Positions 1 through 64,000 of a stretch of 64,000 nt of DNA are shown here, one piece after another. Within the stretch, counting starts at the first letter, position 1. Each line of letters begins with the position of its first letter. Position numbers and translations under genes: made by a program. The notes below the pieces were generated by a model that was not told the origin of the DNA, did not search any database, and worked only from the letters and a program-made list of their open reading frames with translations. Source of the stretch: Octopus vulgaris (lineage: Eukaryota); assembly GCA_951406725.2 (NCBI GenBank), contig OX597823.1, positions 11,036,001-11,100,000 on the forward strand, read 5' to 3'.

Positions 1-164
1 GGGAGAGAGTGAAAGAAAGAGAGAGAAAGAAAGAGAGAAAGAGAGAGAAAGAAAGAAAGAGAGAGAAAGAGAGAGATGCAGATGACTATGGTACTTCGGT
101 TGAGGCACCAGAATTTAGTACGGTATTATCCATTCAATTTCAACGTAAGGTGATTAAAATCAAA

Positions 165-251
165 ATAATGTAATGATTGCATTGTTCAATTAAATGGAGT
201 TGCTTGAAACGATCGTAATGCATTACCTCTGGATATCCTTGTTGCTTATTA

Positions 252-252
<1 letters not shown>
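165..252 (+). ncRNA. Degenerate hammerhead-like motif in a short repeat remnant (same family as 23693-23815)
   Basis: GAAACGATCGTA (palindromic stem III + GUA) at ~206-217, then TATCCTTGTTGCTTA..TGAT and (TA)n as at 23765-23815. The CUGAUGA box has decayed to TAATGA. Confidence 0.45.
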
Positions 253-299
<47 letters not shown>

Positions 300-845
300 A
301 CGCGCGCTCACACATGCACACACACATACACTCACACACACACACACACAAACACACGCACACACACACACACACACACACATACGCACACACACACGTC
401 TGTTTATATAATGTAGCAGAGAATAGGTACGCATGTATGCATGGATGTGATTATGTTTATGTGACATTGTATCTGATTGACAGCCGATGTTGGATTGTTT
501 TACCCCATTACTTGACCCAATGTATTGAGTTCTTCTTCGCTCTGTTCGTGTTTTACCGTATACATAATCTCACAAATCCTCTATTAACAAAACCTATGTG
601 TGTGTGTGTATCCGGGCTTGTGTGTGTGGAGGGGCGTAATGCGTGCGTGTGGAGCATGAAAAAGATAGGAAAATTTGTGTATTCAAATAAAATATTTCCC
701 TGTGTGATGTTTGTTTCGTCACAGTTGCACAGACAATCCCTTTTCATTCTTTTCAATGGACCTGCCAAATTACATCGCTACAGTTCACGATATATAACAT
801 TAAACAAAAAAATTTCTAATTTTGCAACAAGAAAATCAATTTTGA

Positions 846-995
846 TGGGAGGAGGCCAGCCAATTACATTGAGCGCAGTGTTCAACTGGTGCTTATTCTA
901 TCGAACCTCAAAAAGATGAAAGGTAGAGTCGACCACAGGGGAATTTGAGTTCAGAACGTATTTTTCTTGACGATTTAACAATTCTGCCAGCTCGC
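846..995 (-). mobile_element. Old diverged copy of SINE family A (Meta-domain-like)
   Basis: GATGAAAGGTAGAGTCGACC...GGAATTTGAGTTCAGAACG matches the reverse complement of the family A core. Confidence 0.7.
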
Positions 996-1059
996 CATTC
1001 AGTGATGTTAACTAAAATAGATAATCCCACGCTTGCCGAACACCGACAGATTGCTGCTA

Positions 1060-1105
<46 letters not shown>

Positions 1106-1217
1106 AGCCATTGTTGCTGTCGTTGCTCCTGCTGTTTTTGCTGTTGTTGTTGTTTCTGCTGCTGTTGTTACAGTTATTTTTAAAAGTAAGGTGTGCGATG
1201 AGTTAAGGTGTTGAATT

Positions 1218-1568
1218 TGCGTGGCACCTTGGGCAAGTGTCTTCTGCTATAGCCCCGGGCCGACCAATGCCTTGTGAGTGGATTTGGTAGACGGAAACTG
1301 AAAGAAGCCTATTGTATATATATATATATATATATATAAGTGTGTGTGTATAAGTTTGTGTGTCTGTGTTTGTCCCCTGGCACTGCTTGACAACCGATGC
1401 TGGTGTGTTTACGTCCCCGTTACTTAGCGGTTCGGCAAAAAGAGACCGATAGAATAAGTACTGGGCTTACAAAAGAATAAGTCCCGGGGTCGATTTGCTC
1501 GACTAAAGGCGGTGCTCCAGCATGGCCGCAGTCAAATGACTGAAACAAGTAAAAGAGTAAAAAGAGAG
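1218..1568 (+). mobile_element. SINE family B (CORE-like centre, internal microsatellite, CR1-like tail), 5'-truncated
   Basis: ACCTTGGGCAAGTGTC core, internal (TA)/(TG) tract and tail GGCGGTGCTCCAGCATGGCCGCAG...(TAAAAGAG)n. Colinear with 28409-28830. Confidence 0.85.
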
Positions 1569-2347
1569 TAACTGTAATTGTAATTGTTGTTGATAACCCT
1601 AATCAACCAGACTTATGAGTAAAACAATTCCATGGCCATCCTACCTTTTTAGACCTCTCTAGGACTTAGCTTTCTTAAGACAACAGAGTGTTACGCGAGG
1701 AGAGTCGTTTTACCTAACGAGGGTCGCCACGAGACATTGATAACATTGACAATAGCTTAGTAACTTAACAACAGGGGCAACGTCTACACGCACGTCTGAT
1801 CTGCCGCACTTTGTCTAAATCACACCTCAGTATCTGAAAAGACGAATATACTGGATGATGTAGTCTTAGACACATTATCTAATATTTTTAGCATAGAATT
1901 ATCCTTTCTTTTCAGAAAGGGTGGCTAGATCGTGGCTGGAACGTCTTTGATTAAAGGAAAAGCAGTTAAATCTCCTCCAAAAAGCACCCTGTCCTAGAAT
2001 CGCTGCACACGGGAATAAGGAGGGGTTGTTACGGTTGAACTAAATGTGTTCGATCAAAGTTAACCGAGGATGGAGTGCACGATGGGTAGGGGTAGGGTAA
2101 ACAACAACAACAACTCCCAACAGAATCAAGTAAAACAATTTAGAAAAGGATAGTTATGTTGACGTAGATGATTTTCCTTGTAAAGTGACTTGACGCGCTT
2201 TTGAGGACATAAAGATTTACAGAACTCAAGCCTTATCTAAACCAGATGAGTAGAGGTGTCCCCATTAGGTTAGAAGCGTAACTGCATAACCACAAGAATA
2301 GGAGGAATAAAAAAAAAACAAAATATATCCACGGTATAAGTAAATTA

Positions 2348-2555
2348 TACAAGGCGGATACAAATGCTTAGCGGTATTTCGTCTGCGTTACGTTGTGAGT
2401 TCAAATTCCGCCGAGGTCGACTTTGCCTTTCATCCTTTCGGGGTCGATAAATTAAGTACCAGTTACGCACTGGGGTCGATGTAATCAACTTAATACCTAT
2501 GTCTGTCCTTGTTTGTCTCCTCTGTGTTTAGCCCCTTGTGGGTAATAAAGAAATA
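2348..2555 (+). mobile_element. SINE family A, young tail type
   Basis: B-box-like GAGTTCAAATTCC and core GCCTTTCATCCTTTCGGGGTCGATAAATTAAGTACCAG. 15-bp TSD GGTATAAGTAAATTA at 2333-2347 and 2556-2570. Confidence 0.9.
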
Positions 2556-2859
2556 GGTATAAGTAAATTAGCTCGCACATTATATAGGTAATGATTTTTA
2601 TTTTTTACTCTTTAGTCAGGGAGAGGTAGATTGTGTCCATAACACCTATTTTCCATCATGACATCCGAAACCGGTGCAAAGAAATGAGGAAAAAAATCAT
2701 CCTCAAGACAGACATGACCCGATTGCTGCAACGGAGTAAACTCCACAAAAGATAATCAAGGTGCCGGGTGGTGGTATTAAACCAAGTCTATGCATTCTAG
2801 AACTCAAAACGCAAATAGCGGAATTAATAGCACTTTTTACCTCTAATATTGGCATAAAT

Positions 2860-3295
2860 TAAGGCGGGGAGCTGGCAGAATTGTTACCGCACCGGGCAAA
2901 ATGCTCAACAGCATTTCGCCTGTCTCTATGTTCTGAGTTCAAGTTCCAACGAAGTCGACTTTGCTTTCATTTTTCCGGGTTCGATAAGATAAGTACCAGT
3001 TGAGCACTCGGGTCGATGTAATCGTCTTAGTCCCTTCCTCGAAATTGCTGGCCTTGTGTCAAAATTTGAAACTAATATTGGCACAAATTAAGACGGTGAA
3101 CTGGTAAAGTCGTTACCGCGCTGGGCGAAATGCCTAACAACATTTCGTCTGTCAACGGTCTGAGTTCAAATTCCGCCGACGTTGACTTTGCCTTTCGAGG
3201 TCGATAAAAAAAGTACCAGTTGAACACTGGGGATTGATGTAATCGACCTGTCCCCTTCCTCGAAAATGTTTGCCTTGTACCAAAATTTACAACTA
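2860..3295 (+). mobile_element. Two tandem SINE family A copies, old tail type
   Basis: Two head-body-tail units separated and flanked by CTAATATTGGCA(T/C)AAATT (~2842, ~3072, ~3292). Confidence 0.85.
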
Positions 3296-3576
3296 ATATT
3301 GGCACAAATTTTGTAGAGAAGGTATAATCGACAAAATGGCTCCTTGTAGTCGGCTGGTACTTCATTTTAGCAACCTAGGGCAGAAGAAAGGCCAAGTTTA
3401 CCTCGGCAAAGTATGTTCCTACAACCAAATATTCATGCAAAAACAAAAAAAAAGAGACTGTAGTTTAAATAAACGCCGACTATCTTCAAGTTATCTAATT
3501 TGTTTTTTCTTCATTTTTTTCAGTCAAAATCGTGTTAATTAAATTCGACTTTTGACATTTTGTCCTTCCAAATATT

Positions 3577-4564
3577 CTTTTCTACTTTAGGCACAAGGCC
3601 CGAAATTTTGGGGGGAGGGGGCAGTCGATCAAATTGACCTCAGTACGCAACTAGTACTTAATTTATCGACCCCCGAATGGATGAATAACAAAGTCGATTT
3701 CGGCGGAATTTGAACTCAGCACTAAAGACAGACGAAATACCTATTTTTTTACTAGCCACAGGGGGCTAAACACAGAAGGGATAAATAAGGACAGACAAAC
3801 GGATTAAGTCGATTACATCGACCCCAGTGCGTAACTGGTACTTAATTTATCGACCCCGAAAGTATGAAAGGCAAAGTCGACCTCGGCGGAATTTGAACTC
3901 AGAACGTAACGGCAGACGAAATACCACTAAGCGTTTCGCCCGGCGTGCTAATGTTTCTTATTTTTTCATTGCCCACAAGGGGCTAAACATAGAGGGGACA
4001 AACAAGGACAGACAAACGGATTAAGTCGATTATATCGACCCCATTGCGTAACTGGTACTTATTTGATCGACCCCGGAAGGATGAAAGGCAAAGTTGACCT
4101 CGGCGGAATTTGAACTCAGAACGTAGCAGCAGACGAAATACCTATTTCTTTACTACCCACAAGGGGCTAAACACAGAGAGGACAAACAAGGACAGACAAA
4201 CGGATTAAGTCGATTATATAGACCCCAGTGCGTAACTGGTACTTATTTAATCGACCCCGAAAGGATGAAAGGCAAAGTCGACCTCAGTGGAATTTGAACT
4301 CAGGATATAACGGCAGACGAAATACCTATTTCTATTTCTTTACTACCCACAAGGGGCTAAACACAGAGAGGACAAACAAGGACAGACAAACGGATTAAGT
4401 CGATTATATAGACCCCAGTGCGTAACTGGTACTTATTTAATCGACCCCGAAAGGATGAAAGGCAAAGTCGATCTCGGCGGAATTTGAACTCAGAACGTAG
4501 CGACAGACGAAATACTGCTGAGCATTTCACCTGGCGTGCTTAACATTTCTGCCAGCTCGCCGCC
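3577..4564 (-). mobile_element. Five-unit concatemer of SINE family A inside one TSD pair
   Basis: Five core repeats and only one complete head. Flanked by TTTGTCCTTC(C/T)AAATATT at 3559-3576 and 4565-4582. Confidence 0.9.
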
Positions 4565-5383
4565 TTTGTCCTTCTAAATATTGAAAATTGTTACCAGTAA
4601 TAACTCAGAGTTAATCAACCAACTGTTGTATTATTTGTCAACAACATTTTTTCTGAAATGATTTTTTTTCATTATGTTTTCTTCTTTATATTTCCTGAAG
4701 AAGAAGACAAAAATTTCCTTTTAAGCTTTAAACACATCCCTTTGAAAAGAAATATTTGTGATGTATGTATCAACTCAATCTCTGGGTTTTTTTTTCTCTT
4801 GGCAGGTTTAATTAACATCATAGTATTTTTGACAATGTTATTTTATAAAAATTTCTCTCATATCTTTTAAGACTCGTACATAAATCAGTCCCTTATGAGT
4901 AAACCGAAATTCTTTCATCTTCAATTTTTTCAGTTCCTCATCTATTTCAACTTCACTATTTTTCTTTCTCCTATATTTTCTGTTTCATCAAAGGAACTAT
5001 TCTTTTCAAGTGTTTCACTGTCTATTTATATTTTCCTTCAGAAGGGAGCTTTTTTTTTCTAATAGAAGTTTTCTTTTATTTTTTCCGAAAGCCTTGGTGT
5101 AAAGAGCCAAGCAACACATCATAGATTTCAGAATTACAAGAAATTAAAAATTCCTAGAACTCTTACATTATAAAACAGATTTATAGCAGGTAAAATCTTG
5201 GAAATTTGTTCTACTTACTTCAAATATCATTATAAAAAAACCTTTAATGTGTATGTTCTAGTACTATTAAAATCTAATAACAATTTACTGTTTTTGTGTT
5301 TTACTTTAATGACGCGCATCAAGAATATTTGATATACGTTAAGAATGAACCAAACCTGTGCTCCTATGCGTTTGGATTTTACA

Positions 5384-5781
5384 TCTTTATATATAAAAGA
5401 GAGGTTGTGTGCTGTCTGTCTCCTACGATTTAGATTCTTAACTACTCCCACATTTTGCGATGCAGTTTAACCAAAACCGGGTATCTTATAGTCGTGATTC
5501 ATATCGAGCCCTTCTGGGTATTAGCGTGCGTCTACGATGAGTCTACGATTTAAAAAAAAAATTACCATCAATTTTTCCCATCTTTAATGCATTTTTGGCA
5601 TATATAAGAGAAGTAACTCTCAAAAAATTTATTATTAAATCTCAGAACGTAAAAAGCTACAGTAACACCCCCCCCCTTTGTTGTTAGCCATATTGAGATG
5701 GCTATAATACTTTACATCTCTAAAAATGCTTATATAGTTATTTCCCTTACAAACCCGAGCAACGCCGGGTGATACTGCTAG
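5384..5781 (+). mobile_element. Non-autonomous Helitron
   Basis: 5' TC, subterminal hairpin CCCGAGCAACGCCGGG and 3' CTAG, inserted between A and T with no TSD. Homologues at 22255, 22650, 39140 and 62419. Confidence 0.85.
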
Positions 5782-6046
5782 TTTCATATAAGACTTGAAC
5801 AGCTTCAATCAATTGACGGTATCCAGGCAATTAGATAAAATTCCATGTAGGAGCTATGCATGTGGTCAGTTTACTGCTTATGAAGCGCAAAAGCACACTG
5901 AAATCACTAGATACAGTCATTACACTATTTCTCGTCTGCTACTGATATTTCTGTGTTTATATCCACATGACGTCTAACCGGGAGGCGTTCTTAAGACGAT
6001 TTCTGTAGTTTTACGGCTTTCTCAAAATACATCCTCATTAAATAGG

Positions 6047-6080
<34 letters not shown>

Positions 6081-6104
6081 ACATACATACCTACCTACCT
6101 ACCT

Positions 6105-6433
6105 GAGACCCCCTTCGGTCACAACATAGACCATGTGATTGCATCTAGAAAGTTACCCTCCAAGGCACAAGTCCGGGCAAGGTTGTTTTTTATGGAAGAC
6201 CAGCAGTCGCCCATGCATGCCGGCCTTACCTCTCCACGCCACCAGTGTCATCCGGGGGCCAATACAGCTTGGCACCTGTGACGTCGCAACTCATTTCTAC
6301 AGCTGAGTGAACTGGAGCAACGGGAAAATAAAGTGTCTTTCCCAAGAACACATCACACAGCCCGGTCCGGGATTCGAGCTCGCAACCTCACGTACGTAAG
6401 CTCGATGCTCTAACCACTGAGACATGCTCCTTC

Positions 6434-6435
<2 letters not shown>
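6105..6435 (-). mobile_element. tRNA-derived SINE family D (V/CORE-like central domain)
   Basis: Minus strand has an A-box-like TGTCTCAGTGG and B-box-like GCTCGAATCC, then GTGTTCTTGGGAAAGACACT...CACTCAGCTGTAGAAATG. Confidence 0.7.
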
Positions 6436-7264
<829 letters not shown>

Positions 7265-7450
7265 ACTTATATTTCAAAGGGTCGGGCCTTGGCACTTTCT
7301 GTGTCATGCAGAATCTCCCTGAGGACTATGTTAAGGGTACGCGTGTTTGTGGACTGCTCAGCCATTTGCACGTTAATTTCTCGAGCAGGCTGTTCCGATG
7401 ATCGATCGGATCAACTGGAATCCTTGTCGTCGTAACCGACGTAGTGCCAC
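7265..7450 (+). mobile_element. 3' half of an older SINE family C copy
   Basis: Colinear with 7655-7835. Confidence 0.85.
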
Positions 7451-7454
7451 GATA

Positions 7455-7841
7455 GGAGGCGCAATGGCCCAGTGGTTAGGGCAACGGACTCGCGGTCATA
7501 GGATCGCGGTTTCGATTCCCAGACCGGGCGTTGTGAGTGTTTGTTGAGCGAAAACACCTAAAAGCTCCACGAGGCTCCGGCAGGGGATGGTGGTGATCCC
7601 TGCTGTACTCTTTCACCACAACTTTCTCTCACTCTTACTTCCTGTTTCTGTTGTACCTGTATTTCAAAGGGCCGGCCTTGTCACTCTCTGTGTCACGCTG
7701 AATATCCCCGAGAACTACGTTAAGGGTACACGTGTCTGTGGAGTGCTCAGCCACTTGCACGTTAATTTCACGAGCAGGCTGTTCCGTTGATTCGGATCAA
7801 CCGGAACCCTCGTCGTCGTAACCGACGGAGTGCTTCCATCC
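7455..7841 (+). mobile_element. Full-length tRNA(Arg)-like SINE family C (possibly octopus OR-type)
   Basis: A box TGGCCCAGTGG and B box GTTTCGATTCC. 12-bp TSD AGTGCCACGATA at 7443-7454 and 7842-7853. Confidence 0.9.
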
Positions 7842-8457
7842 AGTGCCACGATATATATATGTATGTGTGTGGGGGGATGTGTGTGATATGTGTATGTATA
7901 CAAACACGCACGCACACACACAGAGTTTTGCACTGTAAGAATTCCGCTAAAAGTGGAATACTCAGTCACCTAGAGCCTCATTCAATGAGCAGGTAGTCAA
8001 ATTTGTCGTCGTCAAAACCGGAAAAGATCTACAGGTTTCAGTCAAGTGACGGCAGTGAAACTAAAGTTCCTCCTTCAATGCTGCAGTCGAACGAGTCTAG
8101 CATTTCTTTTTAAATCTGCTACGGATTTCCTTCCCAATCTCTCTTTGTCGTACCGTTCTATTACGAGACATAAGGTCTCACCCAAGGGTGAGAAGAAGGG
8201 CAAAACGTGCCTTGCGGTTGGGATGATATTCGTCCCGCCCCGTGATATATTATATTTTCAACACCAGATATATCTATGGAGAGATTATCTTTCAGGGATG
8301 GAGGAAGAAAAACAAAAACAAAAGCGTTGTGTCTGTCAAGGATACACTTCTGTTAAGTATGATACGCAGATGGCGTTAATAATTTAATAATGTTCCAATT
8401 GCCCACATCAATTAGGTGTATGTGTGTGTGTACACGCGCGAACGCGTATGTTGTATG

Positions 8458-8515
<58 letters not shown>

Positions 8516-9218
8516 TATGAGCAAAAACATTCGAGTGTTTTTGCTCATAGATATTTTGCTGGTTTTTGGGCGCAAAACAAGCCAGAGCGCTGATGGATTT
8601 ATAACGTGGCGAATTTGAAATTTTTTGCGCAGTAACTCATACTAAGCAAGGTTAAGGCCCTCGGGTCAACATCCCAAACCATGGTATATGAGTATCTGAA
8701 TGGCATAATCTTAATAGGTATACTTTTTAATTCCTTGTCCGTTTCCACGCATAATGTTATTTTCTATTATTTTGCTGCATTCTGGCGGTTGAATTGAGAC
8801 TTTAGCTCTCATTTCTAGATAGGTTGTTAAGTTGATGCTCACTACATCCTCAAGGCTTCGTGCTAAATATATATGTGTGTGTGTGTGTGTGTGTATTAAT
8901 GATTTGTAGGTACGTGGTATTTTGTTATGCAGCCATAATATGCTATAAAGCATATTAAATGGTCTTACAAGTCAACCACACGTTCTACTGCGTTTTCAGT
9001 GCTTATTACATTATTTTGTTAAGGTTATTTCAACAGATATTCTGCTAGCTATTAGAAGTTCTATAGAATATCTGTAGAAATAATCTAACTAAATAAAGAT
9101 ATATGTTTAACATCCAACATATATCTTTATATTTATTGTTACATTTCCCTTTATACTTTCCAAAATAACTTCTTTATATTGAACTCTACAATTTCCTTCT
9201 ATTTAACTCTCTTATATC

Positions 9219-10062
9219 TATTTCTTTACTACCCACAAGAGGCTAAACACAGAGGGGACAAACAAGGACAGACAAAGGAATTAAGTCGATTACATCGACC
9301 CCAGTGCCTAACTGGTACTTAATTTATCGACCTCGAATGGATGAAAGGCAAAGTCGACCTCGACGGAATTTGAACTCAGAACGTAACGGCAGACGAATTA
9401 CGGCTACGCATTTCGCCCGGCGTGCTAACGTTTCTGCTAGCTCGCCGCCTTTACTCTCTTATATCGTCTCTGATGATGGGATATCTTCTTTACTCGCCTT
9501 TACTCTCTTATATCGTCTCTGATGATGGGATATCTTCTACTACCCACAAGAGGTTAAACACAGAGGGGACAAACAAGGACAGACAAAGGGATTAAGTCGA
9601 TTACATCGACCCCAGTGCATAACTGGTACTTAATTTATCGACCTCGAATGGATGAAAGGCAAAGTCGACCTCGACGGAATTTGAACTCAGAACGTAACGG
9701 CAGACGAATTACGGCTACGCATTTCGCCCGGCGTGCTAACGTTTCTGCTAGCTCGCCGCCTTTACTCTCTTATATCGTCTCTGATGATGGGATATCTTCT
9801 ACTACCCACAAGAGGTTAAACACAGAGGGGACAAACAAGGACAGACAAAGGAATTAAGTCGATTACATCGACCTCAGTGCATAACTGGTACTTAATTTAT
9901 CGACCTCGAATGGATGAAAGGCAAAGTCGACCTCGACGGAATTTGAACTCAGAACGTAACGGCAGACGAATTACGGCTACGCATTTCGCCCGGCGTGCTA
10001 ACGTTTCTGCTAGCTCGCCGCCTTTACTCTCTTATATCGTCTCTGATGATGGGATATCTTCT
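9219..10062 (-). repeat. Tandem triplication of a family A SINE plus its flank (unit ~262 bp)
   Basis: Three copies share private substitutions. Original TSD ACTCTCTTATATC at 9206-9218 and 9453-9465. Confidence 0.9.
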
Positions 10063-10086
10063 ATATCCCTCAAACAGCCCTAAGAC
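10039..10086 (+). ncRNA. Degenerate type I hammerhead ribozyme
   Basis: GTCT-CTGATGA-T-GGGATAT cttct ATATCCC-T-CAAA-CAGCCCT-A-AGAC. Stem I (GTCT/AGAC) and a 7-bp stem II are intact, while GAAA and stem III are mutated. Confidence 0.6.
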
Positions 10087-10288
10087 TACCCTTCTTTTTA
10101 TAAAATGTCCTACAAATTTCACACTGTCTTGGCTTCGTTGCTTGATTTTATTTAACCTGTACACCATCTCTCACACGACCCGCGTTAGACTCCTCACTCA
10201 TACAGTTATCGAACCGGGAGTCTAACAGCGGTGCTGCCGTAGCACTTACATAGCCTTACTTATCTTTTGGATCTTCTGGATGCCAAAA

Positions 10289-10327
<39 letters not shown>

Positions 10328-10674
10328 ATCATCGCTTATGTATGTCACGTGATATCGGAATTCTGACATCCATGACAGAAGATTTTTCTTTGTTACGATG
10401 TATGTGTGCGCTTTTATCCAAGCGCCTATATGAGACGATCTTTCAGAGCTAAAAGCGCAGTATTCAGCATTTTATCAAGACATCTATCTTAAATTTGATA
10501 TAAAGATTACCTTTTGTTGTTAATGCTGCCTCCGTTGCGAATAGCACACACAAATACACACATAACACACACACACACACACACACACACAACACACACA
10601 CACATATGGGATTCATGAATAATTCATGAGCGTCTTTTTTTCAAATTTATTTTAAACCAAAATACTACAACAAA

Positions 10675-11984
10675 TTAACCAATCGTATACTTTCCGTTGT
10701 TGTTTAAAACTTCCTCCCATCGTTCAATAAGTTTTTCGATGCCTCGGCAGTAGAAATCTCCCGGTCTTGACTCAAAGAATTTGTCCAACCAAGCCCTCAG
10801 TTCCACGTCATTTTTGAACGATACACCGCGTAAAGCGTTCGAAAGCGGTTGAATGAGATGAAAATCTGACGACACCAATCTGGAGAGTATGGAGGATGAG
10901 GCAGTACTTTCCATTCGAGTTCTTGAATTGCGGCTGTGGTGATATTGGTGATGTGAAGACGGACGTTGACATGTTGCAGAAGAGAGCCGTTTTGCCTATT
11001 CGGTCTTTTTTGCTGAACTGCTTCGTTGAGTCGGTGCAGTTGTTGAACGTAGAGCTCCACATTAAGTGTTTTGTTACGCTCAAGCAATTCCTAATAAATT
11101 ATGCCTTCCCAGTCCCACAGTACACTCAACATGGTCTTTCGGGAATGAAGGTCTTGTTTTGCTCGAGGAGTCGCTTGTTTGTCGTGGGTGAGCCATTCTT
11201 TTCGCTGATTCATATTGACGTAAAAGCACCACTTTCCATCGCCAGTGACAATGCAGTACAGGAAACATTGTTTCTGACCATGTGTTGAGCGATGTCAAGC
11301 GAGCAAACTGGCGGCGATTGTGGAGCGTTGATTTTTATTGTTTCGGCTCAGTGTGGGTGGCACCCAAGCGCCATGTTTCCGGACCTTGTCCATTGAGGTG
11401 GTTCACTTTTGCTGTTTTTTTCTCTTTTTTTTTTTTCTTATCACAATCCTTCTACTCCGCCAATTCTCTGATCGTTTAACGTGGAGTTTCGTGAAGAAGT
11501 TGATTCAATCGCTCTTCATCGAACTCAGTTGGTCGACCGGTGTGAGATCCTTCCTTGAGGTTAAAATTCCCATTTTTGAAGTGCGAAAACCAATAGTGGG
11601 CGGTACTTTGAGGTATTTAAGGCGGCGAGCTGGCAGAATCGTTAGCACGCCGGGCGAAATGCTTAGCAGTATTTCGTCTGCCGCTACGTTCTGAGTTCAA
11701 ATTCCACCGAGGTCGACTTTGCCTTTCATCCTTTCGGGGCCGATTAAATAAGTACCAGTTACGCACTGGGGTCGATGTAATCGACTTAATCCGTGTGTCC
11801 GTCTTTGTTTGTCCCCTCTGTGTTTGGCCCCTTGTGGGTAGTAAAGAAATAGGTACTTTGAGGTATTGCACTTTCTCTATACACAGCACAAATCTCACGA
11901 ACAGCTTCAGCGACCTTAAAACCTCGATCAAATGCAAAAAGCAAATGGTGTCGAAAATGCAGCTTTGTCCGCTTGACATTCCAT
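10675..11984 (-). pseudogene. Mariner transposase pseudogene
   Basis: Fragments in several frames: HFRHHLLFAFDRG..AEAVREICAVY (HTH), VLPHPPYSPD, SDFHL and GIEKLIERWEEVLNNNGKY. Multiple frameshifts and a SINE interruption. Confidence 0.92.
11618..11851 (+). mobile_element. Full-length SINE family A nested in the mariner
   Basis: 16-bp TSD GGTACTTTGAGGTATT at 11602-11617 and 11852-11867. Confidence 0.93.
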
Positions 11985-12136
11985 TTTAATGATCTGAAAA
12001 TACACAAAATTCAATAAAATTTTAAAAATCAAAACGCACTATTTTGTAGAGCAAAATATGCTCTTTTGCCAATGTGTCTATTTCTTCGTACATTTTTAAA
12101 TTTCAAAGAAACGCTCATGAATTATTCCTCGACCTA

Positions 12137-12312
<176 letters not shown>

Positions 12313-13981
12313 ATGGCGCTGAACTAACAACAAGTGTGTTAACGTGTCTCTCCTAAATATTAAAGAAGTCCTTCCAGAGATCGATGTTATCAGAAGCGAA
12401 ATTGTCTGCAAAGCGAATATAAGTGATAGTACAACAAGTCACTGTATTTGAGAAGAATATTTTCGCTTTTGATGTAGTATTTGCAACTAGAACATACTCG
12501 CGTGTTAAAACGCACGTGTGTTACTTCCCGAAATCGAAGTGAATTTTATTCTTCGTCTGTGAATCAACAAGACACAGGATATTTTCGTTTTTGATGTATA
12601 TCTGCGTGTCCTGAAAAAAGCCTCTGAAAAATTTGCTGCTTAATACCAAATCGCTTAGGAAAATATAGAAAGTATCGTGAAACTGTTGCATGTGCTAAAT
12701 CGAAACTCAAACCCCTTTTGTTTACAAAGTGCGCTTGGGGAGGAATATAAAAGGTCTGTCTTGTCTATCTATCTTCCTTTCTTATAAAAAGGAATCACGT
12801 AAGTACTCTCTGTCAGCCGGTAAGGTAAGATATTATTTATCTTGTTATCATTAGTGTTCTTTCAAACAGAAAATAATTAAAAAAACAAAAAAGATATAAA
12901 AATATAAAAATACGCGGTATTCTATCTTTATAATCTTTATAATTTCGTGCCTGCCACGCACTCTCTCTTTCTCTTTTTTACATTTCTATTTCTATCTCTC
13001 TCATACATTTTTATTATTTGTTATCATTAGTGTTCTTTCAAACAGAAAATAATAATTAAAAAGATATAAAAATACGCGCTATTCTATCTTTATAATCTCT
13101 CCCTCTCTTTCTTACATTTCTATTTCTATCTCTCTCATACTGTTTATACCTTATCTGTCTCCCCATCCACCAGACCCTCTATTTCCGCTCTCACTCTCCC
13201 CTCCTCCCTCTCTCTCCCTCTGCAATCGTTTCTCTTTCTGCCTCTCTCTCAGATCAACTTTCTCTCACCTCACCCCCTCTCTCAGTTCCTCAACTTCACT
13301 CATTCTCTCTTGTATCTATATACCGCCCTCTTTCTCTCTCTCTCTCTCTCTGTTACTCCCCCTCCCTCTCTTTGCCTCTTTCCTCTCCGCTCCTTCACAG
13401 GTCAAACCCCTTTTCCTCTTCCCCTTCTGTCCCCTTATTTCTTTCTCTACACCACCCTCCCTGTCCCTTTACTACACTTTGTTGCGCCCCCTCTCTTCCT
13501 CTTCCCCCTTTTTCTTCCTACCTTTCCTCTCCCTGTTCCCTCTAAGGCTCACCACCCCCCTGTCTCTTTTTTCCTCTCTCTGTCTCCTTCCTCCACACCA
13601 CCCTCTCTGTCCCTTTACTTCACTCCCTGGTACCTCTATCCTGCCCTCTCTCTCTCTCCCTCTCCATTTCATCTCTCTCTTCCTCTCCATTTTATCTCTC
13701 CGCCTTTCTTCTCCCTGCCCCCCCTAGGGTCCACCCTCTTGTCTCACTTTTCCACCCTGTCCCTTTCTACTACACCTCTATCCCGCTCACTCTCCCCCTG
13801 CTGACCTGCCATTCTCTCACCTTTCTCTTTTTTCCCTCTTATTTTCTCTCTTTCTCTCTTCTCTCAGGAAAATCCCCTCGTCTCTCTCTCTATCCCCCCT
13901 GGCTTTTCTCCTTTCTCTTCTCCCTCTCCATATCTCTCCTTCTCTATCTCTCTCTCTGTTCCTATATTTCACTAGAAGAAA

Positions 13982-14877
13982 ATGGCAAGAAACTGGTCTG
14001 CGAGAGAGGTGCAATTGTTCGTCCGCGCTTGGAAGATCGCTGAGGACGACTCGCCGAACGAAATTATTGCTGCGGCGCTGAAAAGCAACAATTTTTCGAG
14101 AACCACCGCCCAGATAGAGCGAAAGAAGAGAGAAGTTATCCGTTCGTACGCTCTAATCAGGCAACATGTGGACACCCTGGACATCATCCTGGGAGGTGAC
14201 GGCAGCAGGGAGGGCCAAAAGGATGAGGAAAGCATCCAGAGCCAAATGGAGAAGCCTGGAACACAGGGAAACGATGACACATGTCCAGCTTCCAACACCA
14301 CAACTGAAGACCAAAGAGGTGCGATGGCCGCAAGAAAGGAAAGGCACCCTGGAATTGATGGGAAGCAGGAGGTAAAGGGTGACAGAATCAAGGCTAAAGG
14401 AAGCCCTGTCCAGAGAAAGCAGAGGGACCCCAGCAAAAACTGTAAGGGCAGGGAAAGAAACACCTGCAAATTCTACCTGAGGGGGACTGCTGGTACGGCG
14501 TTGAAGGTGCAAACTGTCGCTTTGCACATCGGAGGCCCTACCAAAACCGCACGGACGCGAGACAGAGGTCCCTCCCTCAGGGAGAACAAAAACAAAAAGT
14601 TAAAAGAAGGGAAAAAAGCGCACTGACCACTACTGAAAGACGGTATGCAGATGTGGTGCGCGGAAACCCAACAGGTGGCCAGCTTCACCCAGATGTGAGA
14701 AGGGCGGCAGCTGAACAGCAGTCTTTTTTGTGCATGGCACAAAAAATTGTTCAGCAGCTGACCTGGCTACAAGCACAAAGCTGGAACTACCACCACATAA
14801 GGCCACCTCCAACAGATGCAGGATGGCCACCACAGACACCAACACCAACACACACACCACAAAAATATTTCTACTGA
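13982..14877 (+). CDS. LINE ORF1 (~298 aa if one frameshift is corrected): Myb/SANT-like N-terminus plus CCCH zinc finger
   Basis: WSAREVQLFVRAW...IAAAL....FSRTTAQIERK..EV...Y. Adding one G in the G5 run at 14481-14485 gives CKFYLRGDCWYGVEGANCRFAH and joins ORF 14653-14877. Confidence 0.75.
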
Positions 14878-17832
14878 ATGTAGGAGGGCTGCTGCGCGGA
14901 AACTGTAAAAAGAAAATTTCATTCCTGAGAGACCTTGTGACATGCAATCAAGCTATATGCATGGCACTCACAGAAACGCATCTTGAACCCGATATAGGTG
15001 ATGCAGAAATACACATGCCGCAATATGCAGTCATACGCACAGATAGAAAAGGGAGGAGCCATGGTGGAGTTGCAATGTACATCCGAGATGACCTCACGCC
15101 CCAGGTCCTGCTGTCATATTCAAACTCAGTATGTGAAACTCAAATTGTACACATAAGACAACTGAATATCGTCATATGCACTACATATCGCCCACCAGAC
15201 GCCCCAAAACACTCAGGCATGTTTGAAGACTGCCTAACAAAAATAGGAGAAGTCCTCACCAACCTTGAACAGCACAACAGTGTATTCTTCATGGGTGACT
15301 TTAACCTCCCCAATGTGGAATGGCCTGGGGGGCAGATGCTCCCAGGGATGACACACCATCAGCAGGCACAGGTGGAGTCCCTGCTCCATCTCACAAATAC
15401 CTCTTTCATGGAGCAAATAGTTCTGCAACCAACAAGGGCAGATAATATACTGGATCTCTGCTTTACAAACAATATGGATATTATCCATAATGTTAATGTG
15501 ATGCCGACAATGATCTCGGATCACAACATAATAGAGCTGTCTATGTATGGAACAAAAGCCCCCGCAGACACACAGCCTATACGAAGCACCCACCATCTCT
15601 CCAACTTAAACTTTCATAAAGCCAACTGGAAGTCGATTGAGAAAGAGATCCTCAAACAGGATTGGCCTGAATGTCTCTCCACACCGGACATAAACATGAA
15701 ACACAAACACTTCATGTCCATAATACAAGCCATATGTGACAAATATGTCCCAATGTGCAGGGCCAGCACACACAAGAATAAAAACAGGATCCCTAGAGAA
15801 AGGAGGATTCTTATGAGACGACGGACAAGGATTGCAAACCGCCTGAGCAAGCACACCAAAAGTGGTGAGAAGTCTCGGCTCGAAAGAATGCTAATGGAAA
15901 CTGAGAAAAGTCTACATCAGTCCCATGAAAAGGAGAGAGCAGATAAAGAAGCTTGGGTAATAGAAAATATAAAATCAAACCCTAAAGCTTTCTTTAAGTT
16001 TGCCAAAGAGACAGCCACAGTGCACCAGAGAATAGGACCTCTCTTCCAAAAAGATGGCTCTCTCACAGGAAATCCCACGAGGATAAGTGAAATACTGAAC
16101 GAACAGTTCCAAAGTGTGTTCACTACACCTCTAGGACACAGGCAAGTAAACAACCCAGAAGAATTCTTTGCCACTTTACCTGCGGCCAAAGAGACAAAAA
16201 TTGAGTACATCAACATCGAAGATGATGATATCACACTAGCCATTGATGAGATTGACACAAACTCAGCTGCTGGACCTGATGGATTCCCAGCGATCCTTCT
16301 CAAATCGTGCAAACGAGCCCTTGCAAAACCGCTACAGCTTCTTTTTCAGAGCTTTCTTGCAAGTGGTAAGCTCCCAGTCAAACTGAAAGAGGGGGTAATA
16401 TGCCCTATCCATAAGGGAGGTAGCAGAGCAGATGCTAAAAATTATAGGCCTATCTCTCTGACCTCACACATCAGCAAAGTCATGGAACGAATAGTCCGTA
16501 AGAAACTAATCATGTTCCTTGAAGAAAATGACTTACTGTCTGACACCCAGCATGGATTTCGACCAGGTAGAGGCTGCCTAACACAGCTCCTGCAACACTA
16601 TGACTGGGTGTTGAAACAGCTACTAAATGGCTCAAATGTGGATGTAATATATCTTGACTTTGCAAAAGCCTTTGATAAAGTCGACCATGGTATGATCTGT
16701 CACAAACTGCGTGGTCTCGGCATAGGCGGGAAACTTGGAGAGTGGCTGCACAACTTCCTAAAAGACAGAAAACAGGCAGTTGTGAGCAATGGAGCCACCT
16801 CCAGGGAAACGCAAATAACAAGCGGTGTCCCACAGGGCACTGTCTTGGGGCCACTGATGTTCATAGTGGCCCTTTCAGACATGCCTTCAGTTGCTACGAT
16901 GACCACCCTTGCTAGCTATGCAGATGACACAAAGTCTCCCACGCAATACAAAACCCTGAAAATATTGCGCATCTGCAACATGAGCTGGACACAATATACA
17001 GGTGGGCTGAGGACAACAACATGCAGTTTAATGCAGGTAAGTTCCAGGCCCTGCGCTACTGGCACACAAAGGTAAATGACGTGAAGACTGGATACACTGG
17101 CCCAGGAAGAATTGCAATCCCTGAGTCAAAATCAGTGCGTGACCTGGGCATTGACATGAGCAATGATGCATCTTTCCAAATGCATATTGCTAATCTGGTG
17201 ATAAAATGCAGACGGCTAGCTGGATGGATTCTCCGAACTTTCAGAACAAGAGAGAAGGAGACACTGATGGTCCTATGGAAAACATTTGTCCTCAGCCGCT
17301 TGGACTACTGCTCCCAACTTTGGTCACCACACAATATAAAACAAACAGCAGAACTCGAAGCAACTCAGAGAAGCTACACAAAGAAAATCGTCTCAATGCA
17401 AAATGTCAGCTACTGGGAAAGACTGAAGGTATTAAACCTCTTCTCCCTGGAGCGGAGGCGGGAGAGATATGCAGTGATATACATCTGGAAAATCCTGGAG
17501 GGTCTTGTCCCAAACTTTGGCATTCAAAGTTACTCCAACCGCAGAACGGGCGCCGCTGCGTGGTGCCAAGGATTCCAACATCACCATCAAAATACAGGTC
17601 CAGATACTGCAACAGCTTGGGTTTCAGAGGACCACAGCTCTTTAACATCCTCCCTAAATGCCTGAGAGACTTACATGGTGTGGATGTGGGTTTCTTTAAA
17701 ACTAAACTGGATCTCTTCTTGTTGGGAGTCCCAGATGAACCTACCTCACGACAGGAGACACGGATGCGGGCAGCAGCATCGAACTCCCTTGTTGATCAAG
17801 TGCCACGTATCAGAGGTGGATTCACAAACTAG
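14823..17832 (+). CDS. LINE ORF2: apurinic-like endonuclease + reverse transcriptase (~1003 aa if two frameshifts are corrected)
   Basis: APE motifs LTETHL, GGVAMY, YRPP, GDFNLP, LDLCF and SDH. RT motifs NYRPISLTS, QHGFR, YLDFAKAFDKV, SGVPQGTVLGP and YADDTK. CR1-type C-terminus LDYCSQLWSP, SYWERL..LNLFSLERRR. Confidence 0.95.
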
Positions 17833-17908
17833 TGTAGCTCATTCAGCGGTGGTGCCCCAGCATGGCCGCGGCCTTGGGGCTAAAACATTTTTAAGGATTT
17901 AAGGATTT

Positions 17909-18382
17909 ATATGCATATATACATACATATATGTACGTACCTACATCTAAATGTATATATACATGCATATATGGATATAGGACACCAAAAAAAAAACATC
18001 GAACACAATGAGAAACGAAAACATAAAAATAAAACCAAGGAAATGGACATTTTTCTTAAACAAGAAAAAAAGAGTACAACACAAGGAACATTCCCCTTCT
18101 ACAGCCGCCTCTGTTTCATCTGCTCCGTGTTTCGAAGGTAAAGGTTTCGCCTTTACCTTCGAAACAGAGGCGGCTGAAGAAGGGGAATGTTCCTTGTGTT
18201 GTATGTCTTGTACTCTTTTTTTTGTTGTTTAAGAAAAATGTCCATTTCCTTAGTTTTGTGTTTATGTTTTCGTTTCTCATTGTGTTCGACGTTTTTTTTT
18301 TTTTGGTGTCCTGTATCCATATATGCATGTATATATACATTTAGATGTAGGTACGTACATATATGTATGTATATATGCATAT
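17909..18382. repeat. Near-perfect ~470-bp palindrome (foldback)
   Basis: Arms 17909-18144 and 18150-18382 around a 5-nt loop TTTCG, with a few substitutions and indels. Confidence 0.92.
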
Positions 18383-18420
18383 GTTTTATTTATGTATATA
18401 TATATGTGTATATATATATG

Positions 18421-18467
<47 letters not shown>

Positions 18468-18638
18468 GCATGTACATTATCATACTTATATACATACATA
18501 TGTATGTTTGTCTGTGGGTGTTTAAGAATGCGTATGTGTGTTCATGAGCATGTATGTGTACGATTCTGTGATATATATATACGTGTGTGTGTGTATGCAT
18601 ACATACACATACATATACATATATACATATGTATATAC

Positions 18639-18669
<31 letters not shown>

Positions 18670-18675
18670 GGTATG

Positions 18676-18739
<64 letters not shown>

Positions 18740-19401
18740 TATGTATATGTATATATATATATGTATGTGCGTATATATACATACATACATGCATGCATAC
18801 ATGCATGTGTGTACGTACATGTTCATAGACGTATATACACAATGAGATCAATAACGATTATTATCACTTTTAGGATTGCAATTGCTCTGAGACATGATTA
18901 AAGCTTTATATTTATGTATGTATGTATATATGTATGTATGTATGTGTATTTATATACAATTATACGTGTATGTGTGTATGCATGTGTGTTTATGTATGTA
19001 TGTGCGTGCGTGTATGTATACACACACACACATACATACATACAAAAGCACAAATGTTTTCTCTTCTCAATGCGCTGCACTTGGTACTATTACGTTTATT
19101 TATTTTTCTTTTTTGCTTTGGTTTTATGCTATTCTTTTTTTGATTTTGGTTAATTTTTGTAATTCTTTAACACTTTATCAGAAGCGTGCACATTAGAATA
19201 TTGTAAATAGTAAACAAAGAGGGGGAGACTGATCAACATGTATCTTCGGAGACAATGGTATGCCGCGGTGAGGTATTCTCACGTATGACTTCCATTTGAT
19301 AATATTTCTATTTTAGGCAAGTGCGGTTTATTCTAGATATTCACACGAATAGAAGCGTATCTATGCATACACGGATATATGCTTGAATGTATGAATGCAT
19401 G

Positions 19402-19459
<58 letters not shown>

Positions 19460-19848
19460 TGTGTATGTATGTATGTATGTATGTATTTATGTATGTATGT
19501 ATGTATGTATGTATGTATGTATGTATGTATGTATGTATGTATGTATGTATGTGTCTATGTGTGTATATGTGTGTATGTCTGTCTGTATGTATGTATGTAT
19601 GTGTTTATGTATGTGTGTATGTATGTATGTATGTATTTGTAGATATATATTTTGTGTACGTTGGTTGAAGTGAAAGGGTATAGAGATAATCAATACGTGT
19701 ACAGTAACAACGCACTCATACATTTATACACGCATACAGGCAAGAATACACACACACACATATATACATACATAAACACCTATATATACTTAAGTATTAT
19801 TTATATATGTACATAATATATGATGTGTGTGTGTGTGAGAGAGAGAGA

Positions 19849-19890
<42 letters not shown>

Positions 19891-19894
19891 ATGA

Positions 19895-19939
<45 letters not shown>

Positions 19940-20107
19940 ATTATAATTAGGGTTCAGCAAAAATTTGCTTCACCACATACCGAAATTTAGAAATAGCTGC
20001 TAAAACTAATTATTTCACTACCATAAGAAAATCTCCCAGACAGTAATACTCAACAACCCACGTAGGTAAAGAGAAAAAAAAATAACGAATCCATCCGGCT
20101 TTGATTA

Positions 20108-20190
20108 ACTGCATACGCGTTTCGGAGTTAGAGAGATGTAAAAAATGTAAAATCATATTTCTACTCACTCATTCCCCTCTTCAGTACAGT
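20108..20190 (-). ncRNA. Type I hammerhead ribozyme with extended stem II
   Basis: ACUGUA-CUGAAGA-GGGG..~46 nt..CUCC-GAA-ACGCGU-A-UGCAGU. Full core, 6-bp stem I, G-C closed stem II, palindromic stem III and GUA triplet. Confidence 0.8.
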
Positions 20191-20198
20191 GTTTCAAG

Positions 20199-20593
20199 GT
20201 GGAGGCGCAATGGCCCAGTGGTTAGGGCAGCGGACTCACGGTCAGAGGATCGCGGTTTCGATTCCCAGACCGAGCATTGTGAGTGTTTATTGAGCGAAAA
20301 CACCTAAAAGCTCCACGAGGCTCCGGCAGGGGGTGGTGGTGAACCCTGCTGTACTCTTTCACCACAACTTTCTCTCGCTCTTTCTTCCTGTTTCTCTTGT
20401 ACCTGTATTTCAAAGGGCCAGCCTTATCACACTCTGTGTCACGCTGAATCTCCTCGAGAACTACGTTAAGGGTACACGTGTCTGTGTACCCACTTGTGCT
20501 CATCCACTTGCACGTTAATATCACGAGCAAGCTGTTCCGTTGATCGTATCAGCTGGGACCCTCATCGTCACAACCGACGGAGTGCTCCTAATA
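20199..20593 (+). mobile_element. Full-length SINE family C
   Basis: 13-bp TSD ACAGTGTTTCAAG at 20186-20198 and 20594-20606. Confidence 0.92.
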
Positions 20594-20752
20594 ACAGTGT
20601 TTCAAGATTTTAAATTTGAGAGCACTGCAAAAATAAAACATACTTATCTGACCAGGCGACATCAGACAACATACATCTCACGACCAGTATTTCCGAATTC
20701 AAACAGACGAATGAGATATCGCATTCCTCCTCACTCACCCACGTGTGCTAAT

Positions 20753-21171
20753 ACTCTTTTACTCTTTTACTCTTTTACCTGTTTCAGTCATTTGACTGCG
20801 GCCATGCTGGAGCACCACCTTTAGTCGAGCAAATCGACCATGGGACTTATTCTTTTTGTAAGCCCAGTACTTATTCTATCGGTCTCTTTTGCCGAACCGC
20901 TAAGTGACGGGGACGTAAACAAACCAGCATCGGTTGTCAAGCAATGCTAGGGAGACAAACGCAGACACACAAACACACACACACATATATATATATATGC
21001 ATATATACGACAGACTTCTTTCAGTTTCCGTCTACCAAATCCACTCACAAGGCATTGGTCGGCCCGGGACTATAGCAGAAGACACTTGCCCAAGATGCCA
21101 CGCAGTGGGACTGAACCCGGAACCATCTGGCTGGTTAGCAAGCTACTTACCACACAGCCAATCCTGCGCCT
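20753..21171 (-). mobile_element. Full-length SINE family B
   Basis: Reverse-complement match to 28409-28830. Confidence 0.9.
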
Positions 21172-21363
21172 AATGAGTAAAATTCTACAGAAAAAACTGC
21201 AGTTTACAATCAGGGATAGAAATATATTATCAATAATAATAAAGGGTAAAATTAATTAATAAATTAATAATTAATAATTTTACCGAGTAGTTCGGTATCC
21301 ATTTCCAAGTAACTTTATACATGCACACACATATGTTTGTGTGTGTGTGTGTGTGTGTGTTTC

Positions 21364-21411
<48 letters not shown>

Positions 21412-21487
21412 GACACACACACACATATTGTGTATTATTTATTAATATTTTAATTGAACGTGACGTATCCATTTCAAAGTAAGTTTA

Positions 21488-21540
<53 letters not shown>

Positions 21541-21673
21541 CTGTGTGTGTGTGTATGTGTGTGCGTGCATGTGTGCGTGTGTATGTATGTATGAGTTCAT
21601 ACGTGTATGCGTTTATGTATGTATCCATATCTGTATACAAATATATACATATTTTCATGCATACATATGTGTG

Positions 21674-21740
<67 letters not shown>

Positions 21741-22164
21741 TGTGTGTGTGTGTGCGTGCGTGTGTATACATTTATATATGTATATAAAATATAGGTATCT
21801 CTATATACAATCATTATCCATTTTACACTAGTCTGTTTGTCTGTTGTGTCCGTACTCCACAATATGATTTTTCTTTATCTTTTCCATGCAGGTGTGTAGA
21901 TGTACGGATGCAAATATAATTCTTTTTTTTTTTTTTTTTGCTGGCTGTTTTTATAGAATCTGTGTTATAATATTTGACTAAAATAAGCCTATATTTATTT
22001 ATTTTTTTGTCTCCTTTTTTTAGTCGTTTGTCTGACAGTAAAGCAACATCACCAAACCTATAGTTTGAAGCATTTGTGGTTAATACGAATTAATTAACTG
22101 TGAGTATATTTGACTGTTTGCGTTTTTCATGCGTCCCTGCATTCGCGCGCTCATGTGTGTGTGT

Positions 22165-22196
<32 letters not shown>

Positions 22197-22254
22197 ACCT
22201 GCGTTTATACATATATGTGTATATTTTATGTGTACGTTTCTTTTTATCTATCAA

Positions 22255-22649
22255 CTAGCAGTATCGCCCGGCGTTGCTCGGGTTTATAAGGGAAAAAACT
22301 ATATAAGCATTTTTAGAGATGTAAAGCATAATAGCCATCTCAATATGGCTAACCACAAAGGGGGGGAGTGTTACTGTAGCTTTTTACGTTCTGAGATTTA
22401 ATAATAAATTTTTAAGAGTTACTTCCTTTATATATGCCAAAAGTGCATTAAAATGGGAAAAAATGATGGTAATTTTTTTTTTAATCGTAGACTCATCGTA
22501 GACGCGCGCTAATAGCCAGAAGGGCTCGATATAAATCACGACTATAAGATACCCGGTTTTGGTTAAACTGCACCGCAAAATGTGGGAGTAGTTAGGAATC
22601 TAAATCGTAGGAGACAAACAACACACAACCTCACTTTTATATATAAAGA
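22255..22649 (-). mobile_element. Non-autonomous Helitron
   Basis: CTAG and hairpin at 22255, with the TC end at 22649. Colinear with 5384-5781. Confidence 0.85.
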
Positions 22650-23211
22650 CTAGCAGTATCGCCCGGCGTTGCTCGGGTTTGTAAGGGAAATAACTATATA
22701 AGCATTTTTAGAGAGTTATAGCCAAAAAATAGCAAAAAAATGCATTAAAAATGGAAAAAAGACTATGGTAAATTTTTTTTTAAATCGTCGACTCATCGTA
22801 GACATTTTCTGTTTTGGTGTCTTCAAGCCATGAAGTCGTTGTTCTAAAAGAACGCTGGTCTCCTTGACAACGCTTTACGACGTTGATTTCCTTACACTCC
22901 CTTCCCCACAGCTTCACGAGGGAGGGAAGAAGGGGAGAAGCAAACAGGTGCAGGTGTGACCATGGACGCCAACTCCGCCGCCATCGACACACGAAAAATT
23001 ATGCATTAAAATGGAATAAAAAATGATGTTAAAATATTTTTTAAATCGTAGACTCATCGTTGACGCGCGCTAATAGCCAGACGGGCTCGATATGAATCAC
23101 GACTATAAGATACCCGAATTTGGTTAAACTGCACCGCAAAATGTGGGAGTAGTTAGGAATCTAAATCGGAGGAGACAGACACTCACACAACTTCACTTTT
23201 ATATATAAAGA
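22650..23211 (-). mobile_element. Non-autonomous Helitron with ~190 bp extra internal segment, head-to-tail with its neighbour
   Basis: Junction GA|CTAG at 22649/22650. GC-rich insert at ~22808-22995. Confidence 0.85.
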
Positions 23212-23692
23212 TATGAACGTAAATCCTGTTGTCTTTTTAGGAGAAATTTCTAGGAGTGGATTCCCAGTCCCTCGCTCCAGCCGCTTTTAGTCGCTTCTCA
23301 CAACACGCAGGGAATACGGCGACTGCATTCTACCGATCCTCAAATCCTAACCCCACCTCAGTCGCAGTCGCAGGGCGGTATGCTTGTTAACCCATAGCTG
23401 GAACCCTTACCGCTGCTACAACTCCGGGCCAGAGTAGACTTGGGGGACAATAGTGGCTAAGAGACGGCTAAGAGTGGATTGATGTTGCTCAAAGGGGCTA
23501 CGGAACTAGCATCAGCATGGCCGCAGCTCTGAGCTGAAGCTAGAAAGAATATACATATATATATATACATATATATATATATTCTCTCTAGTTTCAGCTA
23601 GATATTATATTCGACATCTTTGTCTATATATCTACCTTCTCTATAATGTTATCAATTGATATGAAACTTATGTATTAATGGAAAACCTCTAT

Positions 23693-23784
23693 TAATGGCT
23701 GATGATTGCTCAACATTTTAAAACTGTTGTAATACTTACAACACTTAATAAAATGATGTAGCGTGAAACGATCGTACCAAATTA
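23693..23784 (+). ncRNA. Type I hammerhead ribozyme with a long three-helix stem II
   Basis: UGG-CUGAUGA(23699-23705); stem II helices UGCU/AGCG, CAUUUUA/UAAAAUG and UGUUGUAA/UUACAACA; then GAAA(23765-68)-CGAUCGU-A-CCA. U-U mismatch at the base of stem II. Confidence 0.75.
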
Positions 23785-23811
23785 CCGAAGTTATTCTTGT
23801 TGCTTAGTTTG

Positions 23812-23872
<61 letters not shown>

Positions 23873-24135
23873 GCAGACAGACAGACAGAGATAGCGACAG
23901 AGAAATAGAGAGTGGGGTAGAGGAGAAAGCAGTCCACCTTGTATGTGTCTGTCATTCTTTTGGCTCCAGTCCCCTTAAATGCCAGCCATTACTCTAAATA
24001 CCTTGTTATGGCACCTCCTGCATTTGTCCTGGTAACGTGCAGTCTTACTCATTGTCAGCATCTTTCTCACTCGCTCGGTCTGTCTCTTTCTCCCCCCCCC
24101 CCCAAAATCAACAGCATGGTCCTTCAAACTCAACG

Positions 24136-24313
24136 GCTGTTTATTATGATATGAGACCACCATGTCGCGCACATATGGTTGTAATGCATGTGCCTGGTGT
24201 ACCCTTATCAGACGGGTAGTCATGATAGGTATACTGGGCTTCGTATATTTTACCCCAGTGTCACTTTGATGGCATGCACTGCTCTCTCACTCAATAATAA
24301 TAATAATAATAAT
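24136..24313 (+). mobile_element. 3' end of an (AAT)n-tailed retroposon (family E, probably a LINE 3' UTR)
   Basis: Ends GGCATGCACTGCTCTCTCACTC(AAT)n. Variably 5'-truncated copies elsewhere in the window. Confidence 0.8.
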
Positions 24314-24314
24314 C

Positions 24315-24920
24315 TTTTCTAATAGAGGAACAAAGCCCGAAAATTTGAGGAGGGACTAGTCGATTACATCGGCCCCACTGTTTCACTGCTGCTTAATTTA
24401 TTGACTCCAAAGTATGAATGGCAAAGTCGACCTCGGCGGAATTTGAACTCAGAACGTAGACGAAATACCTATTTCGTTACTACCCACAAGGGGCTAAATA
24501 CAGAGAGGCAGAAGTAATAATCATAATAATAATAATAATAATAATAATAATCCTTTCTACTATAGGCACGAGGTTTGAAATTTTGCGAGAGGCGATTAGT
24601 CGGTTACATCGACCCCAGTGTTTCACTGATACTTATTTTTCCGACCCCGAAAGGATGAAAGGCAAAGTCGACCTCGGCAGAATTTGAACTTAGAATGTAC
24701 GACAAGCGAAATACCTATTTGTTTACTACCCACAAGGGGCTAAACACAGAGGGGACAAACAAGGACAGACAAACGGATTAAGTCGATTATATCGACACCA
24801 GTGCGTAACTGGTACTTATTTAATCGACCCCGAAAGGATGAAAGGCAAGGCCGACCTCGGCGGAATTTGAACTCAGAACGTAACGGCAGACGGAATACCG
24901 CTAAAGCATTTCGCCCGGAT
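24315..24920 (-). mobile_element. Cluster of SINE family A units (young tail joined to old body)
   Basis: Three cores, with junctions CGAAATACC|TATTT at ~24469 and ~24715. Confidence 0.85.
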
Positions 24921-24950
24921 AATAATAATAATAATGATAATAATAATAAT

Positions 24951-25401
24951 AGCAAATATTCTGCTCAATACCACAGATTTGCTTGTCAGTTGTTTGACCT
25001 TAACCAGTTGAGCATGTCCCTTAGTGGCTGACGATATGTGCTTCTCTGATCACGAGCAGAAGTAGTGGGGGAGCATCATAGCCATGTGTTGAGAGGGATT
25101 CTTTGGGGTTTGAATAATTCACCTCTGGAAACATGGGTGGTTCTTTCAACATCCTTAAACAACCCTTATTCAGGGACCTTTTGAGCGGGATGGGCTACTC
25201 AACCTGAAGAAAATTCTAACTGGGCCCTACCTGCAAGGTCATGTGCTGTTTATCTTGATATGAGATCACCATGTCGCGCACATATGGTTGTGATGCATGT
25301 GCCTGGTGTACCTTTATCAGACGGGTAGTCATGATGGGTATATTGGGCTTCGTATATTTTACCCCAGTGTCACTTTGATGGCATGCACTGCTCTCTCACT
25401 C

Positions 25402-25474
<73 letters not shown>

Positions 25475-26115
25475 GAGCATCACCAGTTGAGCATATCCCT
25501 TAGTGGCTGACGATATGTGCATCTCTGATCTCGAGCAGAAGTAGTGGGGAAGCATCAATGCCCTGATTCAGTACCAGGCAGTGGCTCTCATGGCTTCTGA
25601 TCTTAACTGATTGGAAGTGTTATCATGTACATTGTTTTGTCTAGGTATAAAAGATGGACTACAGTAAATATTCTGCTCAATACCACAGATATGCTTGTCA
25701 GTTGTTTGACCTTAACCAATTGAGCATGTCCCTTAGTGGCTGACGATATGTGCTTCTCTGATCACGAGCAGAAGTAGTGGGGGAGCATCATAGCCATGTG
25801 TTGAGAGGGATTCTTTGGGGTTTGAATAGTTCACCTCTGGAAACATGGGTGGTTCTTTCAACATCCTTAAACAACTCTTATTCAGGGACCTTTTGAGCGG
25901 GATGGGCTACTCAACCTGAAGAAAATTCTAACTGGGCCCCACTTGCAAGGTCATGTGCTGTTTATCTTGATATGAGATCACCATGTCGCGCACACACATG
26001 GTTGTGATGCATGTGCCTAGTGTACCCTTATCAGACGGGTAGTCATGATGGGTATGCTGGGCTTCGTATATTTTACCCCAGTGTCACTTTGATGGCATGA
26101 ACTGCTCTCTCACTC

Positions 26116-26193
<78 letters not shown>

Positions 26194-26223
26194 TATAACA
26201 ATAATAATAATAATTATAACAAC

Positions 26224-26275
<52 letters not shown>

Positions 26276-26364
26276 GTAATAATAATTATAATTATAGCAA
26301 TAATAATAATAATTATAACAATAATAATAATAATTATAACAACAACAACAACAACAACAACAAC

Positions 26365-26423
<59 letters not shown>

Positions 26424-26430
26424 TAATAAT
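24951..26430 (+). mobile_element. Tandem family E copies (24951-25471, 25483-25557, 25561-26115) with long (AAT)n tails
   Basis: Direct ~450-bp repeats ending in (AAT)n. Confidence 0.85.
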
Positions 26431-27264
26431 GAAGATGAAAATAATTTTGTCTTTAGTGCTTATATCAAACTATTTTTAAAGTACGAGTTGTCGGCCGTCT
26501 CTACCAACTCTGTGTAAGCAACATCGTTTATCATGAGATGAGAAACACAACATTGGAAAGTATTCTGAACAAATGGTTTTTATACACAGGAATATGTAAA
26601 TATAAACGAAACTTCAGCAGGAATAATCAATAGAATAAATAATTTAGAATTGTTTTGCAAACAGAAAATGCGGAAAATAAACCGCAAAGCTCACTGCGGA
26701 GTGGTATGTCCTTATTTAAAGGTATCGGAGTATCGATGTCTTAGTTTGTAAAATGGAGTTTCATACGTGATGTATGTGTGTGTGTGTGTGTGTGTATCTG
26801 TGTGTGAGTGTGAGTGTGTGTACACATATGTATATATTATAAATATACATAAATACGTATAAATGTATGTATTTTGTGTATCGTTCAATTTAGCTAGATG
26901 ACGCCTTTATCTTGTAAATAATTAAAGATGAATATTCACATGTAGGAAAATTCACACGCTCACACACATACATACACACACACTGTGAGATGTATATGCG
27001 TATATGTATGTATGATTTCATATATATATATATATATATGTAAATTGACAAAAACAGACAAAAAAAACTGACTGGCAGATAGATAGAAGATAGATATGGG
27101 AATAAATAAATAAATAAATTTATGAATAAATAAATACATAGTTAAATTGGTAGATGCAGTTGGTTGGATGGCTTCAGGTATTCAAGATGAATATATATAT
27201 ATAAAGATTACAAGCATATATAACGTTTTCGTGCGTATTTGTTTTGCACACACTCGCACACAGA

Positions 27265-27444
27265 CACATACATACATGCATACATACATACATACATACA
27301 TACATACATGCATACATACATACATACATACATACATACATGAATACATACATACATACATACATACATACATACATACATACATACATACATACATACA
27401 TACATACATACATACATACATACATACATACATACATACATACA

Positions 27445-27478
<34 letters not shown>

Positions 27479-27657
27479 CATACATACATACAAACATACA
27501 TACATACATACATACATACATACATACATACATACATACATACATACATACATACATACATACATACATACATACATACATACATACACACACACACATA
27601 TACACACATACATACATACATACATACATACATACATACATACATACATGAATACAT

Positions 27658-27688
<31 letters not shown>

Positions 27689-27927
27689 TACATACATACA
27701 TACATACATACATACATAATACATGAATACATACATACATACATACATACATACATACATACATACATGAATACATACATACATACATACATACATACAT
27801 ACATACATACATACATAATACATACATACATACATACATACATACATACATGAATACATACATACATACATACATACATACATACATACATACATACATA
27901 CATACATACATACATACATACATACAT
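27265..27927. repeat. (TACA)n microsatellite, ~660 bp
   Basis: Seen directly. Confidence 0.95.
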
Positions 27928-28408
27928 GCAAACATATTGAGATAAAGAAAGATTGAGATGTAGCTGTGTAGCTATAGATACGTTCGTTTTATTTACAGAG
28001 TCGGTATACATATGTCTGCACGTGCGTGTGTGTGTATGTATAGAGACATAATGTTTAAGAGAGCATGGGGAATGAAGAGAAGATAAAAGAGTAAAAAATG
28101 GAAGATGCCAGAAAAAAAGATGTGAAATGGAAAATACTGTGCGATGGGAAAATATCCGAGAGAGATATATGTTATGTAGAAAAAGGTTGAGAGAAGTAAA
28201 AAAAGATATAAAGAGGTTATAGTAAAAAAAAAAAGCGTCCATGATTAAATTAAAAATGTAGAATTTAATAAAAGATAAGCTTGCATAAAGTAAAGGAGGG
28301 AGAAAAAGAAATACAGTGTGAAAGTGAGAGACACCTGGTGGGAGAAAGTCATTGAAAAGACAGAAGGACAAAGATAAACATAGGTGAAGAAACATCATCT
28401 TAAAGTAT

Positions 28409-28830
28409 AGGCGCAGGAGTTGCTGTGTGGTAAGTAGCTTGCTTACCAATCACATGCTTCCGGGGTTCAGTCACATTGCGTGACACCTTGGGCAAGTGTC
28501 TGCTTCTATAACCTCGGGCCGACCAAAGCCTTGTGAGTGGATTTGGTAGACGGAAACTGAAAGAAGCCCGTCGTATATATGTATATATATATATATATGT
28601 ATGTGTGTGTATATGTTTGTGTGTCTGTGTTTGTACCCCCAACATCGCTTGGCAACCGATGCTGGTGTGTTTACGTCCCCGTAACTTAGCGGTTCGGCAA
28701 AAGAGACCGATAGAATAAGTACTAGGCTTCCAAGGAATAAGTCCTGGGATCGATTTGCTCGACTAAAGGCGGTGCTCCAGCATGGCCACAGTCAAATGAC
28801 TGAAACAAGTAAAAGAGAGAGAAAGAGTAA
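28409..28830 (+). mobile_element. Full-length SINE family B
   Basis: tRNA-like head (T(T/G)GCTGTGTGGTAAG..GGTTCAGTC), CORE-like ACCTTGGGCAAGT and CR1-like tail. Confidence 0.9.
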
Positions 28831-29243
28831 GAAGAGACAATACTGTGTATGAAAATATATTCATACATACATGCATGCATGCATACATACATACATACAT
28901 ACATACATACATACATACATACATACATACATACATACATACATACATACATACATACATACATCGTAGGTGCATTAGGTTATGTACAAACAAACTTACA
29001 CAAGAAACTAGCAGTACTAGGTTTTCGAAGAAAGAGCAAAAGAAACTAACACGGTTTCTCCAAATTCAGTCTATTAATGTCACAGAAAAAATTTGTAAGA
29101 CATTCCAAAGATTCTTTAGACGAATAGACGCTCAATCAGCACATTAACTCAACCACAAATTTACAAATACCGAGATCTATCTTGGATCCCAAAGCTTTGT
29201 CGCTTCGTTAGCGACCGGCTTGCGAAGAACTTAAACGACCAGC

Positions 29244-29720
<477 letters not shown>

Positions 29721-29950
29721 TACGAAGAACTTAAATAAAAGTCAAAGACAGAACACACATACGCGCAAATACATATATATATTATATAAATGCACAGGTA
29801 CACACACACGCACCAATACACACAGATGAGTTATGTGTAAGCGTTAAAATATAATGTAAAAGCAATGAGCAATAAGACGGAAAACTACAGCACCGGAGGG
29901 ACAGATTTGACAGTTAATGTATTAGTTTATTCTCTAAATGGAAGGGAAAG

Positions 29951-29990
29951 AGAAGTAACGTTTCGGACATTAGTCATTCATCAGAATGCG
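29951..29990 (-). ncRNA. Partial hammerhead motif in a Penelope-pLTR-like remnant (~29835-30240)
   Basis: CUGAUGA-AUGAC-UAAU-GUCC-GAAACGUU, with a pyrimidine-rich upstream and AATAAA downstream. Stem I does not pair. Confidence 0.5.
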
Positions 29991-30590
29991 CAAAGTATTG
30001 CTGGAGTAAGAAAGAGAAATTCGGTGAGAGTAAAACTAGCGAGGGGGTTAAAAGATAGGTGACAATGTGGTGAAAGAAAGAGGGTAACCGATTATGTATG
30101 TGCAAGTATAGAAATAGAGAAGGTTGGAGATTGGAAGGAGTGTCCCAGGAATAGTGAGAGGAATGTTCTTTAGATAAAACATATGGAAAGGCAAGGGCGA
30201 CGGGACAGCTGCGTGTGCGGAGTCGGATGTTAGCCTCAGAATTGATTTGAACTCAAAACCTACTCGCAGGAAACCGAATACTGTAAATGTATTTATATAA
30301 TACTAGAACTACATCATTCCACTGCTCCATCTCAGTACTAAAGTTTCATATTACACAGAGAGAAAATGAAAGAAAGTGCAAATGAGACAAAATGGGGTGG
30401 CATTAGAAGGATGTAATTAAAGAATTATTGAAAGAGCAGTTTAATGAATTTAGAGATTGATTTGTAATTATAGTCAGAGAAAGAATGTGGAAGAAAGAGG
30501 GGATGAAAATTGGTGTAATGAGAAAGAAAGAATGACAAAAGAATAAAATTAAATGTAATTACAGAAATATGAGCCTGAAAGAACGTGATG

Positions 30591-30648
<58 letters not shown>

Positions 30649-30990
30649 CACACACACACACATATATATATATACATACATACATACATACATACATACA
30701 TACATACATACATACATACATACATACATACATACATACAAACATATATATATATATACATGCACTAACACACACACACATATATGTATGCATGTGTGTG
30801 TGTACGTGTGTGTGTATACAGACACACCACATATATATAGATAGATAGAAAGAGAGAGAGCGACAGAGAGAGAGACAGTAGAGACTGTGCTACATTATAT
30901 ATGCATATATACGTTTATATGGGTGCATATATATATATGCGTGTAGGTATAAATGCATATACATATATATATGCGTCTATGTATGACGTA

Positions 30991-31031
<41 letters not shown>

Positions 31032-31050
31032 CTCTCTGTCTCTGCCCCTC

Positions 31051-31082
<32 letters not shown>

Positions 31083-31467
31083 CTTCAATATTCAGACACA
31101 TCCATGCATGTTTGAAATTATGCAACCAATCGATAAAAGATTGATATTTCAAACGACTCGAGATTCTATCTAACAATTGGACAATGACATAATCAGAATC
31201 AATGACATATTTACATGAAAGTTTATAATTAATTTCTCTTGTAAGGCTTTGTTAATATTATTTCTGGATTTTCGGTATCTTTCTCGTGTTTTCTCATACA
31301 ACCAACTTTCATACGGGGGCAAATTTCAAAGTCGAGTTGGCCCTTTGAACAAAATCAAAAACCATCCTCCTCTTCCTCACCCTCCTTACCTCCTCACTAT
31401 CATCATCATCTCCATCATCATCGTCATTGTTGCTGTCGTCATCATGACCATCAACAACATTATCAAA

Positions 31468-31680
31468 GGGCGGTGGGTTTGCAGAGTTTTAAGATCACTG
31501 GATAAGAATCTGCGAAGTATTTGGTTATGGACCTTTACATTCTGAGTTCGAACTCTGCCGAGGTTATTATTACTTTTCATACCTCAGCGATCCATAAAAT
31601 AAAGTACCAATTAAGTATTGAAGTCCGATTTAATCAAGTCTGTTCCTCTAAATCTCTAGCCTTGTGCCTCTAAGTGAAGT
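31468..31680 (+). mobile_element. Old diverged SINE family A
   Basis: TTCTGAGTTCGAACTCTGCCGAGG...AAAGTACCA...GCCTTGTGCC. Confidence 0.65.
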
Positions 31681-32330
31681 AATTATTTCTACTATTGCAG
31701 AGCCGTTAGGGCCTCGGACAGTTTGTTTATGTTTCCGAGAAGAAGAATAATGTTAAGTGAGATCCTATTGGTACATTTGACAAAGAAAACTACGAATTAA
31801 CACTTACTCACATGGGTTTTATCAAACGAAAGTAATTCTTTATTTCTTAATGATAGAAATGCGAGTCGAGGTCCAATTTCCTGTTTTAAAAGTGTAACTT
31901 GCAACAGACGAACTTCGGATATGAAACATTTAGACGAAAAAAAGCTGGTATGTCAGCATGGTGTTATAAAAACAAATGTTTTTCTAACTGAAACTATCAC
32001 ACAGGTGAAAGAAAGAGAAGGAAGGTAACCAAACTGCATGCTGCCAAAATTGTAGGGATGTTCTACTTTCAGAAGAATAATTCGAGCTTACCCTTATTTA
32101 TCCATGGAGTTTAATCTCTTACATCGGGTGACGGGTGGCATATTACACTGTGTCTTGTTTATAAAACTGAAGACGGGACAAAAAGGTAAGCTCAGTGCGT
32201 TGCAAACATGTCTATAGTAAAATTCTACAATATATGAAACGGAAAATTTCTCGTAGTGGCTTTTCTAACACAATGTGGACAAATAGTCAACGGTGGTGCG
32301 AATTTTGGCAATATATGGTGGATTGAAGTC

Positions 32331-32565
32331 CCTTATTTTTTCTACTGCCCACAAGGGGCTAAATATAGAGGGGACAAACAAGGACAGACAAAGGGATTAA
32401 GTCGATTACATCAACCCCCAGTGCGTAACTGGTACTTAATTTATCGACCCCGAAAGGATGAAAGGCAAAGTCGACCTCGGCGGAAATTTGAACTCAGAAC
32501 GTAACGGCAGACTGCTAAGCATTTCGCCCGGCGTGCTAACGATTCTGCCAGCTTGCCGCCTTAAT
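32331..32565 (-). mobile_element. Full-length SINE family A
   Basis: 15-bp TSD TGGTGGATTGAAGTC at 32316-32330 and 32566-32580. Confidence 0.92.
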
Positions 32566-33599
32566 TGGTGGATTGAAGTCTCTAAAGACATACAAATATC
32601 CTCATTACATCACAACAACCCAAACTATCTCAGAGTTGCATCCTTTAGTGGGTGCCGAGATAAAATCGTTGCAAGTATTCATTCACAATTGCTACACAGT
32701 TGGCTATGAAGGTCATTTTAGCGCCTTCTCAGAAGAGCTGGAAAAACTAAAAGCAACAGGAGTTTATGGAGGCTGTTGTATCTAGGACACCACTGGGCGC
32801 GGTTCCAAAAGGAAAATCGCATTGTCCTCGCTTCTTGGAATCAATCATGAGGATGAGGGACTCCTCCCCTTCTTATAGCCTTTACACGCCCATCGTCTTG
32901 GGATAATGAAGAGGAGACTGAAAACAAACATAAGTGACAAACTAATAAATATAGTGAGAAAGGAAGAAGATGGAGAAGAATTCGAAAAGATGAAGTACAC
33001 CCAAGAGATGGCAAACAAAATTTGTGAAAAAGGAGCCCATCCTAGCTAACGTTACATCGAAATTTACAGTTCTTCACACAATAAATGAAGAACTGATGAA
33101 AGAGTTAGAATATTTACAGTTTATACTGGCGAGGAGATGGTCTTTGATTACGTAGGGTTTGTGAAAGACGGGATATTAAAATAATACATAGGAACAATGG
33201 AAACCAGCACCAGCACTTAATGTTTACTTCGCTGCTTTAATCAGCACAAAATTGCTCCTGAACAATTTTGGAACCAGAATTGCATGGGTTATGAGACCAG
33301 ATAAATGGGTGGTATGGGGAGATCTCACCCATGTATGGGCGAGCAAACCAATTTGTGATACACATGTTATAACTTGTTTAAATTAGATTGAGTTTAATAT
33401 AACTTTATATTTATGCTGTACGAGTAAAGCAACCCCCCACGTCCAATGGACGGTGCTGAGTTGTCAAACATTTAAGCCAAATTTTCTCAAAACAACTTGT
33501 CCGACCGTTCCATAGGCCTCCCCTTTGAGAAACACTGATTTAACCTAAATTTTAGATACCAGCAAAAGAAGAAATAAAGATAGACTTTTTTTTCTATTC

Positions 33600-33807
33600 C
33601 AAAGAAAAACGATTTTCCACGGCTTTATCGCATTCTCACCTGGAATCGATTTTTGTAATTTTTTCAAGACTTATGCACGCCCTGATACCGTCGGTATCTA
33701 CACATCTAATTTGACACATCTAATTTGAGCGCAATTGGATGGAGGATGCCCGAGATCCTGGACAGACACACACACACACACACACAGAACGGATTTTATA
33801 TAAGAGA
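33600..33807 (-). mobile_element. Possible 5' portion of another non-autonomous Helitron
   Basis: Ends CAGACACAC..TTTTATATAAGAGA|T, like the 5' termini of the other Helitrons. No CTAG end found. Confidence 0.4.
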
Positions 33808-34285
33808 TTTTTTGCTTGTACCAAATCTGTACAGTTTGGTAGATGATGTGGATGATATCATACCCAGTCCAATACGAGAAATGCTCACTCTCGGATACAA
33901 TAATTTCAAGGTGTGGCGTGAGGCCAGTTAAAATGGTCATTTTGACCGAACCGAGTCTGGTGATTTCTCACCCGTTTCTGTGTAGGTTACCCTAAGTGTA
34001 TTTTTATTCTACTTTTACAAAACTTATAATTATTCTGAGTTTTATGAACATGCTGCGTTCACTATATACAACGACACATCCCCTCGTTTTTATAATATAT
34101 ACATACATATATAGATTGGATGTATATGTGAATTCATTTGGCAAATAAAAGAAATTCTTCGAAGGCAATTTGCCTTTCATCCTTTCGGGTTCGATGAAAT
34201 AAGTACCAGTTTGAACACAGGGATCGATGTAATCGATTAGTCCCCCTCCTACAAATTTTCAGATTTTGTACTTACAGTAGAAAGA

Positions 34286-34876
<591 letters not shown>

Positions 34877-34919
34877 CATCATCATTATTATTTTATTATT
34901 ATTATTTCTTTTTTTACTT

Positions 34920-36200
34920 AACTTCTGATTTTTCTATGTCTGCAACACTTTTCTCAAAAGTTATTCCAAATATTGCTACCAACTGAATACTTCCAAAGAA
35001 GTTTGGAATTTGCAGCTTTTCACGCCAGAATATTGCTCACCGTCAGATGGTTCCAAGTGCGCCGATCACAATAGGTACCACACTCACTTTTAAAGCTCTT
35101 TAGATTATTTTCACTTCCAATCCTAGGTCTTAGGGCTTCCCGACTGCCTTCACAATATTCTGGTCTTCACAATATTCTGGTCCTTTGCCTTCACAATATT
35201 CTGGTCTGCAGTTAGTCGATGAAGCTTCTTCAGTGGGAGAGTGATATGGACTTCTTCAGTGGGAGAGTGATATCTAGTCAGTTATGTTGCAGTTTTTTAT
35301 CTGTGTATATTGGCTTATCCCATGTGAGTTTCACCTGAACCTTCTCTGCCACTAGTTGGAACATTCTAGCCCGTACTTCTTGCACAACACCCAGTATATT
35401 TACACTGCTACTTTGTCAAGGCGATTTTCAACTCCTTTTTGGGGCTGGTTTTCAGCATCCACTAATTATGTTTGTCTCAGATGATTTTCTACATAGTCTA
35501 CACAAAGGTGATACTGCTGTCTTATCAGAGCTATACTTAATTGAGTTAGTTCATAAAGCCTGGTCTTGAGCTGCAAGAATCAGTCCTTCTGTCTCATTTA
35601 AAAATCCATGTCTTAACCATCTTCAGGATTCTTTATCAGCTTCATCCGCTGTTTATTTGAAAAAACTCTTTATGTAGGACTTTCTCTTTCCAGTCGATGA
35701 TATTTTCTCTGTTAGTCCTCATATTGTACTTCTGGCGGGGGTCTCACCATTGTCACTGATCACCTTCTCATTCGAAGCAGCCTGCAACATTCTTTCGTCA
35801 CTATTCCTCAGACAGACATGCAAGGACGTGACCTCCTTCACAACACTATCCTCTATTCCAACCCACCCGTTCTCTTCCTCCCTCTTTCCTAAGCAGGTAA
35901 AAGCTTTCTCCGTAGCTTCTAGTATGAAGGTAGCTATGCGTAATGGTCGTTACTTTCCCAGTTTCCGCATTAACAAGTTCTTCCTTTGTCAATTCCAGCA
36001 TCTCCTCCGTGGTAACGTATCATATCTACAGCCCATGCGTTGATACTTCCGATCAGGTACTTCTCTAGTTAGCTTAGACCTACATAGTTTTTTCAATTTT
36101 TCTGGTATATTAAGAAGAATTTTCCCCCCTTCATCTTGGTGTTCAACATCTGGACAAGTTGTAAAACTCCAAGATACTTATATAACCCTCTCTGTTTACT
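34920..36200 (-). pseudogene. Highly decayed R4/Dong-like LINE ORF (RT C-terminus to REL endonuclease)
   Basis: YKYLGVL (~36162-36182), ETEGLILAAQDQAL*TNSIK (~35536-35595) and VVPIVIGALGTI (~35046-35081), in the expected order. Confidence 0.8.
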
Positions 36201-36241
36201 TCTCTTATTCGTTCATCATCTGAAATTTGTACTCCACTGCT

Positions 36242-36276
<35 letters not shown>

Positions 36277-36558
36277 TATCATCATCATCATCATCATCAT
36301 CATTATCATCATCATCATCAGCAGCAGCAGCGGCAGCAGCAGCAGCCGTTCAAGAATTTGGAACCTGGAGATCTCCATTTCCAGCGACTTTGAGGGTCAC
36401 CTCCCAGTGGTGTCGGGCGTCAACGAAGAGCCCTCGACAACAACAAGACGACCAAAGTTTTTTTTTTTTCCAAGGTCTGGGGTCTCCCGCCCCTAAGCCC
36501 TAGACCATCACCTAATCACCCTTACCCGTCTTGTTGCTTAACAACAACAACAACAGCT

Positions 36559-36589
<31 letters not shown>

Positions 36590-36764
36590 CAGTTACATAT
36601 GCGCTTCCGCTGAACCATAAAGTGCATCTCCGTGGTCCTGTGGCGCGTGCATCATTTTTATTTTGAAGGTGTGAAATTGTATGTGCAATACTCTTTCACT
36701 TTCGCTTTGTTGTGGCGTTTCTTTGGCTGTGTCTGGTGAAAATGAAATACTTCGTGTGTTTATT

Positions 36765-37108
36765 GGAGGCGCAATGGCTCAGTGGTTAGGGCAGCGGACT
36801 CGCGGTTTCGATTCCCAGACCGGGCGTTGTGAGTGTTTATTGAGGCTCCGGCAGGGATGGTGGTGATCCCTGCTCTTCTCTTTCACCACAACTTTCTCTC
36901 ACTCTTACTTCCCGTTTCTGTTGTACCTGTATTTCAAAGGGCCGGCCTTGTCACTCTCTGTGTCACGCTGAATATCCCCGAGAACTACGTTAAGGGTGCA
37001 CGTGTCTGTGGAGTGCTCAGCCACTTACACGTTAATTTCACGAGCAGGCTGTTCCGTTGATTCGGATCAAGCGGAACCCTCATCGTCGTAACCGACGGAG
37101 TGCTTCCA
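36765..37108 (+). mobile_element. SINE family C with small internal deletions
   Basis: Colinear with 7455-7841. Confidence 0.9.
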
Positions 37109-37462
37109 TGTGTTTTAGTGTTGGGCAGTGATTTTTATAAAGTAGGGTTTCTTAACTTGGACCGCAACATTTTTTATAGGGTGTTGTGAGAGATAAATTT
37201 CAAGGGCGCATGGTGAATACTGGGTGTTTAGAAGGGTTCTGATTTTTCATGAAAGTTAAATACTTAACCCAGGTAGAATACTTATATTTTAAGAGATTTG
37301 GAATCAGTGGGATATCAGTGACAAGAAACATGATTGATGATACTCCAAGATCCGACATAATTTCTTTATACCGACCTACCTATCTACCTACCTACCTACA
37401 TATATACATACATACATACATGTATGTGTGTGTGAGAGTATATACATACACACACACACACG

Positions 37463-37506
<44 letters not shown>

Positions 37507-37507
<1 letters not shown>

Positions 37508-37938
37508 TAGCTATGTGGGGAGTAGCTTGTTTACCAACCACATGGTTCCGGGTTCAGACCTACTGCGTGGCAGCTTGGGCAAGTGTCTTCTACTATAGCC
37601 TCGGGCCGACCAAAGCCTTGTGAGTGCATTTGGTAGACGGAAATTGAAAGAAGCCCATCGTATCTATATATATATATATATATATACCGGAGTAAACACA
37701 TAAATGTGAAACAAGGTGGAAAAATATTTAAAATCAAATCAAGTGAAAGTAATCAATACATAAAATTTTAATGTAAATAAATAAACCGCCACTATGTTTC
37801 TGTTTCTACGCAGCAGAAAATTCAACAAAATCAAATTTGAGTTTCTCGTTGCCGTTCTGTCTGATGAACGGCAACGAGAAACTAGTGGGTTTAAATACAT
37901 TAAATTTTGTTTGAATTTTCTGTTGCTTTTAAAATAAA

Positions 37939-37978
<40 letters not shown>

Positions 37979-37990
37979 ATTCACCACATT

Positions 37991-38056
<66 letters not shown>

Positions 38057-38283
38057 GTATGTGTGTATATGTTTGTGTGTCTGTGTTTGTCCCCCAAACA
38101 TCGCTTGACAACCGATGCTGGTGTGTTTACGTCCCCGTAACTTAGCGGTTCGGCAAAAGAGACCGATAGAATAAGAACTAGGCTTACAAAAGAATAAGTC
38201 CAAGGGTCGATTTGCTCGACTAAAGGCGGTGCTCCAACATGGCCGCAGTCAAATGACTGAAACAAGTAAAAGAGTAAAGAGAG
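37507..38283 (+). mobile_element. SINE family B with an insertion in its internal (TA)n
   Basis: 5' half 37507-37662 and 3' half ~38070-38283. Confidence 0.85.
37687..37939. mobile_element. Inverted Penelope-pLTR-like remnant with degenerate hammerhead (37857-37886, +)
   Basis: Same termini as 44970-45171. CTGT-CTGATGA-ACGGCAACGA-GAAA-CTAGT lies at the centre of an inverted repeat. Confidence 0.65.
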
Positions 38284-38615
38284 AGTGTACTCTCTGACGA
38301 TAGGTCATAAAGCTAAGACAGTCCCATAAACCGGCCTTCCCCAGAGAAATGGTCACTGATGAAGATTTCTCAGATCTGTAATCAGTGCTGGCATGAATCC
38401 ATCTCGCTTGCCGTAGGGAAGGAGCTCGTCTCCCTTGTCAGTCGTTAGAAAAGTGCTCCCATGTGGCTAAGAGTTGGTTTGACTCTTATTTCTAGCAATG
38501 CTGGTACTTACTAGCACCTTTCGTCATTATACTTGTTGCCGTTCGATTGTAAATTGCGAATACTCACCTTAATGATTTATACATACATACATACATACAT
38601 ACATACATACATACA

Positions 38616-38647
<32 letters not shown>

Positions 38648-38733
38648 AAGTTAATCCAAACATGAAAGCACAAAAAACACAACGCGAGGACGTGGAACAA
38701 ATACAGTATTATCTACTTATATATACATACATG

Positions 38734-38782
<49 letters not shown>

Positions 38783-38944
38783 CGTAAGGGTAGAAATTAA
38801 TATTATTAAATAATACTAATTTAAACCGGTGGCCACCATACGCAAAAAACGTCCGAGGACTAGAAATACCTCTTATATGTATGTATGCATGTATGTATGT
38901 ATATATGTATATATGTATGTGTGTGTGTGTGTGTGTGTGTGTGC

Positions 38945-39105
38945 GATAGGTTTTCAGTTTCCGTCTACTAAAGCCACTCACAAAGTTTTGGTCGGCCCAC
39001 GGCTATATACAGTAGAAGGTACTTGCCCAAGGTCCCACGCTGTGGGACTGAACAACCCGGAACCATGTGATTGGGAACCAAGCTTCTTATTACCACACAA
39101 CCACA
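38945..39105 (-). mobile_element. 5' part of SINE family B
   Basis: Matches the head and core of 28409-28570. Confidence 0.8.
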
Positions 39106-39139
39106 TCGGCCCCTTTTTTTTTTTACTTTTTATCTTATA

Positions 39140-39540
39140 CTAGCAGTATCGCCCGGCGTTGCTCGGGGTTGTAAGGGAAATAACTATATAAGCATTTTTA
39201 GAGAGTTATAGCCAAAAGATAGCAAAAAAATGCTTTAAAAATGGAAAAAAAATTATGGTAATTTTTTTTAAAAATCGTTGACTCATCGTAGACATTTTTA
39301 GAGAGTTACTTTCCTTATATAATAGCGAAAAAAATGCATTTAAATGGAAAAAAATGATGGTAATTTTTTTTTTAATCGTAGACTCATCGTAGACGCGCGC
39401 TAATACCCAGAAGGGCTCGATATGAATCACGACTATAAGATACCCGGTTTTGGTTAAACTGCACCGCAAAATGTGGGAGTAGTTAGGAATCTAAATGGTA
39501 GGAGACAGACAGCACACAACCTCACTTTTATATTATAAAG
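39140..39540 (-). mobile_element. Non-autonomous Helitron
   Basis: CTAG and hairpin at 39140. Body shared with the other copies. Confidence 0.85.
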
Positions 39541-39544
39541 TTTA

Positions 39545-39750
39545 TCAGAATAATATCATAACATCTTGCGATATTTCTTCCGGCATTTTATGTTCTAAAA
39601 TCCAGTCGAGGTCAGGTCAACTTTTCTTTTTGTCCTTTCGGGGGTCGATAAAACGATATACCAGGCAAGTACTGGGATCGATGTAATCGACTTATATCTT
39701 TCTCTCAAAATAAAACAAAATTCGTGACCTTGTGCCAAAATTTGAAACCA
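39545..39750 (+). mobile_element. Old SINE family A
   Basis: CCTTTCGGGGGTCGATAAAA...GACCTTGTGCCAAAATTTGAAACC. Confidence 0.7.
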
Positions 39751-39913
39751 TTATTATTCACTATTGTGATTTTTTTTTTCTCACAGAAGTGGATTCCACC
39801 GTTTAAGTGACTTCAGAGTCGATAAAATCAATACCAATCATGTACCAACAGGGATCAAATCAATCAACTATACACATTCCCCTATAAACCCTCTCGCTTT
39901 TCTGCAACACGAG

Positions 39914-39955
39914 TCGTCGTCGTCGCCCTCATCATCATCGTCATCGTCGTCGTCG

Positions 39956-39987
<32 letters not shown>

Positions 39988-40434
39988 GTCGTCGTCGTCA
40001 TCATCGTCGTCATCGTCATCGTCGTCGTCGTCATCATCATCATCATCATCATCATCGTCGTCGTCGTCATCATCATCATCGTCATCATCGTCATCATCGT
40101 CGTCATCGTCGTCATCGTCATCATCATCATCGTCGTCGTCATCATCGTCATCATCGTCATCATCGTCGTCATCATCATCATCGTCATCATCGTCATCATC
40201 ATCATCGTCGTCATCATCATCATCGTCATCATCGTCATCATCGTCATCATCCTCATCATCATCATCGTCATCATCATCATCATCATCATCGTCATCATCG
40301 TCATCGTCGTCGTCGTCATCATCATCATCGTCATCATCGTCATCATCATCATCGTCATCATCATCATCGTCGTCATCGTCATCGTCATCATCGTCATCAT
40401 CGTCATCATCGTCATCATCATCATCATCATCATC
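39914..40434. repeat. Compound (TCA/TCG)n trinucleotide tract
   Basis: ~520 bp phase-preserving mixture of TCA and TCG. Confidence 0.95.
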
Positions 40435-40946
40435 ACCACCACTACCGCCGCCGCCGCCGCCAAAACCACAACCACCACCACCGACGTGTCGTCGTCATCA
40501 TAAAGCTGAACGTCTCTGAGAAATGTAGGTAGGAGAGATACCGTATCAATAATCACTCCAGCACTACCAACCAAACCTCCACAAACACTACTACCACTAC
40601 TACCACCACCACAACCACCGCAAATACTAGGATCTCTGCCACAAACAACCTCCGGGAATACAAACACTGCCAGCATTACGACCCCGACACCACCACCACC
40701 ACCACCACCAGAAATCCAAGAGAAATTTGGCTTAGTGGAATTAAACTACTTTTACGTACCAGGGATGGTGTGGGATTCTTCTGAAAATTCAAATCTGCTA
40801 ATACTTTTTTTTCTTTTTTCTTTCTTTTTTTTTTTTTTCGGTGAGGTTGGAGCCCTTTAAAGATAGTCACAATTCCTTCCCAGCGTTTCGGATCCTGGAC
40901 CGATGTGCAAAGCTGAACGCCTTTCTAACAGGTCTAAACCACCACC

Positions 40947-40995
<49 letters not shown>

Positions 40996-41130
40996 GCTGC
41001 ATCACTAATATCATCTACACCACCATCAGCATCTTCCTTAAACAAAATGCAAATCGTCCTGCCCTGTCCTGCCTGTCATAAAGTAATTATAAAACCCCAT
41101 CCTCCACCCTGTTACCGTCGTTCACTGACT

Positions 41131-41166
<36 letters not shown>

Positions 41167-41392
41167 ACGGAAGAAGAAAAAAAGGCGAGTGAGGGAAGGA
41201 GAGAGAGAGAGTGAGAGGAAGAGAAAGAGAAAGTGAGAGCTCTGCTGTATTGGTTCGGTGCCACACCCACACAAAACTTTTTTCAGGTACCGCCTTTTTG
41301 ACGCAATCAGGGAAATAAAGGTAAAGCTAGCGAGTATAACATATCCAAAGCATGCATGGATACCTACATAAATACATACAAACATACATATT

Positions 41393-41441
<49 letters not shown>

Positions 41442-41442
41442 T

Positions 41443-41500
<58 letters not shown>

Positions 41501-42050
41501 TCAATCATGCACACACACACACAGAGGCAGGCACGCACGTATGTATTTAAGAAAAGCGCAACAGTTTTTCTAGTTTACTTTTAAGCCTTACCAAAGAGAA
41601 AACAGGTATTTCTTGAACGCTTAGGAGGAACACACGATAAAAGTAGAGAAGCAAAAACAATCAACAACATTAACAAACAGTAACAACTGCAACTACAACT
41701 GCAATAATAATAATAATAATAATAAAAAAAATCAATTGGTTACAGCGAAAAGAATTCAAGGAAATGTTTTCAAATTACAGATTACAATGTGATTAAAAGG
41801 AAAAAAGAAAAAAAAAAAGAAGAAATATTGAGAGCGAAGAGAAAAAAAAGATGTGGAGTATGATTAAGAAGGAAAGAAAAAAAAAGGGATTTCTTACATT
41901 TATGCTATCTTTTTTCTTTTTTTTTTATTTTGTAGAGTTTTTAATTTACTGCTTCTCTTTGGGGTAATTATTTACACAGCAAAAAAAAAACACAGGAGGA
42001 ATATAGACACACATACACACGCCTTCTCTCTTTCAGCCTCATACATACAC

Positions 42051-42408
<358 letters not shown>

Positions 42409-42855
42409 TTCCTTTTTTAAACATTCTCTCTCTATCTATCTCTCTCTCACACACACACACAAACGCATACTTCCTCTCAACACACATTCACGTATTCACA
42501 CGCATGCGCTAGTCACAGGCATACGCAGACACACGCACACACACACACAGACACACACACGCAGCGTATTTCAATTTATTTAGTTATATATATACATATA
42601 TTTATCAATCAATTTCCCCCCATGTATTTATTTATTTATTTATTTATCTATTTGTTGCACTTCTGTCTTTCCCTTTTTCCTTATTTTCGCTCTTGTTCGT
42701 TCAGTTTTCATTTCTCTGAAAGCCTGTTTTCCTCAACATCACTACCGCGACCGCGACCGCCACCACCACCACTATCTCTATTGCCTTCTTATTGCATTCT
42801 CCTCCCCTTTTTTCCTCCTCCTTCTACTACTACCACATATCTCTCTATCTCATTT

Positions 42856-42895
<40 letters not shown>

Positions 42896-42992
42896 ATTGC
42901 ATTGAATAATGATAGTGATGATGATTTTCTTTGCTCACCAAAACGGCCCAGGACTTTATGGACAACATAAAAAGATGCACACCACCATGCAG

Positions 42993-43066
<74 letters not shown>

Positions 43067-43936
43067 ACACATACATACATACACACAGGTACAAACATGC
43101 ATATATATATATATATACACACATACACACATCCGCATACACACACATACATGTTGTATCATAGCATAATCAGCAGCTTACAACCACTACTGCGACTGTT
43201 GTCATATTCAACAACTCATCGACTCCACCTCAAAATACAAGCTTCTGGATAAGTCAACCTTTTATATAACAAGGAAAACTGGAAGGCTCTTCTAACGCGT
43301 GGATTTAAAAAGAAAAAATATTTTTCAGTTTATATTATTTAAAAGAAAAAAGAACAAACAACTTTTTATATAATTTATTCGCTTAAAATATATATTTATT
43401 TACTTCTAGGCTTATTTATTTGTTCTTTCTTAAAAAAAAAGTCACTGGCTTCGTGAGGACATATCTTATACTTTATATGAGGACATATACTATATTGTCG
43501 TCTTAATCTTCCTCATCATCATCATCATCATCAACCATATTCCTATATATAAACTGTTTTACTTATGGTGATGTTGTGATATATATATATATATATATAT
43601 ATTTTTTGTTTTGGATTTTATTTCTTCTAAGTAAACAAATTTGACAACAAATATTTACTTTCACTTTCAAAACGATACGACAGAAAGAAGAGAAAAAACT
43701 ACATACATGCGTACATACACAAATACATATATACATACGCAAATACATATATATACGTGCATGCGTTGCATGCGTACATGTATACACGCACACGTACATG
43801 CATATAAATATGGTATGAGCATCTACATATGTGCCTGTGTATGTATGTATATATGTATGTGCGTATATATAGACATATACAGACATATATAGACATATAT
43901 ACATGACACTTATTTAAACTTAAACATATATATATA

Positions 43937-43974
<38 letters not shown>

Positions 43975-44036
43975 AACACACACACAGACAAATACATGCA
44001 TATATATGTATATGTAAATATATGCATACATATGTA

Positions 44037-44100
<64 letters not shown>

Positions 44101-44116
44101 ATATACATATATATAT

Positions 44117-44150
<34 letters not shown>

Positions 44151-44271
44151 GTCTACATTGATATACATACGTGTATATGTATATGTATGCATATATATAT
44201 ATATATATATGCACACACTCTCTTGCAAAACTTATACAGATGCACTCACACTCACACACCAATAAGCACAA

Positions 44272-44313
<42 letters not shown>

Positions 44314-44927
44314 ACATGCATATTACATACACACACGCACATCACAATAACCTAGTAAATAAAACAACAAAACTTTTAAAAGAAGGGAGAAAAAATAACA
44401 TTTGTTTTCTGATTGAACAAAATTATGGGATGTATAAAAAAAAGTATGGGATGGTATTTTCCTATTTGATGGTTAAAGAAAAAATAAAAGAAACAAAAAA
44501 AAACTAAAAAAAAAAAAGAAACAACATTTAAAATATTAATTTGTTATCTAAGTTCAACTTTTTTATTGTCTCTGTCAGTCTTTTAACTTTTATATCAGTT
44601 CTTTTCAGTTTTCTGAGAATGTTTAATAATTGACAAAATAATACCTCGTGGGGCCTTGGGATGCTTTACTACTGCGTGATGAGTTATGAGTTATGGCACT
44701 TAATGTTTCATGTTCAAATTCCATAATTTCATTAACTTTGCTTCTATTTTTTCCTGATTTTAATTGGATTAAAAAAAAAAAGAAAAAGGAAGAAATAACC
44801 ACTTGTATGGCATAGAGTGTAAAACAGTCACATCCACTACCTTATCCTATATATATATATATATATATATATAGATATATATATATAGATATATATATAT
44901 GCATATATATAGATGCATATATATATA

Positions 44928-44969
<42 letters not shown>

Positions 44970-44971
<2 letters not shown>

Positions 44972-45170
44972 GGAGTAAACACATAAATGTGAAATTAGGT
45001 GGAAAAAAGAGTACTCAAATACCAATGGTAGAGTAATATGCTTTATTTAAAGGCAGCAGAAAATTCAACAAAACCTGTTACTCTGAGTTTCCCGTTGCCG
45101 TTCATCAGACAGTTTTTGCTAGAAACTCAGAGTAACAGGTTTTGTTGAATTTTCTGCTGCTTTAAATAAA

Positions 45171-45171
<1 letters not shown>
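44970..45171 (-). mobile_element. Penelope-pLTR-like element with an inverted partial copy, inserted in (TA)n
   Basis: Inverted arms 45041-45091 and 45122-45171. Hammerhead followed by AATAAA on the minus strand. Confidence 0.7.
45069..45117 (-). ncRNA. Minimal type I hammerhead ribozyme
   Basis: AAAACUGU-CUGAUGA-A-CG-GCAA-CG-G-GAA-ACUC-A-GAGU-A-ACAGGUUUU. Core intact, GNRA-capped mini stem II, palindromic stem III and GUA triplet. A-G mismatch at the base of stem II. Confidence 0.8.
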
Positions 45172-45215
<44 letters not shown>

Positions 45216-45447
45216 TATGTGTGTATGTATGTATGTATATGTGAGGATGCAAATTCATACACTCACACACACACATATGAATGTGTGTATATGCATATAT
45301 ATATATATATATATATATATGCATATGTGTGTATAGAAATTCATACATGTATACACATATACATATATTTATATGTATATATACACACATACACATACAT
45401 GCATAGACACACACCTATATATATATGCTTATCTCTGTCTCTCTCTC

Positions 45448-45516
<69 letters not shown>

Positions 45517-45833
45517 TCATCATCATCTTATATATATATATATATATATATATAGGTAGATAGATAGATAGATATCAATACACACACATGCATACACAGA
45601 CACACACATATATACTTATCTATACGTATACATGTATATGTATATATGGGCATATATATATGTACATATGTGTGTGCGTGTATGCATGTATGTATATATG
45701 TATGTATAAAATTCTTGCCTAATTCAGAAATGATTACTCTTGTAATTATTAATTATATATTTATTATTATCAGAATTATTGCTGCTACTGTTGTTGTTGT
45801 GGTTGTTATTGTTGTTGTTGTTATTATTATTAA

Positions 45834-45893
<60 letters not shown>

Positions 45894-45902
45894 TATTATT
45901 AT

Positions 45903-46018
45903 TGAGTGAGAGAGCAGTTCATGCCATCAAAGTGACACTGGGGTAAAATATATGAAGCCCAATATACCCATCATGACTACCCGTCTGATAAAGGTACACC
46001 AGGCACATGCATCACAAC

Positions 46019-46021
<3 letters not shown>
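45903..46021 (-). mobile_element. Family E 3' fragment between (TTA)n tracts
   Basis: Reverse complement of 25285-25401. Confidence 0.85.
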
Positions 46022-46067
<46 letters not shown>

Positions 46068-46276
46068 TTTGGATTGGCAAAATCAAATATGACTTCAAAG
46101 TATTTTCTATATCTTCATATTTGGAGTTCAAATCCCACCAACTTCATCATTGACTTTCATCCTTTTTTGGTGTCCATAAAACCAACTGCTATTCTACTCC
46201 TGGGGGATGAATTGGATTGACTATTCCACTGTCTTCAAAGTTAATGGGCAGTCTTGTACCAAAATTTAAATGAATT

Positions 46277-46398
<122 letters not shown>

Positions 46399-46603
46399 CA
46401 TCATCATTAAGTTAGCAAGCTTGCAGGACAAAATGCTTATGAGCATTTCATTTGTCTTTATGCTCTGAGTTCAAATTCCATCGTGGTCAGCACTTTGAAG
46501 TCCATTAAATAAGTACAAGCTGGACACTGGCATTGATGTAATTGACTTATCCCATCCTCGAAAGTACCAGTCCTATGCCAAAATTTGAAGCCATTATTAT
46601 TAC

Positions 46604-47085
46604 TGAGTGAGAGAGCAGTGCATGCCATCAAAGTGACACTAGGGTAAAATATACGAAGTCCAATATACCCATCATGACTACCCGTCTGATAAGGGTACAC
46701 CAGGCACACGCATCACAACCAAATGTGTGCGACATGGTGACCCTATATCAGAATAAACAGCGCATGACCTTACAAATGGGGCCCAGTTAGAATTTTCTTC
46801 AGGTTGAGTAGGCCATCCCGCTCAAAAGGTCCCTGAATAAGGATTATTTAAGGATGTTGAAAGAACTACACATGTTTCCAGAGGTGAATTATTCAAACCC
46901 CAAAGAATCCTTCTCAACACATGGCTATGATGCTCCCCCATAACTTCTGATCGTGATCAGAGATGCACATATCGTCAGCCACTAAGGGACATGCTCAACT
47001 GGTTAAGGTCAAACAACTGACAAGCAAATCTGTGGTATTGAGCAGAATATCTGCTGTAGCCCAATTTTTATACCAAGACAAAACA
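46604..47085 (-). mobile_element. Family E copy
   Basis: Reverse complement of ~25632-26115. Confidence 0.88.
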
Positions 47086-47157
47086 ATTATTTATCATTGT
47101 TACTATTATTATTATCATCATTATTATCATCATCATTATTATCATTATTATTATTAT

Positions 47158-48186
<1,029 letters not shown>

Positions 48187-48194
48187 GATTAGTA

Positions 48195-48250
<56 letters not shown>

Positions 48251-48269
48251 CATGATAATAATAATAATG

Positions 48270-48315
<46 letters not shown>

Positions 48316-48470
48316 TAATAATAATGATGATGATAATAATAATAATAATCATTATTATTATTATGTTAATGCAGTCTTATATCAGATTGCAAAACATATG
48401 CCTTCTTTTGTGATGTCTTTCATATTTTTAAAACAGATTTTTGAAAAAAAATTTAATGAAAAAAATGAAA

Positions 48471-48578
<108 letters not shown>

Positions 48579-48775
48579 TGATGATAATAATAATAATAAT
48601 GATGATGATAATAATAATAATAATCATTATTATTATTATGTTAATGCAGTCTTATATCAGATTGCAAAACATATGCCTTCTTTTCTGATGTCTTTCATAT
48701 TTTTAAAACAGAATTTTTGGTAAGTAAATTTTTAAAACAGAAGAAATAAATGAGAGAGAGAAAGAGGGGAGGAGG

Positions 48776-48808
<33 letters not shown>

Positions 48809-49171
48809 GACAGAGATAGAAGAAAGGGGACAGAAAAAGCAGGAAATCATATTTTGTCTATATATGCATTCAGGAAAGTAAAACATAAATTGAAAAAATT
48901 TATCAAGTATATATATATATATATTGTTATTCTTCCTTGCTTATATATATATAGATTGTGTGTAAATATATTATTCTTGTCATTATTATTGATATTATTA
49001 ATATTCTTGTAATTTTTTTTTTGATGTTCTTGTTGGTGCTGTTGCTAAAATTATTATTACCATTCTTACTTTCTTGTGTGTAATTTCAAAAAAGAATTTT
49101 TGGTAAGTAAATTTTAAAACAGAAGACATAAATGAGATAGAGAGAAACCTGGAGGAGAGAGAATATTTTAG

Positions 49172-49219
<48 letters not shown>

Positions 49220-49387
49220 CAGAGATAGAAGAAAGGAGACGGAAAAAACAGGAAATCATATTGGGTACACGATGATAGCTTAGGGAAAAGTGAGGCACAT
49301 TAGGAAGCAAATCTTACATATTATATATATATATATATATATGCATATATAAATACATATATATAACTGTGTGTAAATATATATATG

Positions 49388-49433
<46 letters not shown>

Positions 49434-49444
49434 TGTATATATAT

Positions 49445-49484
<40 letters not shown>

Positions 49485-49890
49485 CATGTATATATATACA
49501 TATATACACATATACATATTTATATACACACATGCATATATACATATACACAAGCATAAACATATACTCATATACATAAATGAGTATAGGTGCATATATA
49601 TATTTGCGTTTATGTATATATAATGCAAATACATATATTGCTTTTGTGTATATATATTTTTATACAAGTACATATACATATATCTATACATATATATCTA
49701 TCTATCTATCTATATATATATATATGTATATATATATGTACATATATATACCCACATATATATATATATGCATATATATACATACATATGTATGTATGTA
49801 TATATATATACAGATATATATATGTATACATATATATGTATGTATACATATATATATATACATATATATATGTATATATATATATGTATG

Positions 49891-49939
<49 letters not shown>

Positions 49940-50170
49940 GTATATATATACATCCGTTGTATGTATATATTTATTTCTATCAATATATTTTACATATGAC
50001 TATGTGGTTAACAATCTCACATAGCAACCACTTGGTTTTTGGTTCAGTCCCAGCGCCCAACACTTTGAGCAAGTGTCCTGTATTATAAGCCCTGGGGTTT
50101 CCAATACATCGTGAGTGAACTTCCTAGATGGAAACTATGCAGAACCACATTATATGTGTGTGTGTGTGTG

Positions 50171-50214
<44 letters not shown>

Positions 50215-51887
50215 ATTTAAATATTTATAGGCTAAACTGGCAAAATGACCATTCCGAAATATAACAATATATATATATATATATTTATATATATATGTGT
50301 GTGTGTATTTGTGTATGTATGTATGTATGTATGTATGTATGTATGTATATAGTCATATGGAGAGATAGATAGAGATAGATATATGTATATATGATTATAT
50401 ATAATATATATAAATATAATATATATCATGTAACTTTTATATATATATACAAATATATGTATGTATGCAAATATATGTATTTATACATATATATATATAT
50501 ATTTGTATATAAATATATATATGTATATATTTATATATATACAAGTATATGTATTCAAGTATATATATATTATATATTATATATATATATATATATATGC
50601 ATGCATATAAGTATGTACATACTTATATGTGAATGGGCCTGTATATTATAGTTCATATTATACAATGTGTATTATGTAACGTATATCTTGACATTATGTA
50701 AGGGCTGAGAGAAAGAAAAATATTATTTAGGCCTGATTTATAGTGACAAGACATAATGTGAGAGGGAAAGAGACAGAGTAAAGGAAACAGAGAGAGGGAG
50801 GGTGGGACAGTGAGTGTGACGAGGGAAATGGAAAGAACATACGTGTATGCGTGTGTTTGAGTGCGTGTGTGTGAGTGCGCGTGAGTGTGAGTGTGTGTGT
50901 GTATGTGTATGTGTGCACGCGTGTGCGCTGGCAAGTGTGTGTGCATGTGTACGTGTGTGTGTACACACTCGCATGCGCGCCCGCAATGCTTTAAAAGCTG
51001 CAAGAAATAATGTCAGTGTGTGTGTGTGTCTGTGTGTATGTGTGTGTGTGTGTGTGCGTGCGTGTGTGTGTGTGTGCGTGCGTGTGTGTGTGTGTGTGTG
51101 TGTGTTTTGCCTGTGTGTCATTTTTAGAAATTAGATGACAGTGTTTGTGTGTGCATAAGGGGGTTTAATCTATTAGAACGAGTGTATAAAAAAGATTTCG
51201 TGCTCAAATATGAGAGAGAAAAGGGAGTATGGAAATGCAGTGGGGGGGGGGAAAGATGTAGAGAATGCTGAAGATAATGTATATTTGAAAGAGTGTGACA
51301 GACAGAATGATGGAGGTGCATGAGAGAGAGAGAGAGAGAGGGTGAGGAAAATGCATTTGGGAGAGTGAATTGATATGGTTGTAGAAAAGTGTCTATGAGA
51401 AGAAGGGGAGCCTGTGAATAGTTCTGTAGGAATTTGTTGTGAGTGTATGTGTTCGTATGAGTGCGTGTACGTGTGCGCGTATCTCTATGTCTGACTGTGC
51501 TTGTGTAAAACGGAGTGAGTGCGAAAGACATAGAAAGTGTATGCATGTATGTATATGTATGTATGCACACACACACATATGGATGTATATATATACACAT
51601 ATATATATTCATAAATATATACGTATTGTATATATATGGTGGGGAAGGGCGTTGTTCTAGTGTGTGAGTGACTGTGTGTAAATGTGAGTGTATATATATA
51701 TATATATATATACACATATATATATATTTTTATATACACACACACATATATATACATACATACATACATACTTACATAATATATGAATACACACATACAT
51801 ACATACATACATACATACATACATAAATACATACATATATATGTGCGTGTATAGATATGTATATATGCATGTATACATATATGTATG

Positions 51888-51940
<53 letters not shown>

Positions 51941-51963
51941 AGAGACATTATTGGATTTATTAT

Positions 51964-51998
<35 letters not shown>

Positions 51999-52090
51999 TG
52001 TGTCTGTATGTATGTATGTCTGTATGTATATATATATGTATGTAGGTCCAACCCATGCCAGCATGGAAAACGGATGCTAAATGATGACGA

Positions 52091-52141
<51 letters not shown>

Positions 52142-55039
52142 TAGACACATGTATGTATGTATGTATGTATGTATATATGTATGTACGTACGTACGTATGT
52201 ATGTATGTATGTGTGAATGATTGTATGTACGCATGTATGTATGCATGAATGCATGCATATGTAAGGTGCGCTTGAAAGAGAGCGAGTGGTTGCACGTATG
52301 TGTGTATGTCAAGTGAACACATCCAAGTACAACCGCCACTGCGTTATACTCCCTACAACTGCTACCTTCCAAAGCAATACAGCGGAGTGATATGAATAGA
52401 CGACATTCATTTGTCGTCTCTTTTTGCTTTTCTTTTTGCTTTTTCCTTTTTCTTTTTCTTTTTTTTTTTTTGCCTTTTTTCCTTTGCAAGCAAACAAAAA
52501 TTTCCGCATATATTTATTCATTAAATTAACAACGAAAAACAGTCTTTTACCGTAAATATAAAAATTTTCTCGTCAAGGAATACAAATGTTACTTAGATCC
52601 GATTCATTGGAAGATAGAAAATGTTGTTTCAATTTTCCTCACTGGACTATTTTGCTCTGCCTCTTATATTTATTTATCAACTCTAAATTCTCCTCCCCCT
52701 CTTCCTCGTCTTTCTACTCCAGTTCTTTCTTCTCTGTCGCTCTGATTTATCCAGTTTCCCCTAATTCTCCCTCTTTTTCTCTTTCTCTCTTTATCTCTCT
52801 GTCTCTCCATTTCTCTCTCTGTGTCTCTCTCCATTTCTCTCTGTATATATAAAGAGAGAGGGAGAGAGAGAGGAAGATATATTTATGTATACATATATAT
52901 GTATATATATGTATATATATTTCTCTCTCTTTTTCTTTATCTCTTTCCCTTTCTTTTTTCTCCCTTCTTTTTCTCTCTGCCTTTCTTTTTCTCTTATTTC
53001 CCCCCTTTCATTAAAACAGTTCCTATCCATTTACTCTACCCGCTACTCAATCTTCAACGTCACTTTCCATTCTTGTACCTTCCCCTTTTTACTTCCTCCT
53101 CCTGCAGCCACCACCAATACATAATCTCACTCTTTCCCTTTGATTCTCTCTGTCTCTCTCTGTCTCTCTCTCTATCTGTCACCCTCCGTCTCTGTCTCTT
53201 TACGTGTAAACTCACCCTCCCTGTCTCTCTCTCTCTCTTTCTTTCTCTCTCTCTCTATCTGTCACCCTCCGTCTCTGTCTCTTTACGTGTAAACTCACCC
53301 TCCCTGTCTCTCGTTCACTCATTCTCTTTCGTCCTCTCTGTATCAACCTTGCTAAATCTTCATTCCCCCCTTTCTACCACTTTCTCCTCCTCCTCCCCAT
53401 CCTGCTCCTGCTCCTGCCACCGTGACTCTCAGCTCTCCTCCTCCTTCTCCTCCTCCTGCTGCACCTTCTTCCTCTGTGTTCGCCTTTGGAAGATTTTACT
53501 CCGCAAAGACGTTAAACTGTGCATTGAAATTGGACTTCGTTCTATTGGACCTAGGCGTATCTTTTTTTTTTCCTGACCAGGAAAAAAAACTGTTCTTCTT
53601 ATTTAAAGATACGATCGGGGTAAGTAAATAAAACAACCCTCCCCCCACTCAAAAAAAAAAAAAAAAAAAAAAGAAAAAATAACCCCCCAAAAACTCAACC
53701 ATAAAAAAATTTTTTCAAAAAATAAAAAAAAATATACAAGAAAATTTGCAAACAGAGCATTATGGTTCTTGTTATACATACATACATTTATATACACCCT
53801 CACATTTACTATATATATATATATACACACATACATACATACATACATTCATACATACATACATACATACACACATACATACAGACATATGTATATATAT
53901 CAGCAGTTACATAGATACACTCAAGGGAAATATATATTAACACAAAAATTACATCAAGAAAAAATCAATGAAAGTGTTTTATATCATTTACAATTATTCA
54001 TTTATTATCAATTATTATTATGATTATTATCATTATGTCTTGTTTTTTTAATGTTTTCTTACACTACCGACCTTTTATTCTGATGGACGATGTCCATCAC
54101 ACTTGTGTCGTCTGCTTTCTTCCATTTATTTTGTTCTTTTTAAACAACAACAAAAAGCCCCCCAGAAAATAACCATTCCGCGGTTGTCGCTCCTTTAAAT
54201 GACCACCACTAACTACTTCATACTTTAATTTTATCAAATATAATTTAAAGAAGATGAAGAAACTATATACATATATATATATATATGTATGTATATATAT
54301 CGAATTGCTGCCGAAGAAATTTCCATTGAAATTATATACCATATATCGCATATAGATAGATATGATATTCTGAGTTCCGAGTCTTCTAAACTTAGATATA
54401 TATATATATATATATATTCTTTTTGCTTCGTTCATTCATTCTCACGGGAATAAAAGTGTGTGAGTGTTAAATTGACTACGTTTTTGTCACAATTTGTGTG
54501 TGTGTTTACCACCATCATTGCCACCACCACTCTATACTTTCTTTATTATCTATATATATTTATCTATCCCTGGGTCTTTCTTATCATCTCTCTCTCTCTC
54601 AGCTTCGCTTATTCTTTTAGTCTCTAGTTTTATCTCTTTCTTCTCCCTTCGCCTGCTCCTTCTGTCTGTCTTTCTCTCTCGCTCATTGTCAGTTTCCTTT
54701 CACTATCTCTATGCCTCAGTGTGTGTGTGTCTGTGTGTGCATGTGTACGTGTGTATTTCTGTGTATGTGTGTGTTTTGTGTACGTGTGTATTTCTCTGTG
54801 TGTGTGTGTGTATGTGTGTTTTCTGTACGTGTGTATTTCTGTGTGCGTGTGTTTTTTGTGTACGTGTGTATTTCTCTGTGTGTGTGTGTGTGTGTGTGTG
54901 TGTATTATACTTATTACTTCCCCCCCACCTCCCTGTCTACTCTTCATTAACAATTTTCTTCCTTTACTGTCTCTAGTTTTCCACACGAAATCACTTTGAA
55001 ATGTCGATTTGTTGCCTTATACATACATACATAAATAAA

Positions 55040-55081
<42 letters not shown>

Positions 55082-55210
55082 AGCATATACATACATAAAT
55101 AAATGCATATATATACACACACACACACAGACACAATCATATACATTCATACATACATACATGTGTCCATATATCCATAAAGTGAAAGTGTTGCTGTTGC
55201 TGCTGATTTT

Positions 55211-55247
<37 letters not shown>

Positions 55248-55413
55248 GTTGTCTTTATCAGCTAAGATTGAATGAAAATAAATATGAAAGTCGAAACAGA
55301 GAAAGACATTGATTAATAAATAAACCGTTTCTGGCTGTGTGGGTTGTGTCTATAAGTGTATTAGTGTGTGTGTCACCTATATGGGAGTATTGGTGTATAA
55401 ATGAGTATGTATG

Positions 55414-55472
<59 letters not shown>

Positions 55473-55501
55473 ATGGGAGTATTGGTGTATAAATGAGTAT
55501 G

Positions 55502-55546
<45 letters not shown>

Positions 55547-55573
55547 GGGAGTATTGGTGTATAAATGAGTATG

Positions 55574-55625
<52 letters not shown>

Positions 55626-55657
55626 ATATTTGGGAATAATAGTGGTTTTATCTCTAA

Positions 55658-55715
<58 letters not shown>

Positions 55716-56171
55716 TGTGCCACTGAATGTGTGTGTAAAGTGAAAATAGAATTCTATCTCACTGGACAAAACTAAACTGAGAGAATTATTTATTGCTGGT
55801 CGTCAGATAATATTAATTAGGTAAACATCAATTTACCTTCTATCATATATAGATAGATATAAAATAGATATACTTCAGACACTCACACACACACTCTGTC
55901 TGTCACACACACGTGTGTGTGTGTGTGTGTGTGTGTTCAAAGTGTATCCCACTGAAAGGATGTTTGGTTGCCACCGGTCAGGATCGATCTGGCTTCTAAT
56001 TCATCCCTTCTAAGGCTCATACGACAGGTATCAGTAATAATATACTTAGGCTTAGTTCAAACGATTTACCTGTCCCCTTAAAAAAATTAATACATTTGAT
56101 CGTTGTCAGACATTAACTTAAATACTGTCAACATAAACAAACACACACACACAACCGACCCCCTCTTCTCT

Positions 56172-56208
<37 letters not shown>

Positions 56209-57049
56209 CCTGCAGAAGTTCACCTCCACCTTCTTATGACAACAAATATATCAATTTTCATTTTATCATTAAAGTACCAGTGATGCACTTGGGTCTGTTC
56301 TTCACTGGAACCTACTCCATCTGATTTACATCATCATCATCATCATCATCTGTCGTAATTATTTACCATTACTATCAACATTATCATTATTAATTAATTA
56401 ACTTGAAGACTAGTTTCTTTCCTTTCGTTTCCTGTATTGTTTGTGTAAGTGTATAGATAGATGTGTGCTTGTAAATGTGGATGTGACGACCATATACTGT
56501 ATCGCACACACACACACACACATACACACGTGTGTGTGTGTATAGACTCAACTCTATACATGCATACATACATACATGCATACATACAAACATACGTATA
56601 ACCTTTAAAGAATTGATAACTGCATTGTGGTGCTATTGTTTATGTGGTATCTGATGGTAGTGGTTGTAAGGAGGCTGGCAGTGGCGGTAGTAGTTGCATC
56701 AATGGTAGTGGTGACGGTGGCAGTAGACGGATATCAGCAGTGGTGGTTGCAGTGGTAGACGTAGTGGTTTCACTGGGAGTGACGGTGGTAGTTGTTCGGT
56801 TGTAATTGTGGTGGTAGGCTATTGGTACTTGGAGTGGTAATGGAAGTGGTAGTGGTAGGTGTAATAGTAGCAGTAATAGTAGTAGCAGTGTTGATAGTGA
56901 TGGTCGTGGTGGTGGTGATAGTAGTAGTAGTAGTAGTAGTAGCAGTGTTGATGATTTTAAAATAAGAATAATAATTAGAAATAATTAATTGCAATAATAA
57001 TTGATGGTGAAGGGGGATGGACAACGAGGAAAAACGAAGGTAGTGGTAC

Positions 57050-57099
<50 letters not shown>

Positions 57100-57103
57100 G
57101 TGT

Positions 57104-57150
<47 letters not shown>

Positions 57151-57284
57151 GTAAAAATAATTATTATAATGATGATTAGGCACGGACGAATTACTTTTGC
57201 TTTGATGAAAGTAAATTAAAACGGGGTGTTTATTTTTTTATTGTTCCTGAAAATACGTTTTTTTTTAAAATTTTTTTTTGTAAG

Positions 57285-57315
<31 letters not shown>

Positions 57316-57873
57316 ATATATATGTAATATATTTATGAATATGTATGTAACAAAATTAAGGCCATTTTGATGGCAGTTGCCATTAAGGAGTAAAAATTTG
57401 TTGGACTCAACTGCTTAAGTTTATATGAATATTTGATATAAATTGATCTTGGTATCATATTTATCTGATGCTAGTTCCCTATTAACTAGCCTCCCTTACT
57501 TTCATCCACTGATCCTTCCACCTTTCTACTTGATCCTTTCTACTTATGAGCTGATCCTCAATTCTTATTATGTGATCCTACCTAGGTTCTTATCTTGATC
57601 TCAGTTCTTTAAAAGTCTGCTCCTTCTTACATTAATAACCAATTTCTAGTTCCTGATTAGCTGATACAACTTATTAGCTAATCTTATCTATTAACATATG
57701 AATATATCAACTCCAGTTCTCTTCTCAATATTGTGGAAGTACCTGTTCAGTGAAATATAATGATGTATTTAGCAAAGACTTGCATCAGACCAATTAGAAT
57801 TTTTAGCATCATTTGCGAAACATATCATGTAGAAAGAACCACAAGTTATATTTTTTAAAACGAAATTCCAAGT

Positions 57874-57944
<71 letters not shown>

Positions 57945-58548
57945 AAGTATATGTGTATACATGTATGTATGTATGTATGTATGTATGTACGTATGTATGT
58001 ATGTATGTATGTATGTATGTATGTATGTATGTATGTATGTATGTGTGTATGCTTGTCTGTCTATCTGTCTATTTAGCTGTGTGTACGTATGTATAGTGAC
58101 TCTGGGTTGTTTTGGTTTCCGCTGTTTTTTTCAAAAAATAACATATATATATAAGTATAAATTATAAAGATACTTTATTTTATGTTATTAAAGAGCTTTT
58201 AGCGAGCCACTGGCTTTATTCAAAAATATTTAACATAACCGTAATTTATGTGTGTGAGAGAGAGAGAGAGAAACTGGAATATCTTATAAGACTCTTCTAA
58301 GTCCATCCCTTTTGGAATGTTTTTATTTTCTTGGAATGAATCACACAATGTCTTAAAAGTATTTTATTATAGTAATTGTTGTTGTGAAAAATGAATTGTT
58401 GTTGTAAAACAGTTTCGGTATTAGAAATGATATTGCTTTTAGATTGGAGAAAGTTACCATCTTCTTTTGCTAGTTTTGTGCCGATAATGTATTCAGGTTA
58501 GCTCATCCACACAAATAAATACGCACGCACGCACGCACGCGCGCGCAT

Positions 58549-58586
<38 letters not shown>

Positions 58587-58715
58587 GCGCACAGGCACGC
58601 ACACGCATACGCACGCTGGCACACGCATACGCACGCACGCACGCACACACACGCGCATACACAGACTGACACTGACGTGCATAATTTTATCCACTGTAGA
58701 TGAGAGAGAGGGGGG

Positions 58716-58747
<32 letters not shown>

Positions 58748-59657
58748 CGAAAACAGGGGAAGTGAATGCGCGCGCGCGCGTGTCAGAAAGAAAGAAAGAG
58801 AGAGAGAGAGAGACAAAAACAGGGGAAGTGAATGCGTGTGCGCGCGCGTGTCAGAAAGAAAGAAAGAAAGATAAGCATGACAAAAGGAAGAGGGAGGTGA
58901 ACGGAACGAAGGAAGAATGTGTGTATGTATGCGTATGCATGTATTTCTGTGTGTGTGTGTGTGTATGTGTGTGAGACAGAGAGAGAGAGAGAGAGAGAGA
59001 GGGAGGGAAAGGGAGAGCTGAGAAGAGAGAGAGAGAGAGCGAAATAAAGATCGCGTGCGTGTGTGGTATAATATCTACAGAGGGTGACTTGATCAGCAGA
59101 GCGCACACACAAACACAGTGTTAATGATATGAATGACAAGTTGTGCTGGCAAATCTCTTCCTAGTTTATTGGCAAATGACAAATCGGATTAAATCTATCT
59201 AACAGATTACAATTATACAATTTACATCTTGATTTCGATGCAGTTTAAATTAATCTCATCAATAAAAAATAATAATAAAAGTTTATTTCCTAAAAATATC
59301 AAATTATATTTTTATATTTCAATTTTTTTTTTTTTCCTAAATTGTTTTTTTTTTTATAACACGACTTCTAAATCAAATATTTTGAAAGTAAATTACATTT
59401 CTAGTATGTGCATAAAAGTTTAACATTCCATGAAAATAACACTGATTAAAGTTTAATTTAAATTGAGATATTTCACCTGAAGACTATTTTCTTTATACAC
59501 ATATATACGCGCGTGTGAATGTATACCATACATGTGTATGTGTATGTATGCATATACATATATATCTATATATACTCATATATACATATATCTATATATA
59601 TCATCATCATCATCGTTTAACGTCCGTGATGATATATATAGATATATGTATATATGA

Positions 59658-59704
<47 letters not shown>

Positions 59705-60239
59705 AATACTCATATATAACTTCAGCGGATTTATAAGTATGTTTCCTTTGATCCTAAAAGGATATTTATCTCCAAAACGATTTATCCGACTGGCAAGTTG
59801 AAATGTTAATGTGCCTTGCAGTTATGGGAAGTATGAATATAAAATCAGCCGCAAATAATTATGAGGAGACTATAAATACCATTTGAAATTAGAGTATCTG
59901 TAAGAGATGGGTCGATCCAACCAATGGAAAATAACAATTGCCCAAGATGCAACTCAATGGGAATGAACTTCTGGTTGTGAAGAGAACTTTTAAATATTCA
60001 GCCATACTCTGTCTATATCCATCTATATCCCCATTGCTATTGCTATGATGGTATACAGCCACTTCTGTGAAAGTCATTGACACCACACCTATAAGGATAG
60101 ACAAAGGCATGTTCCAGAAAATAACAGTACTAAAGGATATTGTTAGGGCATTCCTTGCCACATCTTTTAACCGACAACATTTTTATTCATATTTTCTTTG
60201 GGGTACTTTAATTATTTTTGGCGACTGTTGATTTTCTTA

Positions 60240-61763
60240 TTAGAGCAAGGAAATTATTATTCTGTTAGATTCTCAAAATTGCTTTTGTTATCCATCCACT
60301 GCAACTCCTGATAAGGTGGAGTTTGAACTCAGAATACACACAGGCAGAACAAATACTGCAAGGCATCTTTTCTGATGCTCTAACAATTCTGTCAATCCAT
60401 CACCCTGAATAGGTACTTTTTTTTTATCAACCCCCTCTCAAAATATAAGAATAAAAGGCAAAGTTGACCTTGGCTGGCTTTGAACTCAGAACCCACAGTA
60501 TCTGAACATATACCACAAGGCATTCTGTGTAACAGTTTAATGACTTTGCCAGCCCACCACCTTATTTTTGATATAACAAAGGAAAATGTTGGTGTATTCT
60601 CAAACCAATCCGTAATAAATATAATTATTCTAGCATAAGGCCAAAAGTTTGTGGTAAGAGTGTTAAACAATAAAATCAACTCCAGTACTTCATTGTGAAC
60701 CTCATTTTATCAACCTTGGCTTGATGAAAGGCAAAGTTGATTTCACTGTGATTTGAAGTTAGAAAATAAAGAGCCGTAACTGAGTTATGTTAATTCACCA
60801 CCACCTTTTGAGAGCAGCTGTAGTGGATTTAACTGACTCCAATTCTTAACTGGTGCATACATTATTGGCCCTGAAAAGATAAGCTAAGCTGACTCACAGC
60901 TTAATTTGAACTTGGAAATAAAAGGATATATTGAATATCACAAGATCATTTATGCCACCTTGCAGTTTTCTTCCATCTATCATTATTCTGTCTGGTAATA
61001 ACTGTTTCTGATACAGACACGTGACTTGCAAATTGAAGGAAGAGTGCTAGTCAGTTATATCAACTCAGTATTGAAATGGTACTTTATTGTTTCAACCCTG
61101 AAAGGTTAAAGACAGGATTAGTACAACGTAAAGAGCTGGAACAAATACTGCAAAAACATTTATTCCAATGCTCTAATGATTCTGCCAGTTTCCTATTTCC
61201 ATGATAATTATTTCTGAGACAGAGGCACGGGGCCTGAAATTTGGAGGAGGAGTACAGTGGATTACTTCAACTCCAATATTTGACGGGTTACTATGTCGTA
61301 TGAGCTACATAGAAATTTTAAGTAAAGTTGACCTTGGTGTGGTTTGAACTCAAAAAAATAAGTGGCTATAGCTAAATTCTGCTAGGCATCTTGTCTGATG
61401 CTTTAAAGATTCTGCCAAATATTAAGAATAACGATTTATAATAATAGCAATTATAATCTTATAATAATAACAACAATAGTAATAATAATAATAATAATAA
61501 TAATGATTTCAAATTTTGCCACAAGGGCAGCAATTTTGGGGAAGGAGTGAATTGATTGTATCAACCCCAGTATTCAACTGGCACTGATTTTATTGACCCC
61601 CAAAAGGATGAAAGGGAAGTTGACCTCGGTGGAATTTTAATAATAATGATTATGGTTTAAAATTTTGCCACAAGAGCAGCAATTTTGGGGAATCCAGTTT
61701 GTAACTGGTGCTTATTTTATTGACCCTGAAATGATGAAAGGCAAAGTTGAACTCAGCGGACTT

Positions 61764-61770
<7 letters not shown>
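60240..61770 (-). mobile_element. Pile-up of ancient SINE family A remnants
   Basis: Repeated diverged AAAGGCAAAGTTGACC..TTTGAACTCAGAA motifs. Confidence 0.7.
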
Positions 61771-61813
<43 letters not shown>

Positions 61814-62418
61814 AATAATAATTATAATAATGGTATAGTATATTTCTCACATAATGTTTTTACAAGCCCCCCTCACATTTGTAAGAGGGAAATAGTAGAT
61901 ATAAACATTTATATTGACATCAGTATTTTACTGGTACTAAATTTATTGTACAGGTACTTAATTTATTGAACCTAAGGAACAATGAAAGTTGAAAAAAGAA
62001 AAAAAAAACTACTTCAGCTTTGAATGCATAATATGTAGAGATACATGTAAATAATGGAAGGTTTTTAATCTGGTGCTATACAGTGTATAAAGAATGTGAA
62101 TACATATATATACTGAGAGATTGTTTTAATTTTGTGTTCGACAATAGATAATGTTAGTGATATCATATGAAGTACTTTGTATAAATGTTCTCATGTTATG
62201 CATTATACCGATGTTCTGTTACTGCTACTACAGTCATTTCATTAAGACACCAATTGGAGGTTACTGCCACTTACCTATTGATAACTTAATTACCATATGA
62301 TTTACTCATACACACACACAGACACACACATATGAAACTAAATAGATTTTAACTTTACTTCCTGTAGTATTAGGTACTATATTGTAATAAGTGAAGGCCT
62401 TTTTCTTTTATATATATA

Positions 62419-62797
62419 CTAGCAGTATCGCCCGGCGTTGCTCAGGTTTGTAAGGGAAATAACTATAAAGCATTTTTAGAGAGTTATAGCCAAAAAATAG
62501 CAAAAAAATGGGGAAAAAATGATGGTAAATTTTTTTGAGAGTTAAAAAAGGTGGAGTTGCGTCCCCTAGACGGTCTGTGGTTTGGGTTTCTGATTCTCGA
62601 CCCCATGTCGAATTTATCGATTTTTTCAGAACTGGGGGAACTTTTCAAAATTTTCGCTGCGTTAGTTTTGAATTATGACATTGGGCTATGTGTGTGTCAA
62701 GTTTCATCAGAATCGGTTGAAAGCCGTGGTCAGGGTGAGAGTACGAGAAAACAGACACACAGAAAACGCACAGACAAACTGCCGTTTATATAAAGAG

Positions 62798-62798
<1 letters not shown>
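62419..62798 (-). mobile_element. Non-autonomous Helitron with shared 3' end but different 5' half
   Basis: First ~120 bp from CTAG match 22650 and 39140. The remainder differs and ends TATATAAAGAGA|T. Confidence 0.8.
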
Positions 62799-62831
<33 letters not shown>

Positions 62832-63759
62832 ATATATACACATATATATATTCGGAGAGAGAAAGAGAAAGGAGGAGGGAGAAGGAGAGGCACTTGGGAA
62901 AAAGATATTACATTGTTTCTGAGACAAGTTCACTCATTCAAGTTCATTTACATCAACTTTAGAGTTTTTAAAAATCATTTCTTAATTTAAACAATTTTAG
63001 CATTTAATATTGTTTCTTTGGCAAAGGCTAGTTTACGAATTATCACTATAGACATAAATGGAGGTGTATACAGAAGCAATATAAATATATTATAATAAAT
63101 GAATAAATTTATTCACATCCATTTATCTAATCTTTAAAATTTTTGAATTAAAATGCTATATTAATAATAATAAGAAGAATTTTCAGTATTTTTCTTTTCC
63201 ACGTTATGTTCTAAGACGTTATACTTTATTCTTATATTGTCTAATTCTGTTTTTATTTAATGTTCCATAATCTTTTGGATTTTATTTTTACCAGATTAAT
63301 ATACACTTCACATCAATGATATTAATTATAATTATTGTTATGTCTTTCAAACATTTAAAAAAAATTTTTAAAAAACACAAACCAAGACAGTGTTTTAAAG
63401 TTAATCATACTGACAATTAATATGTCAAAATTTTAAAAAATGTTGTTATTGTTTTTTTTTTATAGTCACATGATAATGAAGAAGAGGAGAAGGAGAGAGA
63501 GGAAATTGGTGAAGATAATAGTTATGATAATGCTATTGATGATGATGATTTTGAAGATGATGATGATGGTAGTGGGGAGTAGTGGTGATGGGATTATAAA
63601 AACTTGGAAATGAGTTATAATTTCTTTAAACACTGCTTGATGATGATGGGGTGTGTGTGTGTGTGTATATGTGTGTGTACATATTACCATTGAGTTTAGG
63701 GCTCAGTAACTGGTTCCACATCAAACTCCTCTGCATTTTATGTATGTATGTATGTATAA

Positions 63760-63803
<44 letters not shown>

Positions 63804-63816
63804 GTATGTATGTATA

Positions 63817-63867
<51 letters not shown>

Positions 63868-63886
63868 GTATGTATACATATGTATG

Positions 63887-63926
<40 letters not shown>

Positions 63927-64000
63927 TACATACATATGTATGTATGTATGGAAAGAGAGAGAGAGTGAATTAGGAATATTTCTAAATTTAAAATATATTA

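Follow-up and report, generated by a model that had tools for sequence, protein, structure and literature searches.

A young two-ORF LINE in Octopus vulgaris with an intact family form and three probable assembly breaks

Introduction

The stretch of Octopus vulgaris DNA analysed here, 64,000 nucleotides in length and called the window below, carries a LINE in which the reading frame changes at three points. Is this a dead copy, or a sound one that the assembly has broken? A preliminary description, made from the letters alone, placed each change at a single-base loss in a homopolymer run and held that the losses fit long-read error in a young repeat, behind which a retrotransposition-competent LINE of the CR1 group might be hidden.

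The CR1 group comprises CR1, L2, Crack, Daphne, Kiri and Rex1 (PMC13343379, as far as its available text goes). In the accessible parts of the respective papers, CR1 is reported from 35 of the mollusc genomes examined (PMC10294476) and O. vulgaris is credited with 13 recently active CR1 families that account for 787 insertions and 3.2 Mb (PMC13282606, Table 1), including hundreds of recent near-full-length copies.

Results and Discussion

Reading frames and the three breaks

The frame changes fall at runs of five G, three A (directly 3' of YADDT) and three G (Table 1). A placeholder base at break 1 yields an ORF1 of 298 amino acids with no internal stop. Placeholders at breaks 2 and 3 yield an ORF2 that is open for 1,039 amino acids from stop to stop, also with no internal stop; counted from its first ATG (14823) it is 1,003 amino acids long and shares its first 55 nt with the end of ORF1. 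Unbroken protein relatives continue over break 2 (DDTKVS) and break 3 (RTGRHC) exactly as predicted, and an unbroken relative of ORF1, P0138, matches both of its halves (E 9e-19 and 2e-22). The preliminary description was thus exact in its coordinates for the three runs, which contigs and protein relatives support independently, and it was also right that one base restored per break leaves both ORFs uninterrupted, as they are in relatives that are unbroken across each site.

Table 1. Features of the element and its flanks, in window coordinates
Feature	Position	Strand	Remarks
(AT)87 microsatellite	12137..12310	.	5' flank; possible insertion target
Putative upstream part of 5' UTR	12311..13899	+	starts right after (AT)87 with AAGATGGCG
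5' UTR adjoining ORF1	13900..13981	+	family-level depth in four of four runs
ORF1	13982..14877	+	298 aa read across break 1; P0138 matches
Probable Myb/SANT-like three-helix domain	13982..14209	+	N-terminus of ORF1; Pfam, fold and language-model features
Single CCCH zinc finger, C-x7-C-x8-C-x3-H	14465..14529	+	residues 162-183; split by break 1
Break 1	14481..14485	+	G5 in window; family has one more G
ORF2	14715..17832	+	AP endonuclease; reverse transcriptase with YADD; C-terminal CCHC knuckle absent
Break 2	16931..16933	+	A3 in window; family has one more base
Break 3	17548..17550	+	G3 in window; family has one more G
Short 3' UTR	17833..17909	+	ends in 8-bp repeat (TTTAAGGA)x2.5 at 17890-17909; no poly(A)

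Contigs from public runs

At least 50% of the words of the element (0.76-0.92) are present in 19 of the 24 listed runs, which carry four organism labels and are all represented by contigs. Four of the public runs (X1, X8, X9 and X15) were aligned to positions 13900-17985. Because contigs lose rare variants, they would not reveal a deletion confined to a single copy. The only indels that reach at least 15% in all four runs are one added base at each break: a G behind 14480, an A behind 16930 and a G behind 17547. Break 2 also occurs in a variant form in X8 and X15, with an extra G behind 16933.

In X1 and X9, 100% of the depth carries the extra base at all three sites (34.5 of 34.5, 197.7 of 197.7 and 247.4 of 247.4 at breaks 1, 2 and 3 in X1; 14.3 of 14.3 at each break in X9). 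The shares in X15 are 90% at break 1 (315.6 of 352.1), 23% at break 2 with both forms counted (836.5, plus 361.7 as the G variant, of 5289) and 72% at break 3 (1050.9 of 1456.4). Those in X8 are 66% (15065 of 22682), about half with both forms counted (1664, plus 72165 as the G variant, of 180196) and 37% (127986 of 344086). The depth without an assigned form at break 2 is 77% in X15 and about half in X8, even with the G variant added. Short contigs ending near the break sites probably make up the remaining depth in these two runs, and the longer form, in clipped copies, accounts for the loose ends listed at 14485 and 17550.

A single contig of 3,463 nt in X9 spans 14369-17828 with eight substitutions and all three gaps, and the substitutions add no stops. 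A contig in X1, aligned over 1,592 letters, differs from the window by one substitution and carries the extra G at break 1; a near-twin of the window copy is therefore intact at that site. Since contigs carry the extra bases without a stop, and unbroken relatives cross each break, the family is intact: its form encodes an ORF1 of 298 amino acids and an ORF2 of about 1,000, both uninterrupted.

These contigs also bear on functional recoding, in which programmed -1 frameshifting or an RNA-level insertion would restore the frame. Such recoding might be suspected from three shifts of one sign, with G5 and A3 looking slippery, but the DNA-labelled runs X9 and X15 already carry the extra bases and the relatives encode unbroken proteins. 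We give it almost no credence; programmed frameshifting and RNA editing were rejected as contradicted at the family level by the extra bases in the contigs.

Age, copy number and selection

Only three substitutions (15464, 16181 and 16223; 0.07%), two of them synonymous and one a D/E exchange, distinguish the window from the main contigs of every run aligned; its divergence from the X9 contig is 0.23%. With the rate of PMC13282606, these values correspond to an age of about 0.2-0.6 million years. Among the listed ORF2 variants, 12 of 23 are synonymous against 22% expected (p 0.0017, with transition bias uncorrected). In X15, the depth of the main contigs is 200 at the 5' end and increases to 1,051 near the 3' end, a gradient expected of LINE copies that have lost 5' sequence, so that truncation at the 5' end characterizes the family. 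The family is young, multi-copy and 5'-truncating; the preliminary description had spoken of a young repeat and proposed copy divergence as a check, and 0.07-0.23% divergence from the contigs of a multi-copy family with an intact form agrees with it. Most of the runs that hold the element best carry an RNA label, which is itself a guess, and transcription of the family is likely. Self-comparison of the window identified neither a second copy of the LINE nor a SINE with the LINE 3' end elsewhere within it.

Assembly error or real deletions

In its family form, 6.3% of the bases of the element lie in runs of at least four, and uniform placement would put three breaks there with p = 2.5e-4; with slippage favouring runs 10-30-fold, this chance becomes 0.07-0.3 (0.07 at tenfold). 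As a control, we used 11 other repeat pairs in the window, which are older and shorter than the LINE (ten were hand-picked from the highest-ranking matches of the self-comparison and the eleventh consists of the flanking hairpin's arms; some pairs have a copy in common). They show 183 substitutions and 19 gaps, two of which are one-base gaps in runs of at least four. The LINE has three homopolymer gaps against 3-8 substitutions (Fisher test against the control, p 1.7e-4 to 1.3e-3), a contrast that weakens to p 0.017-0.09 when any gap is counted. All three breaks are losses. Assembly error is likely because this ratio of homopolymer gaps to substitutions is far from that of the other repeats in the window. 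In the same control, the window is not riddled with one-base run gaps elsewhere.

The pattern is consistent with error that is limited to a long, near-identical repeat, in which polishing with short reads cannot be relied on. In such repeats a long-read consensus would lose homopolymer bases, and short reads used for polishing could not be placed. Homopolymer errors that survive polishing in repeats have been documented in bacterial genomes (PMC8812927, in the part of the text available). We put the probability at roughly 0.83 that the true sequence reads G6, A4 and G4, that the assembly dropped one base per run, and that the window contains a near-full-length copy of a young two-ORF LINE. The long-read explanation of the preliminary description therefore stands as the likeliest cause, judged from the contigs and the mutation spectrum; the bases missing at this very locus lie a step beyond the contigs, which speak for the family.

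Alternatively, at least one deletion could be real and private to the window copy, through slippage of reverse transcriptase or of replication, leaving this copy dead in an intact family. A variant of one copy is compatible with the contigs, runs are also favoured sites of slippage, whether in vivo or by reverse transcriptase (p up to 0.07-0.3), and the three private substitutions mean that the window copy is not identical to the family. We nevertheless consider a real deletion unlikely: homopolymer deletions stand to private substitutions as 1:1, against about 1:90 in the other repeats of the window, all three changes are losses, and no contig with the form of the window was identified in the four runs.

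Still less probably, several near-identical copies were assembled into a mosaic or collapsed into one, and the breaks and substitutions would then not belong to one real locus. Several or more near-identical full-length copies do exist, and the window shares alleles with X1 at 15399 and 17507 but with X9 at 15779 and 16655. However, the contigs are themselves paths through many copies, which gives similar allele sharing, and both flanks resemble an ordinary insertion site. We regard a mosaic as very improbable and retain assembly error as the preferred reading.

ORF2

Pfam identified PF03372, PF14529 and PF00078 on the ORF2 piece P0001. The catalytic motifs TETH, YRPP, GDFN, SDH, DFAKAFD, GVPQG and YADD are present. 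ORF2 is 72% identical to the unbroken P0004 over 1,034 columns, and its named relative is from Argonauta hians (57%). No pattern for a CCHC or other finger matched at the C-terminus of ORF2, and no Pfam family matched the C-terminal pieces P0002 and P0003, both of which are fragments. With a single ORF for AP endonuclease and reverse transcriptase, the element is an APE-type LINE. Of the 36 repeat families in 10400-18500, the 20 largest include no long terminal direct repeat.

Element ends and flanks

The putative upstream part of the 5' UTR holds a tandem duplication of about 175 bp (12837-13147), and a CT-rich tract at about 13100-13960 is 81-87% pyrimidine. Over the 82 bases upstream of ORF1, X15 depth is 200, compared with 262-293 in ORF1. 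As these bases are at family depth and contigs pass 13900 in four of four runs, at least part of the CT-rich tract belongs to the 5' UTR. Translated CT/CA-rich sequence also stands ahead of P0144, a distant relative of ORF1. Splice-like signals also occur in the 5' UTR (a donor-like GGTAAG near 12820, and a pyrimidine tract with AG at 13975); the X1 contig is unspliced through 13900-13982, and the candidate donor lies beyond its aligned stretch. The candidate for the true 5' start is 12311, where (AT)87 stops and AAGATGGCG starts. This motif presumably resembles a YY1 site. YY1 sets the start of L1 transcription (PMC8535693, in its available part).

A stem-loop is predicted in the 3' UTR at -25.6 kcal/mol (z -1.22), and 23 of 200 shuffled sequences fold as well. 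In X15, one contig of another copy passes from the 3' tail into (TA)n, with its loose end at 17892. Comparison of the 3' flank with 11500-14000 gave no target-site duplication of at least nine bases, and TA-rich flanks would hide a short one. On the 3' side of the LINE tail lies a hairpin element with 93-nt arms.

ORF1 domains

Several lines of evidence, each weak by itself, suggest that the N-terminus of ORF1 is likely a Myb/SANT-like domain. Pfam PF13837 matches it at E 3e-4 and 21.6 bits, under the cut-off of 27, and also matches four of 21 relatives. The AF2 model (pLDDT 84) has helices at 7-19, 25-35 and 42-74. Its top structural matches are SANT (Z 7.6), MYB and TEAD4 (7.2) and GT-1 (6.8), all below the caution level of 8; the match at Z 7.6 aligns 68 residues at rmsd 3.7 and one at Z 7.2 aligns 58 at rmsd 2.5. 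Most of the top 50 are of Myb, SANT or homeodomain type. Language-model features score 0.86-0.91 to Myb clusters. Foldseek returned no match to this domain at E<=0.001, and a profile of the ORF1 N-terminus gave a single chance match (E 0.64) among sequences of solved structures.

The single CCCH finger, which break 1 splits in the window, is unbroken in P0138 and P0148. When 1.84 billion proteins were searched with a profile of the N-terminal 75 residues, 24 matched. Among them is P0138 (371 aa), an unbroken ORF1 that has the finger as well as the N-terminal domain and the C-terminal motif; a search with it retrieved only itself and P0152. The whole finger is present in two of the 28 proteins P0124-P0151 and a degraded one in another. 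All seven matches to named relatives of ORF1 are from Octopus vulgaris and O. sinensis.

On the two halves of ORF1, Pfam identified only Myb_DNA-bind_4, and on P0138 no family. Pfam matched no esterase, RRM, CCHC, Tnp22 or PHD domain in ORF1, where a faint RRM is still conceivable. A survey of 448 elements stressed domain shuffling and defined five ORF1 types, types I-IV of the Jockey superfamily having RRM with CCHC, Tnp22, PHD (with or without RRM) or esterase (PMC4120745, in the text available). By its predicted domains, the ORF1 described here would fall outside types I-IV and, by default, into the unclassified type V; in the accessible part of that survey, neither a Myb/SANT-like nor a CCCH domain is among the ORF1 types. 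The words "myb" and "ccch" are absent from the main text of PMC4120745 and PMC5203782, and "myb" from PMC13343379 and PMC11203168. Titles and the openings of abstracts, a scope outside which lie Repbase Reports, Dfam and subscription journals, describe no LINE ORF1 of CCCH or Myb type.

Comparison with known LINEs

The element fits the CR1 group in its anatomy and may belong to it. Like members of that group, it has two ORFs with APE and reverse transcriptase in ORF2, 5'-truncated copies, divergence below 2%, and a short 3' UTR that ends in an 8-bp repeat without poly(A). ORF2 of the CR1 group is not known to carry a C-terminal CCHC knuckle or RNase H. The 3' end of CR1 is a short microsatellite (an octamer) in place of poly(A), and the avian tail ATTCTRTG differs from the unit of the window, TTTAAGGA (both from the available text of PMC8665684). 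The family may be one of the 13 O. vulgaris CR1 families already published (PMC13282606, as far as its available part describes them).

RTE-2_OV, a brain-expressed LINE of O. vulgaris, is likewise young and potentially active, with APE and reverse transcriptase, but the accessible description gives it a single ORF of 1,109 aa with a C2H2 finger, whereas the window element has two ORFs and no C2H2 finger (PMC9115989). The two ORFs and the absence of a C-terminal finger pattern rule out that the element is RTE-2_OV. The main text of PMC9115989 makes no mention of "CR1".

Myb-type domains are familiar from other LINEs. In R2 and TRAS1, such a domain sits inside the protein that bears the reverse transcriptase and reads a fixed target. 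In contrast, the Myb-like domain of the window element would lie on the separate ORF1.

Marine-metagenome relatives

Related ORF2 sequences were found at 80 metagenome loci. The 43 examined were hand-picked because at least about 400 bases precede the match in them. The upstream ORF has CCCH motifs at 12 of the 43 (L001, L003, L004, L013, L014, L018, L019, L020, L024, L026, L030 and L033). We built a reverse transcriptase tree of 36 rows, made up of the window, six proteins, every CCCH locus (12) and 17 of the 31 examined loci that have no CCCH motif; the 14 omitted include the close L007, L008, L031, L032 and L035, where the DNA upstream is short or lacks a long ORF. All 12 CCCH loci fall with the window into one clade with a support of 100/100, apart from the 17 non-CCCH loci.

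The metagenome CCCH LINEs share with the octopod ORF1 the form of the first finger, C-x7-C-x8-C-x3-H (L001, L003 and L019), and several have short tandem tails of 8-9 bp, like the window. They differ in carrying tandem fingers (three are visible in L001, L003 and L019), whereas the octopod ORF1 has one finger and a Myb-like domain. Pfam identified PHD in the upstream ORF of L030, and PHD-like residues were recognized by eye in L001 and L013. The Myb-like profile matched none of 93 upstream ORFs of metagenome relatives (best E 0.43). It appears that CCCH fingers mark this lineage and that the octopod branch has one finger and a different N-terminal domain.

Proposed working and significance

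An intact element would work as other APE-type LINEs do. Its RNA would be transcribed from an internal 5' promoter, the ORF2 endonuclease would nick the target, and the reverse transcriptase would begin at the predicted 3' stem-loop and the 8-bp tail, yielding mostly 5'-truncated new copies. ORF1 may package the RNA via its CCCH finger, and its Myb/SANT-like domain might contact DNA or chromatin. Transcription and activity of this particular element, like the function of its ORF1, are deduced here from sequence and from likeness to other LINEs.

We infer with reasonable assurance that the architecture of a Myb/SANT-like domain plus a CCCH finger is in itself real. A wider proposal seems unlikely: that this is an active octopod lineage whose ORF1 is of an undescribed type, a Myb/SANT-like domain that binds DNA or chromatin having replaced the PHD of some marine relatives beside an RNA-binding CCCH finger, and that ORF1 steers insertion into (TA)n. 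A targeting role for ORF1 is suggested by just two junctions, one in an X15 contig and the other, provided that the element really starts at 12311, at the 5' flank in the window. If it were true, the target would be chosen by ORF1 and not by ORF2.

A young CR1-type LINE is ordinary in an octopus; young O. vulgaris CR1s and the swapping of ORF1 domains have both been published already, and an ORF1 with Myb/SANT-like and CCCH domains is a modest novelty. Counts of intact LINEs from the assembly used here would be too low, given that a family with fully open contigs looks triply broken in it. The locus offers a concrete young two-ORF octopus LINE, probably transcribed and distinct from the brain RTE, that could be followed for insertion polymorphism. 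Its ORF1 with Myb/SANT-like and CCCH domains, together with the wider tandem-CCCH clade, may extend the known modular set of ORF1s by one type.

Sequences flanking the LINE

We identified a putative 5' UTR of 1.7 kb, whose opening 9-mer, AAGATGGCG, occurs only once within the window. A tandem duplication of about 175 bp lies inside this possible leader, as does a donor-like GGTAAG near 12820. A long pyrimidine tract closes with AG at 13975, immediately 5' of the ORF1 ATG. Judging from sequence, an intron running from the donor-like motif to this AG is possible.

Further upstream, a decayed DNA transposon retains matching inverted ends of 17 bp (10617-10633 and 12111-12127) and a transposase remnant with several stops and one frameshift. 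The WVP and YSPD motifs of the remnant are those of a mariner-type family. The element is split by a dispersed repeat of ~240 bp (11617-11858), and its right end adjoins the (AT)87 tract that precedes the LINE. On the downstream side, the hairpin arms are 97% complementary. Because they differ from each other more than the LINE does from its own family, the LINE probably inserted beside the hairpin element.

The window also holds more than 12 copies of a SINE-like dispersed repeat (roughly 200-240 bp), a few of which are arranged in tandem. Three or more other dispersed repeat families, with lengths of 350-500 bp, are present as well.

Features in and around the LINE (window coordinates)
Feature	Position	Strand	Remarks
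Decayed mariner-type DNA transposon	10617-12137	-	inverted ends, transposase remnant
Possible 5' UTR	12311-13981		begins with AAGATGGCG
Region of internally deleted LINE-family copies	14610-17847		contigs of X8, X15
Hairpin (MITE-like) element	17909-18382		93-nt arms; directly after LINE tail
SINE-like repeat family	2362-4566, 9213-10065, 11617-11858, 24293-24918, 32326-32570, 47625-48220		others too; sites listed jointly with 350-500-bp families

Related elements and gene annotation

Internally deleted copies of the LINE family, with skips of 40-597 bases, were seen in low-depth contigs of public sequencing runs X8 and X15.

Among related marine-metagenome loci, a LINE clade encodes tandem CCCH zinc fingers in ORF1 (L001, L003, L004, L013, L014, L018, L019, L020, L024, L026, L030, L033), preceded in some members by a PHD; several end in tandem tails of 8-9 bp. 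No description of this clade was found in the literature searched.

Seven Octopus vulgaris or O. sinensis proteins annotated as 'hypothetical' or 'uncharacterized' (P0124-P0130) are fragments or gene-model chimeras of the LINE's ORF1. Octopus gene sets list this transposon ORF as host genes.
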